The notes under the pieces: model-generated
Database searches by the model: none
Told to the model about the DNA's origin: nothing
Seen by the model: the letters and a program-made list of their open reading frames with translations, nothing else
Shown here: piece after piece, positions 1 through 64,000 of the stretch
Layout of the letters: each line of letters begins with the position of its first letter
Position numbering within the stretch: the stretch's first letter is position 1
NCBI GenBank assembly: GCA_965215195.1
Contig: CBDCDC010000001.1
Location: 832,001 to 896,000, forward strand
Reading direction: 5' to 3'
Length of the DNA stretch: 64,000 bases
Origin: Candidatus Latescibacterota bacterium
Lineage (GTDB): Bacteria > Latescibacterota > UBA2968 > UBA8231
Translations under genes and position numbers: made by a program

Positions 1-1
1 C

Positions 2-3000
2 CTAAGCCCGGCGATCGACCAGCGAATACACAGTCGGGATCACCACGAGGGTGAGGAAGGTGGAAGAGACGAGACCGGCGATTACGGTCAGGGCCATCGG
101 CGTACGGATCTCGGCGCCCTCGCCCAGCCCCAAGGCCATGGGCAACAGCCCCAGGACCGTCGTCGCAGTGGTCATGGCGATCGGGCGCAGCCGCACGGCA
201 CCGGCTTGGATGATGGCCTCGGTCTTGTCCAAGCCGGTGCGGCGCAAGGTGTTGATATAGTCAACGAGCACGATGGCGTTGTTGACGACAATGCCGGCTA
301 GCATAATCAGGCCGATAAAGACCACCACGCTCAAAGACACCTGCGCCAGATAGAGCGCTACCACCACGCCGATCAGGGCCAAGGGCACCGTGAACATGAT
401 GACGAAGGGATGGACCAGCGATTCAAACTGGCTGGCCATTACCACATAGACGAGGAAGATCGCCAGCACCAAGGCGAAGTAGAGGCTCTGCAGCGAGGTC
501 TCCATCTCCTCGTTCTGGCCGCTGATCACAAAGTCGAAACCTAGCGGGAAGTCCATCCTCCCCAGTTCGTCGTGGATCAGGCCCGAGGCCGTGCCCAGAT
601 CAACGCCTTGGATGTTGGCCGTGACCACGGCGGCGCGCTGCTGGTCAATGCGGCGGATCTCGCTCGGCCCCTCGTTGACCCGGATATCGGCCACCGCAGA
701 AAGCGGAATGGGAATAGGAGCATTGGGGTTGATCACGAGGCGCCGCAGTTCGTCGAGCCCGAGGCGATCCTCCTCGCGCAGCCGCACCAGCACGTCGATC
801 TGGCGCTCGTCTTGGCGGAAGTCGGTGGCAACCTTGCCCTGTACCTTGTGGCGCACCAGCTCGGCGACATTGCGCAGCGATAGGCCGTAGGCCGCGAGTT
901 GGTCGCGCTTGTAGCTGATCTGTAGCTCGGGGTTGCCCGCTTGGAGCGACGATTTGACGTCGACTAGCCCGGGCAAGCCGGCCATCCGCGACTCGGCCTC
1001 CAAGCTCGCCTGACGCAACTGGCGCAGATTGTAGCCGCGGACTTCGACTTCGATGGGCGTCTTGAAGCTGAACAGGGCCGGATGCGAGACTTCGACCTCG
1101 ATTTCGGGTATATCGTCAACCGCGTCTCGCAGCCGCCGGATCAACGCGGTCTCTTGCGCGGCGCTGGACCCTTCCTGCATGCGGATTGTTATTTGGGCGG
1201 TGTGCTCGCCTTCTTCGGCCGAAGAACTCGCCGCCCGGTCAGTGCCCACCGTCGTTGCCACTCGCGCGACTTGGGGCTGCTCGTCGGCGATCCCTTCGAT
1301 CTGGCGCACGATCTCGGCGGTCTCTTCCAGCGGCGTACCCACCGGCAGCCGGAGGTCGAGGTTGAATTCAGCTTGGTGAACTTGGGGAATCAGTTCGGTG
1401 CCCAGCTCGGGAACGAGCTTGTACCAGCAGACCAGCAGAGCGGCTAGGGCACTGCCGATAATCAGCAAGCGCTGCCTGAGCGCCCAGCCCAACAGGGCCG
1501 GATAGGTCTGCTGCACCAAGCCGAAGCCGCGTTCAAACGCAAAGAGCAGCGGCAAAAAGACCGGCAGCAGCAGCAGGCCTAGCAGAAACAACACCAGCAC
1601 CAGCACCAGCCCGACGAGCATCAGCGCCACGTGCAGGACGATGCCCACCAGCCTGAGCACCATGCCAAAGACGAAGCGCACGGCCACCAGATAGACCATC
1701 GCCAGCGGTAGCGACGAGCATTTGAGTGCCTTCCACACTAGGTGCTCGGACCGGTTCACCCAGCGCCAGTAGCCCTGCACAGCCTCGCCGAGGATGCGCG
1801 GCGACTCAAAGCCCAAGATGCCCGGCCAGACGCGCTCGAAGAAGGTCCACTGGCCAATGCGGCTTTCGGCGGCCCAAGCACCGATCCAGCGCTGAAAGGT
1901 CCGCTCGCGCTTGAGCCAGAAGTACTCGATGGGTTTGATCAGCCACCACAACAGCTCGCAGACGAGGAGAAAGGCTCCTTTGAGTACCGCCGCCACGAGG
2001 GTCGCCGCGGCCAGTCCCACCCGCAACAGGACCTCGCCGATTAAGTAGGGCAGCGAAAGGGCCACCGGCAGCACCTTGCGCCACCGGCTCCCCGGCTCGC
2101 TGAAAATCGCACGGGCCCGGCTCAGCGCCCGCAGGCGCAGAAAGTCGCTGCGACCGATCTGCGCGGCCAACCCGCCTTGGCGGTCAATTTGGCGCGAGGC
2201 CAGCATGGGAATGAAAAACAGCGCCACCCCCAACGAGGCCAACAGCGAGAATACCACCGTCAGCGCCATATCGCCGAAAATTTGCCCAGCCACGCCCTCG
2301 ACGAAGACGATGGGGAAAAACACCGTGATTGTCGTCAGGGTTGAGGCAAACACCGCGGTGCCGACCTCGCCGGTGCCGCGGACGGTGGCTTGGACCAGAT
2401 CGTCCCCTTCTTCCCGACAGCGGAAGATGCTCTCCAGCACCACGATCGAGTTATCGACCAGCATCCCGATTCCGAGGGCCAATCCGCCGAGCGACATGAT
2501 ATTGAGCGACACGTCGAACATGTACATCGGCGCGAAGGTCGCCATGATAGACACCGGGATCGTCAGGCCGACGATCAGGGTGTGGACCACGTTGCGCAAA
2601 AACACAAAGAGCACTAGCACGGCCATGGTCCCGCCGATGAGCGCATTGATCTGGACCTCGGTGATCGAATTCTCGATAAAGCCCGACTGATCGGACAACA
2701 GCTCCAGCTTAGCTCCGGGGGGCAGGCGATGGGCGATGAAGTCGGTCATCCGCAAATGCTCCATGGCCTTGCGGGCGGCCTCCTCCTTCTTGGCCTGTAG
2801 TTCCTTTTGTTGCTCTTCCTTGTTCTTTTTTGCCGCAGCGTTTTCAGCTTCTGGCCTTTTTTGCTCCTCGCCGCCCTGCGCCCTTTCTCGGGCCATCCGC
2901 TCCACATACGCACGCTGCTGCGGCAGCCCGTAGAGCGCGTGGCGCACCCGCTCGGCCACGGCGACGATATTGGCGTCGCCTTCCTTGTATATTTCGATCT

Positions 3001-3838
3001 CGACGCTCTCTCGGCCGTTGACCCGGGTGATGATCTCGCGGTCCTTGTGCGAGCGGCTTACCTCGGCGATATCGCGCAGGTAAACATCGGCGTCGCCGTG
3101 CCGCGCCACGATCAACTCGGCGATCTCCTCGACGGTGGCAAACTCGTTGAGCGTGCGGATTAGGTATTCGACTTGACCCTCGCGCAAGTTGCCGCCGGGC
3201 AAATTGACGTTGTTCTGGGCGAGGCGGTTGTTTATCTGATTGATGTCCAAGCCCATCACCGAGATCTGGCGCTCGTTGAGTGCAACGTGGATCTCCTCCT
3301 CCAAGCCGCCCTTGATCTTGACTGCCGCTACCCCGGCCAGCGCCTCCAATTCGCGCCTGATTTCGCTTTCGGCTAGGTAGCGCAGCGCGTACAGGTCCTG
3401 CGGGCCGTGCAGGCCGATGCGCATGATCGGGTCTAGGGAGGGGTCGTAGCGCAGCAGGAGGGGTTTCTCGGCGTCTTGGGGCAACCAGACGCGGTCGGCC
3501 TTCTCGCGGATCTCTTGAGACATCGCGTTCATGTCGGTGTCCCATTCAAATTCGAGGATGATGTCCGACTGCCCGGCCTTGGAGATGGAGCTAATGTTGA
3601 CGAGGTGAGGCACAATGCCCAGTTCCTGCTCCAAAGGGCGGGAGAGCAGGGTTTCGACTTCCTCGGGTGCCGTACCCGGATATTCGGTGCGCACCGTCAG
3701 GGTCGGGTAGGAAATGTCGGGCATCAGGTTCAGGGAGAGCCGCTGATAGGAGACCCAGCCGAAAACGCAGACGGCCAGCACCACCATGAGAATGGCGACT
3801 GGCCGCCGGGTTGCAATAGCGAAGCGAGATGTGCTCAC
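2..3838 (-). CDS. RND efflux transporter permease (AcrB/AcrD/AcrF family) with two insertions
   Basis: N-terminal RRPVAILM..., P-x-EVE, GMLVDNSIVVLE and GIVVNNAIVLVD transmembrane motifs, RLRPIAMT. 1278 aa, longer than typical. Confidence 0.95.
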   Translation of the reverse strand: MSTSRFAIATRRPVAILMVVLAVCVFGWVSYQRLSLNLMPDISYPTLTVRTEYPGTAPEEVETLLSRPLEQELGIVPHLVNISSISKAGQSDIILEFEWDTDMNAMSQEIREKADRVWLPQDAEKPLLLRYDPSLDPIMRIGLHGPQDLYALRYLAESEIRRELEALAGVAAVKIKGGLEEEIHVALNERQISVMGLDINQINNRLAQNNVNLPGGNLREGQVEYLIRTLNEFATVEEIAELIVARHGDADVYLRDIAEVSRSHKDREIITRVNGRESVEIEIYKEGDANIVAVAERVRHALYGLPQQRAYVERMARERAQGGEEQKRPEAENAAAKKNKEEQQKELQAKKEEAARKAMEHLRMTDFIAHRLPPGAKLELLSDQSGFIENSITEVQINALIGGTMAVLVLFVFLRNVVHTLIVGLTIPVSIMATFAPMYMFDVSLNIMSLGGLALGIGMLVDNSIVVLESIFRCREEGDDLVQATVRGTGEVGTAVFASTLTTITVFFPIVFVEGVAGQIFGDMALTVVFSLLASLGVALFFIPMLASRQIDRQGGLAAQIGRSDFLRLRALSRARAIFSEPGSRWRKVLPVALSLPYLIGEVLLRVGLAAATLVAAVLKGAFLLVCELLWWLIKPIEYFWLKRERTFQRWIGAWAAESRIGQWTFFERVWPGILGFESPRILGEAVQGYWRWVNRSEHLVWKALKCSSLPLAMVYLVAVRFVFGMVLRLVGIVLHVALMLVGLVLVLVLFLLGLLLLPVFLPLLFAFERGFGLVQQTYPALLGWALRQRLLIIGSALAALLVCWYKLVPELGTELIPQVHQAEFNLDLRLPVGTPLEETAEIVRQIEGIADEQPQVARVATTVGTDRAASSSAEEGEHTAQITIRMQEGSSAAQETALIRRLRDAVDDIPEIEVEVSHPALFSFKTPIEVEVRGYNLRQLRQASLEAESRMAGLPGLVDVKSSLQAGNPELQISYKRDQLAAYGLSLRNVAELVRHKVQGKVATDFRQDERQIDVLVRLREEDRLGLDELRRLVINPNAPIPIPLSAVADIRVNEGPSEIRRIDQQRAAVVTANIQGVDLGTASGLIHDELGRMDFPLGFDFVISGQNEEMETSLQSLYFALVLAIFLVYVVMASQFESLVHPFVIMFTVPLALIGVVVALYLAQVSLSVVVFIGLIMLAGIVVNNAIVLVDYINTLRRTGLDKTEAIIQAGAVRLRPIAMTTATTVLGLLPMALGLGEGAEIRTPMALTVIAGLVSSTFLTLVVIPTVYSLVDRRA

Positions 3839-3842
3839 GGGC

Positions 3843-5006
3843 CTAGCCTTGGTCCGCGTTGTCGGCTGAGTTGACTACGCGCACCCGCGTACTGTCCTTG
3901 AGGCCGTTTTGCCCGACGACGATGATCGGGGTGCCGGAGTCGATGCCGGCGAGTGCTTCGATAAAGTCGGCGTCCTCGAACCCGGGCTGTAGCTTGATCC
4001 GCGCGGCCGTAGTGTCCTCAACGGCGAACACGAACCGATCGCCGCCATCGTACACGATCGCCTGCTTGGGTATCAACACGGCGTCGGTGTGCGTGGCGGT
4101 GACGATGCGCACGTTGACGAAGAGGCCGGGCCGCAAGTACTCCCAGCGGTCGCGCAAGCCCACGGTTACCTTGAAGGTTCCGCTGCGCGGATCGACTACC
4201 GGGCTGATGCGCTTGACCCAGCCTTGGAACTGCTTGTCGGGCAAAAGCTCCGAGGTGATAAGGGCCTGCTGGCCGCTGCCGATGGTGGTGAGGTGCTGGC
4301 CGGGCGCGAAGACGCGGGCGATTAGGTCGTCGAGCTTGATTAGGTCGTAGAGCTTGCTACTCGGCCCCACGCGCGCACCGACTTGCACGTAGCGCTCGGT
4401 GATCACGCCGGAAAACGGCGCGATGATTTCTGCGTACTCCAGCTCTAGGCGAGCGCGCGCTAGCCGGAGGCGGGATTGTTCAAAGTTGTATTTGTTGGTC
4501 TCGAACTCTTGGTCGCTGATGAGGTTGCGCTCAAACATGGCCTCGGTGCGCTTGAAGCCGGTCTGCTGATAGTCGTAGTTGGCTTGGGCTTCCTCCGCGG
4601 CGATGCGCAACTGCTTGTCCTCAATGCGGAGGAGGGTGTCGCCCGCCTCGACGCGGTCGCCCGCCTCCACTCTGAGCTGCTTGACGAGGCCGCTGATTTG
4701 GGGGTAAATCTCGACGGCCGCTTCGGTCTCGATTGTCGAGTTGAAGAGCAGATGCGCGGAAATCTCGCCCGTGTGTGCGAGGGCGACTTCGACGGGCACC
4801 GCTTCTATGGGCTTGGATAGGCTGTCGGCGGCCGTGCTGTCGGCTTGGGCCGCTGGGTCTGGGCGGTCGTCCTCGCCTTGCCGGCCCGCTTGTGCACCGC
4901 AAGCCCCCAAAATTGCTGCTAACAACAGTACGCCTGCTCTGTGCCGTGCGTTCAAAATCGTCTTTCTCCGGGGTCTGTGGGCTTGTAGGGGACGAAAGTC
5001 GTGCAT
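3843..5006 (-). CDS. RND efflux periplasmic adaptor (membrane fusion protein), lipoprotein; true start may lie downstream of 5006
   Basis: Lipobox ILGAC, lipoyl motif GDRVEAGDTL, IIAPFSGVI, ISPVVDPRSGT. Adjacent to the RND permease. Confidence 0.92.
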   Translation of the reverse strand: MHDFRPLQAHRPRRKTILNARHRAGVLLLAAILGACGAQAGRQGEDDRPDPAAQADSTAADSLSKPIEAVPVEVALAHTGEISAHLLFNSTIETEAAVEIYPQISGLVKQLRVEAGDRVEAGDTLLRIEDKQLRIAAEEAQANYDYQQTGFKRTEAMFERNLISDQEFETNKYNFEQSRLRLARARLELEYAEIIAPFSGVITERYVQVGARVGPSSKLYDLIKLDDLIARVFAPGQHLTTIGSGQQALITSELLPDKQFQGWVKRISPVVDPRSGTFKVTVGLRDRWEYLRPGLFVNVRIVTATHTDAVLIPKQAIVYDGGDRFVFAVEDTTAARIKLQPGFEDADFIEALAGIDSGTPIIVVGQNGLKDSTRVRVVNSADNADQG

Positions 5007-5063
5007 TACTTAACAATTATTCAACCCTGCAAAGTGCACATTGTCAAATGGAGGTGAGATATC

Positions 5064-5486
5064 GTGAGCTATCAAAACGTCAGTCCCAGTGAGGCGAAGG
5101 AATTGCTCGCCGGCGCCGCGGGCGCGGTCTATATCGACGTCCGATCCGTCCCGGAATACGAGAGCGGCCATCCGGCCGGCGCGTTCAACATCCCCATCAT
5201 GCAACGCCACGCCGTAGGCATGGTTCCCAACCCGGATTTCGTCCGGGTAGTGCAAGCCCATTTTGCCGCGGATGCCAAGCTCCTCGTCGGCTGCCAGTCG
5301 GGCGCACGCTCCATGCGCGCTTGTGAGGCCCTCGTCGCCGCGGGCTTTGCGGAGGTGGCCAACGTCACGGCCGGCTTTGGCGGGTCGCGCACCGAGCGCG
5401 GCTGGCTGGAGCTCGGCTTTCCAGTCGAATTCGGCGCCAGCGACGACAAAGGCTACGCAGCCCTAAGCGGCGATTCGGGCGCGTGA
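5064..5486 (+). CDS. Rhodanese-like sulfurtransferase
   Basis: IDVR...EY..GH..GA.NIP and active-site loop CQSGARS. GGAGG RBS upstream. Confidence 0.9.
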   Translation: MSYQNVSPSEAKELLAGAAGAVYIDVRSVPEYESGHPAGAFNIPIMQRHAVGMVPNPDFVRVVQAHFAADAKLLVGCQSGARSMRACEALVAAGFAEVANVTAGFGGSRTERGWLELGFPVEFGASDDKGYAALSGDSGA

Positions 5487-6196
5487 GCGCGTTGCTCAAT
5501 CCCTATTTTCAGGTGGGGCTCGACGTGATGGACCAGCCCTGCTTAGTCATCGGCGGGGGGCGCGAGGCCGAGGACAAGGCCGGTCGCCTGCTAACTGCCG
5601 GTGCGCGCTTGACGGTGGTAAGCCCCAGCGCGACGCCCGCGCTCGTCGAATGGGCTGCGGCCGGTCGCCTCACGCACCGCCCGCGCCGCTTTGCCGAGCG
5701 CGACCTCGACGGCGTGTTCCTGGTGCTGAACACCGTGCGCGACCACGCGCTGACGGAGCGAGTGCATGAACTCGCTTTGGCGCACAAGGCCCTGATCAAC
5801 TCCTACGACAACCCGGCCTATTCCAACGTGGGCATGGCGGCCTTGGTGCATCCGGGCCACTTGCGGCTGAGCATCTCCACCTCCAACGCCAGCCCGGCGC
5901 TATCCCGCCGCTTGCGGCAAGATCTCGAAGAGATTTTTGACGAGGAATTTGCTGCGTACCTCGACTGCTTGGCCGAGGCTCGCCAACGGGTGCGCGCAAA
6001 CGTTGCCGACCAGGAGACGCGCTTTGCCCTGCTGCGCTCTTTGGTCAGCGGCTTCCGCTTGGAAGGGACGCTGCGCTATCCCGCCGACTGGAAGCGGCAC
6101 GTAAAGGCCCTGCTGACGTGTGAGTTGGAATGTTGTGGGACGGAGGAGCGGTGTGCGGATTGTCCAGTGGGAACTGGCGATGTCTGTAGGCAGTAG
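5483..6196 (+). CDS. Precorrin-2 dehydrogenase/sirohydrochlorin ferrochelatase (CysG N-terminal/SirC-Met8 type) with Cys-rich tail
   Basis: LVIGGG..A..K Rossmann motif, ISTSNASPALSRRLR. 4-bp overlap with the rhodanese gene. Confidence 0.85.
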   Translation: MSALLNPYFQVGLDVMDQPCLVIGGGREAEDKAGRLLTAGARLTVVSPSATPALVEWAAAGRLTHRPRRFAERDLDGVFLVLNTVRDHALTERVHELALAHKALINSYDNPAYSNVGMAALVHPGHLRLSISTSNASPALSRRLRQDLEEIFDEEFAAYLDCLAEARQRVRANVADQETRFALLRSLVSGFRLEGTLRYPADWKRHVKALLTCELECCGTEERCADCPVGTGDVCRQ

Positions 6197-6261
6197 GGCG
6201 AGTAGATTTTCGTCGCGGACGCGAACTGTCTTGTACTTCAATCAGAAAGGAAGAATGTGCA

Positions 6262-6702
6262 ATGCGGACCGATCTTTTTTATTTAGTCGCCCTGTTAGCC
6301 TTCGGCATGCTCGCCTGCGGTGAGGTCAGCGTCGAAGGGTCGGTAGGGCCAGAGGTGCTGATAGAGTCGCCAGCGGAAAGGGTGCTCATCGAGCAGAGCG
6401 TATCTGCTTCGTCCTATGACGCGGAAGGTAAAATCACTATAAGGGATGAGCGGATAACGCCAACAACCTTTGAAGTTCTTTATCTCAAGGTAACATCCTC
6501 CGGTGGAGTAGAATACGTCCCGGTGGAGCTTGAATCCGAGGAGAATGAACGAGAGGCTGCGGTGCTCTTCATCAGCGAGGGTGTTCTCGTCATCAGCGAC
6601 CCTGATAGGACGCTCTTGAGAGTAACGATAAGCAAGATAGCAGAACGTATAGAGGGAGCAACTTTTGAGTTGGCGGTTTTAGTATCGATAGTGTCGCAGT
6701 AG
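6262..6702 (+). CDS. Hypothetical lipoprotein
   Basis: Signal peptide ending MLAC, AGGA RBS, lower GC than neighbours. Confidence 0.6.
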   Translation: MRTDLFYLVALLAFGMLACGEVSVEGSVGPEVLIESPAERVLIEQSVSASSYDAEGKITIRDERITPTTFEVLYLKVTSSGGVEYVPVELESEENEREAAVLFISEGVLVISDPDRTLLRVTISKIAERIEGATFELAVLVSIVSQ

Positions 6703-6706
6703 GTCG

Positions 6707-9700
6707 TTATCGATCGCGCACTGTGCGATATACTTGCTCTAGCAAGGCGTCCACGATGACGTGGCGCATGGCTTCGTCGGCCATGAAGTCGTTGACGATC
6801 TTTTGGTTTCGGCCTTGTCGTTGAATAAAGGCTTTCACGACCTCGGGTTCAAAAACCTGCTTGAACTGCGCCATGGAGTTGGCCTGCGCCTGTTCGGCGA
6901 GCCGCGCATTTTGGGCCATATCGCCTGAGATTTGCTCAAACAGCAACTTATCCTCATCCGTCCAGTAGGTGCCAAAGCGCTCGTTGATCGCTTCGATGAT
7001 GGACGATAGCGGGGTGGTGTGATCTTCTTTGGGTTGTGCCGTGCCCACATCGCTGGCACCATAGACCGGGTTTCTTTCATACGCCTCCAAAGCCCCGCTA
7101 CCAGAAAAGGTCCGTTCATTGCGGTAGTGGGAGAGTGCAACTTCGTCGTCGAGTGCCAACATGCCATCCCCTGAGCGACGCGGCAGTTTGGCGAGTAGAT
7201 ACCGCCCATAGGCATAGAGTTTCTCCAGACCGAGGTCCTGCCAGTCGATGATCTGGCTCAAAAAGCCGTACAGCCGCACAAAGCTGTGCAGGGTGCTTTT
7301 GAACGTCTCGCCTTCTTCGGCAGAGGGGTCGCCGTATTCGCGCTTGAACCGTTCTACGGCGGGGTCGATCCATCTGTTAAGCCGGCCGTGATCGCGCTCG
7401 GTTTGCAGGGGCCGAGGCTTGAAGTAGGTCCGCACAAATTCGTCGATTTCACTGTCGCGCAGCACGGGTGCGCTTTTCAGTTTTGCGTCGAGCGTATATA
7501 GGTGATTCGGATCGGTGGGTTCGTCGATTTCCGTCTGTTCGCAATAGGGTTTGAACGCCTCTTTGATTTCGTCGATTTCATTGGCAAAATCGAGCACAAA
7601 GGTGTCCACTTTTCCCCGGGCGGTGCGGTTGAGCCGCGAGAGGGTTTGCACGGCTTTGAGGTCTGCCAGTCGCTTATCGACGAACATGGTGTGCAAAAGA
7701 GGTTGATCGAATCCCGTCTGATATTTTTCGGCGACGATCAATATCTGATATTCGGGAGTGGCAAAATAGGCGGGCAGTTCTCTTTCGCTGATGCCGTTAA
7801 TAGTCGCTTCCGTGTACTGCTTGTCCTCGACGTCTGGGTCCATAACGGTTCCCGAAAACGCCACGAGTGTTTTGACATCGGCGTATCCCTTGGCGGCGAT
7901 GTATTTGTCAAAAGCCTGTTTGTAGCGCACCGCATGTAGGCGCGAGCGCGTGACGAGCATGGCCTTGCCTGCCCCATTGATCTTCTTGCGGGTGAAGGTG
8001 CGAAAATGCTCGACCATGATTTCCGTTTTTTGCGCGATGTTGTAGGGGTGTAGGCTCATAAACCGCGCAATGGCCTTCTTGGCTTTGTGCTCATCCACCT
8101 CGGGATCGTCTTCAATGGCTTTGGACAGTTTGTAATACGTCTTGTACGTGGTGTAGTGTTCGAGCACGTCGTGGATGAAGCCTTCTTCAATGCCCTGACG
8201 CATGGCGTACAGATGGAACGGCTGCGGATTGCCCGCTGCATCGCGCACCCCAAACATTTCGAGCGTTCTGTGTTTGGGGGTTGCCGTGAAGGCATAGAAG
8301 CTGATGTTGGGCTGCGGCCCTCGGCTCTTGGCTGCTGATAGAATGAGGTCTTCCACGTCGGGTGGAGCATGGGCTTCCTCTGATTCTGCCGCGGCGAGCA
8401 GGGCTTTCTCGCTGTGCTTTCCATGGCCGAGTACGCGGCGAAGGTTGCTCGCGCTTTGGCCGCCCTGACTGCTGTGGGCTTCATCGACGATTACCGCGAA
8501 TGTTCGCTCGGACAGGTCTTTGACTTTGCCCATTAAAAAAGAGAACTTTTGCAAGGTCGTAATGATGATCTTTGTGCCCTTGTTGAGTTCGGCGGCCAGA
8601 TCACTCGAATTGCGGTCTTCGTCGATTTTGACCACTACGCCTTGCTTGTGTTCGATTTGATAGATGTTGTCCTGCAACTGCTTGTCGAGGTTACGGCGGT
8701 CGGAAACGACGACTACCGAGTTGAAAATGGGGCGGTCGGAAGCGTCGTGGACACTGGCCAATTGATGGGCAAGCCAGGCGATGGTATTGGTTTTGCCTGA
8801 GCCGGCACTGTGTTGGATCAGGTAGTTGTGCCCCACGCCTTTGGCTCGGGTGGCTGTGACCAAGCCGCGCACCGCCGTGAGTTGGTGATAGCGGGGAAAG
8901 ATGAGCGTTTCTGTGGTGGTGGTTTTGCCGGTGATAGCGGTGGCTTTTTCAACTTGCAGGTGAATAAAGCGGTGGATGGTGTCGAGCCAACGGTCGCGCT
9001 GCCAGACCTCTTCCCACAGGTAGCCGGTTTTGTATCCCGTCTGATACGTGTGGTCGTCGGGATTGCCTTTGCCGCCGTTGTCGCCCGTATTGAAGGGCAG
9101 GAAGAAGGTCTTGTTGCCAGCTAGCCGGGTGGTCATGTAGGCTTCGTCGGTATCGACGGCAAAATGCACCAAGGCGCGTTTCTTGTAGTGGATCAAGGGC
9201 GTTTTCGTTGTGGGTACGCGATCTTTGATGTACTGGCGAATGGCGTGGCTGGTGCGCTGGCTGGTGAAGGCGTTTTTGAGTTCGACCGTGGCTATGGGCA
9301 GGCCGTTGAGGGACAGGAGCAGGTCGATGGAATGGTTGCTGTCCAAGTCATAACGCACTTGTCGCATCACGGTGAGGCGATTCTGCTGGTAGCGTTTTTC
9401 CGTTTCTGGGTTCAGGCGGGTCGGCGGGCGAAAATAGGCCAAGCAAAGATATTGCCCCCGGTCGCGCACCCCGTTGCGGACCACATCGAGCAAGCCGCGC
9501 TTGTCGCACTCAGCGGCGATGCGCTTGACGACTGCATCCTCCACATGGCTGCCGTAGCTGATTTTGAGGGCGTCGAGCGCGTTGGGTTGGGTTTCTCTGA
9601 GAAACGCCAGTAGGGTGTGTTTGTCGAGAGCGAGTTCGGGATCGAACTGGCGGTTGTCGGCGCGGGTATATCCGGCGTGCTCTACCAGCCATGCTTCGAT

Positions 9701-9742
9701 GGCGTCTTCAAAGGCTTTTTCGGATGTGGGGTTGCCAATCAT
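6707..9742 (-). CDS. hsdR: Type I restriction endonuclease subunit R
   Basis: IDLLLSLNGLPIATVELKN nuclease motif, HSAGSGKT Walker A, VIVDEAHSSQ, TATP, TGFDQP, QTLSRLNR. Confidence 0.96.
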   Translation of the reverse strand: MIGNPTSEKAFEDAIEAWLVEHAGYTRADNRQFDPELALDKHTLLAFLRETQPNALDALKISYGSHVEDAVVKRIAAECDKRGLLDVVRNGVRDRGQYLCLAYFRPPTRLNPETEKRYQQNRLTVMRQVRYDLDSNHSIDLLLSLNGLPIATVELKNAFTSQRTSHAIRQYIKDRVPTTKTPLIHYKKRALVHFAVDTDEAYMTTRLAGNKTFFLPFNTGDNGGKGNPDDHTYQTGYKTGYLWEEVWQRDRWLDTIHRFIHLQVEKATAITGKTTTTETLIFPRYHQLTAVRGLVTATRAKGVGHNYLIQHSAGSGKTNTIAWLAHQLASVHDASDRPIFNSVVVVSDRRNLDKQLQDNIYQIEHKQGVVVKIDEDRNSSDLAAELNKGTKIIITTLQKFSFLMGKVKDLSERTFAVIVDEAHSSQGGQSASNLRRVLGHGKHSEKALLAAAESEEAHAPPDVEDLILSAAKSRGPQPNISFYAFTATPKHRTLEMFGVRDAAGNPQPFHLYAMRQGIEEGFIHDVLEHYTTYKTYYKLSKAIEDDPEVDEHKAKKAIARFMSLHPYNIAQKTEIMVEHFRTFTRKKINGAGKAMLVTRSRLHAVRYKQAFDKYIAAKGYADVKTLVAFSGTVMDPDVEDKQYTEATINGISERELPAYFATPEYQILIVAEKYQTGFDQPLLHTMFVDKRLADLKAVQTLSRLNRTARGKVDTFVLDFANEIDEIKEAFKPYCEQTEIDEPTDPNHLYTLDAKLKSAPVLRDSEIDEFVRTYFKPRPLQTERDHGRLNRWIDPAVERFKREYGDPSAEEGETFKSTLHSFVRLYGFLSQIIDWQDLGLEKLYAYGRYLLAKLPRRSGDGMLALDDEVALSHYRNERTFSGSGALEAYERNPVYGASDVGTAQPKEDHTTPLSSIIEAINERFGTYWTDEDKLLFEQISGDMAQNARLAEQAQANSMAQFKQVFEPEVVKAFIQRQGRNQKIVNDFMADEAMRHVIVDALLEQVYRTVRDR

Positions 9743-9818
9743 TGTGGAACCTCATGCTGCCGATACATCACTTGCTCAAAAAATGGCCTCGATCAAGTAA
9801 GCGGATATATTACTTTGC

Positions 9819-10244
9819 TCAAACCTTTCCCACCATTTCCGTGAAATCCATAGTCGGTAATTTTCTGATCGCCGCCTCAGTGCGTTTTAAGAGCCTTTCG
9901 GCATTCTTGGGACTTTCAAAGTATCCTGCCCAACGACCAATCGGTTCAAGTACGTAATCTGCTTGGCGACGTGCTTCATAAAGCTGGCTGAGAAGTTGTC
10001 CTAAATTGTGCAAGTCGGAATTGTTTGATGAATCCAAAAGATTCTTTAGGTTTCCATGATCGATTCGGTCATTGCGCCCATGGGTCGCCTTGCCTTCCCG
10101 CGTACGTATTTCAGTTCTTATAGCAAGAAAAAGCGCGTAATACCCACGCCCAATGGCAGTTCTCGTTCGGGCTTCTTTGTCAATACCACCTTGTCGCGTT
10201 ATTGATCGCCCAACTTTGGCGAATAATGCTGGATCGAAACTCAT
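9819..10244 (-). CDS. HEPN-domain protein (putative RNase toxin), 141 aa from MSFDP
   Basis: RTAIGRGYYALF helix and RRQADY (RxxxxY/H) motif typical of stand-alone HEPN proteins. Confidence 0.75.
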   Translation of the reverse strand: MSFDPALFAKVGRSITRQGGIDKEARTRTAIGRGYYALFLAIRTEIRTREGKATHGRNDRIDHGNLKNLLDSSNNSDLHNLGQLLSQLYEARRQADYVLEPIGRWAGYFESPKNAERLLKRTEAAIRKLPTMDFTEMVGKV

Positions 10245-10260
10245 CTTATCTAAATTTCGG

Positions 10261-10659
10261 TCAGTCAGAATCTGAAACAAAAAAGAAATTGATCGCCTTG
10301 AAGACCTTTCTACCCAACTGCTTGGCAATCAATGAGTAGAAATCAAACTCCGTCTCCGCTATCAGGTCGTCCTGGTCGTCTTGGTCTTCTGGAACGGCCA
10401 CTATAATGAGGTTTTCGGTGGTATCAACTGAGACATCAACGTTCCACTTAAACTCGGAGGCGGCTGTCTCAACAATGGAGCGCACATGACCCCAGTCAAT
10501 GTTTAAGTCAACGACCTCTTCTTTAGATTTCTCCGGTTTAAGTTCCCGAATAATGTCCCACAATTCTCGACGTTCCTGCGTCAACGCCTCCACTTGATCT
10601 TGCAGTGCGTTTACCTTGCTCCAGAGAAGACTTATTTCTTTGTGTTCAGCTTGTAACAT
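10261..10659 (-). CDS. Hypothetical protein: N-terminal coiled coil plus acidic alpha/beta C-terminal domain
   Basis: 132-aa ORF overlapping the upstream gene by 14 bp and ending 16 bp before the HEPN start. Heptad pattern VNALQDQVEALTQERREL. Confidence 0.7.
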   Translation of the reverse strand: MLQAEHKEISLLWSKVNALQDQVEALTQERRELWDIIRELKPEKSKEEVVDLNIDWGHVRSIVETAASEFKWNVDVSVDTTENLIIVAVPEDQDDQDDLIAETEFDFYSLIAKQLGRKVFKAINFFFVSDSD

Positions 10660-11146
10660 CTGCTTGCTCCTTTTTTTGTGGGCCTTTATCCAATATGTTG
10701 CTCAGTTTGCTCCCGCATTTCGCCCGAATGACTGAATATCGCGTACCTTTGAACGACACCTTCTTTTGCCTTAACGTCTTCAGGTCCGACGCATGGCGGA
10801 CGCGACCGTGCAACAGAATTGGGCAGAATCCTTCCACTTTGGATTTGCAATGCTTGGACAATTCGTTGATCTGTTGCGCTCCAGCTTGTAGTTGATTGAG
10901 CACTTGGCTGCTCTTAAAGGAACCACTTTTCAACTCCACTGCGGCTGCAATCATCTTATTGATCGTCAGGAATATCAGAAAGTCACATCTACTGCCTGTA
11001 TGGCTGATGAGATCGCTGTACTCATCTACATCAAGGATTGTTAAAGTCTTGCCATTTCTGCCCAAATCAACATGCAGCCGACAGCCTGGAGATTCACACG
11101 TCGTCTTGACTGCCGATGGCCACGTCAATTTGATCTTTGAGTGCAT
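10646..11146 (-). CDS. Small basic protein with PD-(D/E)xK nuclease-like motif
   Basis: RCDFLIF...AAAVELKSG...QL. Starts 15 bp after the ATPase stop. Confidence 0.65.
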   Translation of the reverse strand: MHSKIKLTWPSAVKTTCESPGCRLHVDLGRNGKTLTILDVDEYSDLISHTGSRCDFLIFLTINKMIAAAVELKSGSFKSSQVLNQLQAGAQQINELSKHCKSKVEGFCPILLHGRVRHASDLKTLRQKKVSFKGTRYSVIRAKCGSKLSNILDKGPQKKEQADVTS

Positions 11147-11161
11147 GATGGACGACGCCTC

Positions 11162-12538
11162 TCAGTCGAGTTGAACGGTCTCGTCATAGATGGCTTCCGC
11201 AATTCGCACAAAGTCATCTTCCGGTATGCCTTCACTTTTAGATACGGATAGTTTTATCGCTTGGGTTCCAGGACGACCCTTCCTAGAAGAAAAAAGATAG
11301 GCCCCAACCGACTCCGAGGGCAGTTGGTCCTTTTTGGTATAGCCGAGACTTTTGACCACGCTGGCCTTGGAAGACATGCGAATACAATTGCTGAGTTGCT
11401 GCAGAAAGTAGTCGCTGTGCGTCGTGACCAATACATGCAGTCCTACATTCACCATTTGGCTGACGGCGCGGGCAAGTATTCTCTGGTTTTCTGGATGGAG
11501 ATGGGCTTCCGGTTCTTCGATAATGAGCATGTCATTGGGGCCGATTACGTACTTGAGAAAGAGCACGATAGGGGCAATTTCGGAAACCATGGAGGAAGTG
11601 CGATGAATTGGAATGCGGTTTCTGTTTATCTCATATACAAACTCAGGGTAGTCGGCACCGGAGACAGGTTGATCAACGTCGATCGTCCCGCGACTTATTT
11701 CTTGTTCGAGGAATGCTGCTATTTCACTAAGCGCGGTCGATTTACGAGGTCCCTTTTCAAGATTGAGCAGATCGCTTATGAAGTCTGTCACGACCCCAGT
11801 TAGTCGAGGTATCTCAATGGGTTCAATGCCTATTAGTGGCAGGCGGGACATCATGATCCCTGCGAGTGCTTTATGACTCTGTAGGATTCCTGACCGTGCC
11901 GCCGGAAAGTAGTAGGGTGTTTCCAAGAGGTCTCGCAAACAATGTTGGACGAGATCATTGACCAGAAAGATGTATAGATGATCTTCCGGTATGTGCCGAG
12001 AGTCCAAAGGAAATTTGATTCCCGTCAAGGAATAAGTGGCCTTCCACAGCGCGAGACGTCCACCTTGGAATCTGAATTCGAGTCGTAGATCCGGTTGGCT
12101 ACTTTCTATGATGAGTTCAAACCGCTTGTGGCATCTTGGCCGAATCAGGTCGGCAAGTTTGCTTCCGAAGCAACGCTGGATTTCGCTACTTAGTTGTTCT
12201 GGTAATTGTTCACAAAGCTGTTTGAAGACCGTATCAACCGCTTGCTGGATGCCTTTAGGAAGCTCCTCAAAGTGCGCTTCTTTTTGTTTCGCCAACAGCG
12301 CGTTTAATTCCTTTTGTTCCTGCTCATCAAGTTCAGAAGGACTTGGGCGGTACATCCGCCTAGAAGGGCCAAAGCGGTGGAACCCACGAGAACGAGTGAA
12401 TGAGGCAAAAATGGCGTAGTGCAACAGAGCCGTATAGGACTTACCGGCATTGTTCTCTCCGATAAAGACCGTCAATGGCCGCAAGGATATATCCGCTTCT
12501 ATGAGCGGGCCGAAGTATTTGACCTTGACGTTTAGCAT
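11162..12538 (-). CDS. ABC-type/AAA_15-AAA_21 family ATPase (defence-associated type)
   Basis: Walker A GENNAGKS, PAARSG, degenerate signature SSMVSE, Walker B/D-loop IIEEPEAHLHP, H-loop TTHS. Confidence 0.9.
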   Translation of the reverse strand: MLNVKVKYFGPLIEADISLRPLTVFIGENNAGKSYTALLHYAIFASFTRSRGFHRFGPSRRMYRPSPSELDEQEQKELNALLAKQKEAHFEELPKGIQQAVDTVFKQLCEQLPEQLSSEIQRCFGSKLADLIRPRCHKRFELIIESSQPDLRLEFRFQGGRLALWKATYSLTGIKFPLDSRHIPEDHLYIFLVNDLVQHCLRDLLETPYYFPAARSGILQSHKALAGIMMSRLPLIGIEPIEIPRLTGVVTDFISDLLNLEKGPRKSTALSEIAAFLEQEISRGTIDVDQPVSGADYPEFVYEINRNRIPIHRTSSMVSEIAPIVLFLKYVIGPNDMLIIEEPEAHLHPENQRILARAVSQMVNVGLHVLVTTHSDYFLQQLSNCIRMSSKASVVKSLGYTKKDQLPSESVGAYLFSSRKGRPGTQAIKLSVSKSEGIPEDDFVRIAEAIYDETVQLD

Positions 12539-12581
12539 AAGTGTTTTTCCTTTGTAATTTCAAGCAGCATTCGCCGATAAC

Positions 12582-12610
12582 ATGATAGGCCAATGGTCGT
12601 AAAATAGCAA
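12582..12610 (-). promoter_or_regulatory. Putative sigma70 promoter for the ATPase-led four-gene unit
   Basis: TTGCTA-N17-TATCAT on the minus strand, followed by an AAAGGA RBS before the ATG at 12538. Confidence 0.5.
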
Positions 12611-12694
12611 GGGGCCTCAATCCGGCAATATCTCGTCCCCAAAGCATGAAGGCTCAGGGTGTAGTTACTCGTAGTGGCCATTAATGATTCGGAG

Positions 12695-15600
12695 TTATCT
12701 TTCGTATTTATCCAGATCGGTGCTAATGCTGTAAGTTTTTTCAAGGCACATCCGGTCTATCAGATCGAGACATTTAGATGCCCATTTATTGCGTTGGTGT
12801 TGATGGTATGTTCTGAACACTAGTTCTGTCGCGATGGTGCCATCTGCGGCTCGGCTCGTGCGAATATCCCGTGCCTCGTCGCTAAATCGTTCGAGAAACT
12901 TCTCACATACAACATACGTGATACCGGGCAGGCGATGCGAGGACTCTTTAAGGGCGTAAAGTATGGAATACGAGTTTTTTTTATAAGCCTCACTATCGCA
13001 AAATTTTTCTATCAGGTTTTCGTAAGACTCCAGAGATTGTCCTTCCATGTTACGGAAACAAGTCGCAACTTTTTGACAAACCTCGCTATCACTATCATTG
13101 AAAAGTCGCAGAAGTTGATGCTCCGACCATTGTCGATGAGCTGGTTGGCCGATGTTTGCAGATGCTACTCGAGCCACTCCGAGTCTCTGTGCCGAATTGC
13201 CATGGAGTGCTTCTTCCACAAGATTTCTAGCTCCGTCGTGATGAAGTAGTACCGCAATGCTTGCCAGCCGAGCACCAGTCTCATTTACCTTAGGAAGCTC
13301 TGATCGCAACATTCTTTCTACAATGCCTTGGATGCGCTCGAAGTGCTCGTATAGCCCATAATAAATAAAACGATCTAAGTATGGAGTCGCGAGTAAGTGA
13401 TCGTAGTCACCTTGGTTGCTCCAAGGTTCGGTGAGTTTGGTAAATTGCTCTAAAGCAAATTCCCAATCGTGATTTGTTATGGCTAAAAGCACTGAGGCTG
13501 CACAAGCTCGAACGGCAATACTCTTGTCGCCGCTCAATTTTTCGACTGTGGTACGAAATCGCTCAATGTAGGAAGCATCTCTTTGAATAAGAGCACCAAT
13601 GGCTTCGGCAGCACGTCCGCGTGTCGTGTTGATGCCATGTGTAAGTACATCTCCTCCATAGTAGAGTGTGCCGCCTATGGCTCTTTCATTCCATAACTCC
13701 TTCTCTGGATCAGGATGTTCTGTTGCCAACCAGTCAAGCATCTGTACGGCGTCATCAGGAATCGATTCTTCGATAGAACCTAACAAGTCAGCGATTTCGC
13801 TTCCACACTCATCGCGGAATTCGGCGTATGCTTTGCGACACACTTCAAGTTTAAGTTCGGTAAAGTTGCTCGTCTCTTTCAGGCCGGATAGTGTGTGTTC
13901 TATATAGACTGGATTTGTGCCCGATGGAAACTTGAGACTCAAGCAAGCAAATCGCTCCGGTTCTTTCTTTACAAACTCTTGCAACATCCCTGCAAGTTGC
14001 GAAGCACCACCCTTTTCAGGATTCTCCCAGAAGTATTTGCTCTCCTCAGAATCATACTTTTTAATCGCTTTGAGCCATTGTTCATCTGTCATTTTCTCTG
14101 CTGCCGTCTTTTCAATTGGAGAGCCTACTGTATATGATTGTATGCCTCTCGGAGGAGATTCCACCAGTGTTCCAAATTTCCGTTCAAGCTCTGCATAACG
14201 AGCCTGAGCAGTGTTGCTACGCAATTCAACCGGTATGCCCGATAGCAGTTCAAAACAAGCCCTCCCTCTCTTTTTATACCCGTTATGGGTCCGCTCGTAA
14301 TCCGAAACGTAATCCAGAATAGCCTCTTCAAGCCTTGCACGGTTTTCGTCGGAACAAAGCGGGGTAACTGCTTTAATCAATTGAATCGCTATCCAGTAAG
14401 GACTATTGGAATATCCGCATTGAAAACGCCAAGTCTTGTCGCAGAGCTCGGAAACAGCGTCGTCGGCAAAATGTTCCGCACCAGCTTTATAGGCCCGAAG
14501 TAGAAGAAAATTCGCCATATAGGTATCACGGCTCCGAAGAGCTGCCAAGATCGCACCAATACTGTTAGACTTCTTCTCAGCAAGTTTCTCTACCGCGACA
14601 GCAAGCCCATCCCTGCATGCCTTGTCAATTGAGACATGTTCACTGTCAAACAGACATGGCCATGGCCATACGGCATCGCGTCTTGGTGGAGTACTTTCTT
14701 CTCCATAGACGGCCTCATCGGCGATTTGCAGGACCACTGGCAGAACATGCTGCACAAATTCTTCAGGAGCTTTGGTTGCAGAGTCATAGATACCAGCACC
14801 ATCGTGGTTGAACAGGTCATGCCAGTTAGGTTTTCCTGTGCCACTGCTAGTATTTTGGACAATAGAAATGCGCCTCGTCAACCAATGCGAAACTACTTCT
14901 GGAATCCAAGCGGGTTGTGCTTCGGCGACCCCGTGCATCATGCTCCAGAATGTACTGTCGACAGCAATTGGTCCGCGTGTGTCATCCAAAGTCCCATCAT
15001 CTATTAACTTTAGGAACAAATCAAAAAACCTCCGGCTTTTCTCAAGCGCGGGCCACTGGACAATGAGCGCAAGCCGTTGAGTCCAATCTCCATCCACTCC
15101 TACAAATGGCTCTAAGATTTCAGCCACTCTGTCGCCTGAGCATCTCTGATGAATCCGAACATATTTCACACCCATATCGACAATACGATCATTCTCGGAT
15201 GCGAGCCAACCTGCGATGAGGTCCTTTTTGTCTGTAATATGAAACCAAGACTGCGAAGAGAAAAATCGGTCCCAAACTAAGGACGCGAACTTGTCTATAT
15301 TCGGTTTTCCGCTCTTGATTGCTTCAAGCTCGGATTCGATCCACGGTGCAAGCACGTTCCATTCATTTTCTTTGGGACTTGGCATCGCAATAGCTTGGGC
15401 AATAGCAAGGTCCTTTAAGTGCGAACGGATTCTCTCATCCGTCAGTAGTTCTTTGAGTTCTCTACAATACCGTTCCGGGTCAGCATCGCGAAGATAAACG
15501 AGAACTTGCCTAACCTGTGCTCTTCGAAATAGATGTTGCTCCGACTTTGTGAGGAATTCTGTCAAAGATGCATCTTGTGCCATGAAAATACGGGCAAAGC

Positions 15601-17257
15601 AATAATCAAAAAATGCCTCATGTCCGAAAGCATAACGTTTTTCATCAAACGAAAGCACACCCTCCGACGCCATCGCGTTAAGGTAATAGGACGGGAATTG
15701 ATCTAGCGTCTCCTTCGACACTGAAAGTTGCTGTGATGTAGTCATTTTATCACACAACATCTGAATTATGTTCATCCAACAGTCTGATGAGGAAGTGGCA
15801 CGATCCTTAACTGTCCGGCGTTTTTCGTCCCAGTAGTGATCAAATAAATCTTTTGTTGAGAAGAACGGCGGTTGTGAGTCGGGATTGTAATTCGTATCAA
15901 GGAACAAGGAGAGATTCTGCGGAAGGCAGAGCAACTCCAGTTGCTTTGCATCAAATAGCTCAGATTTGAAACGGCTATTCCTGAGCACTGGTTTTACTTC
16001 ATCCAGAGAAAAATCTGTGACGGTGACTTTGGCAGAGTCTTTTGCAAAAGGGCGGCGCAAACGATGATCGTTTTCCCAATCAAACTCTCGGCAGACAACC
16101 ACGACGTGAAATTTCACTCTATTGCGTAACCCCTTTGCCTCGTCTAAAAGGTCTTCCACAACATCAAAGAAATCCGAACTGCGGCCAGAAGTTGTGCTGA
16201 CGGCGTCGAGTTGATCGATAACGAGAACCGCCTCACTTGACCTGGCCTCAGCCGCTGTCGCCAACACGAGTACTGGCGATTCTTCGAGGTTAAGCTGTTC
16301 GCCCAATTTTTTGGTTGATGATACCGGCTTTATGCGGTCCAGCCGAAAGGCAAGTACAGCAGTATCACTGCTTTGACGGAGGGTTTCTACAAATTCGATT
16401 ACGCATCCCGTCTTTCCGCCCCCGGCCTTGCCGGTGAGAACGCAGTTGCAACCCCTCTTATTTTCTTTGAGCTTGGCAATGAGTTCCTGAGTCGAGGAGC
16501 GAGGAATAAGAGAGTCTTGAATCAGATTTCGTCGTGTGACTTCGAGATAACGATCAGTTGCTTCGTCAATGAGCGAAGGGGCGTCATTTGGTTTGGTAAG
16601 TTGCCTCAGTGTGAACCCCTTGCTTTGAAGGTGCGAAATCAGATCCTTGCGGCTGATGTCCTTATGGATTGAATCTTCAGCAAAGCTGCGGAGTGCATCA
16701 CAAACGTTATTTGGTTTAGCGAGGAACCGTACCGACAAAGATGGCCGAACCTGTTCTTCAATGCCTCTCTCATCAATTGTACGGACTTCGATTCGTTGGA
16801 GTATCGAGTATGTCTTGGCTGTATCTGTGTTGTGCCAGATATTTTTGAGTGTTTGGAGAGCTTTCTTTTGGATATCAGAGTTCACAAACTTGGATTCAAA
16901 CTCCTCTAGATTATTTGCTTTCACAGCCCCCTCTGTTAGCTTTCTTAACTCCGGTGCATCGCTCCCCGAAACAAAAACAAACTGTGTGCTATCTTTTGCA
17001 GAAAGTTGATCGAACATCGTCCGTAGCAGGTCGCTAAAGGCAGACAGATTCCACTTGCCACTTGGATGACTGATCTTTACTTGGTGAAGCTCTTGATAGC
17101 CTCCAACAGTGATTACAAACTCGGCTTTATCGACCGTCGGGTCCTCAATTCGGATATTATCGGCTTCTTCATTAATGATACGTACAAGCTGAGAGACCGT
17201 CCACCATTGTTCGTAGCGATTTCCAAACTTGTTAGCGGGTCCGCCAGGCAATGGCAT
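12695..17257 (-). CDS. Avs (AVAST)-like STAND NTPase with N-terminal nuclease-like domain and long helical-repeat C-terminus
   Basis: N-terminal GNRYE...EF...HQVK (restriction-endonuclease-like), Walker A GKAGGGKT, Walker B LVIDQLD, VVVCR sensor, FGHEAFFDY, then about 900 aa of helical HEAT/TPR-like sequence. Confidence 0.75.
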   Translation of the reverse strand: MPLPGGPANKFGNRYEQWWTVSQLVRIINEEADNIRIEDPTVDKAEFVITVGGYQELHQVKISHPSGKWNLSAFSDLLRTMFDQLSAKDSTQFVFVSGSDAPELRKLTEGAVKANNLEEFESKFVNSDIQKKALQTLKNIWHNTDTAKTYSILQRIEVRTIDERGIEEQVRPSLSVRFLAKPNNVCDALRSFAEDSIHKDISRKDLISHLQSKGFTLRQLTKPNDAPSLIDEATDRYLEVTRRNLIQDSLIPRSSTQELIAKLKENKRGCNCVLTGKAGGGKTGCVIEFVETLRQSSDTAVLAFRLDRIKPVSSTKKLGEQLNLEESPVLVLATAAEARSSEAVLVIDQLDAVSTTSGRSSDFFDVVEDLLDEAKGLRNRVKFHVVVVCREFDWENDHRLRRPFAKDSAKVTVTDFSLDEVKPVLRNSRFKSELFDAKQLELLCLPQNLSLFLDTNYNPDSQPPFFSTKDLFDHYWDEKRRTVKDRATSSSDCWMNIIQMLCDKMTTSQQLSVSKETLDQFPSYYLNAMASEGVLSFDEKRYAFGHEAFFDYCFARIFMAQDASLTEFLTKSEQHLFRRAQVRQVLVYLRDADPERYCRELKELLTDERIRSHLKDLAIAQAIAMPSPKENEWNVLAPWIESELEAIKSGKPNIDKFASLVWDRFFSSQSWFHITDKKDLIAGWLASENDRIVDMGVKYVRIHQRCSGDRVAEILEPFVGVDGDWTQRLALIVQWPALEKSRRFFDLFLKLIDDGTLDDTRGPIAVDSTFWSMMHGVAEAQPAWIPEVVSHWLTRRISIVQNTSSGTGKPNWHDLFNHDGAGIYDSATKAPEEFVQHVLPVVLQIADEAVYGEESTPPRRDAVWPWPCLFDSEHVSIDKACRDGLAVAVEKLAEKKSNSIGAILAALRSRDTYMANFLLLRAYKAGAEHFADDAVSELCDKTWRFQCGYSNSPYWIAIQLIKAVTPLCSDENRARLEEAILDYVSDYERTHNGYKKRGRACFELLSGIPVELRSNTAQARYAELERKFGTLVESPPRGIQSYTVGSPIEKTAAEKMTDEQWLKAIKKYDSEESKYFWENPEKGGASQLAGMLQEFVKKEPERFACLSLKFPSGTNPVYIEHTLSGLKETSNFTELKLEVCRKAYAEFRDECGSEIADLLGSIEESIPDDAVQMLDWLATEHPDPEKELWNERAIGGTLYYGGDVLTHGINTTRGRAAEAIGALIQRDASYIERFRTTVEKLSGDKSIAVRACAASVLLAITNHDWEFALEQFTKLTEPWSNQGDYDHLLATPYLDRFIYYGLYEHFERIQGIVERMLRSELPKVNETGARLASIAVLLHHDGARNLVEEALHGNSAQRLGVARVASANIGQPAHRQWSEHQLLRLFNDSDSEVCQKVATCFRNMEGQSLESYENLIEKFCDSEAYKKNSYSILYALKESSHRLPGITYVVCEKFLERFSDEARDIRTSRAADGTIATELVFRTYHQHQRNKWASKCLDLIDRMCLEKTYSISTDLDKYER

Positions 17258-17309
17258 CGCTATTTCCTCTCTGAGTCCGGGGTAGCAAAGTCAATCGAAT
17301 TCGCCCTAT

Positions 17310-17338
17310 AATATAGTGAACTCATGTGCATCTATCAA
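17310..17338 (-). promoter_or_regulatory. Putative sigma70 promoter of the Avs-like gene
   Basis: TTGATA-N17-TATATT just after the hsdS stop. GAGG RBS before the ATG at 17257. Confidence 0.55.
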
Positions 17339-17342
17339 GGGG

Positions 17343-18656
17343 CTATACTGCACGGCGCACGTCAATTTTCCCCGTCACCGCAGCGGAGATCAGAGCAGTT
17401 CGGCGTTCCTTGAGCAGCCCAATCGCCGTTTCACATTTTTCGATGAGCGCGTCGATCTTCTCGGTTTCTCGGTCGAGAAATGTGGCGATTTGCTTTTGTT
17501 CTTCAAGTGGTGGCACGGAAATACTGATATTGGCGATGTCACTAGCATTGGTCGCAGGATAGCTGACGCCAACGGATTGGGCAACCACTGTCTCCACAAA
17601 AAAGGGTGCCTGTAGCAAATAAGAGCAATATGCCGGTTTCAATTCGTCGCGGGGAGATACCACGCAGAAACCCGTTGATACAACCAGATCCTCGGCACTT
17701 CCTTTTACGGACGCAATCGCCCGAAGGTATGTTCTGACAGTTGATACGATTGCATCTCCTTTTCGTACCAAACGCCTTGCACGAGAAGGCGCACTTGAAA
17801 ATCTCATTCTCTCTGTTTTAGTAATGCCCGACCCTTCTGATACACTGCCAATGTCAACGTAATCAAATTCGTAATCTGGGTCTGTGCTTTCGGGCAACAC
17901 GCTTCTATTGATATGCGATAGATGTTTGAGGGGTTTCAAATCCCACCCCGCCGGCACCTCCCCCAACCACGTAACCCCACTCGCCTTCATCTTCGCATTC
18001 GGATTCAATCCTTTGGTGACGGCATTCGAGATGACCGCCTGCCGCTTTTCCCGAAGCAGTGCGATCAGGTGCTCTTGCTTGTCAACGAGCGCGTCGATCC
18101 TCTCGGTTTCTCGGTCGAGGAATGTGGCGATTTGTTTTTGGTCTTCGAGTGGTGGAACGGAAATACTGATCTTGGCAATGTCACTGGCATTGGTCGCAGG
18201 ATAGCTGACGCCAACGGATTGGGCAACCACTGTCTCCACAAAAAAGGATGCCTGTAGCAAATAAGAGCAATATGCCGGTTTCAATTCGTCGCGGGGAGAT
18301 ACCACGCAGAAACCCGTTGATACAACCAGATCCTCGGCACTTCCTTTTACGGACGCAATCGCCCGAAGGTATGTTCTGACAGTTGATACGATTGCATCGC
18401 CTTTTCGTACTAGACGTCTTGCACGAGAAGGCGCACTTGAAAATCTCATTCTCTCTGTTTTAGTAATGCCCAACCCTTCTGATACACTGCCAATGTCAAT
18501 ATAATCAAATTCGTAATCTGGGTCTGTGCTTTCGGACAACACATTTCTATTGATATGCGCCAGATGTTTGAGAGGTTTCAAATCCCATCCCGCCGGCACC
18601 TCCCCCAACCACTCAACCCCACTCTCCTTGTACTCCGCATACTTCCGAAAATTCAT
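17343..18656 (-). CDS. hsdS: Type I R-M specificity subunit with two near-identical TRDs (437 aa from MNFRKY)
   Basis: YKESGVEWLGEVP, PPLE(D/E)QKQIA.FLD conserved helices, AVTKG and AVTGKIDV. ATGA overlap with the yhcG stop. Confidence 0.95.
   Translation of the reverse strand: MNFRKYAEYKESGVEWLGEVPAGWDLKPLKHLAHINRNVLSESTDPDYEFDYIDIGSVSEGLGITKTERMRFSSAPSRARRLVRKGDAIVSTVRTYLRAIASVKGSAEDLVVSTGFCVVSPRDELKPAYCSYLLQASFFVETVVAQSVGVSYPATNASDIAKISISVPPLEDQKQIATFLDRETERIDALVDKQEHLIALLREKRQAVISNAVTKGLNPNAKMKASGVTWLGEVPAGWDLKPLKHLSHINRSVLPESTDPDYEFDYVDIGSVSEGSGITKTERMRFSSAPSRARRLVRKGDAIVSTVRTYLRAIASVKGSAEDLVVSTGFCVVSPRDELKPAYCSYLLQAPFFVETVVAQSVGVSYPATNASDIANISISVPPLEEQKQIATFLDRETEKIDALIEKCETAIGLLKERRTALISAAVTGKIDVRRAV
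17445..18624. repeat. About 540-bp direct repeat inside hsdS (17445-17982 vs 18087-18624, offset 642 bp)
   Basis: Long identical DNA stretches in both halves with scattered substitutions. Confidence 0.95.
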
Positions 18657-19666
18657 TCGTCGCCCTCCACGGCAGACTCGCATTGCAAGTAAAACTCTTG
18701 CAGTTTGGCTTTTAGCAGTTGCTTGTCGGGCAACTGCATCTGGTATTCGGCAATCAAGGCCGGCGAGAGGGTCCGGTTGAGCGCGTACTCGACGACCTCT
18801 TCGTCTTTGCTCGCACACAGCAGGACACCGATCGATGAGTGTTCGTGCGGCTTCTTCACATCGCGGTCCAAAGCCTCTAAGTAAAAACTGAGCTTGCCCA
18901 AATACTCCGGCTCGAACCGTCCCACCTTGAGTTCAAACGCGACCAAACAGTTGAGCTCGCGATGAAAAAAGAGCAGGTCGAGCGCAAAATCGCGATCGCC
19001 GACTTGGACGGGAACCTCGGCCCCCACAAAACAAAAATCCTGCCCCAGCTCGACCAGAAAATCCCGCAACTTGGCAATGAGTGCCCGCTGTAAATCAGCC
19101 TCGGCGTGGTCGCCCGGCAAGTCGAGAAACTCCAGCAAATAAGTGTCTTTGAGCACTCTGTGGGCTGCTGGATGCAATTGTCGCACCGCTGGTGAGACTT
19201 TTGGCGGGCTGAGCACGGTTCGCTCGAACAAGGCTCCGCGAAACTGGCGCTCTAGTTCCCGTTTGCTCCATTTTTCGCGGATCGCCGTTTTCAGGTAAAA
19301 CTCGCGTTCTTCCGGGGTTTTACTCTGCGACAGGATGATGAGGTTGTGCGTCCACGGCAATTGTGTCACCAGTGGTGACACTTTTTCATCGCCCCGATAA
19401 GTCGCGTAAAATTGCCGCATCCGAAACAGATTCGCCCGCGTAAATCCACGCAATCCGGGCTGCGTCGTTTTGAGGTGGTTCGCCAGTTGCTTGACGACCC
19501 CCTCACCCCAAGCGGCGGACTCCAGCTTGGCATGAATATACGCCCCGACCTGCCAGTACAGTTCGACCAGCATCGAGTTGACCGTCGAGTACGCGCGCTG
19601 TTTGGCCGCGGCAATCATCTGAACGACCTCATCGAAGTCGCGCTTACGGATCACGTCGTTACGCAT
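18653..19666 (-). CDS. yhcG: DUF1016/YhcG family PD-(D/E)xK nuclease
   Basis: LYWQVG, NLFRMRQFY, LPWTHN, ELGQDFCFVG, DLLFFHRELNCLVAFELK. Confidence 0.9.
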   Translation of the reverse strand: MRNDVIRKRDFDEVVQMIAAAKQRAYSTVNSMLVELYWQVGAYIHAKLESAAWGEGVVKQLANHLKTTQPGLRGFTRANLFRMRQFYATYRGDEKVSPLVTQLPWTHNLIILSQSKTPEEREFYLKTAIREKWSKRELERQFRGALFERTVLSPPKVSPAVRQLHPAAHRVLKDTYLLEFLDLPGDHAEADLQRALIAKLRDFLVELGQDFCFVGAEVPVQVGDRDFALDLLFFHRELNCLVAFELKVGRFEPEYLGKLSFYLEALDRDVKKPHEHSSIGVLLCASKDEEVVEYALNRTLSPALIAEYQMQLPDKQLLKAKLQEFYLQCESAVEGDE

Positions 19667-21653
19667 GGGAGAGTCCTCCGATCATTTCGACAATGCGATC
19701 GGTCACGTCTTTCAATTCCGCGTCGATCTCGTCCAATGCACGGGGCGGTTTGAACACGTAGAAATGGCGATTGAAAGGGATTTCGTAGCCCACGGTTGTT
19801 TTGCGGTGATCGATCCACGCTTGGGGAACGTGCGGCAGGACTTCGCGTTTGAAGTAGGCGTCAATGTCCTCCCGCAACGGCACGTTCTCATAGTCGCGCA
19901 ATTCCGGGTCGGGTTCTGGCTCGCCCTTGCGGTTGGTGCAAACATCGGCACTTTCGTCCGCTTCGCTGAGGGCTTGCCAGATCAATTTCAGTTGGGCCGC
20001 CGTGACGTTCACCCGTGCCTTTGCAAAGGCGTCTGTGAGAATGCCCGTGAACACATCGCGGTTTTTGTATCGCTGGTTGCGGTTGAGCGTCTGAAGGGCC
20101 GTGAGAACGCGCTGTTGCTGTTCTTCTGGCAACCGCGCAAACCCTCGCCCAGCTTTGAGGACTTCAAGGCGGTCGTCGCTGGCCTGAAAGTTGCGCTTGA
20201 GCGGGCGCTCAATGGTGATGCGTTGATAGCCAAAGTCGGTATTGTCAAAAATCTGTACGCGGCCTTCCACATCCTCAAAATCGCCGAACAGTTGCGTAAT
20301 CTGTGCGATCTGTTCGTCGGATATTTGCTTGCGCTTGCTGCCGAGACTTTGGCGCATGGGCATGTGGAAATCCGTGGCGTTGATCAGTTGGACTTTGCCC
20401 TTGCGCGGCGGCGTCTTCTGGTTGGTGATGATCCAGATGTAGGTCGCAATGCCTGTGTTGTAAAACATATCGGTCGGCAGCGCAATGATCGCTTCGAGAT
20501 AGTCGTTTTCAATGATCCAGCGGCGGATTTCGCTCTCCCCACTGCCGGCACCGCCGGTAAACAGGGGCGACCCATTGAGCACGACGGCCAAGCGGGACAG
20601 GTCGCCATCCCGATTGAACTTTGAGATCATGTGCTGCACAAAAAGCAGCGACCCGTCGCTGACGCGGGGGAGGCCGGCACCAAAACGACCGCGATAGCCG
20701 AGGTGCTGGGCCTCGTCTTTAATAGTGGATTCGACCTTTTTCCATTCCACGCCAAAGGGCGGATTGGATAGCATGTAGTCGAATTTTTCGTTGGCAAGGC
20801 CGTCGTCGGTGAAACTGTTGCCGGGATGGATGTTTTTGGCGTTTTGCCCCTTGATGATCATATCCGATTTACAAGTCGCATAGCTCTCGTCGTTGAGTTC
20901 CTGCCCATAGACAATGAGACTAGCGTGTGGATTGAGTTCCCTGAGGTACTCTTCGGCCACCGAGAGCATCCCACCCGTGCCACAAGCCGGATCGTACAGG
21001 GTGCGAATGATGCCGCGTTTGGTGAGCGTGTCGCCATCTTCGAGGAACAGGAGATTGACCATCAGGCGAATGACTTCGCGCGGGGTAAAATGCTCGCCCG
21101 CGGTCTCATTGCTCTGCTCCGAAAAGCGGCGAATGAGTTCTTCAAAGATGTAGCCCATTTGCAGATTGGAAACGCGGTCGGGATGCAGATCGGCTTGGGC
21201 AAAGCGGCTGACGATCAGGTAGAGCATGTTGTCGCGGTCGAGGCGGGCGATTTGTTCGGGCAGCTTAAAGCGGTCGATGAAGATGTCGCGCACGTCGTGG
21301 GAAAAACCGTTGATGAGGTTGTTCAGGTTCGCGGCGATATTGTCCGGGTCGTCGAGCAAGGTTGCAAAGGTAAAGGGACTGGTGTTGTGAAAGTTGTGCC
21401 CGCTGGCCATGTTGAGCGCGGTTTCGCGCATGGTGTCGTCCATGGTGTCGGGCAGGATTTCCAACTGGGCTTGCACCGCACCTTTGGTCGGCACCAACAC
21501 GCAGTCGAGCCGGCGCAGCACCGTGAACGGCAGCACCACCTTGCCGTATTCCGATTGCTTGTAATTGCCGCGCAGCAGTTCGGCGATGGACCAGATAAAG
21601 CCGATGTGTTCGCCAAAGTCTGTACGCATACTTGAACTGTTGAGTTGGGTCAT
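19659..21653 (-). CDS. hsdM: Type I R-M N6-adenine methyltransferase subunit M
   Basis: FIWSIAELLRG, GEHFTPREV, DPACGTGGML, NPPFG, MFYNTGIATY. Confidence 0.96.
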   Translation of the reverse strand: MTQLNSSSMRTDFGEHIGFIWSIAELLRGNYKQSEYGKVVLPFTVLRRLDCVLVPTKGAVQAQLEILPDTMDDTMRETALNMASGHNFHNTSPFTFATLLDDPDNIAANLNNLINGFSHDVRDIFIDRFKLPEQIARLDRDNMLYLIVSRFAQADLHPDRVSNLQMGYIFEELIRRFSEQSNETAGEHFTPREVIRLMVNLLFLEDGDTLTKRGIIRTLYDPACGTGGMLSVAEEYLRELNPHASLIVYGQELNDESYATCKSDMIIKGQNAKNIHPGNSFTDDGLANEKFDYMLSNPPFGVEWKKVESTIKDEAQHLGYRGRFGAGLPRVSDGSLLFVQHMISKFNRDGDLSRLAVVLNGSPLFTGGAGSGESEIRRWIIENDYLEAIIALPTDMFYNTGIATYIWIITNQKTPPRKGKVQLINATDFHMPMRQSLGSKRKQISDEQIAQITQLFGDFEDVEGRVQIFDNTDFGYQRITIERPLKRNFQASDDRLEVLKAGRGFARLPEEQQQRVLTALQTLNRNQRYKNRDVFTGILTDAFAKARVNVTAAQLKLIWQALSEADESADVCTNRKGEPEPDPELRDYENVPLREDIDAYFKREVLPHVPQAWIDHRKTTVGYEIPFNRHFYVFKPPRALDEIDAELKDVTDRIVEMIGGLSHA

Positions 21654-21723
21654 ATTTTGTCGAGCGAAGGACTGGTATATGTACTACACTCGGAGGGCGG
21701 TTGTATAGAATACGGCGCGTTCT

Positions 21724-22380
21724 TCAGCACAACTTCTCCACTTCGTCCACCACCTCTCGCACCGAGTTCAGCACTTTGTACGCAGGCGAAAAGTCGCCGT
21801 GTTGCGACAACGCATTCGGCACGACCAACACGCGCAACCCAGCCTTTGCGGCCGCAGCGCATCCCCGCGCAGAATCCTCCACGACGACACAGGTCTCAGG
21901 CTCTAACCCATGCAGTTGCATAGCCGTCAAATACGCATCGGGATGGGGCTTTGCTTCTTTGTAATCTTCCCGCGTGACCACAAATTCGAAAAACTGGAGC
22001 AGATTCGTCTGGGCGTGAATGATGTCAAAGTGATCCTTCCGCGACCCGGTCACCACCCCCATGAGCACGCAACCGTGTAATGCTCTGAGCGTCTCCACCA
22101 CTCCGTCCAAAACCCGCACCCGTTCCCGCAACAACGCGCTGTACCGCGCATTGCGCTGCAAGCGCAATCGATCAATTAATTCCGCATCTTGATCGGGCAA
22201 TAGGTCAAATACGCTTTGCCCCTTTTGCAACGACTGGTCGACAAAATCCTCCTGCGTCAGCTCAATACCCTGCGTTGCCATGACCTCCCGCCCGGCCTGA
22301 AAGTACAGTCCTTCGGTATCGACCAGCACTCCATCGTTGTCCCACAAAATGGCGCGAATCACAAGTTCCTCTTCGTTCAT
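21724..22380 (-). CDS. HAD-superfamily phosphatase (beta-PGM/CbbY-like)
   Basis: WDNDGVLVDTE, KPHPDAY, VEDS..G. Confidence 0.9.
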   Translation of the reverse strand: MNEEELVIRAILWDNDGVLVDTEGLYFQAGREVMATQGIELTQEDFVDQSLQKGQSVFDLLPDQDAELIDRLRLQRNARYSALLRERVRVLDGVVETLRALHGCVLMGVVTGSRKDHFDIIHAQTNLLQFFEFVVTREDYKEAKPHPDAYLTAMQLHGLEPETCVVVEDSARGCAAAAKAGLRVLVVPNALSQHGDFSPAYKVLNSVREVVDEVEKLC

Positions 22381-22382
22381 AG

Positions 22383-22934
22383 CTAGGCGAAAAACTCCCC
22401 AACCCCACACCTAAAGCCCTCTACTGCTCCCACCCCTTCTAAGGTCTCCCGCTCGGTCAGGGTCTGCACGTCCTGCAACGACCTGTACACGGAAACCGCG
22501 CTGCTTTTGGGGTCTGCGATCCACACTTGATCCGCGCCGGCCGCGAGATAATCGCGCACCTTGTCCAACACGTCGCTTGCGCTGTCATTGGGAGAGAGCA
22601 CTTCCACCGCCAAGTCTGGAGCACCTTCCCAGAAGCTGTCGGGTACGCCCGCAGCGGGGATGCGCTCGTTTAGCACGAAGGCGACATCGGCCGCACGCAC
22701 GGTATCGGGATGGGTCGCCAGTTTGAAGCCGGTTTCCGCGGCAAACACCAGCCCAATGCCTTGCTGTTCCGCCCAATTGCCCAGCAACCGCCCTATGCGA
22801 TGGCCCATGACGCCGCGTTTGCCGCCTGTCGGGCTCATCCTTACTACCTCCCCGCGCATCAATTCACAGCGGTAGCCGTCGCCTTGCAGGTACATAAGGC
22901 GGTCGGCTGTCACGAGATTATTAATGGTTTCCAT
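22383..22934 (-). CDS. Uma2 family (DUF820) endonuclease-fold protein
   Basis: ELMRGEV, VRAADVAF, PDLAVEVLSP, VWIADP. Confidence 0.9.
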   Translation of the reverse strand: METINNLVTADRLMYLQGDGYRCELMRGEVVRMSPTGGKRGVMGHRIGRLLGNWAEQQGIGLVFAAETGFKLATHPDTVRAADVAFVLNERIPAAGVPDSFWEGAPDLAVEVLSPNDSASDVLDKVRDYLAAGADQVWIADPKSSAVSVYRSLQDVQTLTERETLEGVGAVEGFRCGVGEFFA

Positions 22935-22953
22935 GAGCGAACTCTCTTTCGCG

Positions 22954-25029
22954 TCAGCGCACAACCGCGATTTTGTCCCTCACTAGCAGGGTGCCTTCGG
23001 GAGAGTGGATCGCATAGATATAGACGCCGTTGCCGACCAGTGTATCGGTATGGTTGACCCCGTACCACAGCACCTCGTTGGCCACGGCCCCCAAGCGCCG
23101 TTGTGCGTCGTCGTCCTCAATTGCTTCCCACACTAGATCGCCCGCTGGCCCAAAGACCCGCACCGCGGACTTGAGGGGCACACCGCTGAAGCGGAGCACG
23201 CTGCCGTTGCCGATGCGGAAGGGGTTGGGAAAGACCGCGATTTTCGACTGCGGCACTAGGCGCAAATGCTGGAAGACGCGGTTGTCGGCCTCGCTGACCT
23301 CGCCGATTTGTCCTTCTGCATCGACTTCGATCAAAAAGACCATCTCGCCAAATCGCTGCCAAGGAATGTGCACGTCCGCGCTCGCGCCCGGGGCCAATCC
23401 CTCCGAGGCCGTCGGTGCGCGGTGGATGACCTCGCACCGGCTGGAGTCCAGCGCACACCGCGAGACCCGCACCGAGAAGCTGCTGGCGACCGCGCCCAGC
23501 CCGATGTTGCTGACGCGGACGCGGAGATCGTCCGTGCGGTCGCCGCGCAGGTCGCCGGTGAAGACCGCCAAGTTCGGCGTACCTTCCCCCAACCCGTATT
23601 CGGCCAACGTCGCCACGGTTAGCTGGGTGGTGCGGCGCACCAGTTCCCAGTTGATGCTATCGGGCAAGTCGACGACCGAGTGGTATTGCGAGTTGATGCG
23701 GTAGCGGCCCTCGCGGACCCCGTACGTCGTCGAGTCCGTGGGCAGGTAGTTTTCAATGCCGAGAATCGCGTCGTAGCCCCGCGACCAGAACGGCGCGTGG
23801 TCGCTGAGGCGCGCCCCCCCGTCTTCGAGCAAGTCGATGTTCAGATCAATGGCATAGCGTTCGGCCACGGACGCCATCTGATCGCCTAGCCAGCGCGAGC
23901 CTAAATTCGTCACGATCTCCAGCCGCTGTTGCAAGTCGTTGAAGCCGATCATGTCGAAGTTGAGGACGCCGAGGATCGGGTCGTCGCGGGCAGCAGCTAA
24001 AGTGACATACGCTTGGCTGCCCAACAGGCCTAGCTCCTCGCCCGACCAAGCGATAAATAGGATGGACCAAGGGAAGCGCTGTCCGGCCAGCAGCCTCGCG
24101 CTCTCTAGGACCAAGGCCACGCCGGTGGCATTGTCGTCGGCGCCAGGCGCGGGGTCGCGTTGCCAGTCCCACCCCCCGGACGAGCGGGTGCCCGTGGCGT
24201 CGTAGTGGGCGCAGACAATGTAGTAGCCAGATGCCGGATCAGTGCCCGGCAGCGTACCAATGACGTTGTACGCGGTGGTGTCGATCGGTGCTTGTCCTGC
24301 GTTGCCCCGCCGCGCCGTGTGGGAGATGACGCGCCGCGAGTCAATGGGGAAGGACTGCAGCTCGACCGCCTCGTGGCCGAGGGCCGCGGCCAGTTGCGAG
24401 CGGATGTACTCGGTTGACTCGAGTATCTCTGGATGCACGGCAAAGCGGCTGCGGCTGTTGCCGGGGACGCTGCCCAACGCCGGGTCTTTCAGAGCGAGGG
24501 CTTCGACGTGGGCCTGCAAGCGCTCGGCGGCGACTTCCTCGATAAGGGCCGCCACAGCCGGCGCGGCCGTTTGCAGCCGGGCCTTGGGTACGCGGCGCGG
24601 CGCACCCAACCACCCGTCTAGGCTGTAGTTGTTGGGCAGCGGCCAGAGGAAGTGGGAGGCCTCGTGCAAGTGGGCGTTCTGCCCCACCCGCAAGAGCACC
24701 CATTCACCCCCCCCAGCAAAGACCAGCTCAACGCCTTGGGGCAGCGGCAGATGGAGGTGATCGGCAACAAAGTAGCGATCGCCCGCCTGCGGCCTGTCGA
24801 GGCAGAGGATGGCAAACCCTCGCCTTGTGAACTCGGCGACCGCGCCTTCGCTGGCCTCGACAAAAGCCACGCTCCGCGCCACGTAGCGCACCTGCTCGCT
24901 CAGCGCGGCGATCGCAGTTAGCTCGTTTGGCGAGTTCCAAGACACGCCGACCAAGGGCCAATCGGCCGAGGCGAATCCGCTAAAAATAAAAAAAAGAGAG
25001 GCGCACAACGCCCCTTTAAGTGAGTTCAT
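22954..25029 (-). CDS. Secreted M28 metallopeptidase with CARDB and FlgD-Ig/CTD-like C-terminal domains
   Basis: Signal peptide, AHYD, GADDNATG, GEELGLLGS, NFDMIG, SDHAPF, YHS, EVSEADN, FPNPF...GVYIY. Confidence 0.88.
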   Translation of the reverse strand: MNSLKGALCASLFFIFSGFASADWPLVGVSWNSPNELTAIAALSEQVRYVARSVAFVEASEGAVAEFTRRGFAILCLDRPQAGDRYFVADHLHLPLPQGVELVFAGGGEWVLLRVGQNAHLHEASHFLWPLPNNYSLDGWLGAPRRVPKARLQTAAPAVAALIEEVAAERLQAHVEALALKDPALGSVPGNSRSRFAVHPEILESTEYIRSQLAAALGHEAVELQSFPIDSRRVISHTARRGNAGQAPIDTTAYNVIGTLPGTDPASGYYIVCAHYDATGTRSSGGWDWQRDPAPGADDNATGVALVLESARLLAGQRFPWSILFIAWSGEELGLLGSQAYVTLAAARDDPILGVLNFDMIGFNDLQQRLEIVTNLGSRWLGDQMASVAERYAIDLNIDLLEDGGARLSDHAPFWSRGYDAILGIENYLPTDSTTYGVREGRYRINSQYHSVVDLPDSINWELVRRTTQLTVATLAEYGLGEGTPNLAVFTGDLRGDRTDDLRVRVSNIGLGAVASSFSVRVSRCALDSSRCEVIHRAPTASEGLAPGASADVHIPWQRFGEMVFLIEVDAEGQIGEVSEADNRVFQHLRLVPQSKIAVFPNPFRIGNGSVLRFSGVPLKSAVRVFGPAGDLVWEAIEDDDAQRRLGAVANEVLWYGVNHTDTLVGNGVYIYAIHSPEGTLLVRDKIAVVR

Positions 25030-25064
25030 GGCTAGCTTACTTGTTGAGAAACAAAATGTTAGGG

Positions 25065-25093
25065 AACCTACTTTGCGGGTCTGGTCCTGTCAA
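25065..25093 (-). promoter_or_regulatory. Putative sigma70 promoter of the M28 peptidase gene
   Basis: TTGACA-N17-TAGGTT about 35 bp upstream of the ATG. Confidence 0.5.
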
Positions 25094-25155
25094 GAACAAA
25101 TATATAACGTTTGCTCGCTTGCTTGACCACCTAAGTACGACCCCTAATTTTCGTT

Positions 25156-25444
25156 AGAAGCGGTCTGCAAACCCTCGGCGAACCGCGTTGAGCAGCGGTT
25201 GAGCGGCCCTCGGGGGGAGCGTTTTTCGAGGGCGAGACGCCCGCGATCCTCGATTGTTTTCTACCTTACTACACGACACCAGCCCTCAGCCTGCCAAGGA
25301 TCGAGGGCATCTTGCCCTCGTCGAGGACGGGACGCCCGCGATCCCGGACCCAGCGGAAACCGCAGAAAAGGCGTACTCAAAGGTGGCGTGTACTAAGGTT
25401 TTCTACACACAGGGGACGATACCCAGAATTTTTAGACCGCTTCT
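25156..25444. mobile_element. MITE copy 1 (terminal inverted repeats AGAAGCGGTCT...AGACCGCTTCT), interrupted by a nested element
   Basis: Matches the reverse complement of 41585-41731 apart from the insert. TTA flanks the GAAGCGG...CCGCTTC core on both sides. Confidence 0.8.
25265..25397. mobile_element. Nested 133-bp MITE with 16-bp imperfect terminal inverted repeats and 9-bp target duplication GTTTTCTAC
   Basis: Ends CTTACTACACGACACC and GGTGGCGTGTACTAAG. GTTTTCTAC at 25256-25264 and 25398-25406, present once in the empty copy. Confidence 0.8.
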
Positions 25445-25537
25445 TAGGTACGCGGCTAGGCTGGTACAAGGACAACCGCAAGGGTTGCCTAGAGGGGCCG
25501 ATCTGGCGTCGCGCATAGCACCCATAAGCGAAAACTC

Positions 25538-26374
25538 TTGTCGCAACTCAGCGCGTTTTTTCTGTTGCCCCGGCCGGTCAACGGCCTGATCACCGCCCTC
25601 TCGGTCGGCATTGGCGCTTTGACCGCAGACCAAGCCCCCGCTTGGCCCGCCCTTCTGCTCGCCGCCCTTTCTGCCGCGTTAATCAACGGTGCCGGCAATG
25701 CCTTCAACGATTTGCTGGACCTAGACATCGACCGCATCAATCGCCCCCTGCGCCCCCTGCCGGCCGGCCGCCTCAGCCCGAGCGCGGCCCGAATGCAAAG
25801 CCTGCTCCTCGCCCTCGCCGGCTGCGCGCTCGCGTTCTTGCTCAGCCCTTGGCATGGGCTAATCGCCCTCGTCGTTGCCGCCTTGCTTGCTTTCTATAGT
25901 ATCTCCTTAAAAAACAGCCTGCTGTGGGGTAATGTACTCGTCGCCTTGGCCGGGGCCAGTGCCTTTCCCTACGGTGCCTTGGCGGCCGACGATATAGGGC
26001 GCTCGTGGATTCCGGCGCTCTTTGCTTTTCTCTTTCACTTGGGGCGAGAAATCGTCAAGGACCTCGAAGACGTCGCCGGCGATCAAATCCGCGGCGAGCG
26101 CACCTTGCCCCTTTCTTGGGGACGCGCCCAAGCTGCGGTGCTGGCAGCCTTCGTTTATCTGCTGTTGGTAGGGTTTACTTGGATGCCGTTTTTCACGGGC
26201 CTCTACGGCGCACTTTACGCGCTCGCATTGCTGCCGGTCCATGCCTTGGTCGGCTACGTCCTCTGGCAATTGTATCGCCAACGCGCGATACTGACCGACG
26301 ACCGCCTCGGCCGCTTGCTCAAAGTCGGCATGTTCTTGGGGCTTGGGGCCATTGTCGTCGGCGAAGCTAGCTAA
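25538..26374 (+). CDS. UbiA-family prenyltransferase (DGGGP-synthase-like subfamily)
   Basis: NDLLDLDIDRINRPLRPLPAG and REIVKDLEDVAGD...TLP motifs, multiple transmembrane helices. Confidence 0.88.
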   Translation: MSQLSAFFLLPRPVNGLITALSVGIGALTADQAPAWPALLLAALSAALINGAGNAFNDLLDLDIDRINRPLRPLPAGRLSPSAARMQSLLLALAGCALAFLLSPWHGLIALVVAALLAFYSISLKNSLLWGNVLVALAGASAFPYGALAADDIGRSWIPALFAFLFHLGREIVKDLEDVAGDQIRGERTLPLSWGRAQAAVLAAFVYLLLVGFTWMPFFTGLYGALYALALLPVHALVGYVLWQLYRQRAILTDDRLGRLLKVGMFLGLGAIVVGEAS

Positions 26375-26501
26375 CCGCGTCCTTGCCGATCTTCAACCTG
26401 ACGCAACCAGGGGTACACTTCAATCCTGAGCCAGAGCAACAAGTTGCTTCGAGCGGACCTCGGCCTGATATTGGTTAGCACCGCTATCAAAGGAGCTGAA
26501 G

Positions 26502-27635
26502 GTGAAAATTACCGATGTCAAACCCATTCCCATCTGCTACGGATCGCGCAACTACCTCTTCGTCAAAGTCGAGACGGATGCCGGCTTGTACGGCGTCGGC
26601 GAGTTTGGCATTACCTGGAAGGAACAGGCCGGCATCGGGGCCATCGAACACATGAAGCGCCACATCATCGGCTTGGACCCGCTCAATACCGAATACATCT
26701 GGCAACTGCTCTTCCGCGTCGATTTCTTCCCCGGCGGCCGGATCAACGCGGCCGCCATGTCGGCCATTGACATCGCGCTGTGGGACATCAAGGGCAAGGC
26801 CCTCGGGCAACCCGTGTACATGCTCTTGGGCGGCAAGATGCGCGAGCGCGTCTTCTGCTACACCGGCATTGGCGGCAAGACGCCCGCAGACACCGCCCGC
26901 ACCGCCCAAGAGCGGGTCGCTGAGGGCTGGAAGTACCTGCGGATGTCGGTCTTTGACCGCGACGGGATCCTCGAGCCGCGCACGGCCGTCCGCGACTCCA
27001 TCGCCCACTTCGCGGCCGTGCGCGAGGCCGTCGGGCCGGAGGTCGAAATCTGCATTGACGTCCACACCCGCCTCGACCCGCCCGACACCATCCGCCTCGG
27101 TCGCCAGCTCGAGGAATACGACCCCTTCTTCATCGAGGATCCGCTGCGCTGCGAAAACCCCCAGACCTATCGCCAAGTGCGCCAGCACGTTAGCTGTCCG
27201 CTGGCCGTGGGCGAGCACTACGCGACCAAGTGGGAGTTTCGGCAGATGATCGAAGAGGAACTGATGGACTATGCGCGGATTGACCTGTGCATCGTCGGCG
27301 GGCTGACCGAAGCGCGCAAAGTGGCCAACTGGTGCGAGACTCACTACATCAAGATCGTTCCGCACAATCCCCTCGGCCCGGTCTCGGCCGCAGCCTGCGC
27401 CCATCTCGACATTGCCTGCGACAATTTCGCCGTGCAGGAGGGTGGCCTCGTGGGCCATCCCGTGATGGAGGACCTCTTCCCAGTGCAACTGCCCTACGAG
27501 GCCGGCTGCCTCTTGCCGCCGGCTCGCCCCGGCTTAGGCGTGGAGTTCGACGAAGAAGTTGCTCAACATCACGCCTTCAAATGGCTCGGCGGCCCGATCC
27601 TGCGTCGCGCCGACGGCTCGTTTACCAATTGGTAG
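26502..27635 (+). CDS. Mandelate racemase/enolase-superfamily dehydratase (galactonate dehydratase-like)
   Basis: SAIDIALWDIKGK, IDVH, FIEDP, AVGE, PHNPLGP. Confidence 0.88.
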   Translation: MKITDVKPIPICYGSRNYLFVKVETDAGLYGVGEFGITWKEQAGIGAIEHMKRHIIGLDPLNTEYIWQLLFRVDFFPGGRINAAAMSAIDIALWDIKGKALGQPVYMLLGGKMRERVFCYTGIGGKTPADTARTAQERVAEGWKYLRMSVFDRDGILEPRTAVRDSIAHFAAVREAVGPEVEICIDVHTRLDPPDTIRLGRQLEEYDPFFIEDPLRCENPQTYRQVRQHVSCPLAVGEHYATKWEFRQMIEEELMDYARIDLCIVGGLTEARKVANWCETHYIKIVPHNPLGPVSAAACAHLDIACDNFAVQEGGLVGHPVMEDLFPVQLPYEAGCLLPPARPGLGVEFDEEVAQHHAFKWLGGPILRRADGSFTNW

Positions 27636-27680
27636 TAGAGCTGGCCACCACTACCCCGACAAATTTGTAGGAAACCCGCT

Positions 27681-28958
27681 ATGGACCTATCCCCACCCCG
27701 CGGCACCCGCGATTTTTTTCCCGAAGACATGCGCCAGCAGAACTGGTTACTGGGCCATTTTCGCGCTGTGGCCGCCCTGTTCGCCTTTGAAGAATACGAC
27801 GCTCCGGTCGTGGAATCCGAGGGGCTCTACACGCGCAAGGCCGGCGAGGAAATCACGGACCAGCTCTACAACTTTGCCGACAAAGGGGGCCGCCGCCTAG
27901 CCCTGCGCCCGGAAATGACCCCGTCGCTGGCCCGGCTGGTGCTGCAAAAGGGCGGCTCCTTGGCCCTGCCCCTCAAGTGGTTCAGCATTCCCCAGTGTTG
28001 GCGCTACGAGCGCATGACCCGCGGTCGCAGACGCGAACACTATCAGTGGAACATGGACATTGTCGGCGTGTCTGCTGTGACCGCAGAAGCCGAGTTGCTC
28101 GCCGCCCTCACCACCTTTTTCGCGGGCCTCGGCCTCGGTCCCGCAGACATCGGCATTAAAGTATCCAATCGCAAAATTCTCCAAGGGCTGCTCGACGGCC
28201 TCGGTGTACCCGACGACCGCTTCGCCCCGGTGTGCGTCCTGATCGACAAATTGGAAAAAGTGCCGCGCGCGGCCATTGAGGGCGACATGGCGGCCCTGGG
28301 CCTAGACCGCGGCATGGTTGACCGCATTGTCGAGGTCCTCTCCTTGGACGAACTCGACCCGATAGCCGCCGCAATCGGGACCGACCATCCCGGTATTGCC
28401 GAATTGCGCCGGCTCTTCGACTTAGCCGCTGATTACGGCTACGCCGACTGGCTCTCTTTTGAGGCGAGTCTAGTGCGAGGGCTGGCCTATTATACGGGTA
28501 TTGTCTTTGAGGCTTTTGACCGCGGCGGCGATCTGCGCGCCATCTGCGGCGGGGGCCGCTACGACCGTCTGCTTTCGGCCTTTGGCGGCAAAGATGCGCC
28601 GGCCTGCGGTTTTGGCTGCGGCGACGCGGTCATCGTCGAATTCCTCAAGGACAAAGGGCTGCTGCCCGCTGTCCCCAAGGCCGTGGACGACCTAGTCTTT
28701 GCCTTCAACGCCGACCTGCGCCCGGCCGCCATGGACGTGGCGGCCCGCCTGCGGCAGGCCGGCCGCTCGGTTGACTTGATCCTCGAAGACAAAAAAGTCC
28801 GCTGGGCCTTTCGCCGCGCCGACCAGAACGGTGCCGCTCGGCTGGTCCTGCTGGCCCCCGACGAATGGGCCAACGGTCAGGTGCGGATCAAAACCCTATC
28901 CACCGGCGTCGAGGAAAACGTCCCTCTCGACCAGTTGACCGGAACGAGACGCGCATGA
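27681..28958 (+). CDS. hisS: Histidyl-tRNA synthetase
   Basis: PRGTRDF, LRPEMT, RYER...GRRREHYQ, RGLAYYTG, GGGRYD. Confidence 0.97.
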   Translation: MDLSPPRGTRDFFPEDMRQQNWLLGHFRAVAALFAFEEYDAPVVESEGLYTRKAGEEITDQLYNFADKGGRRLALRPEMTPSLARLVLQKGGSLALPLKWFSIPQCWRYERMTRGRRREHYQWNMDIVGVSAVTAEAELLAALTTFFAGLGLGPADIGIKVSNRKILQGLLDGLGVPDDRFAPVCVLIDKLEKVPRAAIEGDMAALGLDRGMVDRIVEVLSLDELDPIAAAIGTDHPGIAELRRLFDLAADYGYADWLSFEASLVRGLAYYTGIVFEAFDRGGDLRAICGGGRYDRLLSAFGGKDAPACGFGCGDAVIVEFLKDKGLLPAVPKAVDDLVFAFNADLRPAAMDVAARLRQAGRSVDLILEDKKVRWAFRRADQNGAARLVLLAPDEWANGQVRIKTLSTGVEENVPLDQLTGTRRA

Positions 28959-29926
28959 AAATTGGCCTCTGCGCTTGGAGCTTTACTGGCACTCACAAAG
29001 AAGCCGGCCGCGCCATTGACCCCCACACCCCTGAGGGCCTGACGCACTTGGCCCGCGACAACGGCCTCCACAGCGTCGAATTCGCCGCCCAATGGCTGGG
29101 CGATGGCTCGCCCGAGGAGCAGGCGGCCTTTGCCGAGACGCGCGCCAACCTCGATCTGTTTTTGGACACGGGCGGCGACAACTACGCCGCAGATATTGCG
29201 CCGCTGCGCCAAGCCATTGAGACAGCGCACCAAACCGGGGCCCGCGCCGTGCGCACGACCGTCAGCCGCATGGTCGAAGGCGACCGCACTGAATATGGTG
29301 CGGAGGGAATGCGGGACTACGTCGAAGCCTTGGTACAGCCCTTCAAAGAAGTCATGCCACTCGCCGAAGAATACGGCATTCCAGTGGGCATTGAAAACCA
29401 CCAAGATCTGTGTTCTTGGGAATTGCTGTCGCTGTGTGAAAAAGTCGGCAGCCCCCAGCTCGGCGTCACCATGGACGTGGGCAATGCCCTTGCCGTCGGC
29501 GAGCATCCCCTGTCTTTTGCCGAGCGCGTCTTGCCCATCCTCAAACACGTCCACATCAAGGACTACGCGGTGCATCCCACGCCCTCGGGCTACCGCCTCA
29601 AGCGTTGCGCCATTGGCGACGGGGTCGTGGATTGGCCGCAGATAATGGCACTCTTCGACCGCGAGGCTCCGCAAGTCCAAGGCTGCATTGAACTCGGCGC
29701 GAGCGTCGCCCGCCACATCCGCCTTTTGGAAGAGGACTGGTGGGCAACCTTTCCCCCAAGACCGCTTCCAGAGACCATCAACGCCATCCGCACTCTGCAT
29801 CAGGCGGCTGGCGATCCCGACGATTGGCAGACGCCACACGAGCGCGGAGAGAGTGGCAAGATGCGGGTTGCTTATGAGATGGAGCAGTTTGAGCGCTCGG
29901 TGGCCTATGTAAAGGAATCCTTGTAA
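28955..29926 (+). CDS. Sugar phosphate isomerase/epimerase (xylose isomerase-like TIM barrel)
   Basis: GIENHQD, DVGN, HVHIKDY, IGDGVVD. ATGA overlap with hisS. Confidence 0.85.
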   Translation: MKIGLCAWSFTGTHKEAGRAIDPHTPEGLTHLARDNGLHSVEFAAQWLGDGSPEEQAAFAETRANLDLFLDTGGDNYAADIAPLRQAIETAHQTGARAVRTTVSRMVEGDRTEYGAEGMRDYVEALVQPFKEVMPLAEEYGIPVGIENHQDLCSWELLSLCEKVGSPQLGVTMDVGNALAVGEHPLSFAERVLPILKHVHIKDYAVHPTPSGYRLKRCAIGDGVVDWPQIMALFDREAPQVQGCIELGASVARHIRLLEEDWWATFPPRPLPETINAIRTLHQAAGDPDDWQTPHERGESGKMRVAYEMEQFERSVAYVKESL

Positions 29927-29963
29927 GCTATTCTTTAAGCCCTTTCACCCGAAAGCTCAAACC

Positions 29964-31460
29964 ATGCCCGACCGCCCCAACATCCTTTTCATAATGTCCG
30001 ACCAGCTCATCGCCGCCCTGACCGGTGCCTACGGCCATCCAGTCGTCCAGACCCCGCATCTGAATCGCCTCGCGGCCGAAGGCGTCCGCTTTGACGCTGC
30101 CTACACTCCTTTCCCCTTGTGCGCCCCAGGCCGCGCCTGCATCACCAGCGGACGCCACGCCTCTGAAATTGGTGCTTGGGACAACGGTGCGCTTTTGGCC
30201 GCGGATGTGCCGTCGTACGCCCACTACCTCAGCAACGCAGGCTACGACACTGTGCTCTCGGGCAAAATGCACTTCGTCGGCCCGGACCAGCTCCACGGCT
30301 TCCACCGCCGGCTGACGACCGACATCTACCCGCCCGACTTCTCGTGGGTCAAGGAAGAGTGGATTCGCATTAAGGAGACGAAGGGGGACGACTACGAGGA
30401 GGTCATGGGCAACCGCCCTACGTACAACGCCGGTGGCTACATCGGCCAAGCCGTGCAGGTCAACTTCTGGCACAATGCCCTTAGCTACGACGAAGAAACG
30501 CACTTCCGCGCCGTCGAGTACCTCCGCGCCCAACGCGGCGATACCCCCTTCTTGCTCTGCGCCTCCTTCCACCATCCGCACGAGCCATTCCACCCGCCGC
30601 AGGCGTACTGGGACCGCTACGCCGACGCCGAGATCGCCATCCCCGAATTTCCCGACCATCTCGATGAGACCTATTCGGCACTGGATCGCTGGCTCAACGC
30701 CTACCACGGCACCCGCCGCTTCAACCTGCGCGATCCAGCGAGCCTGCGCCGTCTGCACCGCGCGTACTACGGCTTGGTGACGTACCTCGACGACAAGGTC
30801 GGCGGCCTGCTGGCGACGCTGGAGGAAACGGACCTGCTCGACAATACGGTTGTGGTCTTTACCTCTGACCACGGCGACATGCTGTGCGAAAAGGAAATGG
30901 TGCAGAAGCGCTGTTTTTACGAGTGGTCTTGCCGCGTCCCCCTCATCGTCCGCTTCCCCGACCAATGGCAGGCCGGCACCACTGTCGAGACGCCGACCTC
31001 ACTCCTCGACCTGCTGCCGACGTTTTGCGAGTTGGCCGGTGTAGAGGCGAGCTTGCCCCACGACGGCACCAGCCTCCTGCCGATCATTGAGGGCCACAGT
31101 GCCGACCGCCACATCTTCGCCCAAGCCCACGAAGCGGTGGGCGCGCCCTGCATCATGATCCGCGAGGGCCAGTTCAAATACAATTACATCCACGGCCACC
31201 CGCCCCAGCTTTTTGACTTGGAAAGCGATCCCGGCGAGTGGAACAACCTCGCCGGTGCAGCCGCGTACGCCGCAACTGAAACGCGCCTGCGCGGGCTAAT
31301 CCTCGACCGCTTTGACCCCGATAAAATGGCTGCCGACAACCTCGACAGCCTCTACCGCCGCCGCCTAATCCGGGACGTGATGTACAAGCACGACGCCTCG
31401 TGGAACCACCATACGACCTTCGATCCGCGGCGAGGGGCGCTGGACCAGTATCGCCGCTAA
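29964..31460 (+). CDS. betC: Choline-sulfatase-like sulfatase
   Basis: PNILFIMSDQ, CAPGR (CxPxR), GKMHFVGPDQLHGF, SDHGDML. Confidence 0.8.
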   Translation: MPDRPNILFIMSDQLIAALTGAYGHPVVQTPHLNRLAAEGVRFDAAYTPFPLCAPGRACITSGRHASEIGAWDNGALLAADVPSYAHYLSNAGYDTVLSGKMHFVGPDQLHGFHRRLTTDIYPPDFSWVKEEWIRIKETKGDDYEEVMGNRPTYNAGGYIGQAVQVNFWHNALSYDEETHFRAVEYLRAQRGDTPFLLCASFHHPHEPFHPPQAYWDRYADAEIAIPEFPDHLDETYSALDRWLNAYHGTRRFNLRDPASLRRLHRAYYGLVTYLDDKVGGLLATLEETDLLDNTVVVFTSDHGDMLCEKEMVQKRCFYEWSCRVPLIVRFPDQWQAGTTVETPTSLLDLLPTFCELAGVEASLPHDGTSLLPIIEGHSADRHIFAQAHEAVGAPCIMIREGQFKYNYIHGHPPQLFDLESDPGEWNNLAGAAAYAATETRLRGLILDRFDPDKMAADNLDSLYRRRLIRDVMYKHDASWNHHTTFDPRRGALDQYRR

Positions 31461-31561
31461 GCAAGCGCGTTGCGCCCCGAGCTGTTGGTAGCTATGGGTG
31501 GGGCGAAGCAAGGACCAGCAGAGTACAAAACCCAAATTCAGAGCTTCACTGCAGAGTGATA

Positions 31562-32212
31562 ATGGTGAAAAAACTGACGATTCCTCGTCTCAAGATAGAG
31601 GCCGCTGAGTTCGCTGCCCAAGAATCTACCCATGCGGAATCATCTCTTTTTGGCGTGACCGATGGCAAGGCAGTCGGCACTTATTTAGAGCAAAAATTTC
31701 AAGCGTATCTCCACAAAAAATATGATTACATCGAAGGATCTTCAGCTAAGGGAATTGATTTTCCTGAGTTGAATGTGGACATTAAAGTCACCAGTATTAG
31801 GCAGCCTCAATCTTCTTGTCCTTTCGAGTCGGCACGACAGAAAATTTACGGTCTCGGATACAACCTACTTGTATTCGTATATGAGAAGTCTGACGACGAG
31901 CGGACAAAGACAGGATGCCTAGATATTCACCACACAATTTTTGTCGATACGTCGCGAACCGCAGATTTTCAGACGACAAGTGGCATCTTGAGAATTCTTG
32001 AGAATGAGGGAAATTTCGACGATATGCTCGCTTTCTTTGCTGAGAGAATGCTTCCGCTCGACGATATTCAAGCACAGACACTTGCGGAGGAAGTGCTGGC
32101 TAATCCCCCTCAAATCGGATACCTGACCATCTCTAATGCGCTTCAATGGCGACTTCAATATAGCCGTGTGATTCAGCAAGCGGGAATAGTTATCGGGATC
32201 GAGACATTATGA
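31562..32212 (+). CDS. Type II restriction endonuclease, NspV-like
   Basis: GVTDGKAVGTYLE, GIDFP...DIKVTS..QPQSSCP, ISNALQWRLQY, which I recall from R.NspV-type enzymes. Lower GC. ATGA overlap with the MTase. Confidence 0.7.
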   Translation: MVKKLTIPRLKIEAAEFAAQESTHAESSLFGVTDGKAVGTYLEQKFQAYLHKKYDYIEGSSAKGIDFPELNVDIKVTSIRQPQSSCPFESARQKIYGLGYNLLVFVYEKSDDERTKTGCLDIHHTIFVDTSRTADFQTTSGILRILENEGNFDDMLAFFAERMLPLDDIQAQTLAEEVLANPPQIGYLTISNALQWRLQYSRVIQQAGIVIGIETL

Positions 32213-33741
32213 ACAAAAGAAAAGAATTTGGCGACTTTCAGACTCCTAGAAAGTTGGCAACTAAGGTAACAGCCCTAGTTGCTGATATTTATGGGAACCC
32301 CGACTTAGTCGTTGAACCAACAGCAGGGATCGGTGCATTCCTCAAAGCGTCAAAAGCTCAGTGGGGTAGAGAATGTCAATATGAGGGTTACGAGATTAAT
32401 CGAGACTATGTAGTCCAAGCATCCGAGACACTAAAAACATGTGGAGTTAAACTTTTCCAGCGGGATTTTTTTACCCTAGACTGGAAGCAGGTACTCAACC
32501 GAACAGCAGCAGGCAGAGTCTTGGTGATTGGCAATCCACCTTGGGTTACAAACTCTGAACTTGGACTTTTAGGTAGTCAGAACCGACCCAAGAGGACCAA
32601 TTTTCAGCGGTTGCGTGGCTTGGATGCCCGCATGGGGAAGTCTAATTTTGACATTGCAGAATGGATGCTTATCCAACTGATTGAAGCAATACCACCTAAC
32701 GGTGCCGTTGCTATGTTGTGCAAGACAATGACAGCGCGCAAGGTCTTGCGACATTTTTGGAAAACAGATAGAGGACGGAAAGGGTCTTGCCTCTTTCGGA
32801 TAGATGCCAAGGCATCTTTTGCTGCTGCCGTTGACGCTTGTCTTTTGTTTATCAGTGGCGTACGAACAGACGAGCGAGTTGCAACAATCTATGATGGTCT
32901 ATGTCTAAAATCTTCTACGAGCCAGTTCGGCTTTATTGACGGCGACTTGGTTTCTGACATCAGCGCATATAAGCAATTTAGAGAGTTTGGCAGCGGATCC
33001 CTTGCTTATACTTGGAGATCTGGAATCAAGCACGATGCAGCCAAGGTCATGGAGTTTACTCGCGAGGGTGGATTATACCGCAATGGATTGGGCGAGACGG
33101 TCGAGTTGGAAGATCGTTATCTTTATCCATTACTAAAATCGTCGGACCTTGGCAACGGTCGCACTGTACCACGCAAGTCTGTTTTAGTCACGCAGCAGCA
33201 TATAGGCGATGACACATCAACAATCGAGGGCAAGGCTCCTAAGACGTGGCAGTATCTTATAGACCATGCAGCAACTCTCGACGGTCGCAAAAGTTCGATT
33301 TACAAAAATCGCCCTCGCTTCTCCATATTTGGTATAGGTAGATATTCCTTTGCTTTGTGGAAAGTCGCTACTTCGGGCTTATACAAGTCTTTCTCGTTCG
33401 CAGTTGTTCCACCATTGGCGAATCGCCCGGTTATGGTGGACGATACTTGTTATTCGATTCCATGTGATACGGAGTCTGAAGCGCGTTTGCTTTGCGATTT
33501 GCTCTCATCTGATCCTGCACTTGCCTTTCTGCGATCGTTAGTGTTCGTGGATGCTAAGCGACCGATCACTATCGATGTATTGCGACGTATCTCATTCGTT
33601 TCTGTGGCACAACGGCTTGGAAGGCTGGAAGAATTGGAACAATTCATCCATGCGGAAAAACCAAATTTCGCGGCGGAACGACAAATGACCTTGCTCATGG
33701 AACCAAAACTAGACTATCCTGTGTGCGCCTACCCCAAATGA
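32209..33741 (+). CDS. Cognate amino-type (N6-A/N4-C) DNA methyltransferase
   Basis: FGDFQTP, EPTAGIGAF (motif I), IGNPPW (motif IV). Confidence 0.88.
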   Translation: MNKRKEFGDFQTPRKLATKVTALVADIYGNPDLVVEPTAGIGAFLKASKAQWGRECQYEGYEINRDYVVQASETLKTCGVKLFQRDFFTLDWKQVLNRTAAGRVLVIGNPPWVTNSELGLLGSQNRPKRTNFQRLRGLDARMGKSNFDIAEWMLIQLIEAIPPNGAVAMLCKTMTARKVLRHFWKTDRGRKGSCLFRIDAKASFAAAVDACLLFISGVRTDERVATIYDGLCLKSSTSQFGFIDGDLVSDISAYKQFREFGSGSLAYTWRSGIKHDAAKVMEFTREGGLYRNGLGETVELEDRYLYPLLKSSDLGNGRTVPRKSVLVTQQHIGDDTSTIEGKAPKTWQYLIDHAATLDGRKSSIYKNRPRFSIFGIGRYSFALWKVATSGLYKSFSFAVVPPLANRPVMVDDTCYSIPCDTESEARLLCDLLSSDPALAFLRSLVFVDAKRPITIDVLRRISFVSVAQRLGRLEELEQFIHAEKPNFAAERQMTLLMEPKLDYPVCAYPK

Positions 33742-33742
33742 G

Positions 33743-33931
33743 AAACGTGCTCCAATGTCCTGCGCGATGGTCTATTGGGGCCCGCAGTACGAACGCTTTG
33801 AAAACATATTCATCCGCTTTGGCGCGGTGGTTGACGTTCGGCATCTACATGGGAAACTCGTTGGCACGGGCGAGCACTTGGATCTATTCGCAGCGGAGAA
33901 CTTGCCGCCGCTATCCTCCCAACCCCTGTAG
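33743..33931 (+). pseudogene. Possible 3' remnant of a phage-Dam-type N6-adenine methyltransferase
   Basis: Frame reads KRAPMSCAMVYWGPQYERFENIFIRFGAVVDVR, resembling the recalled C-terminal KGAPMxCAMIYWG...GAVVD motif. No upstream portion present. Confidence 0.4.
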
Positions 33932-34933
33932 CTGCGTTGGCTCTGCGAGGGGCACCACGGGATTTTCCAAAACCCCGATCCCGCCGGAAAAGGTTAGCTG
34001 CATCACGTCCCCGACCAACAGCCCCGCCGGCAAGTCGGCCTCGGCAAAGACGATGGGCGTCCCCCAGTAAAACGCCAGCAGGGTGCGCGGCGCTAGGGGC
34101 AGCCGCCGGAAAAGGTGGCGCTCTAAGTGCAGGAGTCGGCCGGGCATGTTCAGGTTGTTTTGGCCGGTCGCGCCCTTTTTGTAGGCTATGGATTGGCCGT
34201 CGCGCAGAATGCGGCACGAGACTTCAACCTCGGCGTCGGCGTACTCGTCGGCCGTAACCAACACTGGCCCTAGGGAAGCGCAGCCGCCAGCCCAGTTTTT
34301 GGCTTGGGGCAAGTTGAGGGGATTGGCGGCCTCAATGCCGTTGTCCGTGGCATCGTTGCCGCCGGTGTAGCCCAGCCGCTCTAAGCGGCCTTGGCGCGTC
34401 AGGCCATAGACCGACACCAACTCGGTCTCGGGCACTAAGCGCTGGGTATCGGCGGGCCGGGTGATGGGCTGGCCGTGCCCGACGACGGCATCTGGCTCGC
34501 CTTTGGCGAACAGTTCGGGCCGTCCGCCGCCGGACACCTCGCGGTACTTCTGGTCGTACACATTGACCGCCTCTCCGGTGGCCTGCTGGGCTTCGATTTC
34601 GCGCAACTTGGCACTGACTTGGTGAGTGACGCCGGCCAGCCACACGCGCAGGGCGTGGGGATGATCGGGCGGGCCGCTGACCGGCTTGGTGAGATACGGG
34701 TCGCGGGTGCTGCGATTGGCCAACAGCGCGTCTAGCGGCAAGCGGCGCGTAGCCCGTTTTTGCAGGTTCTGAGCGGCCGCCACTAGCCCAATTTTGTCGC
34801 CGCCGGCGTCGTAGTAAAGCTGATGCACGGTGCGCGGCCCCGGTGCTGCGCTCGTCAGGTCTAAGACCTCGTCTCCGGCGACGAGGCCCAAGCGCATGCC
34901 GTCGTTTGGCTCAATAAATTGCACTAGTCTCAC
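33911..34933 (-). CDS. Fumarylacetoacetate hydrolase family protein (AraD1-like)
   Basis: RPELFAKG, VPETEL, GYTGGND, ANPLNLPQAK, IGVLENPV. Confidence 0.8.
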   Translation of the reverse strand: MRLVQFIEPNDGMRLGLVAGDEVLDLTSAAPGPRTVHQLYYDAGGDKIGLVAAAQNLQKRATRRLPLDALLANRSTRDPYLTKPVSGPPDHPHALRVWLAGVTHQVSAKLREIEAQQATGEAVNVYDQKYREVSGGGRPELFAKGEPDAVVGHGQPITRPADTQRLVPETELVSVYGLTRQGRLERLGYTGGNDATDNGIEAANPLNLPQAKNWAGGCASLGPVLVTADEYADAEVEVSCRILRDGQSIAYKKGATGQNNLNMPGRLLHLERHLFRRLPLAPRTLLAFYWGTPIVFAEADLPAGLLVGDVMQLTFSGGIGVLENPVVPLAEPTQLQGLGG

Positions 34934-35032
34934 ACGTATTACTCCCTACTCAGTTAGTGGTTAGTTATTTCGGGCCGCCGCACCCCGTGCCGGGAAGGCG
35001 AGACAGCGGCGATCCAAAGTGCGTAACATCCG

Positions 35033-35860
35033 TTAGGAGATAAAGAGCGGGGCCGCGGACTTAGGCGCGATGCCAGCCCGCTCGGCCCGCTCAATCAGGT
35101 CGAATATAGCGGCTTCGCCGTCGGCTCCGTAGTTGAGCGTGTGCTGGTTGACGTACAAGTTGATGTGCGCCTGCACGACGCCTTCGTCCATTTCTTGGGC
35201 GTACTGGCGGACGTAGCCGCGCACGGCCTCGGGGTGGGCATACGCGTACTCCACGCTCTGCCTGAGTGCGCGGTCGAGCCGCTCGATGAACTCGGCCCCG
35301 AGGCTGCGCCGCGCCAAGATGCCGCCGAGGGGGATGGGATGCCCGGTGCTTTCCTCCCACCACTGGCCTAAGTCGATGATAGGTTCTAGCCCGCGTTGGG
35401 CGTAGGTGAAGCGGCTCTCGTGGATGATGACGCCCGCATCGACTGAGCCTTGGGCGGTCGCGTCCACGATCTGGTCGAAAGGCATAACCGCTAGCTGCTC
35501 AATGCTGGGGTCGAACAGCCGCAGCAGCAAGGCCGCGGTGGTCAGCCGCCCGGGAATGGCGATCCGCTTGTGTTTGAGGTCTTCTAGCACCAGTTTCTCC
35601 CGCGCTACCAGTAGCGGCCCGCATCCCCTCCCCAAGGCCCCACCCGAGTGCAGCAGGCAGTACTGCTCCCGCAAGTGCGCCAGCGCGTGGAAGGATATTT
35701 TGGTCGCGTCGAGCTGCCCCCGCAGCGCCATCTCATTGAGCGTCTCAATGTCGGCCAGCACCTCCTCGCATAGCGGCGCACCGGCGATCTGCCCGTGGAC
35801 TAGGCCACAAAAGACAAACGTATCGTTGGGACAGGGCGAATAGCCCAAGGTCACGCGCAT
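35033..35860 (-). CDS. mqnD: 1,4-dihydroxy-6-naphthoate synthase (futalosine menaquinone pathway)
   Basis: GYSPCPNDTF, SGGALGRGCGP, IHESRFTY, PIPLG, HINLYVN. Confidence 0.95.
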   Translation of the reverse strand: MRVTLGYSPCPNDTFVFCGLVHGQIAGAPLCEEVLADIETLNEMALRGQLDATKISFHALAHLREQYCLLHSGGALGRGCGPLLVAREKLVLEDLKHKRIAIPGRLTTAALLLRLFDPSIEQLAVMPFDQIVDATAQGSVDAGVIIHESRFTYAQRGLEPIIDLGQWWEESTGHPIPLGGILARRSLGAEFIERLDRALRQSVEYAYAHPEAVRGYVRQYAQEMDEGVVQAHINLYVNQHTLNYGADGEAAIFDLIERAERAGIAPKSAAPLFIS

Positions 35861-36573
35861 AGTCCCTCCTGCAAAAGCTGCTGAGCCGCGGCCTGCGCCC
35901 TAGCCGCGGCCCGCGGCAAATCCCATTGCTCCCGCGCGCGCTGCTCGACGATGTTGCTCATGGCGCGTACCTCGGCAAAGGGCACTTCGTACAGGGCGCA
36001 TACGTGCGCGGCCGCCGCCCCCTCCATGTTTTCGCACAAGGCCCCAAAGTGCCGCCCCCTTTCCACCCCCAATTCGTCGGTGCCGGAGCATTCCTGCACG
36101 GTGACGAAGGGGCCAATGCGGGCTTCCGGCAACGCGGCCGCCGCCCGCTGCACCCACTGCTCGTCGATGGGAAAGCAATTGTAGTAAGCGCACCCTTTCT
36201 CCAGCACTGGAATGCCAATCAGCTCGCCGCCCTGCCAGCCATCTGGCGTCCGCACCCCCAGATCCCCGTAGTATTCCCTGCTGGCCAAGGCCAGCTCCCC
36301 GACGCTTGCGCCGCTCTCGGGATACGCCCCGCCCACGCCGACTTGGACGACCCGCCGCGGCCGCTGCGCCTGCAAGTAGCAGGTGAGCGCGTGCGCTGCA
36401 TTCACCGCGCCGATCCCGGTCGCCACCAAGGTCACTGGCTGTGCGCCAATTTTCCCGCTCACCCATTCGCGCTCGGCGACTTTGCGCTGTACGCGCTCGG
36501 CCACGGCCTCCCTTAGGGCAAACTGCTCAAAAGCCGTCGCGCTCAGCACGAGGATCTCTTCCGCGGCCGTCAT
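35851..36573 (-). CDS. mqnB: Futalosine hydrolase
   Basis: TGIGAVNAA, GVGGAY, ENMEGAAAA, EVRAMSN. Directly upstream of mqnD. Confidence 0.9.
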   Translation of the reverse strand: MTAAEEILVLSATAFEQFALREAVAERVQRKVAEREWVSGKIGAQPVTLVATGIGAVNAAHALTCYLQAQRPRRVVQVGVGGAYPESGASVGELALASREYYGDLGVRTPDGWQGGELIGIPVLEKGCAYYNCFPIDEQWVQRAAAALPEARIGPFVTVQECSGTDELGVERGRHFGALCENMEGAAAAHVCALYEVPFAEVRAMSNIVEQRAREQWDLPRAAARAQAAAQQLLQEGLCA

Positions 36574-36608
36574 CGGACACTCCTGTTAAAATGTGGCATA
36601 ATATACGG

Positions 36609-36637
36609 TTGACGCAGCCGAGGGCCAGCCGTACAAT
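36609..36637 (+). promoter_or_regulatory. Putative sigma70 promoter
   Basis: TTGACG-N17-TACAAT. Confidence 0.55.
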
Positions 36638-36655
36638 CCGGCCAAGCACCCTTCC

Positions 36656-37828
36656 TTGGATAGCCTTATGCACATTTGCCACATCCGCATCTACTCGGTC
36701 GCTGTCCCCCGCGTGTACCACACCCACGTAGCTCCCACGGGCGGCCACAGCAAGAATGCCTCGCGCTACTACGTGCTGGAAATCGAGACCAATACTGGCC
36801 TGCGCGGCCTCGGCGAAATCTCGGATCTAGAAGATGCGTGGCAAGCGCCGGCGCCGGCGGCCCTGTGCCAGACCCTGACGCCCCTGCTGGCTGGTGCCGA
36901 CCCGCGCAAACGCCTCCTCGCTTGGGAGCGCGTGGCCGAGGCCCTGCCCGCCAGCGACCACCCGGAATTCCGCCGGCTCGTCGGTGCGGCCGTGGAAATG
37001 GCCCTGATCGATCTCGCCGGCAAGTATTACAACGCCCCGGCCCACGCGCTCTTAGGCGGCCAGTACCGGGACGCGCTACCCATCTCTTGGGTCGCGTACA
37101 TCCGCAGTGCGGATGCGCTGGCAGAGGAAATTCAGGAAAAAGTCGCCGCGGGCTTTAGGGCCTTCAAGCTCAAGGTGGGGGCCGACTTTGACCTCGACTG
37201 CGAGCGCGTCCGCGTCTGCCGCCGGATTGTCGGCCCGGAGGCGTACCTCAAGGCCGATGCTTCGGGCGCGTGGGAAGAAGAAGAGGCCATCGAGCGGATC
37301 CACGCACTGTCCGCGCTGGGCGTAGATGCGGTTGAGACGCCGATCCAATGCGTCGCGCGCAAAGTGGCCAAGGACCACCCCGAACAGGTCAATGCCGACC
37401 CAGACTCGGCAGCCTTGGCCTTGGCGAGGGTGCGCGCGGCCGTGCCCGCCGCCCTCATCGAACACGTCGCCGACTTTGCCGACTCGTTTGCCCTCGCCCT
37501 CTTGCGCCACCGGGCCGTGGATGCCTTCAACGTCGCGCCCGTCCAAGCCGGCAGCTTGCACCGCGCCCAGCGGCTGATCCAGCTCGCCGCGGCCGCTGGC
37601 GTACCCGTCCTGCTCGGCAGCACGGTCGAGCTCGGCATTGGCACGGCCGCAGCCGTGCATTTAGGCGTGGCCACTAAAGCCGTCTGCGCCCCCTCGGACT
37701 TGGTCGGTCCGGGCCTGTTGGCGAGCGATGTCGTTGCGCCGCGCTTGACCTACCGGCAGGGCTGCCTGCGCGCTCCGCGAGGGCCGGGGTTGGGCGTCGA
37801 GCTGATGGAGCAGAAAGGAATCCCATGA
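36656..37828 (+). CDS. Mandelate racemase/muconate lactonizing enzyme family protein
   Basis: AAVEMALIDL, FKLKVG (KxK), D...E.P metal ligands, GPGLGVEL. Confidence 0.85.
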   Translation: MDSLMHICHIRIYSVAVPRVYHTHVAPTGGHSKNASRYYVLEIETNTGLRGLGEISDLEDAWQAPAPAALCQTLTPLLAGADPRKRLLAWERVAEALPASDHPEFRRLVGAAVEMALIDLAGKYYNAPAHALLGGQYRDALPISWVAYIRSADALAEEIQEKVAAGFRAFKLKVGADFDLDCERVRVCRRIVGPEAYLKADASGAWEEEEAIERIHALSALGVDAVETPIQCVARKVAKDHPEQVNADPDSAALALARVRAAVPAALIEHVADFADSFALALLRHRAVDAFNVAPVQAGSLHRAQRLIQLAAAAGVPVLLGSTVELGIGTAAAVHLGVATKAVCAPSDLVGPGLLASDVVAPRLTYRQGCLRAPRGPGLGVELMEQKGIP

Positions 37829-38862
37829 GCCAACGCCTCTCCTACGCCAGCGCCGGCGTCGATATAGACCAGACCGATGCGGCCAAGCGCACCATGGCCG
37901 CGAGTATGGAGACCGCAGACCCGCGCGTGCTCAACCGGATTGGCGCGTTCGCCACCCTGCTCGACGCCCGCTTCCCCGAATACGCCCACCCAGTGCTGGT
38001 CCACAAGAGCGAGGAGCCAGGGTCCAAGCAGAAGTTGGCCTTTGCCCACGGTCGCCATCGCGGGGTCTGCTACGACATGGTCAACCACCTCATCGACGAT
38101 ATCATCGTCATGGGGGCCGAGCCAATTTCGATCCAGGACGTCATTGTATGCGGCACGATGGAGGGAACCATCGTCAACGACCTTGTCGAAGCCTTGGCCG
38201 ACGCCTGCCGCCAACAGGGCTGCACCCTGACCGGCGGCGAGACTTCGGTGCAGCCCGGCGTGATTCCCGACGGCCTCTACGTGCTGACTGCCAGCGTCAT
38301 CGGCGTCGTCGATAGGGACCACATTATCGACGGCCGCGCCATTGCGGCCGGCGACCAAGTTTTGGCGCTCGCTTCCAACGGCCTGCACACCAACGGCTAC
38401 ACCCTAGTCCGCGCTCTCTTAGACCGGCAACCCGAGCTACTCGCCGCAGACGTGGCCGGCGAACCCTTCCTCGAAGCGGTGCTCAAGCCCCATACCTGCT
38501 ACTTGCAGGCCGTGCGCGGCCTTTTTGCCGACCCCAGCCTCCACGGCATGGCCCACATCACCGGCGGCGGCCTCCGCGACAATCTCAGCCGTATCTTGCG
38601 GCCGGGCCTCAACGCCCGGCTCGACTTGGCGGCCCTACAGATCCCGCCGATCTTCCGCACCTTGCGCGCCGCAGGCGACCTAGACGACGCAGACATGCTG
38701 CGCACGTTCAATATGGGCGTGGGCATGGCGCTGGTGGTCGCGCCCGAAGCCGTGGAACAGGTGCTGGCCCACCTAGCGGCCCAAAATTGCCGGGCCTATC
38801 GGCTCGGGGAAATCGTCGCTGGCGAGCAAGAGGTTGTGTTGCAGGGGGCGCTCGCTTGGTAG
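37825..38862 (+). CDS. purM: Phosphoribosylformylglycinamidine cyclo-ligase (AIR synthetase), divergent variant
   Basis: YASAGVDI, GGET, SNGLHTNGY, AHITGGG, TFNMGVGM. Confidence 0.9.
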   Translation: MSQRLSYASAGVDIDQTDAAKRTMAASMETADPRVLNRIGAFATLLDARFPEYAHPVLVHKSEEPGSKQKLAFAHGRHRGVCYDMVNHLIDDIIVMGAEPISIQDVIVCGTMEGTIVNDLVEALADACRQQGCTLTGGETSVQPGVIPDGLYVLTASVIGVVDRDHIIDGRAIAAGDQVLALASNGLHTNGYTLVRALLDRQPELLAADVAGEPFLEAVLKPHTCYLQAVRGLFADPSLHGMAHITGGGLRDNLSRILRPGLNARLDLAALQIPPIFRTLRAAGDLDDADMLRTFNMGVGMALVVAPEAVEQVLAHLAAQNCRAYRLGEIVAGEQEVVLQGALAW

Positions 38863-38933
38863 AATTGTCGCCTGAAATTGGATTGTGCGCCCAATGCACA
38901 CCCCATGCCTAATTTTCTGAAAGGAGCCACGTT

Positions 38934-39878
38934 ATGAACTATCGGTCGATACTGATCGCCTGCTTGGCAACACTGGGCCCGGCCGTTGCTGGCTGGGGGC
39001 AAGCCGACGGTAAAATCGCATTTACCTCGCGACGCGAGGGGGCCTGGGACGTGTGGATTATGGATGCAGATGGGAGCGACCCCGTCAATTTAACCCAAGG
39101 TCGGCATGGGCGTTGCATTAGCCCCGCTTGGTCTTCAGATGGAACGCAGATCGCCTATCTCGCCTTTAGTAAAGATCCCGCCTCCGTCCGGGTCGATTAT
39201 TCCATTGGTGACGTCTGGGTGATGGACGCCCACGGCGGCAACTCGCAACAAATGGGCTCGCTAACAAATCCCGGATTTGAGAATCTTATTTGGGCTGAAG
39301 ACGGAAGTAGCATTTACTACTACATACAGCACCGCTATGAAGTGTTCGTTGTGGCGCTGGACGGCAGTGGCTCCTCACTTATGGATTGGCGGGAGGCGGC
39401 TTGGATGGTCAAAGGTTCCCTCGATAGTCGCGGTCGTTCTCCCGACGGAACCAAACTAGCACAAGTCGTGTTGCAGGACTCTGAGGGCGATGCCTACCTA
39501 AACCTAATTACCTTCACTTCCGGTGAATGGCCGCAGTCTTATGACCGAGAAGATCTCCTGAATCTGGTAGAAGATTTCCGGGAGATTCCTCTTTCTGATC
39601 TACCCTATCAACAAGCAGAACTTGAACCCGGCCAGTTTAGACCAGCCACCCCTGGACCTACTTGGTCGCCCGACAGCATGAGAATCGCCTTCTCTGGCGC
39701 TAACGAGCAAGGGCAAGAGGAGGTTTGGGTTGTTGATATAGACGGGAGCAACTTGGTCAATCTGACCGACGGTTTGGGCGGAGATTATCCCGCTTGGCAA
39801 CCCGTTTCTCCTTCGGCTACTGGGACGAGCGTCGAAGCCCAGTCGTGGGGACGGATCAAATCGCTGCTTTCTCATTAA
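38934..39878 (+). CDS. Secreted TolB/PD40 beta-propeller protein with C-terminal TSV...SWGRIK motif
   Basis: Signal peptide, KIAFTS, PAWSSDGTQIAY, PTWSPD repeats. Confidence 0.8.
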   Translation: MNYRSILIACLATLGPAVAGWGQADGKIAFTSRREGAWDVWIMDADGSDPVNLTQGRHGRCISPAWSSDGTQIAYLAFSKDPASVRVDYSIGDVWVMDAHGGNSQQMGSLTNPGFENLIWAEDGSSIYYYIQHRYEVFVVALDGSGSSLMDWREAAWMVKGSLDSRGRSPDGTKLAQVVLQDSEGDAYLNLITFTSGEWPQSYDREDLLNLVEDFREIPLSDLPYQQAELEPGQFRPATPGPTWSPDSMRIAFSGANEQGQEEVWVVDIDGSNLVNLTDGLGGDYPAWQPVSPSATGTSVEAQSWGRIKSLLSH

Positions 39879-39890
39879 TCGCGCCTCGTC

Positions 39891-39919
39891 CGTAGGGGCG
39901 GTTTGCAAGCCATCCTACG
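39891..39919. repeat. GTAG-type REP-like imperfect palindrome
   Basis: CGTAGGGGCGGTTTGCAAGCCATCCTACG directly after a stop codon. Confidence 0.45.
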
Positions 39920-39953
39920 TGCCTTTCTCCACTAACCTGAGAGGAGATAAACT

Positions 39954-41555
39954 ATGCACCGCTTTATCGTAGCTATTTTGCTGTTGGCGGCTCCACACGG
40001 GACCCTTGCCTCAACAGGGGAGTTGTTCGCAGAAGCCGACTTTTTCACCCTCGGCCCGGGCATCGGCCTGGGGTTCATTGGTGATACCGGCGTTTTGGGC
40101 GATATAGATGGCGATGGGGATGTGGATCTTGTGGTAGGTTGGACTCGTTGGTCGCCACACGTATACGCAGACGATGGAGCCCCGGGAGAGCACTTTCCAC
40201 ACTGGGGCTGGACCGTGGCGTCCAACGATGGCTTGGGTGGCTTGGTCCCCACCCGCGACGTCATGCACGGAAAAAGAGAAGCAGGAGAAAGAAGCGCGCC
40301 CATCATTAATATCTGGGGGGACGACTTCGACGGGGATGGACTCTTGGATCTGGCCTTTGAGGAGGAATTGAACCTTGAACTGTGGCACAACCGGGGCGAG
40401 GACGGCTTTGCAACCATCCTGCAACTGCCCAACGTGGGTTTAGTTGGCTTAGCCGATGGTGAAGGCGACGGCGATGTGGACTTGTTGGTCATGGAGTATG
40501 ACGACGAGGCATTGGACAACCACGAGGGGACATCTCAAGCGACCCTGTGGTTCAACGACGGCGAGGCGAAGTTTGTCCGCAGCGATCGGTTCACCCTCGA
40601 CAGCGAAGAGAGGTTCCTTCCTAGGCTTTGGCCCGCCGAGCAATCATTGGGAGAGGGAGGGGCCTTGCGCCTGCTATGGACCCGAACGTGCTATCAGCAG
40701 CTCCAAGGGGCTGGGCCGACGGGGGTTTGGCTGACCCAGCCGTGGGCGGCCAGCGCGGAGCCGCCGCTTTTTCTTGAGTCCATAGTCAACCCCTGTTACT
40801 CCACCCCGCTACAGGCCGGTAGCGATGGACAGGTGGATTTAATTGGCATCGCTGAGGCAACCGTTTCCTCCTACGTACACACCTACCGCGGCTTGGCCCT
40901 GTGGCGTCTGGACACCTCGGGCGTGGTGGCACACTACACGTTGCTCGGCTCGCAGGTACACGTGCAGGGTCGCCCCCTTGTCAGCGACCTCAACGGCGAT
41001 GGTCTGCTGGACGTGGCCTTGGTTGATGGCAACTTGGAAACTGAGCCGGCCTTGGTCGTCTTGATCGGCCAGAGCGATGGTATGCCCGTTCTCGAAGGCC
41101 GCTACCGGCTGCCGGGCACGGGCAGCGAGGTGCTCGCCGGCGACCTCAATGGCGATAGGGCCGCCGATCTGGTCGTGTTGGGGCAGAATGTGGAAGGCGG
41201 TCCTGGCGGGGCTTTCGTCTTTATCAACCAGAACAGCCCACCCACAGCCGTAGCCGTTGAGCCGGCCACGCCGTCGGCCTTTGTCTTGGATGCGAACTAT
41301 CCCAATCCTTTTAATCCGGCCACGACCATCCCCCTAACGGTGCCTGCCGGTGCCGAGGCTGCGGACGTAGCCATTTACAACCTCTTGGGACAGCTTGTGC
41401 GCCAAGTGTGGTCGGGTCCGTTGGCAGCGGGCGAACATCGGCTGACTTGGGATGGTCGAGACGGTCAGGGCCAACTCGTCTCTTCCGGGGTCTATTTGTA
41501 TCAACTACGCGTGGATGATCAGCTACGCACCCGAAAGATGGTCAAGCTCGAATAG
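39954..41555 (+). CDS. Secreted FG-GAP/VCBS repeat protein with FlgD-Ig/CTD-like tail
   Basis: Repeated DxDGDGDxDL motifs, NYPNPFNP, WDGRD..G..VSSGVYLY. Confidence 0.85.
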   Translation: MHRFIVAILLLAAPHGTLASTGELFAEADFFTLGPGIGLGFIGDTGVLGDIDGDGDVDLVVGWTRWSPHVYADDGAPGEHFPHWGWTVASNDGLGGLVPTRDVMHGKREAGERSAPIINIWGDDFDGDGLLDLAFEEELNLELWHNRGEDGFATILQLPNVGLVGLADGEGDGDVDLLVMEYDDEALDNHEGTSQATLWFNDGEAKFVRSDRFTLDSEERFLPRLWPAEQSLGEGGALRLLWTRTCYQQLQGAGPTGVWLTQPWAASAEPPLFLESIVNPCYSTPLQAGSDGQVDLIGIAEATVSSYVHTYRGLALWRLDTSGVVAHYTLLGSQVHVQGRPLVSDLNGDGLLDVALVDGNLETEPALVVLIGQSDGMPVLEGRYRLPGTGSEVLAGDLNGDRAADLVVLGQNVEGGPGGAFVFINQNSPPTAVAVEPATPSAFVLDANYPNPFNPATTIPLTVPAGAEAADVAIYNLLGQLVRQVWSGPLAAGEHRLTWDGRDGQGQLVSSGVYLYQLRVDDQLRTRKMVKLE

Positions 41556-41584
41556 ACGATTCGACCATCGATATCCTGCCCCTA

Positions 41585-41731
41585 AGAAGCGGTCTGAAAA
41601 TTCCGGGTATCGTCTCTTGTGTGTAGAAAACAATCGAGGATCGAGGGCGTCTCGCCCTCGAAAAACGCGCCATCCGCGGGCCTCTCAACCGCTGCTCAAC
41701 GCGGTTCGCCGAGGGTTTGCAGACCGCTTCT
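41585..41731. mobile_element. MITE copy 2 (147 bp, uninterrupted, inverted relative to copy 1)
   Basis: Terminal inverted repeats AGAAGCGGTCTG...CAGACCGCTTCT. Internal REP-like hairpin GAGGGCGTCTCGCCCTC. Confidence 0.8.
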
Positions 41732-41744
41732 ATAAGGATACCGC

Positions 41745-41912
41745 GTGATCCCCGCCCTCCTCGACCGCATCGTCGAACTGGCCTTCGACCCCCGAGTCGC
41801 CGCCTTCTTCGGCGTCTGCTTGGGGCTGTATATCCTGCGGGACGTAGGCCGTATATGTTTGCGGCTGATGGGAGCTTTTTGGCGGGGACGGGGGAAGAAG
41901 CGCGATGAGTAG
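41745..41912 (+). CDS. Small (55 aa) putative single-pass membrane protein, absent from the ORF track
   Basis: AAGGA RBS, GTG start, MIPALLDRIVELAFDPRVAAFFGVCLGLYILRDVG...RGKKRDE*. Confidence 0.45.
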   Translation: MIPALLDRIVELAFDPRVAAFFGVCLGLYILRDVGRICLRLMGAFWRGRGKKRDE

Positions 41913-41934
41913 GGGCCGCCCTTTGTTTAGATTC

Positions 41935-42657
41935 TTAAACCAAGTACTCGGCGTTGTCTTGGGGGGCGTAGCCTAGTTCTCGGCGGGCGTTTTGGATGTC
42001 CCAGTAGGCGCGGGTATTGCCCGAGATTCCGTAGTAGATTCCGTAGCGCACGTCGGCCTCAATGGAGCACTGCACGAGTTGCACGCAGTCGCGGTGGCTC
42101 AGCCAAGTGGAGAGAATCCGGTCGCTTTGGCGCTCCACGACCGCTGAATCCGGCTGGAACGAGCCGATGCGCAGGCATACGACCTCCAAACCGTAGCGAT
42201 CCACATAGTAGCGTCCCAGACTTTCCCCAAATGCCTTGCTGGCCCCGTACAGGCTGTCGGGCCGCACGGGCATCTCCGGCGTGGTGTACATCCCTTCTTG
42301 CTCGTAAAAGCCGGTCACGTGATTGGTGCTGGCCAAGACGACCCGCTTGACGCCCGCGTTTTTGCAGGCCTCATAGGTGCAGTACGCGCCTTGGATGTTC
42401 TTTTCGAGTACTGAATCCCAAGTAGCGCTAACTTCTGGATCGCCAGCGAGATGGACTACCGCATCGACGCTGGCGACGGCTGCGGCCATAGCGGCTGGAT
42501 CGGCGACGCTGCCCAAGGCGACCTCTTCGTCCGCGGCGGCTTCCCGCACTGTGCGGTGATACAGCAGTCGCAGGTCGTAGCACTCCCTCAGCCCTTGGCG
42601 CAACACCGCGCCGATGCGGCCGGCCGCACCCGTAATCAGCACTTTCTTGCGGCCCAT
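41935..42657 (-). CDS. NAD-dependent epimerase/dehydratase (uronate dehydrogenase-like)
   Basis: ITGAAGRIG, YGASK, LRIGSF, TWLSHRD. Confidence 0.88.
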   Translation of the reverse strand: MGRKKVLITGAAGRIGAVLRQGLRECYDLRLLYHRTVREAAADEEVALGSVADPAAMAAAVASVDAVVHLAGDPEVSATWDSVLEKNIQGAYCTYEACKNAGVKRVVLASTNHVTGFYEQEGMYTTPEMPVRPDSLYGASKAFGESLGRYYVDRYGLEVVCLRIGSFQPDSAVVERQSDRILSTWLSHRDCVQLVQCSIEADVRYGIYYGISGNTRAYWDIQNARRELGYAPQDNAEYLV

Positions 42658-42785
42658 CACGCCTCGGACAGCCGTTTTACGAGCCACCACGTCAGGAGGC
42701 CCGCCGCCAGCCCAAGGCCCCAAAAGAGGCCCGCCTGCGAGGGGAGACAGAGGCCGTTTTTGCGGAGCTTCATCGCGCACGCTCC

Positions 42786-43436
42786 TCAGCGGCTGGCCCA
42801 CAGCATGCCGCGCCGCTGGATTTCGCGCGCTTCGGGCACGTCGAAATCCCGAGCCACGTGGCCCAGCGACGAGTAGAACACCCGACCCGCTCCCCACGCG
42901 CGCTTCCACACCACCGGCATGATCGTCCCGTTGACCCAAGGCGCACTCTGGCGGCCCTCTAGGGTCGTCGTGGCCAGCACTTGATTGCCCGGGTCGGTGT
43001 GCATGTAGTACTGCTCGGAGTGCATTTGAAAGTCGTCTAGGCCGGCGACGATGGGGTCGTCTGGAGCCGCGATGTTCACCGCGTAGTCGATGATCCCGTC
43101 TGGGTGGGCCACAAACTGGCCGCCGACCATGAACTGATAGGTGGTATTGTTGCGGAACGAATCGGCCATGCAGCCGTGCCAGCCGGCCACGCCGGCGCCG
43201 CGCTCAATGGCCGCGAGCAGCCCCTGTTCCTGCTCTCCTTCGATCTGGCCCATCGTCCACGCCGGCACCACGAGATCCTGCTCGGCCATGAGGTCGCGGT
43301 CTTTGTACGCGTCGAGGGTATCCGAAATGGTTACTGCGAACCCTTCTTCTTCTAAAATGGGCGCGAAAATATCGACGCACTGCTTGGGCTCGTGCCCCTC
43401 CCAGCCGCCCCACACCACGATTGCTTTCTTTGCCAT
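42786..43436 (-). CDS. ThuA-like (trehalose utilisation) domain protein
   Basis: [29 protein letters not shown]. Confidence 0.9.
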
Positions 43437-43451
43437 GACGCTCCTTTTGCG

Positions 43452-44207
43452 TTAGCTGGCGCCGCGCGCCAGCTCGTTGCCAACGAGGTATTGATAGCTC
43501 TTTTCCACGGCTTCCATCATGTCGGTCGCACAGCGGTCCAACTCCACGATCAGCCAGTCGCAGGTGCCGTGGCTGGCTTCGATAATGGGCGGGAAATCCA
43601 TGGCCCCCTCGCCGACAGCGAGCATGTCCTGCGCCGGGTCGCACGGGCCGTCCTTGAGGTGCAAAAGCGGCGCTCGCTCGCCCAGCTCCTCGACGACCTG
43701 CACTGAGTCGCCGCCGCCGGTATTGACCCAATAGGTATCGACCTGAAAAAAGATGGACTCGTCGAGCGCGTCGACTAGGTGCTCAAAACCCGGACGCCCT
43801 TCCACTTCCTCGAACTCCCACCAGTGGTTGTGCAGGCCCAGCTCCAATCCGTTTTCAGCGGCGATCTGGGCGGCTTGGTTCCAGCGGTCGCACAGCGCCT
43901 TGAGCGCGTCTGCGCTGGCGAAGGCATCGCGCGGCGTGGAGGACACCACGCGGGTGGCCTCCAGCTCGTGGGCCAGCCCGATGACTTGGTTTTTTTGCTT
44001 GCCCAAGGGTAGCTGTGTATGCACGCTGCATACGTCTAACCCCAGATCGGCAAATAGGTCGCTGGCTTCATCTACGGCGATGCCGGGGAATCCGGCCGTC
44101 TCGACTCCCACGTACCCGATCTCGGCAATCCGGGTGACCACGGACTTGAAGTTGTGCGCGAGGGCTTCGCGGACCGTGTAGAGCTGAAGCGCTATGGGGG
44201 CAGCCAT
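43452..44207 (-). CDS. Sugar phosphate isomerase/epimerase (IolE-like TIM barrel)
   Basis: LQLYTVR, LHNHWWEF, DTYW, LHLKDG, IVELD. Confidence 0.88.
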   Translation of the reverse strand: MAAPIALQLYTVREALAHNFKSVVTRIAEIGYVGVETAGFPGIAVDEASDLFADLGLDVCSVHTQLPLGKQKNQVIGLAHELEATRVVSSTPRDAFASADALKALCDRWNQAAQIAAENGLELGLHNHWWEFEEVEGRPGFEHLVDALDESIFFQVDTYWVNTGGGDSVQVVEELGERAPLLHLKDGPCDPAQDMLAVGEGAMDFPPIIEASHGTCDWLIVELDRCATDMMEAVEKSYQYLVGNELARGAS

Positions 44208-44419
44208 TTCTTCCTTCCTTGTGGATGAGAGATATAATAGTGATATGAGGCTTAAAGCAATAGCTAAGGCAGATGTGCGAATTGTCGGGCGTCGATAGGC
44301 GAAGTCAGCTAATTAAATAAAAAAAATGGGCCGGTGGGCAAATTAATTTGTAATGACACTGCACTTGCTGCGCTGCTCGCGCGCTTCTACATTAGCCGCT
44401 CCAACCAAGGAGCAATCGC

Positions 44420-45493
44420 ATGAGCACCCAAGACAAAGTGCGCCTCGGGTTTATCGGTGCTGGCTGGTGGGCCACCAGCAACCACATGCCCGTTTTTGCC
44501 GCCCGCGACGACGTCGAGCTGACGGCCGTCTGCCGCTTGGGCCAAGCCGAGCTAGAGCAGGTGCGGGACCACTTCGGATTCTCGTTTGCCACCCAAAATT
44601 ACCGAGAGCTATTGGCCCACTGCGAACTCGACGGAGTAGTAGTAGCCTCGCCGCACACCTTGCACCACGAACACGCCCGCGCCGCCTTGGAGGCCGGCCT
44701 GCACGTGATGTGCGAAAAACCCCTGACCACCCGCGCGGCCGACGCGCGCGAATTGGTGCGCCTCGCGGCCGCGCGAGGTCGCCATTTGCTCGTGCCCTAT
44801 GGCTGGCACCACAAGCCTTTTATCCAGCGGGCCAAGGCCCTGATGGACGACCGAGCTATCGGCGAGATCGAATTCGCGCTCTGCCACATGGCCTCGCCAA
44901 TCCGCGCCCTGCTTTCCGGGGAGGAAGTGGATGTGTCCGACATTTCCGGGCAGGACAGCGCCAGCCTCTTCGGCCCTACGCCCGCTACTTGGGCCGATCC
45001 GGCCGTGGCCGCTGGCGGCTACGCCCACGCGCAAATATCGCACTCCTCAGGGCTGCTATTCTGGCTGTCCGGGCTGCGCGCCGAGCGCGTCTTTGCCGCC
45101 ATGAGCGCACCCGGGGCCGCGGTTGATCTGTACGACGCGCTCACCGTGCGCTTTACTTCGGGGGCCATCGGCGCGGTCAGCGGTGCCGGCACCGTGCCCA
45201 CAGACCAGACCTTTCAGGTCGATCTGCGCTTCTTCGGGTCGGAGGGCATGCTGCTCGTCGATTGCGAGCGCGCCCGCATGCATCTGCGCCGCCACGATGG
45301 CGAACACGTCGTCGAGGAGGTCGCCGAAGACGCCGGGGCCTACGAGTGCGATGGTCCGCCCAACAACTTCGCCGACTTGATCTTGGGTAAAACCGACGTC
45401 AACTGGACCCCGGGCGAAGCGGCCATGCGCGGGGTGGAGATGCTCGACGCAGCGTACCGCTCGGCCGCTTCGGGCCGGGAAGAGCAGGTGTAA
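44420..45493 (+). CDS. Gfo/Idh/MocA oxidoreductase
   Basis: GFIGAG, H.EH...AL.AG.HVMCEKP. Confidence 0.92.
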   Translation: MSTQDKVRLGFIGAGWWATSNHMPVFAARDDVELTAVCRLGQAELEQVRDHFGFSFATQNYRELLAHCELDGVVVASPHTLHHEHARAALEAGLHVMCEKPLTTRAADARELVRLAAARGRHLLVPYGWHHKPFIQRAKALMDDRAIGEIEFALCHMASPIRALLSGEEVDVSDISGQDSASLFGPTPATWADPAVAAGGYAHAQISHSSGLLFWLSGLRAERVFAAMSAPGAAVDLYDALTVRFTSGAIGAVSGAGTVPTDQTFQVDLRFFGSEGMLLVDCERARMHLRRHDGEHVVEEVAEDAGAYECDGPPNNFADLILGKTDVNWTPGEAAMRGVEMLDAAYRSAASGREEQV

Positions 45494-46091
45494 CATCGGC
45501 CCTGCCCGCGCCTTTCGCCTCTCGCGGGCGGCTATCTGTTGACCCCGTTTGGCCCCTTCTCTATCTATCGGCGCACAGGGCGCGGTGCGCGACGTGCTGC
45601 TGTGCTTCTCATCCCGATCTGCTCGGCGGCATTTCACGCCTAAAGACCTGCGCCCGTGAAGCTCATCAGGCTGTCGATTCTGCTCTATTGTATCGGTCCC
45701 TAATCTTCGCTTTTTTGAAAATTTTTTGCGTATCCCTTGACACTGTTTTACGCCCCCTCGTAACTAGATTCACAGGGCAAACAATAGACTCCACGACGCT
45801 TTTAAGAGCGCCCACAGGAAGAATGCAAATGATAGGTGTATATCGCTTCGACATGCGCAGGACGCCGCACATAGCCGCCAAAGAAAATCTATGTAGTGGG
45901 TGCGCCTATCTAGCTGCCGCTATGCAGATCGAAAAGACCCAATTCGCGCCGAGAGGACGGGGCTATATCCCCGACTGAAGCTCGTCTTTGCAAGAGCTAA
46001 ACGTGGCAAGAGGCCGTGGCGCGAAAATGACAACGCGCTGCGGCCTCTTTTTTGTGACAAATGCTTGACATTGTTCCCTCGGTTTGTTGAA

Positions 46092-46117
46092 TTATACTGA
46101 ACAGGCGTTCAGTATAA
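46092..46117. promoter_or_regulatory. Perfect 11-bp-arm palindrome (operator candidate) overlapping a TATACT -10-like hexamer
   Basis: TTATACTGAAC-AGGC-GTTCAGTATAA, 24 bp upstream of the ATG at 46142. TTGACA at 46065. Confidence 0.6.
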
Positions 46118-46141
46118 AAAGACGAGCAACAAAGGCAAAAA

Positions 46142-46474
46142 ATGAAGACCAACAAACAAACACGACACTTCAACACCGCCCCCTCGGTTTTTACTCAGGG
46201 CGGTGCCAAGATGCGCGTTGTGACTAGGGCCGGCCGGGTCATCGACGCGCGACCGCGCTTTGCGGCTTTGCGGCGCGGCTTAGACAGCGGGGCGTTGCCG
46301 TCCACCCCGGACGGACGGCAGCGGGTCTGCGCGACATTCACCAAGCCAACCAAGGACCTCATCGCAAGGAGCAACCACACTATGCGACGCGAGATCATCA
46401 ACCAAGGACTGATGTACGCAATCATCAGCCTATTTGTATTCGCGATGATACCGCTCCTGCGCTTCCTAAGCTAA
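46142..46474 (+). CDS. Hypothetical basic protein with C-terminal transmembrane helix
   Basis: 110-aa ORF downstream of the palindrome, followed by a GC hairpin at about 46510-46541. Confidence 0.45.
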   Translation: MKTNKQTRHFNTAPSVFTQGGAKMRVVTRAGRVIDARPRFAALRRGLDSGALPSTPDGRQRVCATFTKPTKDLIARSNHTMRREIINQGLMYAIISLFVFAMIPLLRFLS

Positions 46475-46629
46475 TGGCTCTTTGACGCGCAGCGGCATTG
46501 CGAAACCGACCTGGGGCAGCGGCAGCGACCGCTGCCTCAGGAACATCAACCCCCTCAACTTAGAAGCCCTAACAAAATAAAAGCCTGTGCCCGCGAAAGC
46601 GGGTGGTGCGCCAATCCTGCGTTCCGCGG

Positions 46630-46843
46630 CTTCGACGCGAGCGCCCTGATTTCCGCAACCGCTCGCTGCACAGCAACGCCATCCTGCGCTGGAAGTACAA
46701 GCCGGGCAGCACCCTTTTCGTCGTCTGGTCGCAATTCCGCCACGACGACTCCGACCTAGGCGCGTTTACAATCTGCGGCGTAGCTTTGTGGACGAGGGGA
46801 TCAATACCTTCTTGGGGAAGTTCAACTATTGGCTGCACATCTA
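46630..46843 (+). pseudogene. 3' fragment of a DUF5916-like outer-membrane beta-barrel gene, frameshifted
   Basis: PDFRNRSLHSNAILRWKYKPGSTLFVVWSQ, then INTFLGKFNYWLHI* in another frame. Confidence 0.6.
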
Positions 46844-46934
46844 GGGCGAGGATTGCGCGCTGCATTTGGCCCTTGTCGCGCAAGCTGCGGTAGGGCTTTT
46901 TGCCAGTCGCGCAGGGCGGCCCGTGGTCCTATAC

Positions 46935-47948
46935 CTATTTTTCTATGAAGCGCCACAACGCGTCAAAGTGCGCCCCCACAATCGGCTCTCGCAGCACCGA
47001 GTTGACGCCTTTTTCCGCCATGTAGCGCGGCGCAAACGCCAGCCCCTTTTGCAGTGCCGTGCGCTCCAGCCCCATTTGCCTAGGGCGCCAGCGCACCCGA
47101 CAGCGGTCCAGCCGCTTGGCCAACCCCGCGGTATCCCCCGCGCAGCACCACGTGATGATCATCGCCCCCAAGGCCACGAGCTCGCCGTGGATCCAAGTCC
47201 GTTGGTTGGCCGCCTCCAGCGCGATCCAGAACGGATGATCGCCGCTTTCTGTGGGAGCCTTTAGCTGCTGGCTATCGCGCTCCTTAATCCGCTGCGCGAT
47301 GTTAGCCACGCTCGCCGCCATCATCCGTCCAGTGGCATCCAGCGTTGCGGCAAAAGAAGTTGCGATCGACTCGTGATAGGCCACCTGCTGGGCCGCCAGC
47401 GCCGGGTCAAACGCCGCCCGCCGCCGCCACTCCTCCAGCCCCGCATGGCTGCAGAGGATGTCGCCCAGCCCGGCCGTGTGCAAGTGATCCGGTGCGGTGA
47501 GGACCACATCGACATCCACGAGCACGTATTGGCAATCCACCCATGGCCAGTCGTCCAAATCCCCGACGGTCTGATAGCCGTCCCACCGCGCCACGTGCCC
47601 GTGGATGATCGCCCCGGAAGAGAGGATCGTCGGCACCAAGATCAGCTCGGCGTCCTTGTCGAGAGCCACGAACTTGGAAGCGTCGAGGGCCTTGCCGCCG
47701 CCCAAGCCGATGACCAGCTCGATCCCGGCTGGTAGCTGGTCGCTGAGGTCCTGCTGATGCGCCGAGTCCAGCCACTCGGCAAAGACCACGCCCGCTGGCT
47801 CGCGCACGAGGTGGCCCTTGGCGGCTGCGTACGCGCTGGGCGTGGTTACAATCGCATACGCCGGCCAGCGGGCACTTTCTCGTTGCAACAAGCCGCGGGC
47901 GACGCGCACGTCGTATTCAGCAGCCGGTTTGCTGCGTTGGCTGCCCAT
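46935..47948 (-). CDS. Glycerol-1-phosphate dehydrogenase/AraM-like (DHQS/iron-ADH superfamily)
   Basis: GLGGGKALDASK, VPTILS, AGLGD, ESGDH, HGELVALG. Confidence 0.75.
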   Translation of the reverse strand: MGSQRSKPAAEYDVRVARGLLQRESARWPAYAIVTTPSAYAAAKGHLVREPAGVVFAEWLDSAHQQDLSDQLPAGIELVIGLGGGKALDASKFVALDKDAELILVPTILSSGAIIHGHVARWDGYQTVGDLDDWPWVDCQYVLVDVDVVLTAPDHLHTAGLGDILCSHAGLEEWRRRAAFDPALAAQQVAYHESIATSFAATLDATGRMMAASVANIAQRIKERDSQQLKAPTESGDHPFWIALEAANQRTWIHGELVALGAMIITWCCAGDTAGLAKRLDRCRVRWRPRQMGLERTALQKGLAFAPRYMAEKGVNSVLREPIVGAHFDALWRFIEK

Positions 47949-48081
47949 GGACCAGCCTCTATTTGTTTTGGGCATTTGTTCTCCGTTCCATCATGCCACT
48001 ATTGCTTCTGTGATTGCTATTGCACAACAATATACAAGCCCTTTTTTCTTTGCCAACGCATCTTCCTGAGTCCAAAAGCCT

Positions 48082-48996
48082 ATGTCCACTGCCCACATTG
48101 CCCGCGCCCTCTCCACACTGGACGAGCCTTTCGTGCGCTACAAGATCCGCCTCAACGTCTCGGCCCGCCCGCCCCGCGAGCGCGAGATTGGCATTCTCCG
48201 CGACGAGATCCGCGAATCGGTCTTGGTCCGCACCCTGTTGGCCGAGTTGGATGCTACCGGCCGCATCCCCCTCTCGCCGCACCACCGCTGGCGCGGTGCC
48301 CATTGGGTGCTCTACATGCTGGCCGACCTAGGCTCCGCACCCGGCGACCAAAGCCTGTGGGCCTTGCGCGACCAAGCCGGCGAGTGGCTTTGGGCTCCCA
48401 ATCGCCCCGAGCCGATCAGCGGCGCAATTGAGGGCAATGCCCTGTACTACTTGCTCTTCCTCGAGATCGACGATGGCCGCGCCGACGCCTTGGCCCAGCG
48501 CCTCGCGGGCCGCTTGCCCAAGGCGTTGGGCCGCAGTCCGGCGGCCTTCGGCCAAGCGCTCACCGCCCTGCGCGGGCTCGCCCTGCACACCCGCCTCCGC
48601 GCCGCCCGCGCTTCTGGCGAGGCTGCCGCCCGCCTCGCCGAGCACTTGCTCACCCACCGTCTCTACCAAAAGCCCGATGGCTGCCCCTTGAGCGCGGACT
48701 GCGCCTCGTTGCACTATCCCTGCTACGAGCACTGCGACTTCCTCTTTGCCCTCAAGGTCATGGCCGAAGCCGGCCACCTAACCGACGCGCGTTGCCGCGC
48801 TGCGCTCGACCTGCTCAAGTCCAAGCAACTCCCCGACGGCAGTTTCCCGGCCGAGCGCAAACACTACCGACTCGGGCGCGTCGGCAAGGGCGATGACTCG
48901 CTCGTCAATTGGGGCCGGCCCAACCGCAGCCGGCCCAACCTCCACGTCACCTGCGACGCGCTCGGCGTGCTCCACGCTGCGGGCGAGCAGTTTTGA
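48082..48996 (+). CDS. Hypothetical protein, terpene-cyclase/prenyltransferase-like alpha-toroid family
   Basis: KW-like HRWRGAHW, LHYPCY..DFL.AL, KQLPDGSF (QxxDGxW-like). Confidence 0.55.
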   Translation: MSTAHIARALSTLDEPFVRYKIRLNVSARPPREREIGILRDEIRESVLVRTLLAELDATGRIPLSPHHRWRGAHWVLYMLADLGSAPGDQSLWALRDQAGEWLWAPNRPEPISGAIEGNALYYLLFLEIDDGRADALAQRLAGRLPKALGRSPAAFGQALTALRGLALHTRLRAARASGEAAARLAEHLLTHRLYQKPDGCPLSADCASLHYPCYEHCDFLFALKVMAEAGHLTDARCRAALDLLKSKQLPDGSFPAERKHYRLGRVGKGDDSLVNWGRPNRSRPNLHVTCDALGVLHAAGEQF

Positions 48997-49053
48997 GAGC
49001 CGCCGCAAAATGCCGATATTGTACAACATCCGCCGCTTCACAGGTTTGCTACC

Positions 49054-50010
49054 ATGCGCTCTTTGCTGTTGTTCCTCGCCCTCGCCCTTGCCGGCTGCTA
49101 CGCGACCTCGCTCGCGCCCGATCCCCTCGGCCACTTTGCCGCGCGCACCGACCACCTCCACCGCCTAGAGCCGCTCGGCGAGCGCATCTTGCACGGGGCC
49201 GCGCTCAGCTTTGGGCCGCTCGACGCGGAAGAACGCACGCGCCCGCTCGTCTATGCCGTGTACTACGAGCTCCACGACCTGCCCTACGACTGGCATCTGG
49301 CGTTGCGCACCCATCTGGACCAGTACGCAGGTTACGGTCTGCCGCAAATCGACCTTGGTTTCAGCGCTGCCGGCCAGCCCTATGAGGCGGCCATTGCCGA
49401 GGGCCAGCTCGACGAGGCGATTGAGCGGCTCTGCTGGGGGTTGCAGCAGCTAGACCGCCCGGTTCTGCTGCGGTTGGGCTATGCGTTCAATAGCTCTTGG
49501 CGCGCCTATGAGGCGATGAGCTACACCGAGGCTTGGCGGAGGATAGCGCAAACGCTGCGGGGTCGCTGGGGCTTGGACCATGTTGCGCTAGTATGGACGC
49601 AGAAGGCCGATGGCGGCTCTGATTACTTGGCCTACTATCCGGGGGATGAGTACGTGGATTGGTGGTCAATTGACGTGGCCGCGCCGCAAGATCTGCGCCG
49701 CAGCCGCGCCTTTATCGAGGCGGCGCAGGAGCGCGGCTACCCGGTGCTCGTCGGCGTGGTCACGCCGGTTACTACTGATCTAGGCCAAGCCGAGCAGGCG
49801 TGGCCCCATTGGTTCGTCCCGTTCCTCCGCTTCTTGCGCCACCATTCCAACATCAAGGCATTTACCTATATAAACTGGGACTGGTCGCAGGCGCAGCGCT
49901 TTGTCGACCCCGTGCTCTTTGCGCGCTACCGCAGCGAGTTGATGAACCCGATTTACCAACACGCGGCCTCACCCGCCGATTTGCGCTGGCACCTAAACCT
50001 CGATCCCTAG
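49054..50010 (+). CDS. GH26-like lipoprotein, apparently lacking its catalytic glutamates
   Basis: Lipobox LAGC, PVLLRLGYAFN, YYPGDEYVDW, IKAFTYINWDW. Confidence 0.7.
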   Translation: MRSLLLFLALALAGCYATSLAPDPLGHFAARTDHLHRLEPLGERILHGAALSFGPLDAEERTRPLVYAVYYELHDLPYDWHLALRTHLDQYAGYGLPQIDLGFSAAGQPYEAAIAEGQLDEAIERLCWGLQQLDRPVLLRLGYAFNSSWRAYEAMSYTEAWRRIAQTLRGRWGLDHVALVWTQKADGGSDYLAYYPGDEYVDWWSIDVAAPQDLRRSRAFIEAAQERGYPVLVGVVTPVTTDLGQAEQAWPHWFVPFLRFLRHHSNIKAFTYINWDWSQAQRFVDPVLFARYRSELMNPIYQHAASPADLRWHLNLDP

Positions 50011-50031
50011 CTTAGAGAAAGGACCCGACCG

Positions 50032-50910
50032 ATGGATAAAGTCGATGTTCACGTTCACGTCTTCGATTTGCCGAGCGAGCGGTTCCCCCGCGAGTTGAGC
50101 AGCCTCGCGCCCGCCGACCGCGCCTGCCCCATAGAGGCGCTCATAGCCGACATGGATGCTTCGGGCATTGACCGCGCCGTGCTGATCGAAATGAACGGCA
50201 CCCAGCTCAAACAGCACGCCTATGTCGCGCACTGCGTGCGGACGTGGCCCGACCGCTTTACGGCTACCGGCTTGATCGACCTCGACGACCCGGATCCGCC
50301 CGCTCGCCTGCGCGAGCTCGTGGCCGCCACCGGCATTGAGGGGATCCGGCTGGGGGCGTTGGGCGACCCGGCCGCACAGCGGGCCGAGGACCTGTCGGCG
50401 TACGCGCTCTTCGAGTGTGCAGACGAGCTGGGGCTCAACATCAACATCTACACCGGCGCAGCCCAACTCCCTTGCATCGAGCTGCTGGCCGCGGCCTTTC
50501 CCGGCGTGCGCATTTCCCTCGACCATCTCGGGGTGATGCCGACCACGTCCGGCGGATCGGACCGCTGGGGCCGCCCCCGCTTTGACGCCGAGCCGCTGCC
50601 GCCGGCCAACTATCCGCAAGTGATGGCGCTATCCCGCTTCCCCAACGTCTATGTCAAAATCTCAGGGGAGTACGCGTTTTCCAAGCAGCCTTGGCCTTAC
50701 GGGGACATGCAGCAGATGGTCGAGGATGTGTATCGGGCCTACGGCGCGGATCGCATGATGTGGTGTACGGATTCGCCGTGGATAGTAGTGGAGCCGGGGT
50801 ATCAGAAGCTGGTGGATTTGCTCGACTGCCATCTGCCGGATCTTTCCGCAGCGGAAAAAGAGCTGATTATGGGCGGGACGGCGCTCAAGCTGTGGTTTAG
50901 GGGGCGCTAG
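50032..50910 (+). CDS. Amidohydrolase_2 family protein
   Basis: DVHVH, LDHLG, VYVKISG, RMMWCTDSP. Confidence 0.88.
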   Translation: MDKVDVHVHVFDLPSERFPRELSSLAPADRACPIEALIADMDASGIDRAVLIEMNGTQLKQHAYVAHCVRTWPDRFTATGLIDLDDPDPPARLRELVAATGIEGIRLGALGDPAAQRAEDLSAYALFECADELGLNINIYTGAAQLPCIELLAAAFPGVRISLDHLGVMPTTSGGSDRWGRPRFDAEPLPPANYPQVMALSRFPNVYVKISGEYAFSKQPWPYGDMQQMVEDVYRAYGADRMMWCTDSPWIVVEPGYQKLVDLLDCHLPDLSAAEKELIMGGTALKLWFRGR

Positions 50911-51350
50911 CGCATGGCAAAAATAGGTCGTGGGTCGCTTTGAATTTTTTGGGACGTTCTGCCTCTTTATCCGGGGACTGCAATTTCAAATATCCCTTGA
51001 TTTATTCACGTAGCGACCATAGAATACAAGGCCGTGAGATGTTGTGTTTGTCTTTTACAGCGCATGGCGCACCGAATACACCACCGATTCTCGACCTGCT
51101 AAAAATGTTACGTAAGTCATTAAAAACAATAGTTTACCCCCCCCCTCGAAATTCTGCTCAAGCACTGAAGCACTAGATTCCCTACTGCTCAAGCACTGGC
51201 GACGGATCCCAAGCGGCCGTTTGGCGATCCGTCCCACCCCTTGCCGCATGCTGCCCGTGCGGCACTCGTCTGTACGCCGTGGCCATCGTCTGCCATGGCG
51301 GCCGGTTCCTGCACCTGATTCCTCAAACCTTTTATAGAAAGAGGCGAACA

Positions 51351-53129
51351 ATGCCTTTATGGAAGCGAATAAACGCCCTGCTAGTCGTCGTTTTAGGCGT
51401 AGTGGCCTGTTCCGATCCGCCGGTTGCGCCGGCACCGGCGGGCAAAGCCCTCGGGCAGGCCGAAGTCGATAGCACGCAGTCGGACGCTGCAACCGATAGC
51501 CCCGCGCCCGCCATCGTCTCGTTTGCCGATGCCAACTTAGAGCTTGCGGTGCGGCGGACGCTGAACAAGCCCGAAGGCCGGCTGACCGCCGACGATCTGG
51601 CGTCCCTGACCAAGCTCGACGTAGAATGGCAAGACGTCTCAGGCATTGAGAGCTTGGCCGGCCTCGAACACGCGACAGTGCTGGACACGCTGAACCTGTG
51701 GGGCAACCAGATTGCGGATTTGAGTCCGTTGTCGGGCTTGACCAGCCTGACCCACCTGAACCTTGGGCACAATCAGGTGGTGGATGTGGGTGCGTTGTCG
51801 GGCTTGACCAATTTGAAATGGCTGAGTCTGTGGGGCAACGAAGTGGCGGATCTGAGTCCGTTGTCGGGGTTGACGAAGCTGACGTACCTGAACTTGTGGG
51901 GCAACCAGATTGAAGCGGTGAGTGCGTTGTCGGGGTTGACGAAGCTGACCTCGTTGGACTTGGGGCACAACGCGGTGGCGGATGTGGGTCCGTTGGATGG
52001 CCTGACCCGGCTGGACTGGTTGGGCTTGGTGGACAATCTCATTCGCCAAGGGGACCTCGCCGAACAGGTGCCCACCTTGATAGAGCAGGACGTCAAGGTC
52101 TCCGTCGTCCTGCCGAACCCGCAACCACCCCCGGCCCCGGCTCCACCCCCGGCCCCGGTAGTCGTCTCGTTCGCCGACGCCAACTTAGAGGGTGCGGTGC
52201 GGCAGGCACTGGATAAACCGACAGGTGCGCTCACATCCGAGGATCTGGCGTCCCTAACGCGGCTTGAAGCAAGCAATCTAAACATTGAGAGCTTGGCCGG
52301 CCTCGAACACGCGACGGCGCTGGTTGAGCTGGACTTAGAGCACAACGCGGCTCTTGCGGATGTGAGTCCGTTGGCGAGCCTGACCAAGTTGGAAACGCTG
52401 CATCTGAGTAACACGTCCATTGGGAATTCGGGGGGGGTTGAGTTGGCGAGCCTGACCAACTTGCAAGCGCTGCATCTGAATGGCACGTCCATTACGGATG
52501 CGGGGGTGGCTGAGTTGGCGAGCCTGACCAACTTGCAAGCGCTGCATCTGAATGGCACGTCCATTACGGATGCGGGGGTGGCTTCGCTGGCGAGCCTGAC
52601 CAAGTTGGAAAGGCTTAGTCTGAATAGCACGTCCATTACGGATGCGGGAGTGGCTGAGTTGGCGAGCCTGACCAACTTGAAAAGGCTTAGTCTGAATAGC
52701 ACGTCCATTACGGATGCGGGGGTGGCTTCGCTGGCGAGCCTGACCAAGTTGGAAACGCTGCATCTGGCTTCCACGTCCATTGGGGATGCGGGGGTGGCTT
52801 CGTTGGCGAGCCTGACCAACTTGCAAGTGCTGTATCTAAATAACACGTCCATTGGGGATGCGGGGGTGGCTTCGCTATTGAGTCTGACCAAGTTGAAAAC
52901 CCTGTACCTGAGTGGCACGTCCATTGGGGATGCGGGGGTGGCTTCGCTGTCGAGCCTGACCAAGTTGGAAACGCTGTATCTGAGTAACACGTCCATTACG
53001 GATGTGAGTCCGTTGCTCAGCCTGACCAACTTGAAAACGCTGGGTCTGAGGGGCGCCACCCTCAGTGCCGCGTCAATCAACACACACATCCCCGCCCTCG
53101 AAGCAGCAGGCGTTAGGGTCATCCGATAA
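51351..53129 (+). CDS. Internalin-like leucine-rich-repeat lipoprotein with two cap+LRR modules
   Basis: Lipobox VVAC, two FADANLE.AVR caps, 22-aa then 24-aa LRR arrays, Pro-rich linker. Confidence 0.9.
   Translation: MPLWKRINALLVVVLGVVACSDPPVAPAPAGKALGQAEVDSTQSDAATDSPAPAIVSFADANLELAVRRTLNKPEGRLTADDLASLTKLDVEWQDVSGIESLAGLEHATVLDTLNLWGNQIADLSPLSGLTSLTHLNLGHNQVVDVGALSGLTNLKWLSLWGNEVADLSPLSGLTKLTYLNLWGNQIEAVSALSGLTKLTSLDLGHNAVADVGPLDGLTRLDWLGLVDNLIRQGDLAEQVPTLIEQDVKVSVVLPNPQPPPAPAPPPAPVVVSFADANLEGAVRQALDKPTGALTSEDLASLTRLEASNLNIESLAGLEHATALVELDLEHNAALADVSPLASLTKLETLHLSNTSIGNSGGVELASLTNLQALHLNGTSITDAGVAELASLTNLQALHLNGTSITDAGVASLASLTKLERLSLNSTSITDAGVAELASLTNLKRLSLNSTSITDAGVASLASLTKLETLHLASTSIGDAGVASLASLTNLQVLYLNNTSIGDAGVASLLSLTKLKTLYLSGTSIGDAGVASLSSLTKLETLYLSNTSITDVSPLLSLTNLKTLGLRGATLSAASINTHIPALEAAGVRVIR
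52371..53050. repeat. 72-bp tandem repeat (eight 24-aa LRR units plus flanking degenerate units)
   Basis: TTGGCGAGCCTGACCAA...ACGTCCATT...GATGCGGGGGTGGCT recurring every 72 bp. Confidence 0.9.
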
Positions 53130-53249
53130 TGAAAACCTTCATTGCCGTTTGCTGCGCCGCTTGCTGCGCGATACCAGCGGGTCAAGGGTATTACAATCGC
53201 GGCGCGGAGCAGGGTTTACCGAGGCAGACCCATTAGGGCAGCCGTATAG

Positions 53250-55658
53250 CTACCACTCCAGCATCGTCTGCACGGCCATGCCCGCGCCGTCAATCCGCAC
53301 TCGCACCGCGCCGGTGTGGTCGGTGCGCAGCACGCGCGCCCCGTGCGCTGCGTAGCGCACGACGACTTCGGGGGCCGGGTGCTTGAACTTGTTGCCCTCC
53401 CCCAGCGACATCACCGCCACTGCGGGCGCGACCGCTTGAATAAAAAGCGGCTGCGACGAGGTGCGCGAGCCGTGGTGAGCCACCTTGAGCAATTGTGCCT
53501 GCAGCCGCAAGCCCCAAGCGAGGATCGCTGGATCGGTCTCTTGCTCTACGTCGCCGGTAAAGAGCACTCGCATTGCTCCGTGCTGCAAGCTAAAGGCCAC
53601 CGAGCCGTTGTTGGGGCCAAAAGGGGCGTTGCCATCTGCATCGACAAAGTCCGCAGTCGGATGCAGGACCAGCCCGGCGACCCCGCCCAAGCCCGCCAAG
53701 CTGTCGCCCGCCGCGACTCGGTGGTAGCGCACGCCCCGCTCGGCGATGAGTTCCCGCAGCCGCCGCGCCGTCCACGAGTCATAGGCTTGCCCGCTGTCGA
53801 GAAAGTGGCCGACTTCCATTTGCTCCAACAGGGCTACCAGTCCGCCGATGTGGTCGTTGTGCGGATGCGAGGCCACGACGACATCGACCTGCCGGACGCC
53901 CATGTAGCGCAAGAAAGGCAGCAGCACCTGTTCGCCGCAGTCGAAGTATTCGCTGCGCTCGCCGCCATCGACGACCATGGTTTTGCCGTTGGGGAAGCGC
54001 ACAAACGCCGCGTCGCCTTGGCCCACGTCTAAAAAGACGATCTCTAGGTCGCGGGCGCGGAGCGCGTAAGTCCACATCGCAACGTTGAGCCAGACAAGTG
54101 CCGCGAAAATGGCGGCTTTGCGCGCCCACGCCCTGTCGGGCAGGAGCGGGCCGAGCAGACAGAGCGCGGCGGCCACGGCCACGAAGAGCACCCCCGGGCG
54201 CGGCACGGTCACGGACGCAAAGGGCAGCGAGGCCCACCACGAGACCAGCTCGATCAGCCCCACGAGGACCAAGTAATTGGCGGCGTTGAACGCAGTGGCG
54301 ACCCAAGGCAAAATCCAACCGGTCAACGCGGCCAGCAGACCCAAGCCCACGGCGAGTGCCAAGAGCGGCACTACCACTATATTGGCCACTACGGCCCCCA
54401 ACGCTAGCTGCTGAAAGGAATGGGCGATCAAAGGCCCGGTGCCGAGCTGGGCCGCCAGCGAGGCGCACAGCGGGCTGACGACCCAGCGGCCGACTCGGCT
54501 ATCGGCGCGTTGATAGGCTGCGGGGAAAAGCGAGGCGAGCGGCCCGTGCAAGGCCACGATGGCCCACGTCGCGCCAAAGGAGAGCTGGAAGCTCAGGCTC
54601 CACGGACTCTCCGGCCATAGTACCAAGATCGCTAGCGCCGCCAGCCCCAAGGTGTTGTAGATGTCGCCCTGCCGCCTGAGCACCCGCCCCAACAGCACCA
54701 CCGTCCCCATCAGCACCGCCCGCACCACCGGCACTTGCGCCCCGGTTACAAGGGCATAGAGCGCCAGCGCGGCGATGGTGGCTGCCGAACTCGGCCGGTC
54801 GGCGAGCCGCAGGAGCCGGAATCCGAAGAAGAAGAACCCGCCCACCAAGCCGACGTGGAGGCCGCTGACCACTAGGGCGTGCGCCAGCCCGGTGCTGCGA
54901 AATGCAGCGCGCACTTCCTCGGGAATCCGCTGCTTCTCTCCCAAGAGTACGCCCAACAGCAGTCCGGCCGGTGCTCCTGCGAGGTTGCGCTCAATGCTCT
55001 GGCGCACGGCGCGTCTGACGGGCAGCACCACGCCCTCGTACAGCCAGTGCCCGGGCAAGCGCTCTACGGACGCGATCTGCTCGGGTTTGCCCACGAAAAG
55101 CGTGCCGTAGATATCCTGCTGGGCTAAAAAAGCCCGGTAGTCGAAGGTGCCAGGATTCCGCAGCGCACGGGGTCGTTGCAACTTCCCGCGCAGGGATACG
55201 CGGTCGCCGTAATCGGCTGGCCAGCTCACGTCTTTTACCGTGACTAGCACCCGCCCGCTCAAGTGGTAGACGGCGCTGTCGGCGACCACCTGTTCCAGCG
55301 CTACGATAAAGCGCACTCGCTCGTCGCTGCGCTCCGGCTCTTGGACGATGTGACCGGTGACTACGCCGCGCTGGCCAAAGACCTCGAGCGCGACTAGGTG
55401 TGGCAAAGGGGACAGAGCTGTGTCGATGTGGTAACGCAGTGCGCCTAACAGAACGACGACGCCCCACAGCATCCAACCCGTCCAACGCGCCTTGCGATAG
55501 AAGCCGGCGGCCGCGCCGACAAGCGCCAAGCCACTCAGGAGCGCCGCTGTAACCAAGCCCATATCCACGGTCCGCCCCAAGAAAATGCCGACCCCGAATC
55601 CGAGGGCCGTCCACAGCGCGGGCCGCTGGCGCGTCTTTTTGCTCGCCGACATACCCAA
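53250..55658 (-). CDS. comEC: DNA uptake channel ComEC/Rec2
   Basis: HALVVSGLHVG, SFQLSF, LDVGQGD, SHPHNDHIGG, KVAHHGS, RTD..GAV. Confidence 0.95.
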   Translation of the reverse strand: MGMSASKKTRQRPALWTALGFGVGIFLGRTVDMGLVTAALLSGLALVGAAAGFYRKARWTGWMLWGVVVLLGALRYHIDTALSPLPHLVALEVFGQRGVVTGHIVQEPERSDERVRFIVALEQVVADSAVYHLSGRVLVTVKDVSWPADYGDRVSLRGKLQRPRALRNPGTFDYRAFLAQQDIYGTLFVGKPEQIASVERLPGHWLYEGVVLPVRRAVRQSIERNLAGAPAGLLLGVLLGEKQRIPEEVRAAFRSTGLAHALVVSGLHVGLVGGFFFFGFRLLRLADRPSSAATIAALALYALVTGAQVPVVRAVLMGTVVLLGRVLRRQGDIYNTLGLAALAILVLWPESPWSLSFQLSFGATWAIVALHGPLASLFPAAYQRADSRVGRWVVSPLCASLAAQLGTGPLIAHSFQQLALGAVVANIVVVPLLALAVGLGLLAALTGWILPWVATAFNAANYLVLVGLIELVSWWASLPFASVTVPRPGVLFVAVAAALCLLGPLLPDRAWARKAAIFAALVWLNVAMWTYALRARDLEIVFLDVGQGDAAFVRFPNGKTMVVDGGERSEYFDCGEQVLLPFLRYMGVRQVDVVVASHPHNDHIGGLVALLEQMEVGHFLDSGQAYDSWTARRLRELIAERGVRYHRVAAGDSLAGLGGVAGLVLHPTADFVDADGNAPFGPNNGSVAFSLQHGAMRVLFTGDVEQETDPAILAWGLRLQAQLLKVAHHGSRTSSQPLFIQAVAPAVAVMSLGEGNKFKHPAPEVVVRYAAHGARVLRTDHTGAVRVRIDGAGMAVQTMLEW

Positions 55659-55765
55659 TCCAACGGCAAAAATCGTTCCACTTCGACAAAAGCGGCGGGC
55701 GCGTCTATATTCAAAACCTAGGCTATCGCACTTTGACCTCAGCCTTAGAGACGGAGGTTCAAACT

Positions 55766-55978
55766 ATGAAGAAGGCGATTGTCTCTCGTAATCCGGCGGT
55801 TATGAGCGACACCTTAGTTTTTGCCGGAACCCGCGTTCCCGTTGAAGTTTTGATTCAGCATATTGTCGCGGGGGACTCGCTCGACAAATTCCTTGAAGAC
55901 TTTCCCACGGTATCACGTGAACAAGCCGTCGCCTATCTAGAGATGACGCTGGAAGTAGCGGATGCGCGTGCTGCTTGA
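55766..55978 (+). CDS. DUF433 family antitoxin
   Basis: P.VMS...VFAGTRVPV...FLEDFPTV. GGAGG RBS. Confidence 0.85.
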   Translation: MKKAIVSRNPAVMSDTLVFAGTRVPVEVLIQHIVAGDSLDKFLEDFPTVSREQAVAYLEMTLEVADARAA

Positions 55979-56033
55979 CGAGAATATACCGTTCAAGCTG
56001 AGGCGACTTTTTGAAGGGAAAGGAGAATGGAGC
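55962..56033 (+). pseudogene. N-terminal stub of a DUF5615/VapC45-type PIN toxin, running in frame into yhbY
   Basis: MRVLLDENIP start overlapping the DUF433 stop. Homology ends after about 17 codons. Confidence 0.7.
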
Positions 56034-56345
56034 ATGACAGACTCCGCACCTATGCTCCGCGGCAAGGACCGCCGCTACTTACGCGGCTTGGGCAACGCCC
56101 TGCGCCCGACCGTGTACTTGGGCAAAGAGGGCCTTTCCGCTGCCGTTATCCGCTCGCTCAACCAAGCCTACGCCAACAGCGAGTTGGTCAAGGTGCGCTG
56201 CGAGCGCAACAGTCCCCTCGACCGCCGCAAAGCCGGCGAGCAGCTTGCCGCCGCTACCGGGTCCCACCTAGTGCAGGTCTTGGGCAACACCCTGCTCCTC
56301 TACCGCCCCGACCCGGACGAGCCGCAAATCGCGCTGCCCGAATAG
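56034..56345 (+). CDS. yhbY: CRM-domain RNA-binding protein YhbY
   Basis: RYLR.LG..L.P.V.LGKEG, ELVKV, VQVLG.TLLLYR. Confidence 0.9.
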   Translation: MTDSAPMLRGKDRRYLRGLGNALRPTVYLGKEGLSAAVIRSLNQAYANSELVKVRCERNSPLDRRKAGEQLAAATGSHLVQVLGNTLLLYRPDPDEPQIALPE

Positions 56346-56421
56346 GGACGCAGGCTTTCGTTGAGAAGCGAGACCAGCCTGCCCATACTCACTTGTGAAA
56401 ACTTGCAACAGGAAGACTATC

Positions 56422-56628
56422 ATGCTCAATATCAAGCCGAAATATGTTGTCAATGAAAAGGGACGAAAAACAGCAACCGTTCTGTCGATGGAAGATTATC
56501 GCTCTTTGATACAACGATTTCAGGATTTAGAAGATGCTTTAGACCTAGATAGAGCGGTTGAAACGGCAACCGACTTTCGGGAATACACCGCAATACGCGA
56601 AGAAATAAAAAAAGAAGGAAAACTTTGA
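56422..56628 (+). CDS. Antitoxin (RelB/Phd-like) upstream of relE
   Basis: YVVNEKGRKTATVLSMEDY...LED..D pattern, acidic tail, AT-rich. Confidence 0.7.
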   Translation: MLNIKPKYVVNEKGRKTATVLSMEDYRSLIQRFQDLEDALDLDRAVETATDFREYTAIREEIKKEGKL

Positions 56629-56636
56629 CCGATGCG

Positions 56637-56900
56637 ATGGCTTACACCATCCATTTGGAACGTTGTGCTGAACGAGAATTTCGTAGGCTGCCACGAGAAA
56701 CTATCAGACGCATCGATGCTGTATTACTTCAATTGGCAAGTACTCCACGTCCAGATGGCGTCGTTAAACTTTCGGGTCGGACGGCTTCTGGTTGGCGGGT
56801 TGGGGTGGGGGAGTACCGCATCCTCTAGCAAATAGATGACGGCAAGAACCGCGTTGATGTTTATCGAATAAAACATCGTCGGGAAGCCTACCGTCAATAA
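56637..56900 (+). pseudogene. relE: RelE/ParE family toxin with in-frame amber stop at 56826-56828
   Basis: PRPDGVVKLSG...GEYRIL*QIDD...VYRIKHRREAYRQ*. Confidence 0.8.
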
Positions 56901-56944
56901 CAAATTGTCGCTGGGCGACTTTTCGCGGCGGTCGAAATTGCCGC

Positions 56945-57880
56945 TCATTCCTTCCACGCCTGAGCAAAAATGCCGAGTGAGCCGGGCGCGTATCCGGCGT
57001 AGTGGTTGTTAAAAAATACGTACACGGGCCGCTGCGGCGCGGCTTGCGCCAATTCCCGCACCTGCTGCGCCCACTGCTGAGTCTCGGCGGCGCGGTCCCA
57101 GACGAGGCGCTCCCAGTGCCGCTCCTGCTCGCCGCGGCGAATCCGCTCCTCGACGTAGGCATCCATTTTTTTGCGGTCGCCCAAAAAGCGCACGTAGAGA
57201 AAGTCGGCCGTTACGGGATTGACGCGCTTGAGGGTCTCCGCTAAGCCCGGCATGGTGTAGTAGTTGTTCAGCACCAGCGCCACTCGGTGTTCGCGCAGCA
57301 AGTCCAACAGTTCCGCCCGCAGCCAGGTCCCGTTGCGCACCTCCACTGCAAAGCGGAACTCGCCCGTAGGTAGCTGCGGCAAAAATGCCGCTAGGCGCTC
57401 GGTGAACGCGCTGCCGTACTCGTTTTCGTGCGCGTCCTGTCCCCGCGCAATGTATGGAAACTGCATCAGCAGCGGCCCCAACCGCTCGCCCAACGGAGCC
57501 ATTGCGTCGAGGAAGGCCTCCATCTCCCCCATGCAGTCCATGAGCATTTTCTCGTGGCTGATCGCGCGGGGAATTTTGGCGGTAAAGCGAAAGTGCGGCG
57601 GCGTCCGCCGCAGCCACCCCTCTATCGCCTTGGGCGTTGGCACCCGATACCAAGTTGAGTCGATCTCCACGCTCCTGAAGACTTTTGCATAGTGTTCGAT
57701 GTAATCGGCCGCAGCGCATCCCTCCGGGTAGATCAGCCCTTCCCAATCCGCATTCGACCAACTCGTCGTCCCCAAAAAAAGCTGTGCGGGCAGCCCCTCT
57801 TGCACCTGCTGCATCCGCTCGGTGTGCCGAGGCTTGGCCGGCGGCATGATCGCGGAAAAAAGGTCCTGTTGCTCTCCCAT
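56945..57880 (-). CDS. DUF72 domain protein
   Basis: GTTSWS..DW.G.IYP, VEIDSTWY, FTAKIP, LGPLLMQFP, VFFNNHY. Confidence 0.9.
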   Translation of the reverse strand: MGEQQDLFSAIMPPAKPRHTERMQQVQEGLPAQLFLGTTSWSNADWEGLIYPEGCAAADYIEHYAKVFRSVEIDSTWYRVPTPKAIEGWLRRTPPHFRFTAKIPRAISHEKMLMDCMGEMEAFLDAMAPLGERLGPLLMQFPYIARGQDAHENEYGSAFTERLAAFLPQLPTGEFRFAVEVRNGTWLRAELLDLLREHRVALVLNNYYTMPGLAETLKRVNPVTADFLYVRFLGDRKKMDAYVEERIRRGEQERHWERLVWDRAAETQQWAQQVRELAQAAPQRPVYVFFNNHYAGYAPGSLGIFAQAWKE

Positions 57881-57953
57881 GGTTCGCTCCACAAAAAAGA
57901 GGGCGCGGCATCCACCGCCCCCTCGCAATTACCGACGAATGTCCCTGTAGGCG

Positions 57954-59528
57954 CTACGTTTTTTCCCGCACCATCTTCACGACCTGCTCCCGCCCCACTA
58001 GCTGCACGAGCGACCCAAATCGCGGCCCTTGCTCCTGCCCCAGCACCACCTCGTAAAACATCCGAAACAGGGCCTTGGGGGGCACCCCGGCCTCGCGGGC
58101 CAAGTCGAACGGAATGGCCTGTAACTCCTCCTCGGTGGCTCCGTTGGTCGCGCTCAGCCGCTCGGCCAACTGCCCTAGGAGCGCCTGCTCCTCGTCCGTG
58201 GGCGGACGAAACTGCTTGGTGGGAAGCACCACGTCTCGGTAGTAGTTAAGCCCCTTCTCCACCAGTGCCTGCGTTACCTGCGGATAACTAGGAGCCTGCG
58301 CGTCGTAACGCGCCAGATAATCGCCCAATGCTGCGACCGAATCCACTCCGAGGGCTGTGATCAAATTGTTGACCGTCGAGAAGTTGATCCGGGACGCGTA
58401 CTCGGGCACGACCGCGCCGCGGTCGCCGATGTGCCACACGGCCTGCTCGGGGCGCTCGGCCTCTGCCACCTCGGGATAGCGCCGCAGCGCATCGAGATAG
58501 TCGTCAACGCACTTGGGGACGATATCCCAGTGCAGACGCTTGGCCCGCTTGGGATTTTGGAAGAGGAAAAAGAGCAGGGATTCTATCGGCGCGTACTCCT
58601 TCCACGCATCCACTGTCACCCCCATGCGGCCGGCGCTGCTGGCCAACCCGCGCCCTTCCGCGTCGAGAAAAAACTCGTAGCACAAGCCGACCGGCGGCTG
58701 CTTGCCCATCAGGCGCACGATGCGGGAGGACTGGCGCACCGAGTCGATGAGGTCTTTGCCGTACATTTCGTAATCGATCTCGTAGGCGTACCAGCGCAGG
58801 GCCCAATCGACTTTCCAGCCCACCTTGGCGTGGCCGCCGAGCACCGACTGCTCGCCGCTTGCGCCACACCCGGCGTAGGGGCCGGTATTGAGGTCGCAGG
58901 TGAAGCTCACGCGGCCTCGGCTGGGGTGGTAGGCGGTGACGCGCGTGGCCATGATTGAGCCACAGTTGGGACAAAGCGGAAAGAAGGGCGACCAGTGCTG
59001 GCGGTTTTGTTCCCGCAGCGTCGGCACGATGATTTGGCGAACTTCCTCGGCTTTGTCTAGGAGAATCGACAGCCCTTCGTCGAAATCGCCGCGCACGTAG
59101 GCTACACGCGAGCTTTGGAACTCGTAGTCAAAGCCAGAGGCGTCGAAAAACTCGCACAGCTTGGCGTTCATGTGGTCGCTGAAACTCGCACAGCAACCAA
59201 AGGGATCGGGGATGGCGTGTAGGGGTTTGCCGAGGTGGGCGGCGAGCATCTCGGGCTGCGGCAAGTTGCCGGGCACCTTGCGCAGGCCATCCATGTCGTC
59301 GCTGAAGCAGAGTAGGCGGGTCTTTAGTCCGTAGAGGTATTCGCAGGCGTTGCGCACCCAAGAGGTGCGGACGCCTTCTGAAAAGTGACCTAGATGGGGA
59401 AAGCCGCTGGGGCCAAAGCCGGTCTCAAACAGGACCGGGCGGTCCCCGCTAGGCCGGCGTCGCTTGACGATCTGCGCCGCCTCTTGGAAGGGCCAAGCCC
59501 GATGCGTACTGGTTTGGTTCCTCTCCAT
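57954..59528 (-). CDS. lysK: Class I lysyl-tRNA synthetase
   Basis: WPFQEA, ETGFGPSG.PHLG, DDMDGLRKVP, WKVDW..RW, EMYGKD, GPRFG. Confidence 0.92.
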   Translation of the reverse strand: MERNQTSTHRAWPFQEAAQIVKRRRPSGDRPVLFETGFGPSGFPHLGHFSEGVRTSWVRNACEYLYGLKTRLLCFSDDMDGLRKVPGNLPQPEMLAAHLGKPLHAIPDPFGCCASFSDHMNAKLCEFFDASGFDYEFQSSRVAYVRGDFDEGLSILLDKAEEVRQIIVPTLREQNRQHWSPFFPLCPNCGSIMATRVTAYHPSRGRVSFTCDLNTGPYAGCGASGEQSVLGGHAKVGWKVDWALRWYAYEIDYEMYGKDLIDSVRQSSRIVRLMGKQPPVGLCYEFFLDAEGRGLASSAGRMGVTVDAWKEYAPIESLLFFLFQNPKRAKRLHWDIVPKCVDDYLDALRRYPEVAEAERPEQAVWHIGDRGAVVPEYASRINFSTVNNLITALGVDSVAALGDYLARYDAQAPSYPQVTQALVEKGLNYYRDVVLPTKQFRPPTDEEQALLGQLAERLSATNGATEEELQAIPFDLAREAGVPPKALFRMFYEVVLGQEQGPRFGSLVQLVGREQVVKMVREKT

Positions 59529-59568
59529 GGACTTGGTCAGGCCGGCGCGTGGACGGCCTTGTGGCGTC

Positions 59569-59787
59569 TCAGCGATTGCGGAAAGTGATGCGTCCGCGGC
59601 TCAAATCATAGGGCGAAAGGGCCACGGTGACCTGGTCGCCCGGAAGCACGCGAATGTAGTACTTGCGCATCTTGCCGGAGATGTGGGCCATAATCTCGTG
59701 GCTGTTTTCCATCTCGCACTTAAAGTAGCCGTTGGGCAGGGCCTCTTTGACCACTGCTTGGACTTCGATTGCTTCTTCTTTGGCCAT
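59569..59787 (-). CDS. infA: Translation initiation factor IF-1
   Basis: MAKEEAIE...LPN...[27 protein letters not shown]. Confidence 0.98.
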
Positions 59788-59855
59788 TGCTCTCGCCTAA
59801 AAAATAAGGATGGAACGGAAAAAGCCGCCGCTAACGCGGCTCGCAAAGAGCGCAA

Positions 59856-59884
59856 AGTGTACGCGTTAGCCGAGCAAAAGTCAA
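59856..59884 (-). promoter_or_regulatory. Putative sigma70 promoter of infA
   Basis: TTGACT-N17-TACACT. Confidence 0.6.
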
Positions 59885-59886
59885 AC

Positions 59887-60822
59887 TCACTCGATCAGGT
59901 AATTCACGTTGTACGAGGCGTGTTTGACTGCTTCGATCGTCGCTAGGTGGGGGGCTAGCTGCTGGACCTTGCCGTAGTATTGGACAGCTTCGGCAAAGCG
60001 CTCGGTTTTTTCGCAGATCACGCCGAGGTTGTGCAGGGCGGGGATGTGATCGCCGGTCAGCGCGATGACCTGCTTGAAGGCCGCTTCGGCCCCGGCGAGA
60101 TCGCCGCTGTCGAGGTGGGCGAGGCCCTTGGCGAAGAACATGCTTTCGTTGTCTTGCTCGTACTCGACGGCCTTAGCCAGCACGGCGAGTGCCAGCTCGG
60201 GCTGTTGGGCTTGCAGGCGCAACAGCCCGAGGCTGTAATAAGCGCGGGCCAGCGCGCGGCGCGCACCGCGATAATTGAAATCGACCTGCAACAAGGTCTC
60301 TAGGTGCTCAATGGACTTTTTGAAGTCGCCGACCTTGTGGTACGCCACGGCCATGTTGAAGCGGGCACCGACGTGATCGGGCTGGACCGCGATGACTTTT
60401 TCGAGGTATTCAAGGCCCTCGGCTTGGTGCTCGGTGCGGCAGAGCAAGGTCCCCAGCCCGGCCATGGCTTCGACCATCAGGGAATCGAGCCGCAGGGCCT
60501 CCTCGTAGTGGCGCTTGGCCTCGCGGTCGTATCCTTGGCCGTGGAGCATGACCGCGAGGTTGCAATGCGCCTCGGCGTAGTCGGGGTCGAGCTGCAAGGC
60601 CTCTTGCAGCAGCCTTTTGGCCTCGTACTTTTGCCCGTCGTCAAAGTACGCGTTGGCGAGGAGGACGCGCAGTTGCGGGTTGTAGGGTTCGATGGTGACC
60701 TTGGCGTTGAGGTAGCGGATCTTCTCTTTGGCCCAGAGGTTATAAGCCCGCTTGCCTTGGCGCTGGGCCTGGCCCTCGCTGCACGACAAGGCCAGCAATA
60801 GAAATGCGAGTACGGCCTTCAT
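59887..60822 (-). CDS. Secreted/lipoprotein TPR-repeat protein
   Basis: Signal peptide, repeated A..NL...Y..AL.LDP TPR units. Confidence 0.85.
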   Translation of the reverse strand: MKAVLAFLLLALSCSEGQAQRQGKRAYNLWAKEKIRYLNAKVTIEPYNPQLRVLLANAYFDDGQKYEAKRLLQEALQLDPDYAEAHCNLAVMLHGQGYDREAKRHYEEALRLDSLMVEAMAGLGTLLCRTEHQAEGLEYLEKVIAVQPDHVGARFNMAVAYHKVGDFKKSIEHLETLLQVDFNYRGARRALARAYYSLGLLRLQAQQPELALAVLAKAVEYEQDNESMFFAKGLAHLDSGDLAGAEAAFKQVIALTGDHIPALHNLGVICEKTERFAEAVQYYGKVQQLAPHLATIEAVKHASYNVNYLIE

Positions 60823-62108
60823 GGTTGGAACTTCTGAATCCGCTCGTTGAACGTATCGGCCACGTAAATGAACCCCGCGGCGTCGCGGGCAATGCCGCCG
60901 GCCACCACCTCGCGCTCGCCCTCTTCACCCGTGGCCATATCGACGACGACTTGGATGCGGCCGGCAAAGCGGAACTGATCGTCCCCCTCGCCCTCCTCGC
61001 CCCAGCGCGTCAGGTAGTGCCCCCGCTGGAACACCTCGATGCGGCTGTGGCCGGCATTGACCACGAAAGCGCGGTCGGCCGCTTCATCGACGGCAAAGTC
61101 GGTGGGCCGCAGCAAAAGCCCGTTGCCGCGGTCCTGATGCGATTTGGGATCGCGGCCAATGACGCGACTGGCCGCGGCGCGCTGCGGGTCGTCGTACACC
61201 ACTAGCCGAGGTGCCTGCCAGTCGCCGGCGCGCAGGGCCAACGGCTCGATCAGCGCGGCGAAACGCCCTTGCCAAAGCCGCAAGCTGGCCACCAGCAGGG
61301 CCGGGATGGCGTACTGGACTTGCTGCTCGCCAGCTAGGTCGAATAGCTGCAATTGGCTAATGCTCTCGATGTAGATGGCATCGCCGTCGACGACGATGTG
61401 GCGGGCGAACAGCCCGGATAGGGGGCGCGTCCACAGCAGCCGACCATCCGGGGCGAATTTCGCCCAAAAGGCCTCTGGCTTCTGGCGCGAGCGGTGCAGG
61501 TTGTACACCACGTAGAGGTGGTCGTCGTCGTCGAGGGCCAGTGCCGGACCGTCCAGTGCGCTCGTTTCCATGCAGGCCAGCGGCTCCGCGGTATAGACCC
61601 ATGCGCCCAAGGCGTGGCCCGTGCGGTCGAAGCGGTCGACGCGCCCCGCGCCCACACCGACGACAAAGACCGTGCCGTTGCGGCTGATGGCCAGCCGCGT
61701 GGGGGCCGTGCCCGCGGCCAGTGCCCAGCTTGCGACGCGGTGGTGGAACCCGCCCGCGGCCGTTGTGCTGACCAGCTCGTGGACGGTCTCGTCCTCGCCG
61801 AAGAAGCTGACGACCCGGTAGCTGTACTGCGCGTTGGCCAACAAGCCGGCGTCTGTAAAGGTGGTGTCGGCTGCGGATTCCACGCGCGCAATGGCTGCAA
61901 ATTCGCCGCCTGTGGTGCGCTGGATTTCGCCGTAGAGAAAGCCCGCTGAAGGCACCGGGTGCCAGACCAGATGCGCGGCAGCCTCCGCGCTAGAGAACGT
62001 CGCGGTGAGCACGGGGGGGGCCGCAAGCCAAGGCGGCACCTTTTTGCCGGCAAAGGGGCCGATGCAGGCGACGAGTGCGGCGGCGAGACAAAAGACGAGT
62101 CGGTTCAT
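60819..62108 (-). CDS. Lipoprotein with FN3-like domain and NHL-repeat propeller
   Basis: Start MNRLVF, lipobox LVAC, FTD.GL...YSYRV, IYVADTFNERIQKF. Confidence 0.75.
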   Translation of the reverse strand: MNRLVFCLAAALVACIGPFAGKKVPPWLAAPPVLTATFSSAEAAAHLVWHPVPSAGFLYGEIQRTTGGEFAAIARVESAADTTFTDAGLLANAQYSYRVVSFFGEDETVHELVSTTAAGGFHHRVASWALAAGTAPTRLAISRNGTVFVVGVGAGRVDRFDRTGHALGAWVYTAEPLACMETSALDGPALALDDDDHLYVVYNLHRSRQKPEAFWAKFAPDGRLLWTRPLSGLFARHIVVDGDAIYIESISQLQLFDLAGEQQVQYAIPALLVASLRLWQGRFAALIEPLALRAGDWQAPRLVVYDDPQRAAASRVIGRDPKSHQDRGNGLLLRPTDFAVDEAADRAFVVNAGHSRIEVFQRGHYLTRWGEEGEGDDQFRFAGRIQVVVDMATGEEGEREVVAGGIARDAAGFIYVADTFNERIQKFQP

Positions 62109-62157
62109 AGTGCAAAAGAGATAGGCCCGCCCTCTCGCACTGTCAAGGAACGCGGGG

Positions 62158-64000
62158 TCACCCCAAAATGAAGACGGCGTTGCCGACCTTGCCGGTGAAG
62201 TAGTCGATGACCAGCCACAACCCATTGCACAGGGCCTCGCCCATGATCAGCCCCATGAAAAAATGCTGGCTCGTCCGATAGTGCGCCGCCCCGCCAAAAC
62301 GCAGAATCAGCTTCTTGAGCACCCAAGCTAAGAGCACGCAAGACCAGATTTTGTTGATCATGAGGTTCGCGCCGATGGGAAAACCTATGGGGTGTAGGGG
62401 CCACCACAGAATGTACTGCCGCGCCCAAGTCAGCAGGACCATGGCCCCGGCACCACCGGCGAAAAAGGCTAGCCCCAGCCAATCGGCCCCGGCCGGTTCA
62501 AGGGTGCGCCGCGCCATGTCGTAGATGGTCGTCGGGCCGCCGCGAAAGCGCCAGCTATCGAGGTTGATGCCCCCGTACTTATAGGCCAGATGGAAAACCA
62601 TCCAACAGGAACCGGCTACCCCGATGAAGATCGCCGCCGCCGTGGCCCAGAAGACGACCCTTCTACTTTGGCGGTCCATATCCTGAATCAGCTTCAGACC
62701 ATTGGCCACCATCGCCAGTAGGAAGATGCGGATATCCGCCGACCAGATATAGGCAAAGGAAAGGTTGAAGACGCCCCCTGCCCCGACCCACTGCGAGCCG
62801 ATGCCTTGGACGATCAGGTCTGGAGCGATCATCGGCGAACGCACCGCTGCCATGCCCGCCTCGCACACCACCCGTGCGATGCCGATGAATATCAGCAGCG
62901 CCACCGCGACAAATAGCGCACTCAGCCAGAGTTTGGTGCCCATCAGCCAGAGCCAGCCGACCACGCCCGCCGTCCCCAGCACCGCCCCGACTACGGCCGC
63001 ACGGTAGGACATGATCTCGTCGCCGTCGTCTATACCGGCACCCCTGCCCAGCGCCTTGCGCCACACGTCCTGTAAGTGGCCCCGCCCGACCCACAACCCT
63101 AGGAGCACCATAGTGATCAATGCACCGCCGGCTTGGTAGGCCAAAAGTGGCTGGTCGGAGACCCCATAGACGAACTTGCTCGTCGAGCGCAGGCCGGATA
63201 AGGCCAGAAACTCAGCTTCGACCTTGGAGAGCAAGTAGAAAACCCAAATCCCGGCCGCTACTTGGGTGCTGATTAGATACGAGAAGCCGACCAGCGCAAA
63301 GCTGATCCATATTTGCACGGTCTGCTGACCGATAAACGGCAGCGACCAGATCAGGGGGATGCTAGGCAGCGACGGATTGTACTGATGCAGGGCCTTGAGG
63401 CTGCCGTAAGCCAGCGGCACGGCTGCGCCCCACCACAGGGCCTTGCGCTTGAGAAAACCGTTGACTAGCCCCTCGCCGCGCTCGCCTTGCACTATGGCCA
63501 CCCCGAGCTGGGTTAGCGGATAGGCCAGCCGCTCGCGCTCAACCCACTGCCGGCGCAAAATGACTGCGCTCGAAACCATGGCCACGTATAGCGCCAAGAG
63601 CAACACCGCCCACCAAGCCAGCGGTTCGACCCAGGCCGCGTAGGGAATGTCGGCGAGTGCGCCGCCCTCGTAAAAGCCGCGGTTGCCCGCGCCGTCATCG
63701 ACGAGGATGCGCTGCCGGGGAAAGAGCGGAAAGAGCTTTTCGGCCCATTGGTTGGCCGGGGAGGCGTAGTAGAAAATGCCGGTGAGGGCTGGCAAAAGCT
63801 GCTGTGTCAGCCCCATAGTGCAGAGGGCGGAGACGACCAGCAACATCACGTACACCAACACTAGCTCGGCGCGGTTGAGCGCGAGGGTGCCCCCGCGCTG
63901 CACCAGCGGCACGTTCCACAGCGCAGACAGGGCGAGGAAGGCCCCAAACCAAAAGCCAGGCGAGTACCAATCAACCGCGCCGCGGCTGGCCCAATAGCTG
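62158..64000 (-). CDS. DUF6785/DUF6784-type polytopic membrane protein (putative peptide transporter), 5' end probably outside the window
   Basis: RRQWVERERLAYPL, WWPLHPIGF, FFMGLIMGE, many transmembrane helices. Confidence 0.75.
   Translation of the reverse strand, partial: SYWASRGAVDWYSPGFWFGAFLALSALWNVPLVQRGGTLALNRAELVLVYVMLLVVSALCTMGLTQQLLPALTGIFYYASPANQWAEKLFPLFPRQRILVDDGAGNRGFYEGGALADIPYAAWVEPLAWWAVLLLALYVAMVSSAVILRRQWVERERLAYPLTQLGVAIVQGERGEGLVNGFLKRKALWWGAAVPLAYGSLKALHQYNPSLPSIPLIWSLPFIGQQTVQIWISFALVGFSYLISTQVAAGIWVFYLLSKVEAEFLALSGLRSTSKFVYGVSDQPLLAYQAGGALITMVLLGLWVGRGHLQDVWRKALGRGAGIDDGDEIMSYRAAVVGAVLGTAGVVGWLWLMGTKLWLSALFVAVALLIFIGIARVVCEAGMAAVRSPMIAPDLIVQGIGSQWVGAGGVFNLSFAYIWSADIRIFLLAMVANGLKLIQDMDRQSRRVVFWATAAAIFIGVAGSCWMVFHLAYKYGGINLDSWRFRGGPTTIYDMARRTLEPAGADWLGLAFFAGGAGAMVLLTWARQYILWWPLHPIGFPIGANLMINKIWSCVLLAWVLKKLILRFGGAAHYRTSQHFFMGLIMGEALCNGLWLVIDYFTGKVGNAVFILG

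Follow-up and report, generated by a model that had tools for sequence, protein, structure and literature searches.

The window, the stretch of 64,000 nucleotides analysed here, contains four co-oriented genes that lie within a type I restriction-modification (R-M) locus, between its hsdS and hsdR genes as assigned with Pfam. The genes and features of the locus are as follows.

21653-19659, minus strand: hsdM of the type I R-M locus (Pfam N6_Mtase)
19666-18653, minus strand: yhcG/DUF1016 gene within the type I R-M locus (Pfam YhcG_C and DUF1016_N)
about 18656-17343, minus strand: hsdS of the type I R-M locus (Pfam Methylase_S)
17257-12695, minus strand: STAND NTPase of 1520 aa with HEAT-like repeats, a separate neighbouring cargo gene (PADLOC PDC-M54A, 6e-22)
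12610-12582, minus strand: promoter-like hexamers TTGCTA-N17-TATCAT (9/12 consensus matches)
12538-11162, minus strand: ATPase, gene A of module 1, 458 aa
11146-10646, minus strand: ORF2, gene B of module 1, 166 aa, putative small PD-(D/E)xK-fold nuclease
10659-10261, minus strand: ORF3, gene A of module 2, 132 aa, putative antitoxin
10244-9819, minus strand: ORF4, gene B of module 2, 141 aa, HEPN-T-type putative RNase toxin
6707..9742, minus strand: hsdR of the type I R-M locus (Pfam HSDR_N, SWI2_SNF2 and ResIII)

The layout given in an earlier, sequence-only reading was borne out: the ATPase, ORF2, ORF3 and ORF4 genes are separated by a 15-bp gap, a 14-bp overlap and a 16-bp gap, respectively, and they lie within a type I R-M operon, with hsdS on one side and hsdR on the other. 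All four genes are under purifying selection (dN/dS 0.14-0.34, 13 pairwise comparisons). The STAND NTPase, whose Pfam nSTAND/NACHT matches fall below the cut-off, is a fifth gene embedded in the R-M locus and was absent from that reading. Other proposed marks of a single unit stood only in part. The hexamers of the proposed promoter are present, but five such sites occur in the region versus 4.4 ± 2.2 in shuffled sequence; they are therefore at chance level, and the promoter was rejected as a mark of one unit. Similarly, the AT-richness is real (GC 45-49% versus 60% for the genome) but not specific to the four genes, since the upstream STAND gene (47%) and hsdS (50%) are low in GC too, and low GC was rejected as a unit boundary. 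The ATPase, ORF2 and ORF3 each have a clear sequence resembling a ribosome-binding site, and ORF4 has a weak one. No RNA dataset for the locus was found among the sequencing runs listed.

Judged by its motifs, gene A of module 1 is an OLD-type ABC ATPase. The Walker A, Walker B, D-loop and H-loop noticed earlier were confirmed through motif positions (GENNAGKS 27-34, PAARSG 212-217, SSMVSE 315-320, IIEEPEAHLHP 339-349 and TTHSD 372-376) and through Pfam (AAA_15, 4.9e-23; AAA_21, 2e-11). A Q-loop Arg and a signature motif are also present, and the key residues by motif position are K33, R215, E342 and H374. Its PADLOC matches, which cover mainly the C-terminal third of the protein, were PD-T4-4_A (1.2e-46), PDC-M47A (3.7e-33) and AriA (5.9e-25).

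ORF2 is a small gene directly downstream of the ATPase. The CDF...VELK motif and PD-(D/E)xK-like fold proposed for it both held up: the motifs are RCDF (53-56) and VELKSG (70-75), containing D55, E71 and K73, and the structure model (pLDDT 88) matched Cdn1, Can1-type, Can2, VC1899, Upx and restriction endonuclease (REase) folds at Z 7.4-5.6. The top match (rmsd 3.1, 112 aligned) has a Z under 8, and nearly all top rows are REase folds. From this model we regard ORF2 as a putative nuclease of restriction fold. Searching the ORF2 profile against PDB sequences gave no match. The PADLOC match to PDC-M47B was weak (9.7e-4 over 41 residues); the best M47B model was matched by 11 of 26 ORF2 family members, weakly and in the motif region only, and PD-T4-4_B by none of the 26 at E<=0.01. 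Three cysteines (C22, C54, C144) are conserved in the family.

The two pairs of genes were then found to be separable across genomes, in a comparison that spans one phylum and three other records, includes kin that are not independent, and covers all but 17 of the 51 match rows for ORF2 and all but 15 of the 46 for HEPN. Among 34 ORF2-centred loci the ATPase was present in 33, the sole miss (L046) stopping at a contig end; it lay upstream in 32 of the 33 loci other than the window, and a HEPN gene was nearby in none of these. Only the window has a HEPN or an ORF3 domain within the 1.0-1.5 kb flank. Equally, an ATPase or ORF2 beside HEPN was seen in 0 of 32 other HEPN-centred loci, the window being the only case among 33. 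One genome (G027) carries hsdS-ATPase (77%)-ORF2 (69%)-hsdR with no gene in between, and three further ATPase-ORF2 pairs in the window's own genome all lack ORF3 and ORF4. Conversely, ORF3 (60-69%) and ORF4 (71-84%) occur without module 1 in five records (G022, G067, G078, G068 and L087). HEPN relatives were present in 35 of 168 genomes of the phylum, with a small partner gene upstream in nearly all of those fetched. In the plasmid search the ATPase gave 37 partial matches, all under 60%, and ORF4 gave none.

An intact four-gene set was thus found in none of the 33 other ORF2 loci or the 32 other HEPN loci, and the gene order of the proposed new defence unit is confined, among the loci examined, to the window. 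This is an outcome that the sequence-only reading had itself named as refuting its proposal. The closest case, G065, is a remnant in which the ATPase (90%) and ORF2 (93%) are intact, ORF3 is broken and ORF4 is absent; its module 1 is still under selection after these losses. In sequencing run X5, a deep contig is about 920 nt shorter from hsdR to the ATPase, which fits loss of ORF3 and ORF4. The headline of the sequence-only reading, one undescribed four-gene system acting as a split PrrC or as one ATPase controlling a DNase and a HEPN RNase, is therefore most improbable. What speaks for it is the tight co-oriented packing and the ORF2-ORF3 junction. A contig from another study's run covers 10166-10940 with seven differences, so the ORF2-ORF3-ORF4 join is no assembly artefact, and the near-identical strain in that study also has ORF2 next to ORF3. 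In G065, a genome of another family, the end of ORF2, the ribosome-binding site of ORF3 and the first ORF3 codons are the same, so this adjacency predates the present genome; both observations count against two modules. The 14-bp overlap itself is secondary, since the last 10 aa of ORF2 stem from loss of its ancestral stop codon. We conclude that the fallback offered earlier, two independent two-gene modules, is very probably right: a likely WonAB/PD-T4-4-class pair and a likely HEPN toxin-antitoxin pair. Both are cargo in a variable hsdS-hsdR slot.

ORF4 is likely a HEPN-T-type putative RNase toxin. Its Pfam HEPN match (0.0062) is under the cut-off, whereas PADLOC HEPN_IX reached 9.8e-6 and the family profile had the Retron-Kva2 HEPN as its best PDB match (3.6e-6), others being 9xbd, 9xbc and 2hsb. 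The RxxADY motif described earlier is present as R92..A95-D96-Y97; R92, D96 and Y97 are conserved in 22 of 22 family members and H63 in 21 of 22. Retron-Kva2 H64, R122, Y41 and Y42, residues reported to be catalytic or substrate-positioning (10.64898/2026.07.14.738597; 10.64898/2026.07.11.737809), align with ORF4 H63, R92, Y35 and Y36. ORF4 thus has a split His and Arg site and a YY motif, not a canonical Rx4-6H; two pattern matches to the latter (R49..H55 and R57..H63) were rejected because they are not conserved in distant members. Of the Arg and Tyr suggested earlier for mutation, the Arg was well chosen, but the two alone are incomplete, the key residues being H63 and R92.

The partner, ORF3, was described from the sequence as a coiled-coil, acidic protein, and its model (pLDDT 91) agrees, with a long N-terminal helix (2-40) and an acidic alpha-beta-beta-alpha-beta domain (56-129); most orthologues extend further at the N-terminus than ORF3. 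The model shows a single small domain plus the long helix and no HTH. In the best 50 fold matches, the top ones (Z 8.0-7.5) were common KH-II/RbfA/DciA-like folds; CzrB was also listed (Z 6.4, rmsd 3.0, 74 aligned), and neither an MNT (nucleotidyltransferase) nor a Kva2 WH chain was among them, WH possibly not being in the fold library. ORF3 and partner profiles matched only coiled-coil or designed proteins among PDB sequences, with no Kva2 WH or MNT chain listed, and ORF3 45-132 gave no usable match in the ESM Atlas. Profile-profile comparison of the ORF3 domain with the partners of more distant HEPNs gave no significant match (0.35%), nor did a second one (0.2-3.1%, reversed control 0.3%), and any homology to them is putative.

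Could module 2 belong to the HEPN-MNT (type VII) pairs, with an antitoxin that has kept the ability to nucleotidylate the invariant Y97? One ORF4 family member does match PDC-M05B (2.6e-7), PDC-M05 being an MNT+HEPN pair (PMC12988326), and nucleotidyltransferase folds appear in the ORF3 list at Z 5.5-5.7. Against this, the PDC-M05B models did not match the window's ORF4, a motif scan found no GS..DxD in ORF3, Pfam found no nucleotidyltransferase in ORF3 or in 35 ORF3 relatives and partner proteins, and KH-II/RbfA/CDF-type folds match ORF3 equally or better. We consider this reading very unlikely. A type IX retron effector with its RT and ncRNA encoded elsewhere is scarcely credible. In both PADLOC and the PDB, ORF4 is matched best by HEPNs of type IX retrons, and the genome has two RVT_1 genes, both on a contig (C2) different from that of the locus; but there is no RT at the locus, 67 same-strand ORFs of 200-900 aa, lying up to 4 kb from 17 HEPN loci, contain no RT motif, and ORF3 has one small domain and no HTH.

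ORF3 and ORF4 are predicted to bind, as the complex prediction proposed earlier now indicates. The pair scored 0.84 versus 0.01 for the best of three controls; 116 of 157 solved complexes attained this mark, as did 2 of 215 mismatched pairs, in a calibration that covers neither the own alignments nor the 2+1 job used here. Agreement between the runs is 90% of contacts or more, with a pLDDT of 86 for the partner, and ORF3 is predicted to contact ORF4 at helices 76-87 and 104-128. The complex pass may reflect resemblance to solved HEPN complexes. H63 and R92 lie outside the predicted interface, which thus gives no sign of a steric block.

The interface also bears on a reading that keeps two separate modules but gives ORF3 the role of an activator, adaptor or regulator, or takes ORF4 for a non-toxic RNA-binding protein. 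Besides the distance of the interface from the active-site residues, there are ORF3 domains with no adjacent HEPN, in 7 of the 11 other genomes carrying the domain and as a second copy in G078; such orphans are conserved (dN/dS 0.15-0.24, three tested), and a strict antitoxin role does not explain them. In Retron-Kva2, moreover, the WH partner is needed for defence; its co-expression also attenuates HEPN toxicity (10.64898/2026.07.14.738597; 10.64898/2026.07.11.737809; PMC7736814), which argues for restraint. The antitoxin-first gene order (ORF3 directly upstream in five of five close ORF4 orthologues), the opposite charges (pI 4.4 for ORF3 versus 9.9 for ORF4) and the conserved putative catalytic residues of ORF4 equally point to a toxin and its antitoxin. 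This reading is unlikely.

ORF3-ORF4 is likely a retron-free, binding-type HEPN toxin-antitoxin pair, of which no description was found in the literature searched. The working form of ORF4 would be a dimer with an active site made of H63 and R92, in which Y35 and Y36 would place the RNA as they do in the Retron-Kva2 HEPN; its substrate would be tRNA or rRNA. Because ORF3 has no MNT catalytic motif, it is proposed to hold ORF4 in check by binding, and ORF4 would be freed once ORF3 is lost or displaced. More specifically, with somewhat less than an even chance in our estimate, the pair could be the effector of type IX retrons in a form that stands on its own, independent of any retron, with one non-catalytic domain that binds the HEPN-T RNase and keeps it inactive. 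If so, it would link HEPN-MNT pairs (AMPylation antitoxin) to retron HB domains (binding antitoxin), establish binding-type HEPN toxin-antitoxin pairs as a family for which no model exists yet, and allow the split His/Arg site of HEPNs to be studied with two proteins; if ORF3 restrains by binding alone, the pair would amount to the HEPN-partner module of type IX retrons in minimal, self-sufficient form. The value of the locus lies in module 2, whose partner side was missed by Pfam and PADLOC and whose two small genes make testing easy. The locus also illustrates clearly how cargo is exchanged within a slot of a type I R-M locus, and cautions that tight packing should not be read as one system.

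Compared with known systems, module 1 is likely a member of the already described WonAB/PD-T4-4/PDC-M47 class; the earlier view that the partner set matches nothing known was wrong for this pair. WonAB, of the 'OLD-ABC ATPase + novel REase' operon family, likewise pairs the gene of an ABC ATPase with that of a small PD-(D/E)xK nuclease (16-19 kDa) downstream, and its ATPase and nuclease residues are both required, activation leading to translation shutdown (PMC12137116). By motif position, not alignment, WonA K34/R182/E300/H333 correspond to K33/R215/E342/H374, and WonB K71 to ORF2 K73 (PMC12137116). The likeness lies in motifs, order and fold, PADLOC v2.0.0 having no WonAB model; the conserved cysteines of the ORF2 family set it apart. 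PD-T4-4 (PMC9519451) supplies the best ATPase match, but its strict definition differs in that only the A profile is matched, and the PADLOC candidate PDC-M47 is matched at adjacent genes, weakly for M47B. If module 1 works as WonAB does, its ATPase would form a dimer that binds ORF2 and senses infection, whereupon ORF2 would cut nucleic acid, arresting the infected cell.

PrrC/RloC resembles the locus in having an ABC ATPase and a HEPN inside a type I R-M locus, the known context of PrrC (10.1101/2024.01.29.577857), but here they are separate ORFs that do not co-occur elsewhere, and no PrrC/RloC profile was among the PADLOC and Pfam matches listed. HEPN-MNT pairs (type VII, PDC-M05) and the HEPN-T family AF0298/2hsb (PMC3710099) share with module 2 a small partner gene upstream of a HEPN-T in which an alternative His is N-terminal and the C-terminal Tyr is conserved; ORF3, which lacks the nucleotidyltransferase motif, is unlikely to neutralise its toxin through AMPylation. 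The type IX retron Retron-Kva2 (10.64898/2026.07.14.738597; 10.64898/2026.07.11.737809; PMC7736814) differs in its RT, in its partner (HB1, HB2 and HTH, versus one such domain and a coiled coil in ORF3) and in gene order, the ORF3 gene standing before the HEPN gene. It shares with ORF4 a HEPN with the split His/Arg and YY residues, and its HB1 and HB2 (HB1/HB2-HEPN structure PDB 36ht), likened to a zinc-transporter cytoplasmic domain, for which CzrB stands in the ORF3 fold list, have the alpha-beta-beta-alpha-beta topology of the ORF3 domain, a likeness of topology without visible sequence homology.

The four genes proposed in the sequence-only reading as a candidate undescribed defence unit lie on the minus strand as placed there, separated by a 15 bp gap, a 14-bp overlap and a 16 bp gap. 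Pfam searches bear out their position inside a type I restriction-modification (R-M) locus with the gene order hsdM-yhcG-hsdS-[1520-aa STAND gene]-ATPase-ORF2-ORF3-ORF4-hsdR:

17343-18656, minus strand: hsdS, whose translation contains two nearly identical target-recognition halves
12695-17257, minus strand: STAND NTPase, 1520 aa, containing HEAT-like repeats (6e-22 to PADLOC PDC-M54A)
12538-11162, minus strand: ATPase, 458 aa
11146-10646, minus strand: ORF2, 166 aa
10659-10261, minus strand: ORF3, 132 aa, putative antitoxin
10244-9819, minus strand: ORF4, 141 aa, HEPN

All four genes are under purifying selection (dN/dS 0.14-0.34 versus orthologues). The promoter claimed for them is present as a promoter-like site, but such sites occur at chance-level frequency; their low GC is equally real but also spans the STAND gene and hsdS, and is not a boundary. 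Unrelated defence genes are commonly embedded in type I R-M loci, according to 10.1101/2024.01.29.577857. The STAND NTPase is a candidate for separate single-gene defence; of its orthologues in related genomes, the one in G065 (85%) occupies the same slot and another is in G071 (65%). Because the two target-recognition halves of hsdS are nearly identical, a symmetric recognition site is suggested.

Conservation of the four-gene order was checked across genomes, and no second such locus was found among those examined. ORF2 matches occur in 38 of 101 related genomes (51 rows), and within the phylum the ORF4 family profile matches 35 of 168 genomes (46 rows); 17 ORF2 rows and 15 HEPN rows lie outside the linkage counts that follow. 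The ATPase is upstream of ORF2 in 33 of 34 ORF2-centred loci (30 from the listed matches, three own paralogues and one alphaproteobacterial locus), the remaining locus stopping at a contig edge, and among these loci an HEPN or ORF3 domain occurs within the 1.0-1.5 kb flank in the window only. Likewise, among 33 HEPN-centred loci (30 from the listed matches, with L013, L087 and L088 added), the ATPase or ORF2 is found in the window only. Genome G027 has the order hsdS-ATPase-ORF2-hsdR. In G065 an intact ATPase and ORF2 are followed by a CotH gene, a second copy of part of ORF2 and an ORF3 remnant, with ORF4 absent, and ORF3-ORF4 is present with module 1 absent in G022, G067, G078, G068 (ORF4 split) and L087. 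A four-gene system is therefore not supported by these sequence comparisons, and the separability of the pairs argues for the fallback of two independent modules, ATPase-ORF2 (module 1) and ORF3-ORF4 (module 2). PrrC/RloC is a domain fusion.

Counting against the two-module reading, the adjacency of ORF2 and ORF3 has some history, since the ORF3 RBS and first codons are common to G065 and the window, and the ORF2-ORF3-ORF4 join is spanned, with 7 differences, by a contig of a second study. In the same second-study run, the stretch from hsdR to the ATPase is ~920 nt shorter on a deeper, diverged contig, which is what absence of ORF3/4 would give. The 14-bp overlap is secondary, because ORF2 stops at 156 aa in G065 and G027 and this stop is gone in the window. 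We consider it very likely indeed that the two modules are independent of each other, and the whole statement, that both are independent modules occupying a cargo slot of an R-M locus, highly probable.

The G065 CotH/lamin-tail gene is flanked by two 202-bp copies of the ORF2 5' region (L010:7408-7609, 10522-10723; 98.5% alike), with the ORF3 remnant after the second copy; upstream of the G065 ATPase is a trio of C5 methylase, HATPase and Methyltransf_35 genes (L010). Elsewhere in the window's own genome (G000) are three ATPase+ORF2-type pairs (28-36% identity over the three):

G000:C2:2217498-2219478: ATPase+ORF2-type pair
G000:C2:42008-43959: ATPase+ORF2-type pair
G000:C1:712953-714889: ATPase+ORF2-type pair

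The HEPN call for ORF4 stands. It matches Pfam HEPN below the cut-off (12/20 family members match this model at E<=0.01) and also matches PADLOC HEPN_IX, and the best PDB matches of the family profile are the HEPN of the type IX retron Retron-Kva2 (3.6e-6), 9xbd/9xbc and AF0298. Kva2 H64, R122, Y41 and Y42 align with ORF4 H63, R92, Y35 and Y36, the R122 stretch scoring weakly taken alone; R92, D96 and Y97 are conserved in 22/22 family members and H63 in 21/22. As reported in 10.64898/2026.07.14.738597 and 10.64898/2026.07.11.737809, H64 and R122 are catalytic, tRNA/rRNA is cleaved, and alpha-beta-beta-alpha-beta HB1/HB2 domains of the WH partner wrap the HEPN and damp toxicity. The split His/Arg site belongs to the HEPN-T family (PMC3710099; PMC7736814).

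The ORF3 model (pLDDT 91) is a long helix followed by an alpha-beta-beta-alpha-beta domain. A fold search with it gave generic matches (RbfA/KH-II, DciA, CzrB at Z 6.4, NTases at Z ~5.6), so an origin from MNT or from HB domains is possible in either case. The MNT motif is GS..DxD, and HEPN-MNT pairs carry the label 'type VII TA'; a motif scan of ORF3 found no such motif. A complex of ORF3 45-132 with two ORF4 copies is predicted with a score of 0.84 versus 0.01 for the best control, against a mark reached by 116/157 solved complexes and 2/215 mismatched pairs, calibrated on different input alignments. At least 90% of predicted contacts agree between runs (partner pLDDT 86), and resemblance to HEPN complexes of solved structure may account for the high score. 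The predicted interface joins the conserved ETxFDFY helix and last strand of ORF3 to ORF4 helices 76-87 and 104-128, leaving H63 and R92 outside. The most likely mechanism, which we hold to be rather probable, is that ORF4 of module 2 is a HEPN RNase toxin and that ORF3 restrains it by binding.

The upstream partner at the 33 HEPN loci carries an ORF3-type domain in 7 and a second partner type in 17, counts that are circular because both profiles were built partly from those loci; at the other 9, inspection shows an ORF upstream. Neither a motif scan of same-strand ORFs (200-900 aa, within 4 kb of 17 HEPN loci) nor an RVT_1 search of the window's own genome found an RT next to a HEPN locus. 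RVT_1 genes of that genome are:

G000:C2:200788-201516: RVT_1 gene, open frame 605 aa
G000:C2:298818-299441: RVT_1 gene, open frame 569 aa

Several genomes conserve ORF3 domains that are fused to another N-terminus (~149 aa), lie near hsdR and have no HEPN next to them; those tested are under purifying selection. They are possibly orphan antitoxins; toxin restraint by ORF3 leaves such conserved fusions unexplained.

L091:2900-3349, L092:6367-6816, L093:6943-7392, L094:6213-6662, L095:6761-7315, L030:3465-3914: orphan ORF3-domain proteins

The second type of partner domain is likewise found at loci that lack its HEPN, joined there to an N-terminal DUF2283 domain. The same large gene pair follows ORF3-ORF4 in four of five close orthologue loci (only its first gene at L087, where the contig ends). 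The G022 copies match Olokun (OloA 2.8e-12, OloB 5.8e-28).

L091:2380-2838, L094:6724-7182, L029:5485-5943, L096:6386-6853: DUF2283-fused second-type partner domains
L028:3536-7274, L029:1723-5488, L030:4225-7975, L087:1184-2496: large gene pair

A second, distant HEPN of ORF4 type lies at G000:C2:3385974-3386381, and it too has a small partner upstream. Related partners at L128/L129 contain a YGSD..G stretch resembling an MNT motif in decay. Literature searches on HEPN toxin-antitoxin pairs and type IX retrons, with subscription papers incompletely covered, found no description of the module 2 variant. PDC-M05 is covered in PMC12988326 and 10.1101/2024.09.26.614923, with related literature in 10.1101/2025.07.10.664194.

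In module 1, the ATPase has the full ABC motif set, confirming its identity, and best matches PADLOC PD-T4-4_A (1.2e-46) and PDC-M47A (3.7e-33). ORF2 matches PDC-M47B weakly (9.7e-4); the best M47B model is matched by 11/26 ORF2 family members and PD-T4-4_B by 0/26. Within this family E71 never varies, D55 is almost always kept, and 23/26 members have K73. Restriction-endonuclease folds consistently top the matches of the ORF2 model (pLDDT 88), all with Z < 8 (Cdn1 7.4, Can2 7.2, VC1899 6.8, Upx 5.8, several REases), consistent with the PD-(D/E)xK-like protein first proposed. The family also conserves C22, C54, C144 and often C17 (window 10646-11146, minus strand), possibly a metal site or disulphide.

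The name PDC-M47 is absent from the main text of 10.1101/2024.01.29.577857, as available. WonAB, as described in PMC12137116, consists of an OLD-like ABC ATPase and its PD-(D/E)xK partner; both activities are required, translation shut-down results, and the wider family, PD-T4-4-like operons included, occurs in 0.96% of genomes. By analogy with its mode of action, module 1 is probably an ATPase-gated nuclease causing abortive infection, the most likely mechanism. Its ATPase matches the A subunit of PD-T4-4 (PMC9519451), and strict membership fails on the B subunit; module 1 would work like these systems and is probably a further member of an already known class.
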